Of a stretch of 64,000 bases of DNA, positions 1-64,000 are shown piece by piece. Source of the stretch: Chlorokybus atmophyticus (taxonomy: Eukaryota; Plantae; Mesostigma and Chlorokybus algae); the NCBI GenBank assembly GCA_009103225.1, contig RHPI01000671.1, positions 127,531 through 191,530 on the forward strand, written 5' to 3'. The notes under the pieces are model-generated. The model searched no databases. It was not told where the DNA came from and saw only the letters and a list, made by a program, of their open reading frames with translations. Both the position numbers and the translations under genes were made by a program. Each line of letters opens with the position of its first letter. Position 1 is the first letter of the stretch.

Positions 1-697
1 AAACCCATAGGTCGTGATGGCCTGTAGACAGTCCTCACGACGCTGCTGGATAGGTCAATCGCCCTCACGGCGTTGTTCACGACGTCAAGGAGGTAGAGTG
101 TGTACCCGCTGTAGCTCAGAACCAGCTGGGTAGGCAAGTTGAAGCGAGCGGATGAACCCTTGCCGTCAGCGAAACCGGCTTGGTTCGGTGAGCCAGCGAT
201 GATCCTGGTGAATCCTGTGAGGGGAGGAGTATCAGTAAGCAGGTGGGTGACAGTGAGTGATTGGTTTGAAAAGAGTGAGAGAATGTGTGTACCGTCGGAG
301 AGACGGATGTATTTGATGCAGTTGAGGTCTGAGACGTAGACGCCAGCGCCGGACTTGTCAGCAGCGACACCGTAGACGCGGCTGAGGCCATACGACTTGA
401 TGGTGGTCACAATGCCTGAGTGTAATAGTATGGGTGAGAAAAGAAGACAGAAGAGAGCTGAGAACTCAGCTATAGCACACAAGCAGTGCAAGCTCACGCA
501 CAAGGCATTCATTATTCAATAATGTAGGACGGCGCTCAAGGCAATGCATGCAAGCAGTTGACTTCAACGCAAGACATTGTCACCAGAGAATGTATTTGTG
601 TGTACAGCATGTGTGTACCAGGGGTGGCGGAGCAGGAGGACGCGAGCAGGAAGAGGGCGGCAGCAAGGACTGGCAGCATGGCGTGGACCCTTGCCAT
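1..697 (-). CDS. Secreted NHL-repeat (beta-propeller) protein, 3' end runs off the window
   Basis: Exons 697-619, 415-293 and 204-<1 join with GT-AG and matching phase 1. Product MARVHAMLPVLAAALFLLASSCSATP (signal peptide)-GIVTTIKSYGLSRVYGVAADKSGAGVYVSD...-GFTRIIAGSPNQAGFADGKGSSARFNLPTQLVL...LYLLDVVNNAVRAIDL; GxxDGxGxxARFNxP is the NHL-repeat signature. Confidence 0.85.
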
Positions 698-2630
698 TAT
701 GAGCGAGTGTGTGTGTGTGTTGCAGCAGCTGTGAGAGAGAGTCAAGCAGAGCTGAAGGTCAGTCTCGCTCACTCACACAAATACCGCTTCTACACAACAT
801 ACACAATGCGCTACCACCGGCGATGCACTGTCAACAGCTTTTGAGTCTATTGTGTCATTCCACACTGTATATATACCACCCCACCCCGCCGGCTGCTACT
901 GGCGCGCAGGCGTCGGTTGTTGCCAGGAGTGAATTTCCCGCAATTTAAATATCTGATAAATCTCTGTCGCCCTCTTGTTGCTAACTGGCAATGGCGCACT
1001 GCATGACAATGTGTATGTGTACATACAGGCACATGCTGTGGCCATTGATACATGTACGGCAGCAACGGTGTTTGCTCCCCAACACCCCCTGCCGACCCCA
1101 CATCATGTACAGCACGTGCAGCCATCTTGTTGCAAACAATGTTGTGTAGGCCTATTAGTTCAACTTCACATGCCACCAATAGGCCTACAGCATTGTGAGC
1201 CGAGATTTACCATCCGCCGCTTTTACCCAATTATGCATTGTGCCAACTGAGCCCCCAGCTCATCATCAGACACAGGACCACAGCTTTTGGCGACGGCATA
1301 CATGTGGCGTCTTGGCGGAGGTGAGCCACCTCCCTCCTAGGTTGTGCTTGCCTTGAATTCCATTCCATAACGTGATGGATTGTAATATAACTTCTTGCAA
1401 GGCATGCTAGGCTGTGACAGCAAGACAGGCAATGCTGTAGGGCTTGCTCTGACAATCTCTCGTCGGTTGGACGAAGTCTGTCTCCGTCGCTGATCGTCGC
1501 TGATCGTTCCTTGGTGACGAACGGAAAGCGACAAAGAGATGACATCGCCACGTGGCGTTGGGCGTCGCCGTTGTGCCAGCACTTTGTGGCAGCAACGGCG
1601 GTCGGTTACCGGTACTCTGTGAACATACCGGTTGGGTAATTACCTGCTTGTGCATCGTCGGTTAGCGGACTCGTTACAGACAGCTCGTAGTAGAAGTCAT
1701 GACGGGCATGTTGAGCCAAAGCCTAGTTTGGGCCAGCGATTGCAGGCCCCAATGTGGGGCGCAGCTGAAGCCTCACATGGCAGAGGGTTGGAAAGGCAGA
1801 CTTTGTGTCTAGCCTACACTGTACCGGCTAACCTTGTGGGAAAGTGGTTAACCGCTGATTAGCACGCACTGAAACGGCTTCTGCGACGGTTTAAAGTCGC
1901 CGTTGAATTTGCCTCCCAACTAGCGACGTGCGGCTGCCAAGTGGCGGGAACTCCTTCGATGGCGCCAAGTTACGTTCCGCCGTACTAGTTCGGACACAAT
2001 GCAGCGGGTGGCCGACAACGCCCTCCTGGAATTGACCGGCCCTGGGCGCTGCGCATCCGGCCGTCGTCCGTGCTAGTATACTGTGAGGCTATGTGCAAAC
2101 GGCGCCTAGGCTTACGTGCCAACCACATGTAGGCGACGGCGTTGCTACATGTAGGCCTAGCCCGCCAACTTTGGCATGCATGCGGGCGCGGATGAGATCT
2201 CTAATTTCGCACCAATGGGCCCGTGCAAGTTGGCATTGGCGGTGCTCAATCACTTTGGACAACAGCGTACACTAGGCCATGTGAGTCATATGATTTGACG
2301 CAATGCATACAGCTAGACAATGCATGCTTTTCCATGAACAATGCCCGTTCGTCGCTTCGCTAAAGTGTGCAGAAAGGATGCCAGTGTCCCGTTTGCAAAG
2401 ACAATCAATGAACTCACATCAGCGTACATTATGGGTACGTACGTTTACTAACTATACATGAGTTGTAATGAGAAACTTATTTTACGTGTTGATAACCGTA
2501 GTTTACAAATGCAAACCTAGCTTATCACGTTTAACTCGCGTACATGTGTATAGCTATATGCAGGACATTTTGTTCAAGGTAAGTAAGGTGTAACTTACCG
2601 TTTAACTATGTTTATTCAACTTTGTTAAAC

Positions 2631-2720
2631 ATATATATATGTGTATATATATACACATATATATACATACATATACATCTACATATATATATGTGGATGT
2701 ATATGTATTTATGTATATGC
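2631..2720. repeat. (TA)/(TG)/(CA) mixed microsatellite next to an assembly gap
   Basis: atatatatat gtgtatatat atacacatat... read directly. Confidence 0.9.
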
Positions 2721-2759
2721 TGATGCAAGTGCGTGCTGCAATATGCAATGCGCCCCCCC

Positions 2760-2820
2760 NNNNNNNNNNNNNNNNNNNNNNNNNNNNNNNNNNNNNNNNN
2801 NNNNNNNNNNNNNNNNNNNN
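2760..2820. other. Assembly gap (N-run) inside a poly-C tract
   Basis: 61 N flanked by C homopolymers on both sides. Confidence 0.99.
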
Positions 2821-2849
2821 CCCCCCCCCCCCCCCCCCCCCCCTTCCAT

Positions 2850-4620
2850 ATAACCCGCGTTATTGTATCAAAATCCACAACAATAACGGGCTTTTCATAC
2901 GTCTACCGGGGTAAAGGTTGAGTTAATGTTGCTAACATATGTGCAGCCTTATCCATGTTTATAATGGCATGACCATATTGGTCATGCTATTCTTAATGTA
3001 TACGATGTAGATAGACGCAGCATGAGCGAAGATGAATTTAACATCGTATAGCGTGTAATAATGTAACATGTGTAGGCTACATATGTTACATTATCCAAAT
3101 CACATGTAGGCACAGAGGGCTTTCCGCATACGGCCGGATTATAATTCTTACATATTATTAGCTCTCGAGATTTGTACACCTGATGCAATGGTAAACAACC
3201 CATAAAAGAGTTGATTGAATAATATTGCTTTACATGATGTTCACCGCATACGTTGCGTGTGCAATGTTCAATGTGGCATTAAGTGGATACACACAAGGCG
3301 GGCTGATAAAGATAGCGGCAGCCTAGACCAGCGGCATGTTGGTAACAATTAAAGGTGTTTTGCCATTGTGTCCACTTTCGACTATTTCATGGTTTTTCGT
3401 TAGGGATGATAAACGTTTTTATAAACGAAAATAGAAACGTTGTAGGTTGCCTTCAACAATGGCAACAACAGTAACACGAGTTGTTATAGCTTGGCAATAA
3501 CATGTATTCAAGTTGACTTCTTGGCACAATACTCGTCTAAATTAATCCTCCTCCTCCTTCTTAAGTTTTACGGTGGTACAACACCAAATTTTGCAAGAGA
3601 CACAATGTTTTAATAAAGTTGCATAACAATAACTGTTGAATTGCAAATCACAAACCTACGCAAACATAACTTAAGTTGTAGTATTTAAAAACACGACAAC
3701 ATATTATCATCAATTATCATAACTAATCACTGATTGGATTTTGTTATACTTGGTAAGATACCATGATTATAAGAAGTGATGCGTTTTTTGAATGTAGAGC
3801 TGCAAGTATACGCATCAGTAAAATCCACATGACATCCCTAATGCGATGTCACATTGCACCAAGGCATTCAATGCGACATGTGACACGTTGTCACATGTCG
3901 CATTCAAAGCCTTTCAGTGATATCATACTGAATGTGCAACATCTCGCACTTGATCACCAAGTGATTGCGTATTTGTAAGAAACGCTTATTATGTAGACAA
4001 TACGCATGTATCGTATCAACTTAAGTACACTTTTTATAAAGGCTGAGTTTGAACCTGGGTATGGGCACATACGAACAAATAAAGAAGGTAATGAAGAAAA
4101 ATAATGTTCTTTTTTGGTTCCAATAAAAACATGTTGTTCACCTTCAATGTTTTGTCTTTCAATTAAATCATGACATGAACTTGCAATAATAAACATTATT
4201 TTAAATAAATACAAGAAAATTGCGAAATATATAATAATTACAATGTTGTGATAAGTGTTAAAGAGCATGATACGATATATATACATTTATAATATACTTT
4301 TGCACACGAATACGCGAATAGTTTTTTTGAGATTTCGTAACGAGGAACATAATCATCATGCTGACACCTTATATATTACTCGCTACCAACAACAATACAT
4401 ATAATATATCCATAGTACCAATAATTACTATCACATTTGTGCTGCTATAAGCTTTGTTCCTACTTCCAGTATATAGTCCAAATAAACAAACAATGTTTTT
4501 TATGAGCGACTTTTGATCGACAATGGCTGGTTAGTGGGCAAAAACGAACAAAGAACGTTCTTTGTTTATGTTATGTTGAAAAGTATGATTGTTCGAACCC
4601 AGCCCTACTCTCTATACAAA
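2850..4620. other. AT-rich, CpG-poor non-coding island (probable decayed repeat DNA)
   Basis: Visibly AT-rich relative to the exons, rich in TG/CA dinucleotides, no convincing ORF; boundaries approximate. Confidence 0.5.
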
Positions 4621-5059
4621 AATCATAAAACACTTACGACAGTAATGGTGCTGGGCGCACCGGTCGCAACTTGCAGGCACGCGTAGTAATTACAAAGGCC
4701 ACGGGCATAGTGACCCACGAAACCAAGCGCAGGACGTTGCTCCCACCTTGAGCGGCTATGTGGTCATTATGCTTCGTCGCTGGGATGGGCTTGTTAGCAT
4801 ATGACATTTGGTGTGCCGGACAATTTATTGGCTATATAAAAACAGTGAGCACGGAAATGACGAGTTACTCCTTTCCACAAAATCACCGCAATGATTGGCC
4901 TCTCCACAGACAAGCTCATCAATACAGTCCTTCAAAACGGTCAGGCGTTTGAAGCGGAGGTGAGTTTGCTTTGCTTGCATGCATGTGCGCCAAGAATTCA
5001 TTATAACAAATATAGCATACTTACACTCGCGGCAATGTACACCCACATCATTGACCTGT

Positions 5060-5211
5060 CGCCATATGCAACACAGCTGGTTGCATATGGCGCCAAGTAG
5101 AGTGCTTGCAGAGCAACCCATAGTGTGTGTCCGACTTGGACATTGCGCGGAGCAATAATTATGCCCGTGGCCATGTCATGGCACTCTGCGCAGGCTGCGC
5201 AGAGTGCCATG
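5060..5211. repeat. Two perfect inverted repeats (13-bp and 16-bp arms)
   Basis: cgccatatgcaac-[acagctg]-gttgcatatggcg (5060-5092) and catggcactctgcgca-[ggc]-tgcgcagagtgccatg (5177-5211). Confidence 0.95.
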
Positions 5212-6128
5212 GCGCAACAAAAGTACACATGAGAATGCCATGCACTTACACAATTGCGTAATATACATGCAAGCTAGAACGCTTGCCAATTTGTTAGTAA
5301 CAAGTGTCTTTGATTAGTACATGTTCTTTAATACTACTCAAACTGTCAAAAATTACGTTATGCGGTGATTAGAGTAGATTATGGTTGTGTTACAGATAGA
5401 TCATGGTTGAAGTGTTAACCCCAACCGAGTAATATTGGGTTGGGGGTACTCACCAAGTGCATGATGTGTGCACTTATACCAAGCATAAATGACAGTGGGT
5501 TCTGCACTTAATGAGGGTGCATCACTTGTGCACATGATGTGTGTACAAGGTACGCAATGCGGGTTGAGAAATGCACGACATGCAACCATGACAAGCACAT
5601 CTACTTAGTTATCAACCACAACACCGTGTGCATAAAGTCGGTCAGTGCATGCAGCGCCCGTACTTGATGGTATGCACAAATTGAAGTTTGATTGTATAAG
5701 CATTTAGCACATGCCAGCAAGCGCGAACACATGCGAAAGGGTCAGTCATGCAATCTAACCATCACCACCTTAATACATACACCATGCATGCTTGCACAGC
5801 ACCATACCCCTTTTGTACACACGCGACTATCGGGCTAGGCATGGTTGGGCAAGCTCCTGATATTTAAATCATTGCTATGTTCTGACAGATTTGTGACAAG
5901 CAGCTTTGTGTTGAAGCTTAAATCAGGTACAATTGGCTCAACATGCACTTGCCCAGCATGAAGATAATTAGCACTAATGGTGCATTAGGTGTTGGCTTTG
6001 GACATACACACTATCATTCTGTAAACTATTCAGGGGCAAGCTGAGTGTCCAAGTACTGCTTTGCCTGCGTGTGAGTGGATGCAGAGCCAACTACTGCACC
6101 AACCACCTGGGTGGAATAGTACGAAAAC

Positions 6129-9100
6129 CTACGAGACAGGTAACCCCATAAAGTCTTTGTCCAAGCAGCCTTGCACAACAGACATCAATTTACCCTCCTG
6201 CTCCAAAGCACGTGCTACACGATGATCATCGATAGGATGCACCACTTTCACCACCTAAAGCAAGGCAGCACTGTTAAACCCATACGTAGGGCGTGCACAG
6301 CAGCACAACGACCTGGCATTGTACATATGGATGAGTTGAAAGTGGGCAGCTATGCATTAAGGCAAGAAACCTCGTCTGGTAGCATGTTCACTTGATCAAG
6401 ATCATGAGTCCAGTTGCCGCAGTGCACTGTGATGGCTGCATTGGATGCATCGACCGCCCGCAAAACCCGCCGTGTGAACGCTTGAAGCCACTCCGCGTGC
6501 TTGGCAGGCCGTATTGCAGCAGTTGTGAGGTCAACCTGTTTCGTGTACTAGCATACATTGGCATGTGTCCCATATGGTGAGCTCTGTACGGCACTGCGTG
6601 GATCACAGTCACGTACCTGAGGGCAGAATGCAATCACGGATGTTGCTAACTCAGAGAAAAGGAGGGCAGCAGATGCGCCCATACTGTCTCCAAGCAGCAG
6701 CACACGCTGATAACTGTGCAAATGCCAAGACAACAACACTTGTTCATGATGACATGTATGTCAAGAAGATCACCACAAGCACTTCAAGCTGCGCTGACAC
6801 TCACTTAGAGGTGACAGCCTTCAAGCGGTCCGCATAGTACTCCCCAAGCCTTTCATAGGACTCGTTGGCATCGGTGTACCAAGTCCTGGAGGGGTCCACC
6901 ACATACAGCACATCAAAGGCGTCGCTGCTGCTCTGCTTGCGAATGCAGTTGAGTATACCACCCCTGCAGCAAGAGGGTTGAGCATCACTCACAGATGGAA
7001 ACAGCTTGGAACGGCGGTGGTATGGTTAGATCATATCAACCGAGCATGAAGCCAGCTTTGCTTCAGGTTTGGACACACCATTGCAGAGTTCTCTTGCACT
7101 TACCAATTAGGTACACCTGGAGCGCTGCCGAAAGCCACCACGAGAGCTCGTGCATTGCCAGAGGGAAGTTTTTCCCAAGAGCCTGGTGTTGCTGCATCTA
7201 ACTGGGTTGCAAACCAAAGTGTTGTCAATCGCTGGAGTAGCTACGTGCGTAGCGTGTTGATGCATGGTGCGATTGATATGTTTTACGCATAGGTTTAACC
7301 ATCACCTTGAAGTAGCCGATGGACGGGCTGCTTATGCTGGCGCAGATGATGCCAAATCGCACATTGCTCTTGCAACTTGAGGGTGCTTTTGCCAGGGATG
7401 CTGCCTGTAAAGATGTTCATATGTGAAAACAGGTATCAGACAAAATGACTGCAAATGAGAACGGAAAAGTGTGCTGTGAGAGAACTCCTGAGTGTCGCAT
7501 ACTTGTTGTGTATCAACACCAACGGTGCTGGAGCTTGTCTCCAGCAGCTCTACCAGCTGAGTCCCTGCCAGAGGATTTCCCTGCACAGCATGGTGCAATA
7601 GCGGTCAAGCGTTATTCTTGAAGCAATGCACAATGACACCAAGTATGCCTCAACTGCTAAGCCTACCTCAATCCATACTTGGCGCAGCGTCTCGGACACC
7701 ATGGACAGTCCTGGCATGGTTTGCAGCTGATTGCCATACCTAATCGCAAATCATGATATTCTGTGCTTCAAGTCACTGCATTGCATCACAGGGGACATGC
7801 TCTGCTTACAAAGCCAAGGATTGCAGGTTGGGCAGAGCAAACAAAGATGCTGAGACTGACTGCAAACGATTGTCTGCCACAGAAAGCTGCTGCAGCGACT
7901 TCAATCCACCCCACTCTTCAGGTATGGAACGCAATTGGTTGCCCTGGCGGCATAGGTTATGTTAGTAGGTCTACAAAGCTTGTTGTAGACAAGCAGTATG
8001 CACACGCTGGTATATTGGTTGACCTGAAGCCAAAGCTCTTTCAGCTGAGGCAACTCTGTGAGTGAAGCTGGAAGGGTGCGCAGAGAATTGCCATGTAGCG
8101 TCAACTGCTTGAGGCTCAACAGGCTGCCAACTCCTGCGCAACAGTTTTCAAGTGCTTTGCTTGAGCTCAGGAGGTGCAGAGCATAACACATTACAGAGTG
8201 CACCACACGACCCACACCTTCTGGTAAGGTTGTCAGATAATTTCCTGCCATTGTTGCGCTCTGCGAGAATTTGTGATCAGCCCAATTCTAAACCATGCAA
8301 TGGTATGCGGCAACACTTGAAAAAACCTTGAGAAACTTACCACCAATGCCGACAGAGCACAAAACTCCTCAGGCAATGACTGCAGCAGGTTGCCCGAAAG
8401 CGCAACGACCTTCAATCGCCTGAGTTGGCCAAACTGCGCGGTCCGAACCCCATCGGTCATACACACAGATATGGCATGACCTGCACATAGCAACATTGCT
8501 CTTCTCAAGGACACAATGCAACATTCACCGGTATTTGTCTATTTACCACAAGATGGCTGAGTGACACATACTGCTGTGCCGAAAAATCAAAGCAAACCAT
8601 GCAGCCTCCTCTCAGATTGACGTCAAGAGACTCTTGATACCTCACGCGGGAGTGATGTTAGCAAGTTGCCGTGCAGCCAAATGCCTTCCAACTCGCTCAA
8701 ATTTCCAATGCCGGACGGGAGCTCTGATAGGAAGTTGCCAGCCAGCCCCAGCCTGCGCAACTGGCATATGGACAGCATGTCAACATGTCTGGTCTGCAGT
8801 CACCCACTGGCACGCGCGAAAGTAAACACCAAAGCACGCGCGCACGCACATATGCATACACGCATATGAGTTCATGCCTGCCGAACATTGCATTGACAAA
8901 CAAGGGAGAAATGCAACACATGAAATGTCTACACCACTGGCACAGCATGTATGGCATAACCAAACCTGCGTCAGCTGGCCAAACTCTTCAGGCAGCGAGG
9001 TCAGCCGATTCCCAACGAGTGACAGGTCCACAAGATCGTGAAGAGCACACACCTCAGCAGGGAGCTCAGTGAGGCCTGTTGAAACAAGAAGTTGCCGGCA

Positions 9101-9584
9101 TGCCTCGATGATAAAGCTTAACCTTACCCACTCTAGACACAATGCATGACCGACTGATATGTGAGCGCTGAAACGTTAGGGCGCTCATTAAAACAGATTG
9201 TACGTTTCATGCTCGCCGTCAAGTCTCACACCCTGATGTGATGACACATGGAGCACTTACCCATATGACTCAGGTCCAATCGGCCATGCGAGCGAGCCCC
9301 GCGTATTCGCTGCTGCACCTCTGTAGTAGAGGCAACGAACACCAATCAGGTCGCATTGGTTGACTACACGTACTGAGTCCAGCTAAAACCCGTGCCAAAT
9401 CCGTTAGCTGAGAATTGCGCACCCCCGCGGCTCTGTTCCTACCTTCAACATCTACCTCAGCCTGAACACTGCTGCTTTGCGCTGTGCAATGCTGCGACCT
9501 GTGCCTCCCGCCAGGCTGCTTCCGCTGCGCTCTCGCAGGCCTCTGCAGCAGGAATGTGTAACGCCAACTTGCAGCAGAAGCCAT
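6129..9584 (-). CDS. Leucine-rich-repeat protein fused to a C-terminal alpha/beta-hydrolase-like domain, with a possible plastid transit peptide
   Basis: Spliced product MASAASWRYTFLLQRPARAQRK...EVQQRIRGARSHGRLDLSHMGLTELPAEVCALHDLVDLSLVGNRLTSLPEEFGQLTQ, then several LxxLxLxxNxLxxLP repeats ending LWLQ|GNPL, then LVVAFGSAPGVPNWGG, FDVLYVVDPSRTWY, RVLLLGDSMGASAALLF (GxSxG elbow), and DDHRVARAL...GLPVS* (TAG 6129-6131). Confidence 0.8.
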
Positions 9585-10958
9585 AACAACAGAAGAAGTG
9601 CAAGTGTGCATTGCACTCAGCCAGCATGCGTGTCCGCGCATCAAAGCAGCACCTGTACGAGGCGCCTGTTCGACGCTCCCAAACGGAAGTTGCTTGCGGT
9701 TTTGCTTGTGCAACCACTTAAACCTGCTGCATGCTTACTTCCGCCTAGCTTGTAGCTTGGATACAGCTTGCTGCTGGGGCACACAAGCAGCGGTGCAGAG
9801 GACACACCCATAGCGAGAGCTTGCAGCACAGACACGCAATGCTCAGTTCAGAGCTTCTTCTTTGGACATTCTCAATTACTCAATCCCAGTCATGCACAGC
9901 TACGCCCGGAAGTACGCCCCAAACGAGCACACCGCCGCCGCTTCAACAGCAAATTTACGCTCGTGCATTGTTGCAGCTGATGATACTCACCGCTCGATAG
10001 CTCCAGTTGATATCTGCCCTGCCACTGCATCGTCACCGTCGATGTCCATGTCGGGCAGTGCACAGCCGTCAAAATGCTATGATATTGACGGCAATACACT
10101 AGCGGTTGTGATAGCTCTGGCGCTAATCACTCGCTTGCCGCGGCGGTAAGGGACGCTCAGCCTGCCACGTACGCCGCCGCCGCCGCCGCCGTTTCGTGTG
10201 TTACTGTGGGCTAAGCTTTCAGTGTATAGTTGACGATACGCTGAACGCATGCTGCTGGCGAGGTGGTAGGTGAGGCTGAAGGCTGCTGTCTTGGAAGGGA
10301 GGCTTGAGGCGTTCAGTTTTAGGCAGCTTAGCTGAGCTCACTTGAAGATTTCAGCTCAGACTCGAGCAAAGCTTACAGCCCACGCACACCTTGTGCTTCG
10401 CAGTAGCAGAGACAATTGCAGGATTGGTGCATGCAGCTTGCGGGTGGACGGTGACGGAGGTCATAGTGTAAGGGACGTGCTCGCTGCTTGAGTGCTCTTC
10501 TGGGCGACGTGGAGAGGTAATAGCCATCAGGAACGCTTGCTGAATTACTACAAAATCAGTATATTTCTTCGTTAAGAGTGTGCGTTGCGGCACACAGTAG
10601 TTGCCATGATAGTAGCAGCTGTCACTGCAGTTGAACAACAGTTTCCTATGCAAGCTGTACACAGTGCACTGCACCTATTCAGCCGACAGCTGGGTTGGCT
10701 GGTTGTTAAACACATCGTCGTGGGCATTCGTGTGCACTGGTCCTCTCGTGTGTCGTGTAAAACACAATCGCTTGCAACATTTGTTGGCTAGAGTCGTCAC
10801 GAGTTGTGAACTTGCAATCTCAATTGCATCTCGCATTGTGTACAGTGGCAATGAAAGCATCAAAGGCCTTTACAGCAAGCGCTAGGGTCGATTGCGGGTT
10901 GATGGTTAACTGTGCTTGGTTGGGTGCAGGAAGTCATTGCTGTTGCTGAAACAGACAG

Positions 10959-13438
10959 ATGGTACAGCGCTGGCCTTTGCTCAGTCAGCTCAGGCAGGTT
11001 GCTCGCGTGGCTGCTGGTTTTGAGTCCAGCACAAGCTACGCTGTGGCCGACAATTATGCTGCGCAGCGACGCACTCACCTGAGCACAGCATGCCGACATG
11101 CAACAACCTTGGCCAAGTAAGTGTCAATACATTTAAGAACAGAGATGATTCTGTATACATGCACACTGTACTGTACAGTTAGTGAATTCGTGTAGAGTTT
11201 TTTTAAAGCCTAGCAAGCATATTGATAGTTTTGCAATTTGCCAGCCATGTTGGAGTGTTTCAGCAGTTTTCCTGCAAAAGTTGACACCACTTCTTTTCAG
11301 TGCGGCCATCAACGTGTTGCACATGAAACCGTACATGTTGACCCATGAGGAAGAGGAGCAGCTGAGGTCGGATTCCGAAGACCTACAACGTGCCATACGC
11401 AAACGGGTGAAAAACAGGGTTTTGTACTGGGCGAGGCGCGTTGAGATCCCCAAAGAGGATCTGCAAGTTTTATGTGCAGCTGGGCTGCTTCCAGAAAGCA
11501 TTATGGCGGTGGAGAACTTCTCGGAGGAGACGCTTTGGAGTGCTTACACAAGGGAGAAGTTAGTCTCTCGCCTACTGCCATTGCCAGATCGTGTGCCCCG
11601 GCAGTATGTAGTTGAAGAAGAGGGTAGTACGTACTCGCCTGACCATCCATCAACGTCAGATGTTTATGCTGAGATTAGAAGAACTGCCCCCACCACGCGC
11701 AAGCCAAAGACGCCTGTGGATTTCAGGCTTTTGAAGATGTCCAGAGAGGAAGAGAGTGTACTACTCTCTGATACAGTTCCTGAAGAAGAGAAGCGCCGAT
11801 TACGGTCAAAGATTTACAAGCGCAACTGGTACTTCGCAAACAAGGATGAGGTGTCGAAGCGAAAGCAGGCACGGATAGCTGAGCGCAGCGCTCTGAATGT
11901 CTTGCTGCAGAGTGTTGAACGGGAGTCTTTGAGAGCCGCGGTACAGCGTGAAGTTGCGAAAGCATCACCTGAATCTGCCTTCCTGCGCATGGCCTCAAAA
12001 GACTGGGCTCAACGCTTGCACGAACTGGTCAGTGCACACAAGCCTTCCTCACCTGCGCAGTGCTTTTAATGCATTTATGCTTGTGCAGAACTGACGCACG
12101 TGGTTGTTTCTGCATATATTGTCTGCAGAGTGAAAAAACTGAAGATGATTTCAGCCCCAAGAAAGCCGTAGGGCGACCAAGGCTGTACTTTCGCACACCC
12201 AAGGAGGTGCGCGAGCGAGTGCGCGGGTGTATGTGTTCTCGTTAAAAGCACATGCAGTTGTTAGCATTGAGATCAACGGATGCATGGTGGTTTGCTGTGT
12301 ATCAGGAAGTAGCAGGGAGTTTGCCAAAAAGGCCGCGAGGGAGGCCGCCCAAGGTGAAGCAAGCAGTTGTGTGGGTTTTCCCGGAGAGGCCTAGGACTGC
12401 TAAACCTGTTGTACCTGTTGAAGAGAAGCAAGAACAAGAAACAACGGAACATCCACCTGCACCCCCTCAGCACCTTGTGAGTGCTCAGCTGCTGGAATGC
12501 TTGCATTCATGTCGTGAATGGCTTGCTGCGAGTTATAATGCATTGGCTCACTTAGTCAGCATGATAGGACATATGAACATTTATGCACAACCGTTACCTG
12601 TGGCTTCAGGTGCCAGCGGAGTTGCCAAAGTCGCGACGCGCATATGCACATGCGTTTGACATTGGTGAAGTGGTGGGACTGTTGAAGAAGGCGCATGCGC
12701 AAGACGTGGTGGCGATCAACGTATCAGATCGCGTCGACTACACAGAGTGGATGGTCATCTGCACCGGTCGATCACCTATGCAGTTGAGCATGATGTCTGA
12801 GGCTCTTCTATACAAGGTGAGCCGGCTGCAACTCACAGTCCACAAGTCCAGAAGTCTGCTGTTGAACACCGTGATGGTGCTTGATTGCAAAGCCCACTCC
12901 CAGTTTTTTGTTGGCTAATCACTGGTTTGCTTGTTTTGGTCCCGCAGCTGAAGCAGCGCACACAACAAGTCATACCTGGCCTTGCCCCCGGCATCGAGGG
13001 TCGAGAGTCCAACGACTGGAAGATTGTGGATGCAGGTCCGTATTACAACCTGCGACAAATGCATGCATAGCAAGCATCGCAGCATATATGGTTCATCTGT
13101 TGCGTCTTCCTACCAGCGCTTGTTGGACACCTTTTGATGGTTGGTAATATTGCCTTACTGCAGGGAGTGTTGTGGTGCATTTCTTCTCGGAGGATGCGCG
13201 CAAGTACTACGACCTGGAGCAGCTGTGGACGGCGCCCCCGGGTACCGATAGCCACATGCTGGAGGCCATCCTGGAGCTGGATGACAATGAGGCGGAGTTG
13301 TACGCACACCTGTGGACCGACTATCCCAAGCCGGAAGAGCTCAGGGAGGCCAAGGCCAAGGGCACAGAAACTGTACGTGTGGACCGCTCGGTGCAGGAAG
13401 ACACCCGTTTTATGTCACTTGCTGCGAGCCATGCGTGA
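10959..13438 (+). CDS. Iojap/RsfS (MALSU1-like) ribosome silencing/assembly factor, probably mitochondrial, with a long N-terminal extension
   Basis: Exons 10959-11116, 11301-12027, 12129-12206, 12306-12476, 12610-12816, 12948-13035 and 13164-13438 are phase-consistent. C-terminal RsfS motifs: DVVAINVSDRVDYTEWMVICTGRS...IEGRESNDWKIVDAGSVVVHFFSEDARKYYDLEQLW. N-terminus MVQRWPLLSQLRQVARV resembles a mitochondrial presequence. Confidence 0.8.
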
Positions 13439-14193
13439 GCTCTGTTTGTGGTGTTATCAATATTGAATGGGCTTGCTTTCAGTTGCGCTGTTCAACTAGT
13501 GGTGGCAGCTGCAATTTTCTCACGCTGCTTCGGTGATATTTGTACCAAACTGTATTGTAGGTATGTAAAACATTGCATCAACTGTGCGTATCACCATGGG
13601 CGCACACAAGCAAACATGTGTACGCATCACAACTCAAGCAACAGTTCACACAAACGGGCTTGCTCTGTTTGTATGTTGATCAAAGTCAGTGCTTGAGCAG
13701 CAGTGCATGACAGCTGCTCTGGTGACTCGGCTACTACTGTGTTTGTTTGCAACATATACTTCAATCAATCTACAACAGTTACCAATGTCGGTCCAGCTGT
13801 TTGGCATGCTGGCGGAGTTTGCCTCATGCAACTCCCGTGCATTGGTTTGACTTCGAACAAGAGGACATTAGTACATTAGTATTTTGTTGTCACTATGCAT
13901 GAGCAAAACCCTGACGAATTGTTTGTGCAGTGAGACAACTGTGCGCCATGAGATCCTTTGAGAGTGCATACAGCTTCCAGGCAGTGCATAGTAAGTTCTA
14001 TCCTTGTCGCAAAGCATGGTTGTGATTCAGGCCTACAGGTGAGACGAGTGCAACGAGGCTACAAAGGTGCCAACAGTGATTGGTTGCAGCATTTGTGTCA
14101 TCCTTGACATTGAAGATGTAACCACATTGTCGTTGCAACCTAGAGGAGCTTGGTACGATGGATACATCACTGTAAAGGAAAAAAGGGGGAAGG

Positions 14194-14429
14194 GAGTGAC
14201 AGGTCCACAAGATCGTGAAGAGCACACACCTCAGCAGGGAGCTCAGTGAGGCCTGTTGAAACAAGAAGTTGCCGGCATGCCTCGATGATAAAGCTTAACC
14301 TTACCCACTCTAGACACAATGCATGACCGACTGATATGTGAGCGCTGAAACGTTAGGGCGCTCATTAAAACAGATTGTACGTTTCATGCTCGCCGTCAAG
14401 TCTCACACCCTGATGTGATGACACATGGA
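14194..14429 (+). repeat. Exact 236-bp copy of 9017-9252, ending at a single N
   Basis: Reads identically to 9017-9252 (gagtgacaggtcc...gacacatgga); followed directly by n at 14430. Confidence 0.95.
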
Positions 14430-14586
14430 NATTCGCCCTACTGGTGACGATATGAGCTAATATGCTTGCCATGCCTGAGATACGCGTTGCAGATGGAAGG
14501 TTACTTACTTACGCATCGAATGCGACTGCACTATTACACAAAACCAACAAATGAATGAATGATTACCACAACACTGGTAGTGACTC

Positions 14587-15922
14587 CTACACACGGTTGA
14601 CACCCTTCTTGTCCCATTCTCCCTTCTTGCTGAACCTGCGCATAGTAGACCCACCCTCAGTTCTGTATGCAGCAACTGAACTGGCAGCACTGTGACAACG
14701 ACACATGAACGACAGGTGTGCGGTACTTACTTTCCGTATTTGGCATACATCTTTTGCCGCAGCGAGTCGCTCTTTGTCTCACTGGAGCTTTCGCGGTCTG
14801 CCTTCAGCGCAGACAGCTGCACACAACACATACACAGTTAGGAAAGCACAATGGAGGATGCCTAGCGCCAGTAACACCAACAACAGCAGCAGCAGCAGCA
14901 ACACCACCAACAACACAGTCTCTCCCACTGAATCGCGTCTGCAACTCAGCGCCAACAACAACTTCACCAGCAACAGTACCAGTACCTCCACCACCAACGA
15001 TGACAACAACAACAACATCATCATCATCACCGCTTCCTCACCTGGATGGGGTCGTGGCGCTCGCGATCCATGGCATCGATCTCGTCGTCGCTGAGGTCCT
15101 TGTAGAGCACCCTGACGACGGCGGCGTGCACGGCGGTGACGATCTGAAGGACCGCCACGATCGTCAGGCACCACTCGATGCCGCGCAGCACGGGCTCCTG
15201 CAAGCGGTGGTGATGGTGTTAGTGACAGTGAGGTGGGGGTGTAGTAAGAGTTTGGCATGAAGTGGTGAGTGTTGGTGAGGCAGAGTGTCTCTGTCTTACC
15301 CTGGTGTTGGTCTTCGGGTAGTGCTTTTCGACGGAGGCGAACTGCCAAGAAAGGAAGCGAGCCAAGATGTGAGAACTTTTGTTGCTAACATATGTAGTGG
15401 CACAAGGAGTAACAAGCATGGGACGATGATGTTTGTGCCTAGCCAAGTACTAATGTTTGAGCACATGTGCGTGCGTGTTTGACTGACTGACTCACTCACT
15501 GATTCGTGTGAGTGCCTGTTTGAGTGCTTGCGCGCACGTGCACGTGTGCGTGTGCGTGTGTGCGTGCAAATGCTTCCGCTCGTGTCGATGAGTGTAGGTG
15601 CTGCTTCGTGACCGTGCGTTTGTGCGTGGTCCCTCACATTGACGTAGAAGGCGATCAGGAGGGACGCGTTCGCGATGAACGACACGGTCGTCGTGCACAG
15701 GAAGATGGTCGACATCACTCCTCTGAACCGGAACGCCGTGAGCCATGCCAATACGGCATTGCCCGCGCTGACGCCTCCCAGCACCCAGAACAGCCCCGAC
15801 AGCGACGAGCCTCCCTTCAGGTGAAGGCCCAACGCCAAGAAAACCACCAGAAGAGCCGCCAGGATCTGGATGATGGAGGCGGCGCGGATGAGCCAACCCC
15901 TGAACCTCAAAGCCGAGCCCAT
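14587..15922 (-). CDS. Four-transmembrane tetraspanin-like (TOM2A-like) protein
   Basis: MGSALRFRGWLIRAASIIQILAALLVVFLALG...FYVN|FASVEKHYPKTNTR|EPVLRGIEWCLTIVAVLQIVTAVHAAVV...HDPIQ|LSALKADRE...SLRQKMYAKYGK|FSKKGEWDKKGVNRV*. Four hydrophobic helices; the tail resembles the RMREKYG motif of plant TOM2A-type tetraspanins (family call tentative). Confidence 0.6.
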
Positions 15923-16180
15923 CTCTGACTACCTTCTCACTCCTGTGCTTCCTCCTTACCACCAGTTGCTCCGCCTCTACTTTCTACGGAGGCGGCGGCG
16001 GCGGTGGTGGTCAGCTTGTCTGGGACACGTGGCGAACGCTGGCGCTAGCCAAAGGCAAATATGGAGAGAAGCAGTCACGTCTCACGTGACCCACGTGAGA
16101 CAGGCACAGGTCCACGTACGCCGCGGCACAGCTCGTATTAGCAGCGGAGTACAGGAGACTGTTCTTCTGGTGCAGTGGTT

Positions 16181-16189
16181 TTAGGGTTT
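16181..16189 (+). promoter_or_regulatory. Telo-box (TTAGGGTTT) in the shared divergent promoter/5' UTR
   Basis: Single telomere-like motif about 45 nt upstream of the FNBP4-like ATG; the same motif recurs upstream of other ATGs (38851, 43617, 43790, 43808). Confidence 0.5.
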
Positions 16190-16233
16190 GCTGGCAGCCA
16201 AGAGTCACCGTTGCGGGCGGCATACCGGGTGGC

Positions 16234-19200
16234 ATGGGGCGGCGGCGGGAGCGGCAGGCGGCGGCGGCGGCCGCTGCTGGTGGTGCGTTGGGGGCCGGCG
16301 GGAGGCGCAGGACGAAGCTGGACCTGTGGGAAGAGCCTCCGCTGCCTCCGCCGCCTCCATCTGGAACCGAGTCGCCCGCCGCCGGTACGTTGGGTCTCTC
16401 AATTGGGCATGGTGCCTTGATGAAGCTTACTTCGCGATTGCCAGTTGCTGTACTTATATCAGCTTTGCGTTAATCTATTTTGTCCAGTTCTGCACGTTAC
16501 ATAACGTACACGTGACGAGCAAGGATATCTGCATAGAGTCATCAACATGTCTGTTGGACGGCAACACCACAGTAGAAGAGAGCACTTGCAGTGCTCGCTT
16601 CTACTGTGGTATTGCCGTCCAGTCCTACTCTTCAGCATCGTGCCTAATATCAGTCGGTGACGAGTCGATCGATCAGGATGGAGGTATTTACACTAAAGTC
16701 AAGCAACACGTTTTGAGTGGATGATAAGATAAGTAGCTTATCTTTCATGACAGCACGATTGCGTCTGGGCTTTGTGTTTTCTTGATTGAGTAATTTGCCA
16801 TCGACCATGCAAAGCACCGTTCTCTTTGTTGCGGAGCTTGATTTGTTTGTTGGGCTGCGAGTCCGGTCAGCTGTTACCTTTCCATTGTTGCTTGTCACTA
16901 CCTGAATGTATGCTTGTGAAACGTCCAGGTAATGAGGACGCCGACACGCGGGCGCTTGCAGATGGTTCGACAGAGGATGGGGCGGAGCAGCTGCAGCCGT
17001 CTTTAGCCGCAGGTACATGCGCTCATTTACTACAGCTCCAGAGCATGAGTACCACTGCCGGCAGCTTTGTCTCCCGGAAAACAACACAACATTGTGTGCA
17101 ACCGACAATCATCGTCTTGGGACTTGCGTGCAACCAGAGTAGGCCACTGGGCCAGGCCGCTGTTGGTGGTCTGCCGTTCGTCACTACGGTAACGTATTGC
17201 ATGGCACCTTTTCTCACTTCTAAAACCTCTGTGCACCAGTAATCTTAGTCTTGTCCTTTATCACAACAATGTGGCATTGTGTCATGCTCTCAGTTGATTG
17301 GTGTGCTTCCAAGGCACGTATCACCAGTGCCTTCTTGCTTACAAGTTTTCTGACAGCAAACTTTGCATGCATTGGTTGGCAGGTGCAAATCCTTTGTCCA
17401 GTCTCTTAGGGCAATATAGCGACGATGAAGACGAGCAGGACGCTGCACCATCTAATGAAGCAGCCAATAAGGCCATGTCAAAAGATGCAAAGCCCGACAG
17501 TGTGCCGTCTAATGAAGCACCCAAGAAGGTCCTACAAACAAGTGCAAACCCCGACAAAAAAGCACCTGTGCGCGCGGTTGATGCCGAGGTAGGTCGGCCA
17601 GTTTGTTCACGTTGTGTTACAGAGGCGTTGTGACAGTGACATTGACAGCTGGCGTGCTTCAGGTGGAGCAATTCCTCAGCTCACTTCACTCCAGCGGCCT
17701 TTTAGAGCCTGAAACAGAACAGCCTGCTACTACTGCTACTCCCCCCAGCACATCGAGCAGGCCTTCCTCTCAGGATGCGGGCGAGCTCGCTGATGGGTGG
17801 CAACCAATCTTCGACCAAGCCACAGAACAGTTCTACTATTGGAACATTCGCACCCGAGAGATCACATGGGAGCGGCCCGTGAAAGGTGCCATGAGCGCAG
17901 GCGTGACGACGCCACCAGAGTCGGCCGAGACAGCTGAAGCCCGTATACCAGCTGAACAGCCCGCGGGTGCGGACACTGCAGTGCGATCTGAACCAGTCAA
18001 TGCCGCAGACATTGTCAGTGCTTCGGGTTATTCCGACACATGCACTCTTTCAAGTGTGACGCCTCTGCCTCCTGGCTGGGAAGCTGTGCTGGACGAGGCA
18101 AGCAACGAGTACTATTACTGGCACAAAGACATGGGAGAGACCACATGGGTGCGGCCAACAGGGGATCAGCAACCTGCGCAGTCATTTGAAGCAACAACCG
18201 CTGCCAATGCAGCTGTTGCTGCCGAAGTCCCAGGCAGCCCTGATGCCTCCTTGGCAGTGACAGACGGTGAGCACTCCTGTAGTATTTGGCTTCATGCACT
18301 GCGCAGATTGTAGCAGATGGCCTGATCAGGCTTGCTCCCATGTTGTGTGACCTGGACTTGTCATTTCATGACGTTGCATTAAATGTGGTAGGTTCTCAGC
18401 TGCAGTTGGCATCCCCTTATACCCTTGTAGGTGTGCAGCATGCTCCAGGCCAGCAACTGCCCGACACCTTCAAGGAGGGTGCAGCCGTGCCTGACCTTCT
18501 TGATGCCCCAGGGCAAGCTGATATGCGCTTGGAAGAGCCTGTGGAGAAGGAGCCACTTGCTGACGCTCACAGGCCTAGCACAAGTGGGCGAGGGAGCGCG
18601 GACCTCACTGCTGCACGTGAGGCAGTACGAAGATTGAAGGAAGCCGCTGGGTCAGTCAAGCTGTGCCTGGGTCGTTTTCATCTCTTGAGCTGTGTGGTTG
18701 ACATGGTGGAGTGTGCGCAGACCTTCCTTGGGCGATGTCGCTGTGCAAGCTCGCATAGCGATTGCGGCTGAGGCACGACTCCGGGATTGGGAGTCTTGCA
18801 CGCAAGCATCGGCGTTGCAGGAAGTTTTTATACACTGGCAGAGGGCCATTGACGATGCTGCTGTTCACACGCAAGCAGAAGGTCCTCGGCTACAAGATGC
18901 AGCAGAGCCACCAGCTGAGCCTTCGACGACAGCTGCTCAGTCAGAGCTTGTTGCAGCCCACAGTGACGACAAAGAAGCTGAACCTGCTGCAGCACCAGCC
19001 ACTGTTGATGTGCCAGCTTCTGATGTGAGATGCGAGGTACTGGAGGTACGCATGTCGATTGGTGAGACGTTTCAAGGTCAACATGTTGACATGTGGTTGG
19101 GGCTGATGGCTGTTGCGCGGTGCAGGTTGACATGGAAGGCGACATGGAGGCTGACATGGATCTCAGCGAGGATGAAGCAGCGCTCAAGCCACCTGAGCAG

Positions 19201-20279
19201 CCGCCTCCTCCAGGCGAAGCTCCACTGCCGCCGCTTGATGTTCTTGCATACGCAGCTTATCCCCAGGTCACTGAAATGGCGTATGTGCAGCCCCACACCT
19301 ACGCCCCTATGGCAGAGTCCAGCATGGCGGCGTGGATCACACCGGCTGCTCCAGTAGCACATGGTACGACACGATGCACATGAGTCGATGCTGAAGTTGA
19401 AAGTGTGCCAGAGCATATATGGCCATTCTCTGACAGTTCTGATTGCAGTAGAGCCAGCTGTGGCGGTCGTCCCTGTCCATCTCGTTACTTACGGCGCACC
19501 ATACACAACATACACAACCTCAGCTCCACCAGCCTCCAGTTCTTCTCTGCAACCAGCGAACCAGCCGTTTGAGGGCGCCCCAGACTGGGAGAAGTCCATG
19601 TTCCCAGACCTTGTGGACTCTGCAGAACAACAGCCTGGTCAAGAGGCCCCCGTGGCAGGGCTCATGGAGACCGCCAATCAGAAGAAGAGCATGCAGAAGA
19701 AGCGAGCCGCTGCATCCATTCTCTCTGGAAAGAGCAAGAAGGTGTCCTCTCTGCTGGACAAGTGGAAGGCTGTGCGCAAAGAGATTGACCCTCAGGTACA
19801 CGCATGGTGTTGCAGTGGTGCATGTTGTGCGTCTGGTTGTTTCCTGGCAAACCATCAAATTTGACCAACAGCCAACTGGTGTGCAGGATGAGGAAGATGA
19901 GATTTTGGATGAGAAGGCTCTGGAGCGGAAACGAATGAAGGAGATTGAGGAATGGCGCGCCGAACAGCTGCGCACTGGCGAGGCGGCCAACAACCCCAAC
20001 TTTATGCCCGTCGACACCTCCAACTGGAGGGAAAGAGTCAAGCGGTTGAAACAGAATAAGACAGTACCAGATCAGAAGCCTGCAAATGGTACGGCTGCAG
20101 TTACAAAGGCTGCCGTGACCTCCAATGCTGATAAGAGCACAGGCAAAGTCAAGCCGGACCTCAAAGCCCTCTCCAAGGGACTGCCGCCAGGCTGGCAAGC
20201 TCTGCATGATGCTGCGTCGGGTGACGTGTACTATGGCAACCTCAAAACCAAGCAGACGAGCTGGGAGCGACCAACATGA
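16234..20279 (+). CDS. FNBP4-like WW-domain protein (plant type), three WW domains
   Basis: N-terminus MGRRRERQ...RRTKLDLWEEP and NPLSSLLGQYSDDEDE; WW domains GWQPIFDQATEQFYYWNIRTREITWERP, GWEAVLDEASNEYYYWHKDMGETTWVRP and GWQALHDAASGDVYYGNLKTKQTSWERP; conserved KVSSLLDKWKAVRKE and IEEWRAEQLRTGEAANNPNF. Confidence 0.85.
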
Positions 20280-22406
20280 TGTCGACGTTGCCGCATCGCC
20301 GCGTTGGACCCTGGCAGAACCAGGTCGTGCAGGCTTGGGTGCAAGAGTGTTGGGCCGAGCAGCTGTAGCAGTAGTAAGTAGTGTCACTGTCGCAATTGGC
20401 CCAAATCATATGATACAGTCAGGCACAATTAGCACAGGGGTCTGTAGGGAGGTTGCATATAAAAACCCAAGTTTGTCTGATGTCGTGCCGCTAGCCGACA
20501 AGGTGTATGCTTGCGGTCGCGCATGCAGTTGGCGTGGTTCTCAGACAGAATGTCAGACACGGCATTGCCTTAGCATGCTTTGCGACGTACATACAATGAA
20601 TCTCGTAGGACTTTTGCTGTAGTTGTGAATCGATTGCATGTTGGCATTCTGTGGAGAGTTGGAGAGTTGGAGTATACCATAATTTGATTCTTAAGTTTGG
20701 TTCCATGTCACAAGTCAGTACTGTCAACTACACGAAACAGCCTGTACGTTTGTGCACAGTCAATGAGAGACGATGGATTGCACAAGCCACTCCATCAGAA
20801 AAGTATAAAACTTACGTAGATATAGATTCAGCAGCAAAAGAGTTGGTAGCGCGTGTCTAGCTTGCTAAAACAAGCAACACTACACAAACGCAGACACACT
20901 GTGCCCTGTGGGCAGGCAATCAAATACATATGCATGCATGCCTAATGGAGGGAGTTGGTAGTGAGATAGCGCAGTAGTGACAATGAAGTAGAGTGTACTT
21001 GCCCAGCAGTGGTGGTGTACAAAAATCTTTGAAACTATTCTAGATATGCAATGAGTGCCTTGCACACATTGATCATGTCCAACAGCAACATGCATGGCAG
21101 GTCACCACATACATACCTCAAGCCGACGACAGCAACCACCGGGCAACTACTCACTATACGGCCTAATCCACCCACTACCCCACCCTGTTAGGCATGCATG
21201 CATGCAATTGCAGACTGAAACATTTGCAGCACGGCTGTCAGTTAGCGGCCCACCATTGCAGCGAGGTCAACAGCAGCAGACCCACAACGGACTCCCCCTC
21301 CTCTGTCCCCCACATCCCCACCGCCACCTCCGCCGGCCTATTGCCGCGTCGCTGACTGTCGCTGTTAGGGTTTGTGTTAGTGCCCACATCATGCATGTAC
21401 GGCAGGCACGGCCACTCCCTGTGCGTCGCGGATCCATGTGTTGTAATGCGTATGGTGGTGGCATGCTTGCTTATGAACAGCATCGCATATATCATGTACA
21501 CGGCTACACAACACGAGCGAGGCAAGCCTCACCTCATCGCCAGCGCCGCTTCTGCCTCCATCTCCGTCGTCGGTGGGCCAACTAGCACTGGCGCCCAACC
21601 CGGCATGGATGTCTCAGCCGCATCCACGCACTGAATGATGGTCAATGCTTGTGTTCGATGCAGTGCGCACGCTACGCGCTAGTTGCAAAAAGCCCTTCAC
21701 TTTGCGCTGCTCGGCACTTTGCGCCGGCCCCATACGTCTCGCACACAGCCGCAGCATTTGCTAAAAATCCTCTCTAAACCTACTGGGTATACCTACATAG
21801 GAAAGTCTTAGGTATGGAGCAGGCTCGTGAAACTCAGCTTTCCTTGTTGCAAAGAACTCGTGCACATTTCAGTCATTGCAAACTCCGTTGTACTAGAGTC
21901 CAGCAGTTAAGTTTTGATCGTGCCAACACTTGCATACTAAAATTGAAAGATTTTCAGCCCATGTTGAACCCATATAGACAGCATAGGGTATAGAAATTCA
22001 TAATGAAACACTCTATGCCAAGCGCACAGATACAATAACACACCACCACCACCAAGCGTTGCCCGCTCTCTCATATATAGCATGCAGGCGCATGCCTTAG
22101 CCCGGTGGTCGAGTTGGAGGATGGTTGTCGTGATTGTGGCATTGCATGTTTGCAGACTTGCATGTGCGAGTTCGCCTTTGCATCTTCTGTACACTGTATC
22201 CCAAGAAGCAACCCGGAAGCCAGAACGGCGGCCAAGCCGCGACCCGGAACACCTCGCGACAAGAAGCCACAAAGTACAAAGCGACGAGACCCAACATAGC
22301 CAAAACGGCGCGTGAGTGTTTCTGTGAGACAGACAAATGTCGCTTCCCGCGTGCAAGTTGCAAGTAGCCTTCTCGAAGCCGCTTATGGGCTCAGTTACGG
22401 GCGGAG

Positions 22407-24243
22407 ATGGCGGAGGCAGCGGCGGGGGCGGCGGCGGCCGAGGTGGCTGGGCCGAGCGGGCAGGCATCGCCGGGGAGCTCCTCCGTGCCAGGTCTCGCCT
22501 CAGCCGCGGGTGCGAGCGGGAGCGGCGGGGAGAGCGCTTTTGAGTGCAACATCTGCCTGGAGGTCGCTTCAGAGCCGGTGGTCACGCTGTGCGGCCACCT
22601 CTTCTGCTGGGCGTGCTTGTACAGGTGGGTGGAGTTGTCGCTGTGTTTCCTCTTGATTTCACTGCTCACGAGGATAGTTTACAGTGGGTTGGCTCGTATG
22701 CTCAACTGAAGGTCGGATGTCATTGAAAGGGCAAACTGGGCTGAAGCGGTTGCATATCAGTAGTGCAGTCAATGAGGATTAGGATTTTGGCAGGTTTAGC
22801 CAGTACATTCAGCGTGACTGCTTGTGCGCTGCCAGTATACTTTGCTTCACGCACCTGCCTGTAGCTAATTCCCATGCTTGGTAGCAAGTGAGTTTGTCTG
22901 TTGTTTTAATAAACTTGGACAAGTCGCATGCGTTAACAAAACCGGACGCTCGTGATGACTTCCTCATTATTTTACTCCTGTAAATGGCGCCATCAGGTTA
23001 CTGGAATTCACATTCTACATGCACAATATCAGAGAATGGCTTAACCAAAGTTGCAACGGAACAGCAGCAGTGCCCGCTTATGTCGCTTTTTCCATGCAAG
23101 TCACTCACTGCTGGACCTACACACCCAGAACTGGGCAGTGCCAGCAGTGTGCGAATCAGGAGCCTAGTGAATGCTCGCTTGCCCGCTACACACTTGCATT
23201 TCAGCGGTTGTAATCCTGGTCCCCACTTCCCCTTCTGCAGATGGGTGGAGGTCGACAGCCGCGGCCCCTCCGGTGTCTCCGGTTGCCCCGTCTGCAAGGC
23301 CGCGGTGGAGCCGTCTCGCGTCATCCCGCTATATGGGCGGGGTCACCAGGGCGGGAGCGGCACACACCCGGCATCCAGTCAGGGGCAGAAACCGGCAGCG
23401 GGCGCGGGCGCGGGAGGAGGAGGGGAAGCGGGGCAGGGAGGGGCGGGAGGAGGAGCAGAGTCCATACCCACACGACCGCAGGTATGCCTGTACATCTCCG
23501 TATTGTTATGTGACTGTTGTGAGTGTCGCGCATGTTCCTTCTGTGTACTGGTAGCTGAGGTTGTGCCGTAGCGTAAGTAAGCAGTAGAGCTTTGCTACCT
23601 TGTGGCGGTTATATAAGCATGGGAACGTGAAGTAGCACCGCGCTGGTTGGCAATCTACTCATTCGGCATAAGGTGGCGACTTCTGTTGGTGCCACAGATG
23701 GTGTAACAATGCCACTAGAAGAGATGTGGCATTGCACTAGACAATCGCAGTGACATGTCACTCAGTACAGACTCTTGTGCCGCCACAATGCCTCGCAGCA
23801 TGCGTACGACACATCAATGCTCTCTGGCTTGTATGGTCCTTTGAGAACTTCAAACCCGCATGTTGACCATTGTGCACTCACTTGGAGCTGTCTCGCAGGG
23901 CCAGCGACCACCACCACCGCCGCCTCCACCACAGCACCATCATCACCACCAGCCCGCTTTCGGTGTGTTTGCGCAGCCGGCGGGGCCGTTTGCGACTGCG
24001 CAGTTCGGGAGCTTCACGCTGAGTGCGGGGTTCGGTCTTTTTCCGAGCCTCTTCGGCCTTCAGTTCCATGCGTTCCCCACGCCGACGCACCACCATCAAC
24101 AAGCCAACGTACCTAACAACTCCTCTCACTCCTCCGCTGCTGTGCCGCCCGCTGCCGAGCGCGAGATGCAGCAGCAGCAGCGACTGTCGCAGCTACTGCT
24201 CATGCTGGGATGCCTTGTCATCATTTGTCTGCTCTGGTTCTGA
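22407..24243 (+). CDS. RING-HC E3 ubiquitin ligase of the RMA/RNF5/RNF185 type (tail-anchored)
   Basis: [29 protein letters not shown]|W...[20 protein letters not shown], the [15 protein letters not shown] motif and a C-terminal TM segment [16 protein letters not shown]. Confidence 0.92.
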
Positions 24244-25337
24244 CGATACTCGGTCAGCGTGCATAACAAATCAGAGCTTATTTGAGCTTGGCGGCAAGCC
24301 ATGTGGGGTTCGAGCTATTGGTTGTTGTCGTTGTTGTTTGTAGACAGCCTAGCTGATGTAGCAATAAGGCGAATTAGTTGGTGTCAGGATGGCATGAGAG
24401 CAGTAGGTGGTCAGGTTTGTGTATATGTTAGGTGAAGGTTTAGTTGCATACATATGGATTTCCATAGCTTTTTGCGCCTGCTCTGACTGCACATGTAGAG
24501 TTGGGTTGTGAACTGCGCTTGCATATGCAGTGTATTACGCGTTGCAGCAGGAGAAGTTGCCGGGTTCCGTGACAGGACAAGAGGCATAATGCGTTGCAAA
24601 TGTGCCAATTGTCAAAATATTTGTTATTGATCTGTACTGCATCGACGTTGGATGCGATATGCACTGCATAATCTCGCATGGGCAAAGCTTGGCTGCGTGC
24701 TAGCACATGTTGCACACGCAGCACACAAGGGCCCTCGACTTGGCTACCAGTCCTGGGCCAGATGCATTTGTTGCACGCAACTGTTGCTGATTGAAGCCTT
24801 GTGAAGGAGCTAAAAGCACTGAGGCTGGAGGCACATAAGCAATGCAGCGCACTTGAGCAGTGTGTGGCTCGACCAGGACACAAGGAGTAGGCAGGCAGAG
24901 CAAGGCCTTAAACCAACCGCAACTAGCACAACAACAAGCACAATCATTGAAACTAGCACGGGGCGGCGCCTAGGCTAGAGCTAATTGCACCAGGACTTTA
25001 GCAGGGCTGAGTGCAGGTGAGGGCAAAGCAGGCGTGTTGCAGTGTTACCTGCCAGCACCGCATGACGCATGATGGACCCAGCCACACAGCGCGGGAGAAC
25101 TCGCATGCAAAGACACTAATGAATCGGCTGTACTGCTTGACTAACAATAAACCCGCAACGTAACTGTTCATATGGTTGGATTGTCTATTCAGCTGTAAGC
25201 GCAATGACTCTACTACTACTTCTCCTCACACCCGGCCACCTGAGTCACGGCGGGTTATCTCCCTTTTCGGTATGTACACCATGGATAGCGTCATACCCAC
25301 CCAGTAGCTTCCCCTAACGCAAACATGCACTCACGTA

Positions 25338-28299
25338 TCACACATAATGCAAGAGCGTGAGCGCGGCAATCACGAGACCCGTGCCGAGCGCCTTCTGAGC
25401 GATGCCCTCAAACGCCTTATCCCTCTCCGCCTGCACACACCCCAACATGCATGAGCCTCATCAGGAGGGAAGAGCACTGCGCATCATGAACACATCGAGC
25501 GATACGACAAAGAAAGTGCATGTGTGCAGGCGCACACACGCACACGTGCGTATGTGTACATGCACACGCGCGCACACACGCATGCACCTGTGTCATGTCG
25601 ATGACATGGGGTAGGCAGAGTGCCATGGCGGCGTAAAATCCCCACGACATGCACATGCGCAGGATGGTGAGCTCGAAGAAGAGCGCGTTGAGGTTGTACG
25701 TCACGCTCATCCAGAAGTATGCCACCACCCTCACGTTGGCAAGGAAACGGAACACGCACAGGTTCCATAGCGCCGAACCCCCCTCAGCAAACGTCAACCT
25801 CCAAGACTACACAAACACATGCATATGTGTCAAAAAACGTGCACTCGCACCCGTACACGCACACGCACACATGTGCACACCCTGAGGCACATGCTTACGG
25901 ACACACATGCGCACAACAACACGCACGCGCGCACACGCACATACACGTACACACAGACGCGCACGCGCGCGCACCCACCCACCCACCCACCCACACTTCT
26001 CTCACCTCCCCACACGCTTGCGCGAAGCTCTCATGCTGATCCGCCGGCTGCAGCAAGAACGCCCTCGCACTCGCCATCCCGTCCGTAATCAGTAAAAACA
26101 GTCCGATGTAGAACGGACTCAGCACCTGGTCGAGACTGGTGTAGCCGAACGCGTTGACGTGGTACTCGTCGTTGGCGTACTTCTGGACGATGATCCAGAC
26201 GGCCGTCGATAAAGAGAGGATGAGGGTAGGGACGAGGGCGGAGGCGACACCCGCGGCGGCCACGGCCTTGCCTACACTCTATCAACAACAACAACATCAG
26301 CATCGGCATCACAGCAACAGCAACAGCAACAACAACACAATCGTCATTGTCACTCCCTCTCAGTACCTTCTCCTGTCTTGCGCCAGTCTCCACGTCGCGA
26401 CTGTTAATATTTCCAAGTAGCTGCGTCTTCTCTCCAGCAGGAACTCCCTTCCTGCCCTTGTCGTCCTTATTGCTGTCCTCCCCGCCTTCCTCGCCTTTGC
26501 TGTCATTGGCTTTGCTTAAAGGAGGCACAGCTGCCCCAAAGGAAATGGCAGACCGCATAGAAGCACCCCTAATGAAAGAGCAGTTGTTGTTGTTGTTATT
26601 GTCGTTGGTGGTGGTGGTGGTTGTGTGTGTTTCTTGCCTTGGGTTGGGGGTGTCTGATGCGGATGTGGTTGTTGTGGTTGTTGTGTCCAGGGAGGGGAGG
26701 AGGCTTGATCTTATGGCGACGTAGTGGCGGTTCTCGAACACGACCAGCGCGGCGCCGATGAGGCCGAGAGCCGTGATGTAGTGGGGGAAGAACTCATCGC
26801 GGTAACCAAGAAAATACTGCACACACAATGCAGTGATTATGATTATGATCTTCATGTCATTATATTATTAACAATGGAAGATTGCATTATTAGATTAGCA
26901 CGCGAAAGACTGAGAGCCTGATTGTGTGAGCGAACACTCAGACACTCAATTAGAGAAGGGAACGTACTGCATGCATTGAGTAATAGAAAGAGTAACTGAG
27001 ACTGAAAGGACGACTGAATAGATGGATACATAGCTGAGTGATGGAGGAGTGAGTGAGTGAGTAACTGAATGATAAAAGTGAACCTGTTTCTTACTTGTAC
27101 TGGTGCTACGAAGAACGTGGCGACGAGTCCCGCGAGCGGTTTGAGCACGATGGCGAGCGGGTGGTGGTACAGCACGATGTCCACCAGCTGGTACACGATC
27201 GCCAGGAGACCATTCATCCAGAGCAGGGGATGCAACTGCAGGGACCTGTTGATGGATAGTGTTGGTGTTGTTTGTTGTTTGTTGTTGGGTTGAGGTGGAG
27301 TAGTCTCAACATACAGTATTTGGATTAACGCTTACCTGAGCATGGAGAATGGGCCTTGGCTTGGGCAGGGTATGCGTGTGCATGCCCTGGAGGGGTTGGC
27401 GCACGTGCGTGGGGACAAGCCCTCCATGTCCACCTCCTGTTACAGTGAGCCTCACAATCAGTAATAATGGTGCAAACACACATACACACGAGTTCAAATG
27501 TGTGTGACCAATGCGTGCCTGGAAGCATGGGGAGGAGATGTCTCCCTGGGTGAGCAGGGACGTGGTGTCGGGCATGAGGAGCTGCGCGCCGCCAAGCACC
27601 AGCGTCACCATCAACGCCGACACCACCGTCGATGCTATCAGCATACGTCTTGCGCTCTTGAAGTTGTGCCTTGTCGCCCGCTGCAAAGGCGTACGAATGG
27701 TTATGCATGTATAAGGTGATGTGCATGAGAGTGTGTGTACGCACGCGACGCAAGCGCCGGCACACAGACACACATGCACGTCTGTCTTGTCGCATTCATA
27801 CATGTGTCTGGCACATGCGCGAACGTACACTCAAGGTTGAGTGTGGTGAGAGGCATTGGGAGTGTCAATGTGGACGTGTGTGCATGTGTGCGCGCATGTT
27901 GGGGCAAGTCGACATAGTGAGTGCAGTTGTCAAGTGTGCGATGGGACTGCCCCTCCCGTACCTGTCCATACACATCGCCGACGACAGCAAGGAGCTGCAC
28001 GACGACGACGAGGAGGACAGGCGGCCGTTGGACGGTGCGTCGGAGGGCCCGGCTGCTGCCGGCAAGCACCTCCGCCACCACGGAGGCGGCGGCAGCGGGC
28101 GACATGTTAGGAGCGACAACGGTCATGATGTAACGCTTCTGGGCTGTAAGCACCTTCTCCTTCTCCTTCTCCTTCTCCTTCTCCTCCTTCAGCCTCCCAT
28201 CCACACGCTGGGCGGCGGCAGCACTGGCAGCCTGGCATGCAGTGTCACGTTCTCACTCTTCAAGAAGGCCGCCCCGCACGCCATGGCGTAAAACCCCAT
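25338..28299 (-). CDS. Multi-pass membrane protein, probably DMT/EamA-like transporter; 5' end uncertain
   Basis: Phase-consistent exons give about 9-10 hydrophobic segments in two halves separated by a low-complexity T/N/E loop, ending AERDKAFEGIAQKALGTGLVIAALTLLHYV* (TGA 25338-25340). Family assignment rests on topology only. Confidence 0.6.
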
Positions 28300-28810
28300 G
28301 CGTGCCGATCTCAGGTGATGTGACGGCCAGCCGTGTCAACCACGCCCTCTCCCCGACGGCCGCCGCCGCTCATAAAATGACAACGACAACGGCAGCGACA
28401 AGCGCAGTGATGTGACATACAACCGGAAAGGGAATGATTCTTCTAACTTGTTCCTCAGGTGAGGAAGGATTCTTTTTATTTATTTCGCTGGTGCTTCCCT
28501 TCCCTTCTCCAAGACGTGTCTTCCGAATTAGCTTCCTCGCTGCTACAACAACGCTGACGGCATCGCTGCTGGCAACAACGCTAGCTGCAACGCACCAACT
28601 CAGCATGCACAACACAGCGTGGCTGTGTGGCAGCAGTGTGGCTGTAGTGGTCCTGGTGGTCATGCACGGCGGCGGCGGCGGAGGAGGAGGAGGAGGAGAA
28701 TGAGGCAAGGTGGGAAAGGCGGGGTGGGCGGCTGTGAGGTGGCTGTGGCTGTGGGTGTGCTCTCTGCGTGCAGTTGATAGAAGGTGGGGCAGGGAGGGGA
28801 CTAGGTAGGC

Positions 28811-31800
28811 ATGGAGGTGAGTGCTGCCGAGGCTGGTGGCGCTGGTGCTGGGGAGCAGAGCAGCAGGGGTTTGGTGGCAGAGGCGGCGGCCACCTCATCG
28901 TCTGCTGCAGTGGTGGATGCCGCTGCTGCTGCGGAGGACCCGCTGCTGAAGCAGCATGGCCAGTCTTCGTCGCAGCCTCAGACATCCAACCATCGCCAGC
29001 TGACGCTGCTGCCTCTGGTGGCGCTCATCTATTTTGAGGTATGGACTAGGGTTTGCTCAGTGGCACAGCACCGATATGCAAGAACTGCCAGTGTACCTGA
29101 GGCAATATGCATGAGCTTGCATGCTGACAAGAAGGTTGGGTTTTCTTTCTGACGGGTGGAAAGCAGCTAGCTTGAAGACGAGGTGTCTGCTTGATTTGAA
29201 GACGAGGTGTCTGGTTGTCTAGTGGGTGCAGAAACTAGTGTTCTTCTGCTTAAGTGTTGAGCGTGTAGAAAAGCCAAGTGATTAAGTTGAACAGGATGGT
29301 GTTTGCATTATGACGCTATGTTCAACTCTATCATGAATGAGGGACTTCCGCATGCAGAATGTGGAGTGCAAGTAACAACACTGCTGACACAATGTCGCAA
29401 GCACACAGCATTGTTGTCTCAGAACATTTTGTGCTTTGCTGCTTTAGGCATGCTGCAAATGGAGGCGCGAAACATGCATATGCGAGCCACTGCTACCAAT
29501 ACATACAAACTGCAAGCAGCACTGGTCACTTGTGCGTGTAGCTAGCTGTATCTTTGCTGCTCTTCACAGCAGGCTGTGCATGTAGGTGTCCGGAGGACCG
29601 TTTGGGGTGGAAGACGCAGTAAGGCACGGTGGTGCTCCAATATTCGCAATCATTGGTATACAATTTCACACAGTCACTGCATATTCTTCTAGCAAGTGAA
29701 CCTGTTCATAGGTCCCAACAGACCGATGCTTACCTGTAATTGACTTCACTATGCTACACAGGCTTCCTGGTGTTTCCATTCTTGTGGTCTCTGCCTGAGG
29801 CGTTGACAACAGCAGAGCTGGCCACGGCCTTCCCCGAAGACAGTGGTTATGTTGCGTGGGTGGCGGGCGCCTTTGGCCCGTTCTGGGGATTCGTCGAGGG
29901 CTGGACTTCGTGGCTATCGGGCGTGTGCGACAACTCCCTGTACCCAGTAAGTAGCCCAGTTAAAGTCATGGTGTCTCACATGGAGAAAATCAACACCATA
30001 ATGAGCAGAGTCTAGATTGCGTATCACCAATTTGGCAGCTACCATGTCGCTTTTACCACATCATAATCGCTGATAAGCAAAGGTGATGCGGTGAAGTGAA
30101 AGATAAGTTCAAGGCAAAACCACAGAGTGTGGACGGGTTTCTGCATCTAAGAAACCTCTGCGGAGAGTACTGACTGGGTCATGAGTGCCAAGAGACACAA
30201 TGAGGTCACTAGAAGTTGTGCTGACATGTTTACTTTCCTCTTGCAGGTGCTGTTCCTGGACTACTGTGCGGCGCCTTACCCCATCCTTCTCACGTGGCCA
30301 ATACGGCCATTGTTGCTGGCGGCGATCACTGCCTCGCTTACTCTGCTGAACTGGCGCGGGCTAGTGGTCGTCGGGAACACCGCCGTCGCCGTCGCGGCGT
30401 TCTCACTCCTCCCTTTCTGCCTGATGATCGTCTTGGGCCTGCCACGACTGGAACCCGCGCGATGGTGGCCAGAAAGCGGCTTTGACTGGCACATGGTTCG
30501 TGCACATGCTCTGTGGTGCAAACACACCAACCCTTTTGCTGTTGAGCTTACTGACATGCTTGGTCGTGCAGATTGAGTGGGGTGGCTTCATCAATATACT
30601 CTTCTGGAACCTGAACTACTGGGACTCGGCAGCTACACTGGCTGGTGAGGTCAGCACTGGCCGAAGTGACATGCTGTCAACTGTTGTGATGAGAGTGACC
30701 GACTCTGAGCTTACACCATTGTATCACAGGTCAAGGACCCAGGTAGGACATTTCCACGAGCGCTCGGCGTGGCTGTGATGTTGGTGATGAGCGTGTACAC
30801 GCTTCCTATTGGGGTGGGGACAGCGGCTTCCAGCATACCGGCATCAGAATGGAGGGATGGCACCTTTTCAAGGGTCAGTTGTGCTTCAGTTGTACTTCAG
30901 TTGTACTTGAGTCATGCTTTGCAAGTCAGTTATGCTTCGGTCAGCTTGAATGGCTCTTCTGCATTCCTGTCTGCATGTTGCAGCAACACACAAATTTGCT
31001 TTGCAACAGGTTGCAGAGGAGCTGGGAAGCTGGCCGCTGCGAACATGGGTCATCGTTGCGGCGGCCGTGTCGAACATTGGGCTGTTCAGTGCTGAGATGA
31101 GCTCCGATTCGTTCCAACTCCTTGGCATGGCGGAGCGCGGCATGCTGCCTGCCATCTTTGCCAAGTACGCATGAACTCAGCCTCATCAGATTTCTGTGTT
31201 AGATACTTGTACTTGTATCATACTTTATGCGTACAATTTACAAGCTTGTTTTGTTCCATTATAGGCGCTCACGACATGGGACGCCTACACTCGCCATCCT
31301 CTGCTCAGCATCGGGGATCGTGTTATTGTCCTTCTTGAGCTTTGAGCAGATTGTGATGTTGGTCAACATCTGGTACTGCATGGCGGCGCTGCTGGAGTAC
31401 GCTGCACTCGTCTGGCTGCGCATCAAGGTGAGGATTGTTGTAGCATAGTTTCTTACTCAGCAGATTGTGAACAGTATTGACCTTGACCTTGTGTTATTTG
31501 TGGCAGGCTCCCGGTATGGCACGTCCGTTCAAGATCCCTCTCAGCACCACCGGCGTGGTTCTGATGGTCATCCCTGCCTGCGGTCTGATCATCTTCGTGA
31601 TGTCGGTGGCAGATCTGCGTACGTGGTTGATATCAACCTCCGCTCTGGCATTCGGCATCGTCTTCTACTACTTCCTCTGCCTAGCCAAGCGCCGTCAGTG
31701 GTTCGAATTCGCACACGCCGAGTACCCCCTCGGCTACACCGCCCACGACGGCGACGGCCGCAGGCGCGACGCCATAGTGTATGCGCCTCAGGTTGACGAG

Positions 31801-31956
31801 GACGTCATTGCGCACGTGGAAGGTGAAGAAGATGTCGGCGCAAGGCTCGCGAGGGCGGTTGGGGCGGAGGGGCAAAAGCCTGAGGAGGATGGAAGGGATC
31901 TGGAGCAGCAGCTGCTACCTAAGCAAGGGAGGGGGGAACAGAGTGAAGCGCAGTGA
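28811..31956 (+). CDS. APC-superfamily polyamine/amino-acid transporter (PUT/LAT/RMV1-like)
   Basis: [13 protein letters not shown]|[55 protein letters not shown]|[37 protein letters not shown]|RSRHGTP: hallmark motifs of plant polyamine uptake transporters. Confidence 0.93.
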
Positions 31957-33599
31957 TGAGGGGAGGCTGCTTGCTCAGGTTGTGTGCAGGTCGTTGGGTG
32001 TTGTGGGTGGAGACATGGAGTCTCAAGTGCATTGGGTTACATCATGAGGTAGGTATTGTACAGTGATTGACAATGTTGATGACACGCTCGAGTTTACATG
32101 GCAGTTGCATGGTAGAGCCATGCAGTTGGTGTATGGGTGTTGATACGACATATACGTGCTGTGGTGAGTCTGCTGTGCGAGTTGCATGTGTTGCGTGGTG
32201 ATTACCGGTAGCACAGAAGCCTGGAGGCGCAGTCCCACTACGAAGTTGTCAGCTTGTGTTATTTTTTGCACGTTGGCTTTCATGGTGACTTTGGTGCTTG
32301 GGCCCATGTGTACACACTGCCCTTCAATGCCTGCGATGAGATGCAAGGCACGTAATCGGTTCACATGTACTCTGCAGACGGTACATGTTGGAAATATGTA
32401 GCTAGAAGTAGTGCACTCGTGTGTGGCCTTCAGAAATGACTTCCAGATTTTGAGCTTGATTGGTCAATTATAATGGAGTGTAAATGAAACGCCTCTGTTT
32501 ACTTTCAGCCCCTCAAGAAATACATTGACGTTTAGTGTTTATGGCTAGTTGTCAGGGTAGTTTCCACACATCAGTACACACAACAGCATGTATTTGCATC
32601 ACATACAAACTCTGGTTTAGTTGGCCTGCAATGGTAGTGGAAAGCTCTGGATACAGACTGCTGAACGCTTGCATGCCATCACGAAATGCAGCCATTATGA
32701 ACAATATTGTGCTGCAGCTGAATTCAATATTCATCAATCCTCATGTGAATGGCAACATATTCCCTACAATCATGCATGTACAATGAACATGATTCAATTT
32801 GCAAGTGTGTACATGCAGTCACAAACAAATTGATGTAAACATGATGCGTTTGCCTTATTGCTAATGTGTCATGTGAAACATGTGCACGATGCAATGCACA
32901 TGTAGATATGTACCAAATAGTAACAACATTGTTCCACGTGTTTAACTGTACGATGCGACATTGTTTTATAAAATCTGACCTATTGCTTTGTATTGCATAA
33001 GAGGTTTACGATGCAAGAACAATTGCTTGATTTATACAAGTCACTCTTTTTATTTAATGATTACAAAAGGCAAATTTTGCATACACACGACCGCATTACA
33101 TATCTATTTGCACTTGGGTTGGATGGTATCCAACAAAAGCGTGTATGGATGAAGCTTTGCAGAGGTTTCATTGGTAATGTGAATGGTTTAACATTCAACC
33201 AATTGTGGATATTATTGTCACAATCACCACCTCAGTGTGATGTTAACCACTCAATGCACTAATGTACACCGCAGCACAGTCGCTTATGCCAGGGATTGCG
33301 GGGACGTAGAATCCACTCGCAGCACACAAGTAGCACAGCCGCCTGCAAGTGGCATGCAGTAAGACCCTGGAAGGATGCAGTCACACATGCACACAGGTGC
33401 ATGGCTATCGTGCATGCACATTCTCAACATACAAGAGGCATACACATACACCAACAGTGTATGAGGCTACAGCATGCACATACACATGCATGCACACTTA
33501 GCAATGCACAAGGGCAGAACCAGCTAGGCAAGGGTTGTCCACAACAACAGGTGGTCAAGGAAGACCACCAATAACTCCACCAGCAGTAGGAAGTGGGAG

Positions 33600-33690
33600 A
33601 CGCCTACTCTTCAGTGCGGGTGTAACATCGGCGCCTTAACCACTAGGCTACGGCAGCAAAAGTTGCTACCATAGGAGGAGCCACATGCCA
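33600..33690 (-). repeat. Degenerate tRNA-derived (SINE-like) repeat head, copy 1
   Basis: Minus strand TAGCCTAGTGGTTAAGGCGCCGATGTTACAC (A-box plus TTACAC loop); homologous to 59405-59490 including the flanking ccata(t)gaggagccacatg. Confidence 0.55.
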
Positions 33691-34415
33691 TTCTACCATG
33701 TCCCATACCATGTTCCATATCATGTCCCATATCATGGTATGACAACAGGCGTCAAGGTAAATACCTTAAACCATAGCCAGACTTAAAAACGCCCCACACA
33801 GGAGGGTAAGAAAGACCCCTTGAACAGTTCATTCAAGCACCCCAAACACACAGCAACAAGCACAAGACTGAGTCCAACTGACCCCCCAACACCATGTTGG
33901 CCCAACCTATTATACTCCTCCCTGATGCCTTCCCACAGGTGAGCTTAGCCATCAACGCCTTTTCGCCACATTGTGCTGACATAGTAGATTCTTTTTGCCA
34001 TACATTTCTCCGAGAGGTACCAGCATATGCCACTGGCATATGCCAACATAATGTGACATTCATCACTCCAACTATGCTTATCAATTACTACTGTATCACA
34101 CAAAATACACTGTTGTCACACATGTCTCATCAACCAGCTGATGACATGTACACTGACCAATTGTGTGCAAGCTGCTTATCACTGCCTTGTACAGTTCATC
34201 TTGCCCAAGGCTCATCAGCACAAGTCTAACTGTATCAGCGAACCACCTAAGTACTGCACACTTAAGCAGTTGAACTCCCATACAATCATGCTATAAACAT
34301 AGCAGCCTGAAAGCGAGCATGCCTTGCTTATTATGCGTGACAATCATTGTATACATGACATCACATTGTTTTTTCATACATGTATGAAAGCTTGTGCACA
34401 TGTGAGAGGGTAGGG

Positions 34416-34505
34416 NNNNNNNNNNNNNNNNNNNNNNNNNNNNNNNNNNNNNNNNNNNNNNNNNNNNNNNNNNNNNNNNNNNNNNNNNNNNNNNNNNNNN
34501 NNNNN
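34416..34505. other. Assembly gap (N-run) inside a poly-G tract
   Basis: 90 N flanked by G runs. Confidence 0.99.
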
Positions 34506-34998
34506 GGGGGGGGGGGGGGGGAAAGGCTAAGACTATCCACGTTGTATTGCGTTGCCATAACTACCTCAAACGTGACGTGGAATTTATGCTGCGGTCTAAA
34601 GTATGTACATGTATACTGTTTGTCTTCAATGCTTACGCTATATTATACCCTATCGATAAGACAAGCTTCATCACATCATGTAGGGACTACAGCGGCATAA
34701 TGCAGCTAAGCTTGCCACGCACTGTGATTCATGATCTTCAAAGCATAACAAGACACAACATGTGGAACCATGTTGCATGCACTGCGAAGCATTGTCACTG
34801 TCAGGGTATGCTTATATCCACGCGAGTCTAACGGTTGGGTACGCATTCAACTGCCACATCGATGCCACGTGGCAGTTGACGGCTTAGCAATGGCGCAGTG
34901 TTCGAAGCGTTCAGCTTGCCTTAGAGCAAGGCTTTGGGGTGTGGTTGGCGGCGGCGGCGGCGGCGGCATCGCCGCCGGCGTGGTGGTTCTCGACAGCA

Positions 34999-37127
34999 AT
35001 GCCGAGCGGCACGTTGGAAGTGCAAGGTTTGCGTTGTTTCCATTTACAAAGCCGTGGTTGTGTTTCTCATCATTTGCCCCCTTCATGTGTGGCCAACTGA
35101 CCGTTGCTATGCGCTTGCCTCCGCCGCAGCCAATGGGGCGGTTCACCTGCATGACACCGAGGTGTTTGGTGAGTAGAAAAGCTGCGTCTTTATCGGTTGA
35201 AACGTGTTCTTGAGCTTTTTGTCTTATTTTAGTGCTTGTTTGTTTTGGTCGTCAACAGGGCGGCAGGACCCCTACTGCATAGTCCAAGTGGGGCAGGTGC
35301 AGTTCCGCACAAGGACGCATACAGGTAGGAATAGGGTTTGTGACTTGACGTCATGGCTTGCACCGAACGCACGCAAGGGGGCCACACTGTTGAGGCATTA
35401 AGTGCTTGCCATATGCGAAAAAGCCTTGCGTTAAGCTAGCTCATTGCATCCTAGCATGTGCCTTCAGGGTGTGTCAAGGCAGGTAGAATGCAGCCCAAAT
35501 GCGCAGGTAGAATGCAGCCCAAATGCGAAAAGCATGTCTAGTTGATGTATATGCTCCTGCGTCAGATGGGCTGTTTTGGCAGCTTCAATTTCTTCATTGG
35601 TTGGTTGATAACTCGTAGACAAGCCCCTGGCTTGCAGCTATTTCCGCGCTGTCGCAGAGCATGCCTTGCGCATGTCACAGCAATGCCACATGCCTCCTAA
35701 CATGTTCATTTTGTCTGCCAACCTGCAATGTGTGTTTTGAGTTGGCATACACCATCACTTTTTGATTGCACGCGCATGCAGATGGTGGTCGCAATCCTCG
35801 CTGGAATGAAAAGTTCACGTTCCAGGTACAAATTCCAACCACAAATGCCTTGCGCAGGACACGATGACCGTGCTTGCGTGTGTCCATGTATGTGCGAGTT
35901 AATATTGGTGACACAAAGTGTTGATGAAGGTTCCTGAAGGGGTGGGTGACATGGGTGTGTTTGTGTACAACGCCAACAATGTGACTGCGGATGACATTAT
36001 TGGAAGCAGCAGGTATGCCTGTAACAGCCATTGCCCACGCTAACGACCATGCGGATGAACATGGCGTGACAGCTGCTGCGTTTTGCCTTGTAGGGTGAAT
36101 TTAAGTAACGTTTTCAGCCGGGGCTTTGAGACAGCATCATACCCGCTTCAATCACGAAGCAACAGGTGGGTTTCAACCGCGTTTTGCGTTTGCTTCTGCG
36201 TGTGCGTGTTTGTGTGTTTAACCAGCGCGCACGAGAATGTGCACTGAATGGTTTGTGACTTGTGTAAAGCAGAGCTGCTGGAGATGTGCAGATGGTGCTG
36301 ACATTCACGGTACGTATCAAACTATGCATACGTTGCCAGCATTAACATGAATGCCCTACGTACTTTAAACTTCAACAATGTGACCATCTGCAGAGCGCCA
36401 AGCCACATGGAGGAGGAAGTGCTCATCCACAGGTGACTTCTTGGCCCTTGCTCTCACCATAATCCTTCCTGTTGAGGCCAAGCTCATGTTTTTTCTGTCA
36501 CATGCAGGGTTACGCCCAGCAAGCAGGCTATCCCCCTCCTGCATACAGTGCGGCTCCAGGGGGCTATCCACCTTCCGCGCCAGCGCCGTACCCGCAGGCG
36601 GTGGCGGCACCCGTATACACTGTCCCACCGCAAGCAATGTATGCGGCGGGCTACCCGCCCCCGCCGGCGCCAGCATACCCGCCGCAGCCTATGGCACCCA
36701 TGTACCCACCACCGCAACCCGGATACGGTGAGGACACTGTCTAGGTTGTGTGTGCAGCTAATTTGCATGCGTGCACGTGTGTATATGCGTGTGCGCGCAT
36801 GCCACCACCGCAACCGGCTACAGTGAGGAAAGAGTGCGTGCGAGTGTGTGTGCAAGTGTGCGTGTGTGTTTTGTTCTCGAGTGCTCGTGACAAGTTCATC
36901 TCAACAATGCAACTGTTCTGTGTGCAGCCCCGGCGGCAGCATATCCTTTTGGGGGTTATCCACCTCCGCCAATGGCTCCTGCCATGTATGGGGCCCCAGC
37001 GATGTACGGGGCACATCATGGGCCATCGGGTTATGGACACGTGGGCCACGGGTACAAGCACGGCCACAAGCACTCCAAGAAGAAGTGGAAGAAGTGGAAA
37101 AAGAAGGCAAAGTGCTGCATCCTGTAG
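34999..37127 (+). CDS. C2-domain protein with a Pro/Tyr-rich tail, His/Lys-rich end and CaaX motif
   Basis: MPSGTLEVQ|ANGAVHLHDTEVF|GRQDPYCIVQVGQVQFRTRTHT|DGGRNPRWNEKFTFQ|VPEG...VYNANNVTADDIIGSS|R..., then YPP repeats, ending HKHSKKKWKKWKKKAKCCIL* (TAG 37125-37127). Confidence 0.88.
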
Positions 37128-37849
37128 CCTCCATGCTGCCTAACCCTTTTCTCACATCACTTGTAATGCCAGTACTGAGTGCATGTGTTGGCACATGGCA
37201 CCAACAGCCCATAGCTTCTGCTTTGAGTACACGTATATTTCAAACATGAGAACATCACGAAAATACTACAACAACACCACAACAATAACGCAATGTCGCA
37301 TGCGGCAGAGCTGAGATTTTCTGCTTGCCACGCAGTGAGGATGCGAGTGTGGGAGACGCCAGGCAGCAGATGGAGTTGTAAGAGCGGTCGTGTGTAGTAG
37401 TCAGATGGTAGCCTCGCGCGCAGGAAACATGACAGGAGCAGTTTGTTCACCAATAACACCTTTGCTTTCATTCAGTTCAACCCAATTATTCTGGACAGTT
37501 GCTGGGTATGGTGCACAGAGCTTATGGCAGTACATTGTCAAGCACTGTGACAGTTCAGTATCGTGTGGACACCATATCATGCCAATGGCACGTTATAGGC
37601 AAAATTCCTTGCCTTGAAGCCTAGGCCAGGCAAGCTTGCAGAAAACAGGGTGATGCACTCACTGCGCAATGGTATGAATGAGCTGAGCTCCTGCCGGCAA
37701 TCCATATGCTGCGCTTGCGGTCGCCTTCATACTTCATCGCAAAAGGCTGTTGTTGGCAGACTCAAAGCGTCACTTGCCAAATACTTGCAAGCAGCCAAGT
37801 CTTCGCCAGTCAAACGTGAAACAGAAGTCCTTCTGTGAACGCTCTTGCT

Positions 37850-38057
37850 TCAATGCTGCTTGGCTGCAGCAGCTTCCAGCGCGCGCTTGCGGTCCCTCAG
37901 CATGGCATCCAGCTCGTCTGCGCTTGGGGGCCGTGGACCCTCCGGCGGGTACACCACGTATCTCCGCTGGAGGATAAGTAGGAATAAGACACCATGAACC
38001 ATCGAGACGGACGATATCATGCACATGCGTGCATACTCGCACGCACACGCGCACGTG

Positions 38058-38112
<55 letters not shown>

Positions 38113-38560
38113 GAGACCCACATGCAAAGCGAGCCAGCCTCAGTTGAGCACTAGACACAAAACTTGATGACGACAACGACCACAACCACGCCAATTGTGG
38201 TTAGTGACGACAACCACATTAGTCGGTGTGGTTAGTAGTGGCAAACAAGAGTGTTGTAGTCGTCACTGACTACAACAATTACAATTGTTGTCCTCACACC
38301 CAAGATCACAACAACCGTTGTCGTCACTAGCCACAACATTGACAACAGCAGCAGTTGTGTTCTTCCGGATTCGACCAGTGTAGGCCAATGCCAGGCCCGG
38401 ACATCCATGCATGCATGCACAGCTTGCTTACGTTTTCGATAACGGATTCGAGGTTGGATGGCGACGCGACGAAGAAAGCTGTGAGTGAGACGGGAATGGC
38501 CAGGTACACCCCGAACTTGAACACCTCCAGCAGCTTCTTCGACGCCGACTTGCTCGCCAT
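37850..38560 (-). CDS. PET100: PET100-family cytochrome c oxidase assembly factor
   Basis: Two exons (38560-38432, 37966-37850): MASKSASKKLLEVFKFGVYLAIPVSLTAFFVASPSNLESVIEN|RRYVVYPPEGPRPPSADELDAM..., matching the LEVFKF and YVVYPPEGPRPPS motifs. Confidence 0.88.
38061..38111. repeat. (AG)n microsatellite in the PET100 intron
   Basis: Uninterrupted agagag run. Confidence 0.97.
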
Positions 38561-38885
38561 ATTACGGCGCTGTATGCACTACTCACAAAACAATAGCACT
38601 CCAATGCTGCTATGCACTGCACTGGGCCTCTCGGCCTGGTCTGGCCTAGTCTACCAGAACACACCAGCCCAGAGCAGCAACTTCAGGCCAGGACACCCCA
38701 GGCGCCGCTCTCTCAATCTTGTCGTCGCACGCAGACACTGCTAGGTCTACTACCGTGAGCTAAGCCTAGATCAGGCTGTGCTGTATGCCCTTGGCCCAGT
38801 CTGCTCTGCTCTGCTCTGCTGTGGTCTGGTATGGTCGACTGGGCAACGTGTAGGGTTTCATTGTGTCACCCACTAGGCGACGGTG

Positions 38886-41513
38886 ATGGCGATGGCGGCG
38901 GGGGTGTCCGTGGGGGTGACTCTCTTGTGGCCGTCCACGCGAGCTGCTGCTGCCTTGGCTCTGCGGCCAGCAGCAGGTCATGCGGCAGCGGGGTGTGGGG
39001 ACAGGCGGCCAGCGCTGAAGGTGGTTGTGAAGCGGAAGCCGTCTGTGGAGTGCCGCAGCTCAAGGCGAGATGGTGGACGGCTGCTGCGCTCTCCCACGCC
39101 CGTTTGCAGAGCAGGTCAGGGGGTGGTGAGACGGTAGCTGGTGTGCATGTTGCTGGCAGAGGGATGTGTGTGATGGCGTGGGAGCGCATTGCTCATCGAC
39201 GTGCATGCAACAGCCGTGTGCTCCGCCAGCATCCTACAGTGGCATGCATACGAGTGTGCATGCTTGCATTTAGCGTGCATTCCCTGATCCCTGATCTATA
39301 TGCATGCACTCCAACCGCACGCATGCCTGCATGCATGCAGGCAAGCAGGCTACTACAGCATACCGTCAAATGATAATACTACACTACTGCAGCATGAGAT
39401 GAGGCTGTCTTATTGCCGACCGCGTATTACTGAAAACATAGCTCTGACGATGCTGTTCGTATGTGCTGACGACGACTATGAATGTTGACCCGTACTCCAA
39501 ACGTATGCACTTGGCGTGCCACCTGGAGTGCATATTGACGTGGAACCTTGACTTTGACAGCAACAACGAGTGCTGCCACCGAACAACCGCCACTCGACTG
39601 GTCGACATTTGACAGCTGGACTCAGGTGCTACCTCAATCCGCACTGAGTGCACTATTGAACTTGTGACCGTTCTGTTGCTGTTCCGGATCCATTTGGCCA
39701 AGCATCAATCACCACTGTATTGCAAGCTCTCTGACTGAATTTGCATGCTGGCAGGTTGGCGAGTGTCGAGTACTCGCACCCCCTCGCAGGCTTCTGAGCG
39801 CACCGCGCGGAGTCATTCACTTTCTTGGCGGCGCTTTCATTGGAGCTATACCTGAAGTCACTTACAGGCACAGTCTTGAAGCCACCTCAGTGCACGCAGC
39901 TTCTTGCTGACTTCATGCATAGTTCTGGAGACTTGGATTCATGCGTTACAAATTGTATGCGCGTGCATCTCTCATTGCAGGTTTTGACGCAGGACAGTGT
40001 TGGAAGGGCTTGCAGCAGACGGTTACGTTGTCATCGCAAATCCCTTCAGGCTGACGTTCCGACACGTTGATTCCTGTCAAGAGGCTAATGACCGCTTCAT
40101 GGCCACATACAATGCTCTCTGCGCACAAGGTCAGGCCTAGACAGTCGCCTCTTGTGGCTTTGTTGTCATGTACTCAAAGCACTCAGCTTAGCTGTGCGTT
40201 GTTTATCACAGGCTTCACCACTCCACGAGGCACTGCCGTGGATATTGCAAGCCTGCCTGTGTATGGGATTGGACACAGCAATGGCGCACTGCTTCACCTT
40301 CTTATAGGTATACGCATGATGTTCCCCATGGCGAGAGGCGTGTACACACCTCAAGCTGCTTGTATATGCTGACCAGTCTTCCTCCCTGTCGGTGTAGGAG
40401 CTGTGTGCAGCAATGTCAATGTGCAAGCCAATGTGCTCATCTCATATAACAACAAGCCTGCCGCAGATGCCATCCCATTTGTAGAGCAAGTGAGTACTTG
40501 CCTGTGCCACGATCAACATATGGGTTGGGACACACTGCTATATTACAAAAATGTCAAATCCCACATTTAGGTGCTTCCTTCCGTGGGGCAGCTGGCGCCA
40601 TTAATAAACTCCATGCGTCCTGGTCAATTCGCGCAAGACGCCGTACGCCAGCTTGGTGAGATTGAGCGCCAGCTCGCTCTCACTGGGCTCACAGTGTCCA
40701 AGACTGCGCGAGACATTGTGCCGGTGTTGAATCAGATCATACCTTTTCTGGAAGAGGTGTTGGTTCCTCTCAAGCTTGTGGGCTTGCCGCAGCTATGCGC
40801 TATAATCCCGCTCAAGCGAGGAATTGCACTTGTTGTTAGGCTGAGAGGTTCTCTTGTTCAGGTGCAAGCGGGTCAGGCGGAGTTCTACCCACCCCCGGCG
40901 GAGAGTTTGGCGATGATAGAGCAGCAGTACAAGATTCCTCGCACGCTGTTGGTGCGCCATCTGTTCATTCCTTAAAGCAACGGATTAGTGTTTGTTAGTG
41001 TATCTGCACGCCACCAAGTCGTGACCATCCGGTTGTGTGGCAGGTTCAATTCTTGGATGATGGATTGGATGAGACACCAAAGATTGTGCAGGCGTTCTCT
41101 TCAAGGGGAATCGACTATGAAATCATGATGCTTGGTGGGAGTCATCTGACTCCAGTGTCTCAGGTATCTTATGCCGCACTTTTGGCTTTGTATTGTAGTT
41201 TTCGCGATCTGCATATCAAGTTAGCCAAACAAACATGTCATGGATACCGCCACTAGGACTTTACTGTTGCACAGCCGTAGTATACAAGATTACAACTACG
41301 CCAGCAGTTAGCATTCGCAATCCGTGAATATGCATCATTTGTGCATTTTTAGGCATGCATTGATTCATGCGTGCTGTGTTGCAGGAGGCCAAATGGCAAA
41401 TTGGCCCTGTGTTCACACCAGTTGATGCGATTGCGCAAGCGTTGCGCTCGCAAAGCTCGCGTGAAGTCAAGGCGCTGCAGATTGAGATCAGGAGGTGGTT
41501 GCGCTCCCTGTGA
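38886..41513 (+). CDS. DUF1350-family protein (alpha/beta-hydrolase-like), probably plastid-targeted
   Basis: Ala/Arg/Ser-rich transit-like N-terminus; GVIHFLGGAFIGAIPEVTYR|TVLEGLAADGYVVIANPFRLTFRH, LPVYGIGHSNGALLHLLIG, NVLISYNNKPAADAIP, QFLDDGLDET, LGGSHLTPVSQ; TGA 41511-41513. Confidence 0.88.
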
Positions 41514-43616
41514 TGTGCGTAGTTAGGTGTTGTACAAAAGGGGTATGCTGCTGTGTAGCTAGACAAACCCTGTTTGAAATTAGTTAGCTATGACATCGTC
41601 AATTGATGGTGTTGCAAATGATGACTCTAGTGGGCTAGCACAAAATGTAACTTGATGATTGTGTAACAAGGCAAGCGCAGAGTCTTGTTGATGCTTGTCG
41701 GTATCATACACCAAATGCACAGTATGCGGTATGCATAGGCTATTGTCGTCTATATGGAGAGATCGCGTGCATTGGCCCCTCGAGGAAAAGATGAAGGTAG
41801 TTCAAATCTTGTTGTTGTATGCGTGCGCGCGTGCGTGCAAGGTAGCAAGCTAGCCACAACCAACAAGGGGCACACAGAGCACAGCGCCCGTGTGGGCAGG
41901 TACTAACCTTCTGCATGCTTGTATGTCTAACGGGGCGGGCTAGTTGTAGCACAGTATAGCAAGCGGCCTTACCGATAGCCCGGTAGTAAATGTTATGTAA
42001 TGAGTTGTGAACGTTGGTGTGATGCATGTTGTGCACATAATCCGCACACCGTGTATAAGGAAAATAGAGGGGCCCCCAGTCAACATGCATACAGCACACA
42101 AGCCATCACATTAACCAGCAACACCACAACAAGTATGCATGCTGGCACAGTACCATACCCCTTATATACACCTTGGGAAGGGTAAAGATAAAAAGCTGAG
42201 ATCATTGCACCAATGTAACCCACCACAATCGAACACCCTCAACCCTTTAGCAAAGGTCGTCAATGCGGCGGCATATGAGGTACGTGCAATGCAGCAACCA
42301 GGGCAAGCAAGGTAGGAGGCAAAACAGAGCATTGTCATGCTCAATAGTAACAACAAAGCCATGCATGGCTTATATTTCGGAGCGTAAATTTTGGAGTATA
42401 TGTACCGTTATCGATGGGGAATCGCTATAGGACAATTGCATTAACATTGTTTATATTAATCAAAATGGTATTGTGTTGCATGATACATCCCGCTTGAAAA
42501 CTCCCATTGATATAGGGTAACAACGCATGCTGAAAAGGAACCAATTAATTCATTACTAATTCATAAATCAACGTTTCAATACCTGCAAACAAGTAGCAGG
42601 TAATTGCAATCATAGGCACGCATTATGAGCCTTTTACATTCATATTTAGCTGACCAACCCATAATAATGCACCAACAAGCATTTCAGCAGCACATGAAAC
42701 ACATTACCATGTGAATGTGCGGTTTTGAATTACAGTTGACGTTAACTGCGGTTGGTTGGGGTTATCAATCCACCTTTAACAGCTACAGCATACGGTGCAC
42801 TTGTGTGCGATCATGCAAGCAAACTACAAGATTGTCACTAAGGGCTATTGTTATTCATGCTTAATTAATACATGGTGTGTTAATAAACACATTATGGCTG
42901 ATGAATCGTAAGCGGATGGAAAATTGTTGCAATAGAAATTTACAATGCTTGTGCCTTTTAAATGTGACAAACAATTATTGCTTGTGATATTTTACAAGCG
43001 TAATGACTTGTATACATCAGATGATAGCAACAACGTTGTGCAAGTACGTGTTAATCAAAGGAAGCGATCATTATTCACAAGTCTGTCATATACAAATGCA
43101 CACATTAAATTGAACCGATTGTATTCACGTACATGCATCAAAGTCAACCATAACAACACTGGTAGTTAAGTACCGTTGATGATAGGACTCCCAAAAGCCC
43201 TTAATGTAAGTTCATTATATTATAACAATTACCGGTATCAAAAACACAATGCCCCATAATGTTGTCAACTAGAGTAACAATAAATTGCACAGCGCTAATT
43301 CCTCCCTGCGTGATTGGTGATGCAACATCAAGCCGAGGCAACGGCTACAAAAGCGGCCAAGCTAACCACGAACGGCGTCAGGCCGCCGGAGCCAATATTG
43401 CAGGACACGGTTAACCGAACCTTGTCTCTCGGTACAAGTGGGGAGCTGACCAAGGTACACGTGTAGCTATGCAGTTTGCAACAGCACTAACTGTAACAAT
43501 CGCGGTTAGGCTTGTCAAATGAATTCAACCGCTGTCGGTAGACGCCCTGTTGCGGCCTGCCCTTTCGTTGTGCTCCGCACTGCGGTGGCACGCTTGACAG
43601 CCGCAGCTGGGCGGCG

Positions 43617-43815
43617 TTAGGGTTTAGGGCTTGTTTGAGGTCGGGGCCCGACGAAGGACGTGCTGCCACGTGGCCCGGCGCCGCTGCCCTTGCCCCCGCC
43701 ACCGCCGCCGCTGCCTCCGCTGTGGACTTCGACAGCCGGGCGTAGACGCCGGGGATAACAGTCTTTATTTCCCCGGACTGGCTGGGTGCTAGGGTTTCTT
43801 GGCTAGATAGGGTTT
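43617..43815 (+). promoter_or_regulatory. Cluster of telo-box motifs upstream of the zinc-finger gene
   Basis: TTAGGGTTTAGGG 43617-43629, TAGGGTTT 43790-43797 and 43808-43815, within a CpG-rich stretch 110-310 nt before the ATG at 43924. Confidence 0.5.
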
Positions 43816-43923
43816 TGGTCCGTGGCTCAGTCGTCGTAGTTGTGGTCCAGCGTTTGGTAGTTTAGGGAGCGCTGTGCTAGACTGGACGTAACAACTTCCA
43901 ACATCCCTTCTTGTGATGCTGTC

Positions 43924-46206
43924 ATGGCCCTGCACGATGGTTACGGCAGCATGCCGTCTGGAGCGGTGAGTAGCATACACGGGTGTTGTGTTTGAACTAT
44001 GCTTTTAGGCTTCACCTGCCAGCTCAGGTCGTTGCCATTACGTTGCCCGGATGCTCTCTGCTTGTGGCTATTTACACAGCGTGCTTGCAGTCCTTTTGCC
44101 TCGTCTTGTCACACACTCAATTCCATCACATAAACCAACCGCACACAAGAAGTCAGCTACCTGCCACAATGTTGCTTGCACTTGGTGTTCACGCGTGCAT
44201 GGTTGCTCTGCGACATGCAACAAGCACGTCGTAGACGTGGTTGAGGCGTCAGCAACTTGTTTTGTATGCGTCAGTCGCTGTAGCTTGCGAGCATGTTCAG
44301 CTATTTTATTGATTTCCCAACGTTGCCACTGTACTGCACCTCACCAGTTATTTTGCTTTGCTGCAGCTGGCACTCGTCCATGAAGAACCCAAAAACATGA
44401 CGAGTGTCACCTGGAAGGACGGAAACGAATATGTATTGGTTTGTCCCACGCCTTACGACATAAGCACAGAGAACAAAGAGCATTGCCCTTTCATCCTACC
44501 TGATGGTCAGGTCTGCAATGCTGGGCCGTTCTGGCCAAGTCAGCTCAACTTTCATGCAAGGCGAGTTTTCTCGCTTCTTCCCGATTTCACAGTTACAATA
44601 GGTTGCATGCAAGCAAAAGCTGCTATTAGTTATGTAGCAACTGATCATGGTGTGCAATTGCAGAGCACACGCACCCGCTGGTGAAAGAAATGAGTTTGCT
44701 CTCACCAAGAAGATGCCGTCAATCTATCTCTGCCCGGAAGAGACTTGCAAGCACCACAAGCTGGAGGGTGCCTTCAAGGAGGCGAGGTCGCTTCGCAACC
44801 ACTACCAGCAGCACCATGTCCCCGCAGATCAGCATCAGTACACCTGCGAAGAGTGCCAGAAGGTGTTTAGCACCCCTAGCCACTTGCGCAAGCACATGAA
44901 GGTCCATGCAGAAGGCCAGTACGTCTGCATGTGTGGAGCCAAGTGCAAGTCGAAGTCGCGGTTGCAGAGTCATGTTGCTTCTCAGTCCAAGTATGGAGGC
45001 ACGCATGGCTTTGGTAAGGCTTCGCTGATGTGTTCCGCTTGGCTTTATTGTTGTCGCATTCCTTGGCCTACAGTCACTTATACTACTAGTCACACATGCT
45101 GTAATAGTCACTATCATTGGGATTATCTCATACCTTCTCTCACAGGTTACGCCATCATTGACGGTGTAGTGACATGGAAAGATGGACTCAAGTACCTCCT
45201 GGTGAAGCCGTCAACCATTGAGGTGGACATGGTGCAAAAGGAACTCTGCCAGTTTGTCCTGCCAGATGGCCAGGTCTGTGGAGCAGGTCCATTCTGGCCA
45301 AGCCAGCTGGGCTTCCACATGAGGTACATACTAGTATCTTCTCATGGCTGTTTGTCAACTTTGGATTGTGTCTGTTAGGCATTGGCTGACAGCTACTTGC
45401 AGGGCGCATACTTCTGGCATGAGTGACCACCAGAAAAGGGCTGAAGACAGCTCCAAGAAGCTGCCGGCTCTTTTTATATGCCCGGACGACAATTGCAAGC
45501 ACAGCAGAATAGACTCCGCTTTCAAGCAGGCGCGGTCGTTGAAAAACCACTTCCACCAGCACCATGTTCCTATCGAGCAGCATTCGTATGTTTGTGAAGA
45601 TTGCCATAAAGCTTTCAGCACAGCCAGCCATCTCAAGAAGCATCAGAAGATACATGGAGAGGGGCAGTATGTCTGTGTCTGCGGAGCCAAGTGCAAGTCA
45701 AAGTCGCGACTGGAAAAGCACATATCCTCGCAAACCAAGTATGGAGGCCAGCATGCCTTCGGTAAGTTGAAGTTGATTATGCCAGAACCTCTTGGCATAT
45801 CAGTCTGGATGACTGTGCTTTGCATTGGGAATGCAGGTACTCGTGGTTTGCATAGACGGTACTGTCATTCTGACATGAATTTGCTCATGTTGCAGCTAGT
45901 GTCCCTGAGTCAGCAAGGGCGGCCACCAAGCGCAAGGCAGACCAGCCGCCCGATGACGAGCCCAGCAGCACGATGGCCAACACCAGCGTGATGCATGGGT
46001 ACGGGCAAGACCCGCACATGCTGCACGCTGGCATGATGCTGCCACCCGCCATGCAGATGCAGCCGGGCATGCACATGATGCCGCATGGCATGATCATGCA
46101 CCAGCCCTTGTCGGCCGGCATGATGATGCCATCCATGGGAGCGTTGCCACCCCACTTGCAGCATATGCAAGCAGCTAGCATGCATGGCCATCAGCAGACG
46201 GCTTGA
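43924..46206 (+). CDS. C2H2 zinc-finger transcription factor with a tandemly duplicated IDD/WIP/STOP1-like four-finger module and a Met/Pro/His-rich tail
   Basis: Exon 1 MALHDGYGSMPSGA, then two copies of [WKDG..C-x9-C..GPFWPSQLxFH|xRAH...CPEETCKHH...HYQQHH...CEECQKVF...HMKVH...YVCMCGAKCKSKSRLQSH...H] with the same intron position and phase; TGA 46204-46206. Confidence 0.88.
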
Positions 46207-47422
46207 GTAGCTATTCTTGCGTTGCTGTCAGCTGACCTACCAGCGCACACTGTGCACAGCTCGTGCACACATCCAGGTACGCACCTCGTCAGGCATGCCA
46301 AGTGTGATGTCCAGATGCAATTTGTAATGAAGCTCTGCACGGCAGGTTTCCCTGTGGATTAGCAAGCGTTTGGCTTGGGTTGAAGTTTGCTGCAACCCAG
46401 GCGTTTGCAGCAAACCATACATGGAAGGGAGTTAGGGGCGATGCTGGAGGCAAAGTGTACATTGTTGTGTGAGTTCATTTACTGTACAGTCGCATTACCG
46501 GAGCTCTACTTTTGCGTGAGCACCAGGATCATTTGCTGAGTTGTAGTGCTGAAAGTTGATTTGAATGCACTGCGGCTCCATTGCTTTTGTCTCATGATCT
46601 TTGCCTATGCACTGCAGCTGCCCTATGCAGACAGTATGCTGTTTGCAATGTTTGTGACAGCAGCAGTAACCAAGAGCAGTTGCTCTGTGGTCTCACCCTT
46701 TCTGCGTCCATGTGAGGACTAATGTCACAACTGGAGAAAGTGACCTTGTAGTGAGTACTGTTGCTCTTTTTTCAGACGTGAACACTTCCCATTGCGTGCT
46801 TGGTTCATATTGGCATTAAACTCTCTCGCAACACTTCTTGGTCTTGAAGTGCCAGCATGTCCTGTATCTGTCGCATACGGTTTGCAGTGTGCTGGCTGCC
46901 TTTTCTAGTGTATCAACTTCACACGAGCTTTGCAAGCCGCCTGCAGTACTACGGGATGGTCGAATCCGTGTTGTGCTCGCGGTGGCAACACTTGTACATT
47001 TGTACATATCAGTCCTCCTGCTTAGGAGGAGGCGCTCATTATCTGCCTAGGAGGCTGGTCGCTTGGGAACACATCATCAGGTGAATACTGCAGTATACGC
47101 TTTGTCTACTGGTAGTCCGGGTCGATGGTGAAGTTGCTTATCTGTGTTGCATGGGGACCCAATAACGTTGTTTTAATTTGGCTTGAGAGCAGCTTCCGAA
47201 CTGTCGCCTGCTACACTCCATGGTGGTCACAATCACAGTCAGTGACTGCCAAGGCAAGCACAAAGCAAGTGCAGGAACAGCAGCTGGTTGCACGGATCAA
47301 AATACCACTCCTTACTGTCCTTGTTTATGAATAATTCATAAAAGCTGCATGGTAAGGATACACATGCAGCTTGCTCAATGCTGACTATCTAGCTAGAGCC
47401 TAAACAGGTTGCTGTGCTTGCT

Positions 47423-49177
47423 CTACGCTCTATGCCTGGCTAGGATAAACAGGTTCCCCTTGTTGTCTCGTCCTATCCGATGATCGTCATCAACATACCT
47501 GCATCGCAGCGTTCAGCCATGCCAACAACATAACACCTGCATAACTGCAGCACTCTACACCAGATGCCAACATCCGAGTAAACACCACACGAGTAAGAAA
47601 ACATTGACCAACTCACGTTATATCAAGCCACCCTTCGGGATTGAAGATGGAGAGCAGCAGGTCGTAATTCTTCTCGAATAATGAACGCAGCTGCAAGCAC
47701 AATGACGGGGTTAACCATGAATCACTGCACAGTAGTCACTGTGCAACAGAAGTACATATCAGAGAGCACCACACGTTGGTGAAAAACAACCGTGCTCAGC
47801 ATGCATATGTGCTGTATGCATTCACAAAGCACTGCAATCAAGTCACCATCTCTGGCTCCAGCGTTGCTTGCTCAAAGGTAATGTCAACTCTCTGCAGACA
47901 ATGCACACAAAGGTGTTAATGATAAGCCATGCAAGCATACCAGTGCATTGTAACATAAAGATGGCAGATATAGCTTACGGTTGGTGATGTCACTTGGTAT
48001 CGCGCTACAATGGCCAGTTCGCCCTTGATAAGACCCAAACCAGCCAGAAGGAACTCCACTGTGTTGTTTGCTAAACACTGAAAGCGGGCACATGCAAGAC
48101 TTAGTTGTATGTGTGTGCCGACTAGCGCGCACGCGCATGCACAAACACAACACGCACATGTGCGTGCGTGCGTGCATGCGTGCGTGCGTAAGCATGTGCA
48201 CCACCACACACAAGCATGAACGGTGAGTATGCTCAACCATGTAGCAGATACACGCACCAAGACAACAAACATGCAGCAATTTCCATGCGCGCACGTACCT
48301 GCTCTGTGTCTATGCTTTGGAACAGGTTGCCCAGCGTGATGAACCCTCTGAGGCCGAGCTTCGTGCGTCGCGAGCCTTGGATTGATATGGTCGTGTAAAG
48401 CAGCTGCCAGTCGCCCGCCACCTGAACGGTCCATAGTGAAGCGTCTGCGCTCATAGTATCAATCCAATGTGGCAAAACCCAACATGCTTCCATGGTGTGC
48501 ACTTGAGTCATTGAGCGCGCTGTCGTACCAAGCGAAGGTTTTCTGTTGGGTTGGGAACAGGGTTAAGTGCTTCCAAGGCTTTGGCCAGAGCATCGATCTC
48601 TGCACGCTTAGCTGATGTCACGCTGAATATGCCCCTGTCAGTGCCTGCAACACACGCATAGGCTTGACTGTGACACAGCCTCTTTGCAATTGAGTCTGCT
48701 TGCATTGCTTGAAGTGCTCTTCTCTATCCTCTCAATCCAAAATGTAGTGTGGTGGCTTATACACAAACACACGCGCATGTATACACAAAAGAAGACAAGT
48801 GGACAAACATAACATCAGCAGTGTATAGTATACTTGTCTCACACCTGAGTCTCACCTTCGATTGCGGCAAAGAGGGCGTCCTTGGCTGCAGCAATGGCGG
48901 GGGCATTGTCAGACACGATGGACGCCGAGGCCGAGGACAAGGCGGAGGTGGAGGCGGTGGAGGACGGGGATGAAGCGGAGGAGGAAGACGTGCCTGAGGA
49001 ACCCCGTACGCATTTAGCAACATCATGCCGCCGCAGTCGCTGCCGCCTGTAATGCTGTTGAACCACCGGCGCAGGGCGGCGGAGCTTGCTGCGAATGCTT
49101 CCAGGCTCCACCGACGACACCGACAATGCCGACAACGACTGCAATGCTCCGGTTGCCGCCGCCGCCGCCCCCGCCAT
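47423..49177 (-). CDS. FBN5: Fibrillin 5 (PAP/fibrillin family plastid-lipid-associated protein)
   Basis: Transit peptide, then [11 protein letters not shown]|[19 protein letters not shown]...NPVPNPT|[31 protein letters not shown]...|[25 protein letters not shown]|[19 protein letters not shown]; the GSxRTKLGLR and IFNPEG motifs are diagnostic of the FBN5 clade. Confidence 0.88.
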
Positions 49178-49325
49178 GCCGGCCTCCTTGTCAACCAACC
49201 TCACCGCCTCAGGCGGGTGTAGCGTGCCGTAGTTGCTGCTACTGTGCTGCTGGAGGCGGCGCAGTGGGAGGAGAAGGAGGAGGCGGCGGCGAAGGCGTGG
49301 CTGGGTGGCTTGGGTAGCTGCGGGC

Positions 49326-50277
49326 ATGGTGAAGCTGCAGTTAGAGTTCAGGTGAGTACAATTGTGCGAGTGCAGCAGAGTTAACACACACGCGAGCATG
49401 CGTGTGTGTTAACTCTGCTTTGATCTTCAACTGCAGCGGTGGGCTGGAGCTGCTGTTCGGCAACAAGAAGGCGGTGTCGGCGGATGTGCCGCCTAGCCAG
49501 CAGCAAGACGACGCTAACGGCAACGGGAACGACCACACCGACCAGGCAAACGGCGTGAAGGTCTGAGAACAGCTGTAGTTTCTGAAACATAACCACCTGC
49601 ACAAATGTGTCGCTGCTTGTCCTGAATAGCCTTCTCTCGCTCTGCATGTCACCAGTACGTGCTTGTGGATAATCAGGTTGGCAGGGTTGGTGCAACCTGC
49701 TATGTTGAAGTGCATGGGCACAGCTTGCTTTCCTGCGCATGATATGTGAGATTTGGCAATTGCATAGAAGCTCGAACCACGCATGCATGCATGATCTCTT
49801 GGTCACTCTGTGTATATCCTTTCTGCACACTGTGACCTTTGCAGCAGCAAGCAGAGAAGTAAGCAAGCTAGCACTACTCTTGTACTGGCGTTGCAGACAA
49901 CATGCCTATCACACAGTTGTGTGCTTGTGTGGCTGCAGTAACATGCAACCCGCATTGCACTATATGCTTGCAGGCGAGCGTTCGCGTTGGGGACTTATTG
50001 CTGTGGATGCGTGACAACCTGCTGCAAGAGAGGCCTGAGCTCTTCATCAAAGGAGACACTGTGTGAGTACTGACTGCTCATGCAACATGAGCACAACACG
50101 TGATGTACGGCGCTTGTTGTGTTGCAAGCAATGCTTAATGCCGCGCTCTTCTTATGCAGACGACCCGGGATTCTGGTGTTGGTCAACGACTGCGATTGGG
50201 AGCTGACAGGCAGGCTTGACAGCCGCGCTTGCGAAGGGGACTCCGTGGTTTTCATCTCGACATTGCACGGCGGTTGA
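49326..50277 (+). CDS. URM1: Ubiquitin-related modifier 1
   Basis: MVKLQLEFS|[11 protein letters not shown]...[23 protein letters not shown]|[17 protein letters not shown]...[10 protein letters not shown]. Confidence 0.96.
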
Positions 50278-51544
50278 GGTCATCATCATCATCGCTACAT
50301 TGGATCGCATGCACGAGGCACATCAGAAGGCACACTGTTGGCCGGCGGAGACTGTCAGCACAAACGCAATGCACTCAAGTTTCTTCTTGTCATCGACTGT
50401 GTCCCAGATAGAGGTATATATGTACTCAGTGTGCCGACACTGCTTGGCATTAGGGGTGCTAACTGACTATTACTGGCATGCAGGGTATGCTTGCTGTAGA
50501 AATAGCTGATGGCAGAGAGTGACTAAGAAAACTGGTTTAAGGCTGAGTTTTACTCTTGAATTGGGCATTTGGGTTAGGTACCAGTGGGTAAGCTGCACCA
50601 TACTTGTTGCACATGAGTGTACTCAGTCCTCCTATCTTTGGTACTTGGGCCACTGAGTATTAGGGTGATGCGCATATCCGCAACATGCCTTCAAACAGGA
50701 AGTAATGCATTGCCCTTCAGAGGCTTGATAAGCTGGTGCGTAATGCACTGACAACACTTGATGGCATCTGATATTCACGCACACACAGGTGAGTGACTGC
50801 CTTGGCGGTGCTGCAAGAACTTCTGCAGTGGTCGTAGTGGTTGTGGGCCTCCACTGTCGCTGCTCGCTTTGTGCACTAGCCTATGACTCCTGGCTGGGGA
50901 GTCTTGCTGCGGCTTGGCTATCTTTGTTATCATATCCCCTGCCTATTTTGGATGATGCAGGAAGGGACCGATCGTTGAGGATGAATCAGTGAGTGAAAGT
51001 GGCTACAACTTGCCCCTACACTACAGCTCAGCCGTCATGTACTGATGCCGTTGGCGTGTATGTGCATGTCTGCTTGCGTCCTGCACAGCGGCCTTTCATG
51101 CATTGAACTTGCCTATGCATGCAATACTGGAAGTCCGTTGGATAACAACACGGCAAATCTTATTACGCATACAACACCTCTTGAAATACTTGTCTTATAT
51201 TCACTATGTACATACTTTGATACTTGGTCAACCTATCCTCTTGTCTGAACGGACACATGGTTGCCGCCCAAGCGGCAACCGTCTGGTGCGTGTGCTTGGT
51301 TGACGGGTGGTCAACTTTAGTAACTACAGTGTGCAGCTGGCATCAATCGCCGCGATGGCGCCTGTCCTGCAAACATACCTCCATGGACCCGGTCCCATGG
51401 GGCATGTTGCGCAGCCTTCTGGAGCGCTTTCTGTATAGATATATGGCCAGCCTATGGCAGCCTACTTGAAACCATCCTGGACTCAACGGTGAAAGGAACT
51501 GGATTCCAAACTCGCTGCACGCAGTAGAAGCTGTGCGTGCATTA

Positions 51545-54500
51545 TCAATCTGGCAGGTACGATGTGAACATGCCATTGTTGGACTCCGACGGGAACGCTT
51601 GGGACATCTGGAACTCCCACATTGGCGCTGCGGCCATCATGCCTTGGCGGCAGTTGCCGTTGAAGTTGTGTGGGTACTGCATGGCGCCACCGCCGGGCAT
51701 GGGTCCCGCGACGTACTGCATGTTGGTGTAGTATGGGGCGCCCATGGGGGGGCCTTGCTGCGAGCCGTCATGCGGCGGGGCGCCCATGATGAAAGGCACC
51801 TGCATGATGGGCTGCATCTGCTGTTGGCGGCTGCCTTTGGTGTTAACTCGTGTGCGTCTGCTGTTGGTCTGCTGCGGACGCACCCAACGCTGCCGCTCCT
51901 GGCGAGACTCTTGGCGAGACACTGGACCCTGGACCAGCGGGAGCTCCTCCGCATCATCGAGCGCCACATTGGCGTTGGCGGGGTTGGTTGCACCTGTGAC
52001 AGGAGACATGTCACCGCCTTCACTGCGGTCCGAATGCGGGCTCTGGACCACTGGAGGTGAGTTCACGGGTGGGGACACTTGACGCGGCTGCATTGGAGGA
52101 GTCTGCGGTGTCTTCGGCTTTGCTTCGGCTTTGGGAGGCTCCGCAACTGCTTCGACCTTGCTTGAAGCGGGTGCTTCGCGTACGGGATCCCCAAACATGG
52201 AATCGTCGTCCGACCAGTCGCTCGCGGTGACGTCGGAGACGGGTCCGTCGACGGACTGAAGGCTGGGAGCTGCGCGATTCAGCGCTTCCGCAAATGCAGC
52301 ACGTAGCGCGCCAGTTATGCTTTTTGCGTCGCCAGTTGACTCGCATTCGGTGGTGGTGCGCAGCTGCTTGAGCACCTTATACCTAGCAGAGACATCTCGC
52401 TCGATGTAATAGATTGCATACCTGGCACAAGGCAGTGATTGTGAGTTCGAGTAATTACCAACAAAGAATGCAGCGCCTTCTGCGTTGCTTGAGACTTACC
52501 CGCCAGAAAGTGTGTCCGCTGCAATTCTGTACTTCGTTTCAATGCGCACGATGTTGCCATTCTTGCACATGCGACGGAACCGATAAAAACCGGTCATGCG
52601 GTCGTAATTGACGGTGCGACCCAATAGCAGCGCATCCAGTACGGGGCCTGTCATGTGTGTCCTGCAAAATGCAATTGTCAGGACAGCATGACAAACTGCG
52701 CTTGCCACAAAACGTTTGTATGCACAACTGCACACATAAGCACGCATATGACATCATCTGTGCACCTGATCTGTTCCAGGAGAAAGGCAAGCTTGGGGCG
52801 ATCTTCTGGGTGGACAGAGTCCACATACTGCAACCACATGACAAAAGATCAAGCTACCCTTCCAACTTCCAACTTGAATCAGAAGTTGTTATGCACGTCC
52901 TCTTACCGAGTGCCCTACAAGTTCGTCGGGTTTGATCCCAAGCACGTCGTTGCAGGCAGCAGATACCCTTGTGATCATCCCCTTTGAGTCTGTCTGAAGC
53001 AAAACATCTGGTGACACATCTTCAAAAAGCTTTGCCCGCGACCTCTCTTCCTCCATAGCCTTGCGCTCTGATACCGTCAACCAAACAGTCAATCATCCCA
53101 GCCATATACATATGTACATATGTAACAGGCGAGTCTTTCCGCGTGCAACAAAGTCATGTTGATAACGAATTGCTGGTCGCTTACCAGTGATGTCGCGTTC
53201 TACCACGACATGGCTGATCCTGCCCTTGGTCGTGTCATACTCCATGATCTGAGCACGGCCTTCGACCCAACACCAGCCGCCGTTCTTCTTCTTTTTGCGG
53301 TACTCAATGGTTGTTGTTGACAGCTTCTCTGGGCCCTGTGCAGTAGACATGCTCAGCTACAATTAACACAGCATAAAGTCCTGCATGAAGAGAAGAGCAA
53401 CTGCAGACAGAGATGCACGCCGTACCTGAGCAACGATCTCAGCGCATCTCCGTTTGGTGGCCTCAGCATCTTCTTCAATGATCATGTCATAGCCATTCTT
53501 GCCAATCTGTCAAACATCAAGCGTGAGCCCAGGTCTGCAATGCAGCGTTTGCAACACAACATATCCTCAACAACAAAACACCAATGGCAGCCAGCGGGTA
53601 CCAGTTCACTTGGTTTGTACCCCAAAACCCTCTCAACCGCACTGTTGACCGAAGCCACTGTGCCGTCATGGTTGAAAGCAATCAGGATGTCACCCGCAAT
53701 GCCCGAAATCAACTTGTTAATCTCAGCACCTGCAATGTCACATAAGGGGTGAGATGTAAACACCACAGCACTGCTCCACCCACAAGTGAGGATCAGTTTG
53801 CGCACCGCTGGCGAGAGCCCTCAACTCCGTGCAGTCCTTCTCAACGCTGAGGTACAGCACTTGGTCACTCAGCAACGAAACGCACTCCCGAATCTGTGCT
53901 TCTACCCACATCTCTGATCCATCAGCCTTGATCTGCGCCACCCAAGAAGTTCAGCAAATTGCACAAGGCTCATGCATACACTAGAGTTGGCAGGGCAAGC
54001 TTTGGTATTGTCAGTCCTGCTTACTCGGCAGAATGTGCGGGTGTCTTTGACAGTAGACCCCACCAAGCTGCTCAAGTAGACGCGATCCTCAGGAGCTACC
54101 GTGTCATAAACATGCTGCCCGACCTGCAAGCGCAGTAATCCACAAGCCCGCCATCAGCAAATCTTTAAATGCAAATGGCAAATGCATTTGCACTTGGCAC
54201 GCAGGAGGAAAGCTGCTGCCAACTATACTCATAACAGGCACAGGGACTTACCAGTTGGTCCGCCGGGACACCCAAAGCAGATGCTGAAATGTCGCTGACC
54301 ATGTGAATGCGACCTTTGACGTCATACAAGAAGCCACCAACAGAGGCCGCCTGTACGGTTGCACTCAGCTGCTGTACTGTCTCGCGCAGGTACTGTTCCC
54401 AGGTGCTGTCCTCCTCAAGTATGTAGAGAGAGCCTTCAGCGCGCACTGCTCGGGCGTTAATGAACTTGTACGTGCCATCTGAAGCCAAACGTCTATACTG

Positions 54501-56898
54501 CATCTGCAGGATTGGAGATGTTGACTTGGTGTCGGTGACCAATGTCGGTTTTGCAATTGACGGCTGCAACATCTCAGGCAACAGCGTCATGGACTCGCTC
54601 ATAACGTCTGGGAATCATCACAGACTTGTTAGTACAGACTGTTTACTAGCTCACTCAGACAAAGCCAAGCAGATACCCTGTCTGAGCATCCTGCCCCGCA
54701 AGAAGCGACACACAGCAGGTATCACAAGCACATTTCCTCTGCATGCCTGATGTGGGGACAAGAGTTTCCGCGGCACCGCGCCAGCTGTCAGCAGTAAGCA
54801 ACATCTTGATGCGCCACTGATCGCCTTCGACCATGCGCTCGTAGATGGATGCGCCTTCAACCATTCCGGGGCCAGGTCTGGAAGCACTGACTATGAGCCC
54901 CGTTTTGCAGTCCAGCTCGCACAAGTTATACTTGCCAGAATGCAAAAGCAGCTGCAGCTGCTTAGCCCTGCAATCTGCAATGGCAATCAGCATGCAGTCA
55001 GTCCATGAGGATATCGGGCAATTGGGGCGCTAGCACACCTTCGAATTGGCGGGAGGCGGCATCGGTTTGACAGGAAGCATCCGCAATGCCAGCTTCTTGG
55101 CACTTTGACTCATGCGGTTGGCTGAGTTCTGCAGTTCAGCACATGTTACGTCCCTCGAGTACAGGTGCGAACCAACCAGCAAGGCTGCATACCTTGTTTC
55201 GTTTGACAGGCAATACTGGAGCTTACTTCGACAATCAACACTGCAACAAATAAGCATCAGGCCAACTGTGTCAAGGCCTCATGCAAGCGTGTTCACCGAG
55301 TTGCAAACCTTCAGTCTGAGCAGATGCATCGACAAGTACTGGGGCTCTTGTGTCTGACACCTCTCCTTGTTGAACACTGCTGCCCTGCTTTTCAGACTCT
55401 GCCTTCTTCTTCTTCTTCTTGCGTAGAGAGTCTTTGACGCTAAGTGTGGATTTGCCATCAACTCCGTCCTGCATCACACAGCCAAGTTAGAGAAGCTGCC
55501 TCGAGCTGTGCCATAACGGGTAGTGTGGGTGCCGACCTGATCAGGTGACTGCAGAGCTATTGCGTCCTTCAATACACGTTTCACTTCTGGGTTCCAAGCA
55601 ACCTGTGCAACATTCCTGCCATTGCACTCTATTGGTGCGCCTGCCCTCAATAACATGCGAACGGCCTCCACATGACCTGAAAACAGAAGTCGCTGTGAGT
55701 CTAAGTGCATGCGCTGCAGTACTTACCTAGAGGCACCAGCACAAGTTTCAAGCATGAGCGTTGCTTGCCTTCTCCAACAGCGTAATCCAGAGGACGCAAG
55801 TCCAAACCATCCACAACATCCATTATCTCCGGATCGTGCGCAAGCAGTGCCTCACAAGCAGCTGCTTCACCGTTTTTTGCTGCAAGAGTCAAGGCATGTG
55901 CACCTTGGTTGTCCACTGCCAGAATGTCTGCTCCCTTTTTCAACAGGAGCTTTATGACGGACACATTGCCAGCCTGCCAGACAACAGAAGCAGTTGCACC
56001 ACTGTCGTGCGCAATGCCCAGTAAAGGCGGTGGTGACCAACTACACGCTGAAAGTGCGTTGCTAACACTTTGCATCTATTCTATGTGCCAGTGTCATTGT
56101 GCGGTCAGCAAGAATCAAACCCCTACCTCCGCAGCTAGAAGCAGACTGCATTTGCCATCTTTATCTCCCATGTGAGGATCAGCCCCAAGACCCAGCAAAC
56201 ATGCAACCATCTTCCCTTCCGGATCCGACTGCGACGCCAGCATGAGAGGTGTCCGCTGAGACGGGCCAACTGGCTGCTCCAGGGTTGCACCCAATCCCAT
56301 CAGGGTGTGGACCTGCAAGCATGTCCAGGTAAGCTAAGGCAACATTGCATTGCTACCCAGCAGCAGCTGTAGTGGTAGTAGTAGTAGTACATTCCTGGGC
56401 AATATCCCTCTGGTCTGCCGGCATGAGTAACAACGTTGAGATGGCTGCTGCCTACCATGTTCATGTCGCCGAGTTCAGCGGCAAGAGCTAGGGCTGTTGG
56501 CGAGTTGGGGGTTCTTGTGCTGTTTACAAGTTCAGCAGTGCGTCCACCGAGGGACTGGGCAGTCCACTTGTCACCTGCTAACACGGCCAGTCTGAAGAAG
56601 CCGGCACCATCAATGGGCATGTCCCTCTGACGGTCGATCTGCGCGCGGAGTGCGTAAATGTCAAGTCACAAATGTCTGCATGCTTAACAACACGTGGGTG
56701 TACATGTTTAGCATTGAGGAAGCTCACCTCTTGAAGCAGCAGTGCTAGTAACGACTCGTCACGCGATGAGAGGCGCTGCGACAAGTTCACGAGTGCTTGG
56801 GCAGTAACGCGGTTGAGCTCGTCTGCGTCCCGGCTTCGCACAACCTTGCTTGATTTGGCCAATGTGTTGCTGCGCGCAACGTCACTAACCCTGCCCAT
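51545..56898 (-). CDS. Ankyrin-repeat + four PAS/PAC domain protein with a low-complexity tail and no recognisable catalytic output domain
   Basis: ANK repeats (PTALALAAELGDMNMVHTLMGLGA; TPLMLASQ; AGNVSVIKLLLKKGADILAVDNQGAHALTLAAKNG; RPLDYAVGEGHVEAVRMLLRAGA) splice in phase to PAS/PAC units (VGQHVYDTVAPEDR; VNSAVERVLGYKPSELIGKN...WCWVEGR...ERDITERK; VSAACNDVLGIKPDELVGHSYVDSVHPEDR...ERDVS). The 3' end could extend by further splicing. Confidence 0.8.
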
Positions 56899-58399
56899 AG
56901 ACCGCAAGTGTTACATGACAATGTATACCAAGCCAGTACTCCTGGAAGCGCCCACAATGTACCAGTACCATTCCACAAAGCAGATTTATGCAACAGTCGG
57001 AGTGTGAGCGTCTGTGCTACTGCTACAGCATACCAACAATGCAATGGCCACAGCAGCCTGTCAATGCTCAAGCTGCCACAAGCGAGTGCGCAATGAAAAC
57101 TGGGAAGCACGCCACACAACGCTGTAAATTGTGAAAGTGAGCGAAACGAGCTGTGAGAAATCACAATCAAGCAGCTCAGCACATCCTGCACCTGCTGTGA
57201 CCGGCTGCATGGCAAACGCAAGGGCAGCCAGTTGCATTGCAGGCGAGAGGCGCCATGACGGGTTCCCCTAACCCTAGACGCCCGGTTGGCCACCAATCAG
57301 CAGCTAAGCTGCCAGTGCTGCCACTTAGCCAGCAATGCACAGCCAGGATAGCGGCCAATGCAAGGCGCCCACCACACCGCCACGCTGGTGATCATCACCC
57401 TCCTCCCCGTCCCCCACGTTCCTCCCTCCCTCCCCGCCTCCCCCACCCTCAAGCCAGCCACTCCGCCTCCACCACCCTGCGCCACATCCACGTGGCGGCG
57501 GCCGCGGCGGCGACGGATGGTAAGGACCAGGCCGCGGGCAACTGCACTGTCCTAACCTTGGCAGGTGCGCTGCGGGCCAATAATAAAGCAGTGTCACACC
57601 CTAACGTTAACAGCTGCTGCCTGTGAGGGGACTTAGAGCCCTCATGTCAAGGTCATCATGATGTCATGTGCACCATGATGTGGTGCTAGCAGGCAAGGGG
57701 AGCCGCCCAGATTGAAGCCAGGACTGACTTTAGAAGACAGTCATCCGTCTCGAGTCGTAGCTTCCGACGGCGGTTGACAAATCGCTTTCCATGCATTGCA
57801 TTGAAGACGATGTAAGTGTTGGGCCTTGTCTGACACAACCGCTTGTGGCAACGTGCGTGTTATCAGAAACGTGTTGCAGCTATCAAGTGTACCCCCCTCT
57901 ACCCCCCGCCGAACGGGGGCATGTATTCATCTACCATAATAATAGGTGACAGGCTGCAACGCATGTATGGGGCTCCAAGCAGCTTTGTTGTTTTTCGTTT
58001 TCTCCCATACTGCCGGGCATCGCGAGGGATGCCTCAAGCATTCATCCCTCACATTAGAGCATTGTCGCACGATAACATCGTCCGATATTGGCTAAACCCT
58101 ATCAAATGCAAGGTGCTCGACCTCAAGGTTTAAAAAAAACATATGTGTTATGTCAACGGGTAAGGCTTAGCCTACAGATGGTATACTAGCTCAAAGCTTA
58201 ACGTTCACATCGATGTGGCCCGTACCCTTCAACAGACGAGTCTGCAAAGCAAAGCTAAAGTTTGGTTGGTCAGGTTACGAAGTAGTACAGATTCAATTAA
58301 GTTAAGGCTCAGCCTTATACATCGAACCATGCTTAGAGCTGTACCGAAGTATGAGACCCATAGGCTGTGGCAGCATGACATGGGCGCTCCAGAACAGCA

Positions 58400-59900
58400 T
58401 TAGCCATGTACAATGCAACCATATATTATGCCAAAGGTGCCTGAAGCTATGATGACATGTTGGGATAAGTTGTATGTGTTACAATATCAATTGCATGTTA
58501 TATAAATTGTGTCACTGTTACAACAACCATTTACAAGCTAGTTAAGTTAACAGCACACGTCATTAGTTATGCAACAATATACAACAACTGAAGACCAGGC
58601 CTACAGCTGAACAGTGCTCAACTGTAGTTAAACACTGTTCAACTGTAGGTGTGACACCATGTAGCAGCAGCAGCACATGCTTGTGACAACCTCATACAAA
58701 CATGTAATCAGAAGAAGGCTTGACATTGTATGAGCAGCATTGCATAGCAAGAGTAACAGCAACAGTAATACATGCAAGGCTTGAGACTGCCTGAGTCACA
58801 ACTCACATATGTGTATATACACAAAAACTAACTGCCAGTTAGTTTAGCATTTGCATTAGTATAGCGACAACAGTGTTGTCGCTAACACACCTGTGCTAAT
58901 GCACAATGATGCAGCAGCGAGATATCATAACAAACCATTTACACATGGCATTTGTTAACATGTGTTGACACAATCAGGGTGTGAAAGGCAGCATTAATGC
59001 ATACTATCAATGATTAGTAATCATTAAAAAACACAATATTACTTACACAGCCTGGTTTAATACAACTTGAATGTATGACATACACGGATGGTGATTAGCC
59101 TAATGCTGTGCACAATTCCAAGCAACTTGCCTTATGGAAGGAAGACGTGTGGAGCCTGGTAGGCACATGTCGTGTCGTCCCTATTTATGATTCCAGTGCT
59201 TATCAGCGCAATCTGTTACAACTATCGCTGATATGTAATAACATTAAGTAGTTGGTCTGCATGACGTGCCAAGCGCAGTGGTTAAATTGGCGTGCGCAAT
59301 ACAGAGGGGACATCACGCAGCAGTGTTGGTGACCTCAAGATGACTTCATAATCACAATAAAGTGGCTAAAATTTTCGCCGCCCTGCTTTTGCCTATACAA
59401 TTATGTCTTCATTCTACAAGTGTAAAACGGCGCCTTCACCACTAGGCTATAACAGTAATGTTTGCTGCCATATGAGGAGCCACATGTCTCATGTATCATT
59501 TACCAATATGAAGCATGATGCTTTTTGTATCTGTTACAACAAGCTGCAAATTTCTCGTAAGCATTACATTATGTCAAGGCTGCATCTGCAACGCATTAAT
59601 TGTGTTGTTATTAATTTGCGTATTATGTTGGTAATTAGCAACGCATTCACTTGTGCAAGTATACCTTGCAGAATTCATTCATTCATGGTTTTACAATAAG
59701 TACCTCGTGCACAAAACAATATGTATTTTGTAAAGCTACTTATGCTCACATTCTATGAGTTGTATAAACTTGTGAACGATTGTTGCATATTTAATAAAAC
59801 AGCATTAAAAAGTCGAACATGTTGATATAAGGCATTTAATGTTATTTTTAGTGTTTACATATTGTTGTGGGGCAACGGTGACCATATGCATGGGTTGAAG
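58400..59900. other. AT-rich, CpG-poor decayed island
   Basis: TG/CA-rich, few CG, no credible ORF; contains a SINE-like head; boundaries approximate. Confidence 0.5.
59405..59490 (-). repeat. Degenerate tRNA-derived (SINE-like) repeat head, copy 2
   Basis: Minus strand TAGCCTAGTGGTGAAGGCGCCGTTTTACAC; shares flanks with 33600-33690. Confidence 0.55.
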
Positions 59901-60321
59901 ATGGTGAGCTCAGCTGACCGAAAATAGGACCCCAACTCCTTCCCCTCCTTTTCTTGAACACCCGGCACTCCCTTCAGAGGCAGTAAAACCCAACATTTGA
60001 GTGCAGCCTAGGGCGATTGCGTACCCATGTAATAATCCAATTGTTGCTAATGATCATGAGCAGACCTCGCCCGACAATCGCCCACATCACTTTGGGCATA
60101 CATATAAATCATTTGCCATTATCGTCCTGGCCGCGACGGCCGTTGATATCGCCATCGAATAATGACAACTTGCCGTTTAGCACTACACATGGAAAAGTCA
60201 GCGCGATCATTGGTGGTCACAACCGTTATGACCGCCAATTTATAGCTCAGGACCACATTCATGGCCATGCGTCTTCAGTATGGCATGAACGACACAAGAC
60301 CATATATGGTCCACCGTCATG

Positions 60322-60760
60322 ACCTCGTCCATGGTTCGCAAACCATACTAGTGTGAATATAACTGAGAATAACGACCAGTGTAGTGTGAATTTTCAGCAT
60401 CAACATGGTCATATTTGAACCATGCGTGGTGATGACATTCATGATCAGAGCGGCAAAACAGTCACACCGTATATAATTCAGCGTCATCACCTCGTCCATG
60501 GTTCGCAAACCAAACTGGTGTGAATATAATTGAGAGTCATGACTAGTGTGGCATAACATTTACACCAATGTGGTCGAGCATGCCACGCTCGATATGACTT
60601 GACCATACCACATGTGGTCTTGCATGTCATCATCGAGCATGGCACGACAATCACACCACATGTGATCTTGCATATCATTGCCTGTATGGCACGACAGTCT
60701 CACCACTTATGGTCTTGCATGCTGTCACCAGTATGACATGACAATTACGCCACTTCTGGT
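60322..60760. repeat. Degenerate tandem repeats: about 65-bp unit twice (period about 168 bp), then about 47-48-bp unit three to four times
   Basis: acctcgtccatggttcgcaaacca...gtgtgaatataa at about 60325 and about 60490; ccacatgtg(g/a)tcttgcat...atggcacgaca units at about 60600-60750. Confidence 0.75.
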
Positions 60761-61108
60761 CCTGAAGCCCGTGACCAGTACGCCATAACTAATACACCAT
60801 GCATGGTGTAAACCGTTACCAATAGTAGGGCTACGATTGCCATTGGTGGTGTTAACATTTAACACCAGATGTTTGCAGCATTTATAAGATGCATGGTGAC
60901 TATTGTGCGTTACATACAGCGGTTTGCTACAAGCATTTGCAACAATTACGTTACAATGACATCGGACAAATCACAATATAGCTGATAATGGACTGGCAGA
61001 GTGCCAGTACTTTTATGTACAGAGTGCAATTACAGATAAAAGGTGCACATCTGTGCCACAGCATCAGTGATGCTAGCTCTATCTATCAGCCGGTGACAAT
61101 CTGGTTAA

Positions 61109-63823
61109 CTACGGCTTGCGACAAGGTGCACAGCACTTCTCCAAGAAAAAGGCAGCCTTCATGGTGAGGGCGGTCTTTTTACTCAGCAGGTATTCAGCAC
61201 GCCACTGCGCACCGATTGTTTTCTTGTTTGCTGACCACGAGCACCTGTTTTCTTTTAATACCCAGCTGATCCAGCGCGTCTGCTCAGCAACCCTTATCAA
61301 CTCGTCGACTCGTTCTTCCGTGGTGAGAAGCTTGGGGTCCTTCATTTGAGTGCCGTACATTACGCGGTGCGCCGCTAAGAGATTGTGCAAAATTTTATTG
61401 GAGAGGTTGTCAACTACGCCATAGCACACCAGCAGCAACACGCATCTTCTCATCCCATGTGCAGGCGGCCAAGGAGTCATAAATCTGCGCGTCCGGTCGT
61501 TGTTGGTACGCAGCACCACTACCATAACAACAAGTGAAGTTGCAATTGGCAACTTACCTCTTTGTCGCATGCAGGCACATCTGCTGTTGGTGTATAGGTT
61601 TCATGATTCTTGAAGCACCAACTGAGCGTGTTGCCAGTGTCGGGCTCCGCGTCACTAGGGCAGATTGAGCAGGGGCACTTCACCTCGTTTGCGCACAGAA
61701 ACGCTGGCCATACGATCTCCCGCTCCACCTGATAGCGGGCATACACTCAATGACACAGATATGAACTCATGGACATTGAACATGTGCAATGTATAGTGTG
61801 TTGGATCTGTACAAATCCAACAACTTTTACCCGTTCACGGAGTCGATGCACAGGCTCCCCGTGCCAACCATCGTTCTCTACTGCTAATATCATATTTGGC
61901 AAATGCGTGCATGCGCGTTGGAGCAATGCGCGAATGGCCCATACCGTGTGGTGACCACGTGAGCTTGATGCTATAAGACCGGCACGAGGCACCACTGCTG
62001 ATGCCGCTAACAACGCTTGTGGCCACTGCCACTGCAGTGGCACAGCTGTGTGTGTGTGTGTGTGTGTGAATGTGGTTGCGCTGCTGTGACGACATGGGTG
62101 AGCCGTTTTGGAGACAGTGTTTACGTGCGTTACAACAGAAAGAGTACCTTAATGCAGCAGCTCTCCACCTGATGGTGGCGCAGTGGCATGTTGTTCGTCA
62201 TTTCAAATGCACGAAAGCGTTCGGAGCTCATGTCAGAGGTGGAGCCTGATCCGATGGTGAGAGTTCATTTGTCCCTTGCCGCATGTTTGCACACAACCGC
62301 TGTCGGGCCGTTGCGATTGCCGCATTTGAGGGAGTAGATTACCTTTTTTCGTACACTATCTCTGTATCCACACTGCACGCGGGCATCGTATTAGTGCTGC
62401 GAGGATATTTGGCAATTGCAACTTGAATACATACATCATGCAATATTACATACATGCAGCCTGCAAGTTCACTGTCACAGCCCACTCGACCACAAAAGAC
62501 TTGGTGCTTTTATAATCGATTTGTGGTAATTTAATGTACCTTCCCGTTACATTCCCCCCCACTTAAGAACGCTGACGTCCTCGGCAGCTGGCGCCCATCA
62601 GCTGGGGAATCAATCCCAGGGGTCTGATTTAGGGTCGGCCACCGGCCCCACCATCCAAGGACCGGCCAATTTAGGCCCATACCGGTCAACGCGCGCATGT
62701 CGCGCCGCTGCCGGCCCCACAGGTCGCGGCGCCGCGATAGGCAGGTCGCGCCCTGCCGCGCCGACTGAACTGGTCAGTTCGGCGCGACTGCCATTAGGCA
62801 AGTCGCGACCCATCGATGATGGCACTTATAAAGTGACAATGTACGATGTTATTGGATCGAGAAACAACGACCGCGGAATTCGTGTGCAAGGCAGGACTCG
62901 AACCCGGGTCTCAAGCTCCGATGACCAATGTCACAGCCCACTCGACCACAAAAGACTTGGTGCTTTTATGATCGATTTGTGGTTTTATGTACCTTCCCGT
63001 TACATTCACAATCAACCTTTGCGACTCACCCTTCTGCCGTAACAGTTTGTACTCCCCCCAGCCTAGGAGTTCGTGTGCTTCATAGACCTCCCGGATGACC
63101 GCGGGCCTTCTTTCGATGACTTGTGTGTTGCTTTAGGATTTGGCATGCCTGACAGGAACGTTGGGGAAGTGCTTATCAATGGTCCTTAACACTAATCGCC
63201 AGTTGTCCTGCATGGTTGTTGACTGACCTCTCCATTGCTCCGACAGAAAGTTCATACGTAACACACTAAGACACGAGAGTGCAACGGGCAACAACTTGTG
63301 CATGCTGTTGAAAGTATTGGTACTCCTACCGGTAGGCATTCCGCAAGAACATGCAACATCCCATAAAACTAAGCATTGCAACACGCAACGTATCGCAGCG
63401 GTAGGGAATAAAACAACGGTGGTGTTGCAGATGGCAAATGGTAGGCTACGTGGAGAATGCTGGATTGATTCAAGCAACTCGTAAAGGGCGCTTGCACAAC
63501 GCGTAATACCTGTTGGCACGCTAGCGTTGCACAACGGTTGGTGTCACCTTTCACTCTGAAGTACCTCTCATGTGTTGGGTGGCCTGCTAGCCTAGCTCAA
63601 GCATGGAATTAAAGACGTCAAACTGCGGCGCTGTGGTTGGCCCCTCCAACGCCACTGCTGCGCTTTTAATGTCCTTAATAAGCTTGGCGATGACGCCCAC
63701 AGGCAAATGCATGGCTTGGAGCATGGCAAAGTCAAGCCGCAAGTACGCCTCGCCATCATGGAGTGAGTCACTCCGACAGCATGCATGAAATCTTTCATTG
63801 CGCAACTTTACGAGTGCAACCAA
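61109..63823 (-). pseudogene. Degenerate multi-exon gene with a SAM-like N-terminal segment, interrupted by a TRIM
   Basis: DGEAYLRLDFAMLQAMHLPVGVIAKLIKDI resembles the SAM consensus; downstream protein-like frames contain in-frame stops (AKS*SNTQV; RDK*TLT) and splice-like sites; function unknown. Confidence 0.4.
62473..63004 (-). mobile_element. Terminal-repeat retrotransposon in miniature (TRIM), non-autonomous, gypsy/chromovirus-like ends
   Basis: LTRs 63004-62929 (76 bp) and 62551-62473 (79 bp), both TGTAAC...GTGACA; 5-bp TSD TTCAC (62468-62472 and 63005-63009); PBS-like TTGGTCATCGGAGC right after the 5' LTR; PPT AAGTGGGGGGGAA abutting the 3' LTR; no RT or integrase. Confidence 0.93.
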
Positions 63824-64000
63824 TTTGTCACGAGGTTATCATCATGATGATATGTGTTCTTTTTTGGTCGACAAGATGATTACAAACATGTGTTGCATGC
63901 CATTTGCTGCATACGTTTATCAAATATTTAAAACTGCAGCATGTATCTCTACAAAATGCATATGGTTGTGAGTAAGTGCGTAGGTTTTGCAAATGCACAA

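Follow-up and report, generated by a model that had tools for sequence, protein, structure and literature searches.

An intact, expressed gene of Chlorokybus atmophyticus joining ankyrin repeats to a PAS array with no recognised output domain

A minus-strand gene of 20 exons in the streptophyte alga Chlorokybus atmophyticus (CDS 57256..51545 of the 64,000-nucleotide stretch of DNA analysed here, the window) encodes a product of 1,223 residues, composed of an N-terminus of 84 residues, six ankyrin repeats, a linker with six consecutive lysines, a PAS array and a tail of about 270 residues. The gene is intact, expressed and nuclear, and its ankyrin-PAS architecture is so far found in one species, with no detectable relatives of the same architecture. 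Three PAS units (PAS2, PAS3 and PAS4) lay above curated cut-offs, in addition to one divergent candidate (PAS1), and neither Pfam nor NCBIfam revealed an enzymatic or DNA-binding domain. On balance, we favour a role as a non-catalytic interaction adaptor gated by its PAS array, which may act in the nucleus.

Contigs of spliced transcripts, taken from two independent studies (X1, 2021, and X2, 2013), defined the gene structure; they report the presence of the transcript and not its level. The complete coding region (51545..57256, minus strand) comprised 1,223 codons and a stop, with joints taken from the contigs of both studies and an open frame kept across 20 exons and 3.7 kb. The contigs covered each of the 20 exons, aligned to the window with 0 mismatches and skipped 18 introns within 51545-56898, of which 16 had GT..AG ends and two GC..AG ends on the minus strand. 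One extra intron (56895-57195) connected to the first coding exon (57196-57256), and the coding sequence begins at 57256, upstream of position 56898 at which the gene had been started when read from the sequence alone. The first transcribed exon (57196..57362, minus strand), to which the 167-nt unaligned end of the X1 contig mapped, contained the first ATG at 57256, with genomic in-frame stops upstream of it near 57395. At the other end, the start of the 3'UTR (51400..51544, minus strand) was continuous with the stop codon in X1 and X2, and the contigs extended about 257 nt more. An in-phase micro-exon of 48 nt (55193..55240, minus strand; joints 55128/55193 and 55240/55309 in X1 and X2) had been skipped by the direct joint 55309/55128 of the sequence-only reading, which left the frame unaffected because the exon is in phase. 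An Rfam search of positions 50000-58500 gave no match, and the window yielded no second copy when searched with the protein by tblastn.

A single X1 contig of 4,180 nt ran from the 5' exon through about 400 nt beyond the stop codon (51545-51547), so the ankyrin and PAS halves, proposed earlier to be in phase, do belong to a single mRNA, to which splicing adds no catalytic exon downstream. Neither transcripts separating the two halves nor a catalytic domain added by downstream splicing was observed, the one mRNA ending with the stop codon and 3'UTR. That a neighbouring ankyrin gene and a PAS gene were merely joined by read-through or chimeric assembly is very improbable: the linker (residues 301-413) is domain-free and encoded by small exons, and the X2 coverage of the gene consists of two contigs rather than one, but the X1 contig covers everything, the 3,342-nt X2 contig crosses the ankyrin-to-PAS linker with joints identical to those of X1, the linker exons are all in phase without a stop, and the reference annotation independently describes one gene.

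This annotation, Chrsp21S03327 (Chlat1; database protein P0001), shared the start and stop of the transcript model and differed from it at two splice sites. The reference model mis-splices the two GC-AG introns, and the transcripts correct both. At the first (55677..55768, minus strand), P0001 replaces the GC donor by a GT lying 42 nt beyond it, adding 14 residues that would break ankyrin repeat 6, and at the second (54608..54746, minus strand) by a GT lying 15 nt beyond it, adding 5 residues. The protein searches used P0001 as query, which carries these 14 and 5 inserted residues relative to the transcript-derived protein.

The N-terminal 84 residues (56615..57256, minus strand) had a Cys-rich start (C6, C11, C13 and C15) and a Ser/Arg/Ala-rich composition, with no recognisable domain and no significant Pfam match. 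They were followed by the six ankyrin repeats (55579..56614, minus strand; residues 85-300 including the C-terminal capping helix), counted by eye over residues 85-289, in agreement with an initial estimate of about six. The tandem 33-residue repeats exceeded the Pfam gathering thresholds for both Ank_2 (PF12796; E 1.2e-26, 93.5 bits for a cut-off of 27.3) and Ank (PF00023; 63.7 bits for a cut-off of 21.1) over P0001:95-335. When Pfam was run exon by exon, the ankyrin and PAS matches were weak or fragmentary only. The linker (55040..55578, minus strand) was Ser/Lys/Gln/Ala-rich, with no domain according to Pfam (no significant match) or PDB sequences (no match), and contained an RKKKKKK run (55403..55423, minus strand; residues 330-336) that was read from the sequence as a candidate monopartite nuclear localisation signal (NLS).

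Across the PAS array, the NCBIfam model TIGR00229 (sensory_box) scored 125.7 bits over 3 stretches. PAS2 (53725..54389, minus strand; residues 563-685) matched PF00989 with 26.5 bits for a cut-off of 22.6 and was related to PAS3 and PAS4 with E values of 2e-6 and 6e-9, respectively. PAS3 (53045..53724, minus strand; residues 686-811) matched PAS_3 (PF08447) with 54.2 bits for a cut-off of 25.6, enclosed a second lysine run (residues 767-770) and ended with the ERDITERK motif, while PAS4 (52361..53044, minus strand; residues 812-952) matched PAS_3 with 37.7 bits for the same cut-off, and possessed the VHPEDR motif and an insertion preceding the G strand. Of the four units initially proposed, these three thus stood, while the first (PAS1; 54390..55039, minus strand; residues 414-562), PAS-like but divergent and enlarged by an insert of some 35-50 residues, had no Pfam match and was not significantly related to a profile of 60 PAS units with hhalign, despite a correct register (probability 1%, P 0.048). 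The linker and PAS1 also had no match among PDB sequences, even at E 10. An AF2 model of PAS1 showed PAS topology (pLDDT 73) and had Foldseek matches to LOV, FixL and HIF-2a PAS-B, the alignment from which the model was built being itself one of PAS domains, and the language-model (Atlas feature) similarity of the unit to PAS_3 clusters was 0.95-0.97. PAS1 is kept as a divergent candidate on the basis of this PAS-alignment-built model and the language-model similarity. An AF2 model of the whole PAS region made without an alignment (pLDDT 33) was discarded.

All the motifs quoted in the sequence-only reading were present, namely LG..P.EL.G (three times), VHPEDR, G...WVE, ERDITERK and KKKKKK (residues 331-336). 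In LOV photoreceptors (phototropin, ZTL, PLP, aureochrome), the flavin-adduct cysteine lies in a G.NCRFLQ-type motif, and heme-PAS gas sensors such as FixL and DosP ligate heme by a proximal histidine on the F helix. The whole Chlorokybus protein lacked NCRFL, as already pointed out, and also G.NC.F, and no ligand-binding signature was recognised in the PAS array.

Among solved structures, those nearest to PAS3 and PAS4 were the interaction and ligand PAS-B domains of ARNT, HIF and AhR, together with the sensor PAS of DosP. The best solved relatives of PAS3 were the PAS domain of a Leptospira DGC and ARNT/HIF PAS-B, and PAS4 matched ARNT PAS-B, while DosP and FixL gave weak matches only, among solved structures as well as below threshold in NCBIfam over PAS3-PAS4. 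In a pure scaffold, the PAS units would serve as dimerisation or interaction modules only, in a constitutive ankyrin/PAS scaffold or a condensate component. Many eukaryotic PAS domains (PER, ARNT PAS-A and PAS-B) serve mainly for interaction, and the best solved relatives belong to that type; moreover, no cofactor motif was found and the Gln/Pro/Met/Gly-rich tail fits multivalent assembly. However, the units are of the S-box PAS_3 type (TIGR00229), the full proteins closest to them are bacterial sensor kinases, the sub-threshold NCBIfam matches over PAS3-PAS4 include the sensors DosP and FixL, and a four-unit array is typical of sensory inputs. We regard such a scaffold as unlikely, though as the most serious competitor of the gated adaptor.

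The C-terminal tail (51548..52360, minus strand; residues 953-1223) was acidic and Ala/Ser/Asp-rich, then Pro/Val/Gln-rich and finally Pro/Gly/Gln/Met-rich, a composition that agrees with the succession described earlier and from which the tail is presumed to be disordered. It belonged to no Pfam family. The composition of the linker and tail agrees with an NLS together with an activation or low-complexity region.

The reported lack of a kinase, cyclase, phosphodiesterase or DNA-binding domain was confirmed with Pfam and NCBIfam, which also detected no F-box. Besides ankyrin and PAS, no Pfam family reached E 0.01, HisKA and HATPase_c being absent at that threshold and, on the tail, also at E 1. 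In NCBIfam, TIGR00229 alone passed its curated cut-off; the other matches were sub-threshold and over PAS or ankyrin parts, with kinase models matching over PAS parts only and far below their cut-offs. Several familiar classes were rejected on these grounds: a LOV photoreceptor (no cysteine motif), a two-component histidine kinase (neither HisKA nor HATPase_c), a PAS-Ser/Thr kinase of the Raf-like B-group MAPKKK or PAS-AMPK-like type (no Pkinase match, and an mRNA in which the tail is followed by a stop and 3'UTR), and a bHLH-PAS factor (no HLH match, an N-terminus made of ankyrin repeats, and similarity at the PAS-B level only).

Word searches with P0001 residues 100-975, 300-985 and 428-705 found no ankyrin-PAS relative, orthologue or fragment, and among the 69 matches of one of them the query alone possessed both Pfam sets. 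An exhaustive search with a 118-residue exon returned the protein itself and 9 weak multi-PAS matches, nothing more; the four of these that were scanned (P0002, P0003, P0005 and P0008) had histidine-kinase domains at the end. Atlas feature searches gave generic PAS clusters only, with no ankyrin-PAS combination, and a metagenome scan detected no relative of the protein. A phrase search of the literature revealed no described ankyrin-PAS family, so the protein and literature searches leave intact the suggestion that the architecture was undescribed. The nearest PAS relatives were bacterial multi-PAS kinases with about 25% identity (range about 22-33%), and the best relative, P0013, had a bacterial gene neighbourhood. 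In a tree of PAS units, the algal units were on long branches, clustering neither together nor with one donor, and neither gene transfer nor internal duplication is claimed.

A gene that arose from a multi-PAS histidine kinase or a PAS-Ser/Thr kinase by loss of the output domain, and that now drifts with little function, would account for some of these results: the nearest relatives of the PAS array all end in HisKA/HATPase or GGDEF, PAS1 is strongly degenerate, the algal units are on long branches and no orthologue was detected. Against such decay, the reading frame is unbroken across 20 exons and 3.7 kb, both studies, eight years apart, show correct splicing of the transcript, the ankyrin repeats are well formed, and no kinase remnant was found in the tail, the 3'UTR or long downstream open reading frames. 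A decayed relic is improbable, more so than the scaffold.

For the favoured PAS-gated adaptor, the PAS array would be the input, binding a small ligand or cofactor or changing its pairing state. This change would travel along the helical PAS-PAS linkers and alter the choice of partners by the ankyrin groove and the acidic and Gln-rich tail, the output being protein-protein interaction in trans, as in PLP or in the partners of animal PER and bHLH-PAS proteins, rather than catalysis. The earlier suggestion that a sensing adaptor might report through its ankyrin surface is an inference, and the precedent of PLP supports effector-less PAS proteins acting in trans. The most likely setting is that of a nuclear co-regulator, favoured by the KKKKKK run and the acidic, then Gln/Pro/Met-rich tail, by analogy with the ankyrin co-factors NPR1 and IkB, which dock on DNA-bound factors. 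Alternatively, the Ser/Arg/Ala-rich N-terminus could act as a targeting peptide, the lysine run being the one pointer to a nuclear localisation.

More speculatively, and with a low probability, the protein might be a ligand-gated transcription co-regulator, founding a streptophyte-algal class in which a bacterial-type PAS array controls ankyrin docking and a Gln-rich activation tail. The array would then sense a metabolite, redox state or a gas. If true, NPR1/IkB-type co-factors would have in this protein their PAS counterpart, and animal bHLH-PAS signalling a plant-lineage analogue that lacks a DNA-binding domain.

Ankyrin repeats and PAS domains are both highly promiscuous, often-shuffled modules, and the protein is a new shuffle of these two very common modules. 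Within the lineage leading to land plants, Chlorokybus lies on the earliest-diverging branch, and reconstructions of ancestral sensing draw on its signalling inventory. The practical value of the finding is modest pending a ligand or a partner.

Compared with known systems, the protein shares with bacterial multi-PAS (S-box, PAS_3) sensor histidine kinases and GGDEF/EAL proteins the LG..P.EL.G, PED and RDITERK motifs and helix-linked tandem PAS units, whereas these possess HisKA/HATPase_c, receiver, GGDEF or EAL outputs and no ankyrin repeats. This PAS array of bacterial S-box type, connected to an ankyrin module in place of a kinase, represents a further eukaryotic re-use of two-component-style sensors. 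The PAS-B domains of animal bHLH-PAS proteins (ARNT, HIF-alpha, AhR, CLOCK/BMAL1 and NPAS) and PER were the best solved matches (E 1.6e-9 to 1e-5), and, as in many of these proteins, an acidic and Gln-rich region follows the PAS units with no enzymatic output. Unlike bHLH-PAS proteins, however, the Chlorokybus protein has no bHLH, begins with ankyrin repeats and possesses three clear units and one candidate instead of PAS-A and PAS-B, and the sequence similarity, at the level of the PAS_3 family only, does not indicate orthology. The ankyrin repeats of NPR1/BOP in plants, and of IkB and Notch in animals, are non-catalytic interaction surfaces, coupled in NPR1 to ligand sensing, but none of these proteins has PAS domains and NPR1 possesses BTB and SA-binding domains. 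The comparison is one of analogy, the generic ankyrin repeat being the only sequence resemblance seen.

Within the green lineage, PLP (also LLP; Arabidopsis At2g02710 and tomato PLP) contains no effector domain and exerts its action in trans, by binding GDP-L-galactose phosphorylase (PMC4496561, PMC10291033). The premise that green-lineage PAS proteins are always coupled to an enzyme or an F-box fails because PLP has neither. The Chlorokybus protein likewise combines PAS-type domains with the lack of an effector, but PLP consists of two units, including a flavin-binding LOV, and has neither ankyrin repeats nor a long low-complexity tail, whereas the algal protein has no LOV cysteine motif and no detected sequence relationship to PLP beyond the PAS fold. 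It adds a second kind, beside PLP, to the effector-less PAS proteins of the green lineage.

The minus-strand ORF fragments between 51545 and 57256 encoded ankyrin (ANK)- and PAS-like peptides with short gaps in between, as expected of an intron-bearing eukaryotic gene. Of the words sampled from 51400-57200, 56% were present in two public transcript runs from separate studies (X1, 2021; X2, 2013), the level that a spliced transcript would give. Aligned with the window, contigs from these runs showed no mismatches and skipped 64-153 nt at a time, each skip being bounded by CT..AC on the plus strand, i.e. GT..AG on the minus strand, with two exceptions (GC..AG introns at 54608-54746 and 55677-55768, minus strand). 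A single X1 contig (4,180 nt) spanned the entire gene, from about 257 nt 3' beyond 51400 up to 56894, its 167-nt loose end mapping to 57196-57362, while an X2 contig of 3,342 nt traversed the ANK-to-PAS linker with joints identical to those of X1. The architecture is real and expressed, and it is very unlikely that the two halves were brought together in a chimeric transcript.

Once the exons were joined, the mRNA frame was open for 1,258 codons counted from the contig 5' end, with its first ATG at 57256; shortly upstream of the contig the genome has in-frame stops. The stop codon (51547-51545) was followed by a 3'UTR in both X1 and X2, and the CDS comprised 20 exons encoding 1,223 residues. 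A sequence-only reading had placed the gene at 51545-56898, with the correct stop but missing the first coding exon; its joint at 55039/54975 was confirmed by the transcript gene model, whereas that at 55309/55128 omitted a real 48-nt in-phase exon (55193-55240) present in the transcript contigs.

With the largest internal exon (118 residues) as query, exhaustive HMMER searching returned one strong match, the 1,242-residue protein P0001 (jgi/Chlat1/3090/Chrsp21S03327; EukProt EP00898 Chlorokybus atmophyticus), with 100% identity across the exon. P0001 was the same as the transcript-derived protein but for 14 additional residues after position 267 and five after 489, which coincided with the two GC-AG introns (55677-55768 and 54608-54746, respectively), where the annotation took nearby GT donors. 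The transcript form is preferred as the model, since the 14 additional residues would split ankyrin repeat 6. P0001 served as the reference sequence for searches.

Domain-family profiles assigned residues 85-300 to ankyrin repeats (Ank_2, E 1.2e-26; Ank, 1e-17; six repeats counted by eye) and identified three certain PAS units, namely PAS2 (residues 563-685; PF00989, 26.5 bits for a cut-off of 22.6), PAS3 (686-811; PAS_3, 54.2 bits) and PAS4 (812-952; PAS_3, 37.7 bits). The full-length protein also matched TIGR00229 sensory_box over three stretches (125.7 bits), and PAS2, PAS3 and PAS4 were mutually related (E 2e-6 to 2e-11, 26-29% identity). The same profile searches detected no kinase, HisKA/HATPase, cyclase, GGDEF/EAL, F-box, bHLH or other DNA-binding domain, and no significant family in the N-terminal 100 residues, the linker or the 273-residue tail. 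The LOV cysteine motif was absent from the protein sequence. The tail was acidic at its onset (Asp 12%, net charge -6), then Pro/Val/Gln-rich, and Pro/Gly/Gln/Met-rich at its end (about 12% each), and a KKKKKK run occupied residues 331-336. The earlier description of an ANK-PAS protein with no enzymatic or DNA-binding domain, no LOV motif, an acidic then Pro/Gln/Met-rich tail and a lysine stretch was correct, but only three of its four PAS units were certain.

The first unit, PAS1 (residues 414-562), had no Pfam match and is a candidate divergent PAS unit. A profile of 60 PAS units gave a P of only 0.048, yet the register was right, the QYRRLASDGTYKF segment falling on the E.R...DG strand, and its language-model features adjoined PAS_3 clusters at 0.95-0.97. 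With a PAS-unit alignment as input, AF2 predicted a PAS fold (mean pLDDT 73, sheet 88-96) comprising an N-cap helix, A/B strands, an insert of 34 residues with low confidence, an F helix, G/H/I strands and a linker helix. Foldseek matches to this model were LOV, FixL and the PAS-B domain of HIF-2a (E 2e-4; TM 0.5-0.69 by target). The test was partly circular because the alignment was made of PAS domains.

Two other local features were observed. A second lysine run (RKKKKNGG; about 53270-53285, minus strand; residues 767-770) lay inside PAS3 at the turn preceding the WCWVEG strand, where such a run is unusual in the 60-unit PAS alignment. Residues 1-20 (57197-57256, minus strand) contained a four-cysteine cluster (C6, C11, C13, C15) and, after it, a stretch rich in Ser, Arg and Ala; this N-terminus could be an acylation site, a metal site or a targeting peptide.

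Around the gene, the long same-strand ORFs downstream (47884-49866) yielded no catalytic family, and an RNA family search of 50000-58500 found none. Two overlapping-frame ORFs at 44647-45991 (plus strand) encoded C2H2 zinc fingers, with the BIRD/IDD second-finger model among the matches (E 1e-7 to 2e-5), and are probably one zinc-finger gene with intron(s). Just upstream of the gene, G+C fell from about 0.53-0.60 to 0.37-0.44 at 58000-60000, a stretch that could represent a mobile element or another repeat.

Among 69 matches to P0001 residues 100-975 in a word search, the query alone possessed both Ank and PAS families; the others either had ANK alone or were bacterial kinases and cyclases with multiple PAS units. 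Word searches with residues 300-985 and 428-705 gave bacterial PAS kinases or no match, and the top PAS-array match (P0013) sat in a bacterial gene neighbourhood. An unlikely rival to an adaptor role would be that the protein is a relic of a PAS-kinase whose output was lost. The three algal units lay on long branches of a 60-unit PAS tree and did not group together, which argues against a recent internal duplication of PAS2-4. The single-exon HMMER search found no orthologue, and no further copy was found in Atlas clusters, a metagenome scan or the window itself. The absence of the architecture elsewhere is provisional, as the word index was limited in length and words, only one exon was searched exhaustively, and other streptophyte algal proteomes were possibly missing.

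From this anatomy we infer a scheme in which the PAS array would provide the input by binding a ligand or cofactor or by a change in pairing, although the sequence points to no particular cofactor, and the ankyrin groove and acidic/Gln-rich tail would provide the outputs by partner binding. Given the lysine run, the nucleus would be the likeliest location. A constitutive scaffold with no sensing is a less likely rival to this input-output scheme.

The nearest solved structures by sequence were the PAS-B domains of HIF-1a, ARNT/ARNT2, HIF-3a, AhR/Spineless, CLOCK/BMAL1 and PER, followed by the PAS domain of a Leptospira diguanylate cyclase and by the heme sensor DosP, a likeness that, judged from sequence, is at family level only (PAS_3). 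Literature searches returned no match to the ANK-PAS phrase and, when broadened, no description of the architecture. The ANK-PAS protein represents a new pairing of two common modules, so far in one alga only. The premise that green-lineage PAS domains are always coupled to an enzyme or F-box was wrong, since no effector domain is predicted for the plant PAS/LOV protein PLP (PMC4496561), which acts by direct binding, inhibiting GDP-L-galactose phosphorylase in a way that depends on blue light (PMC10291033).
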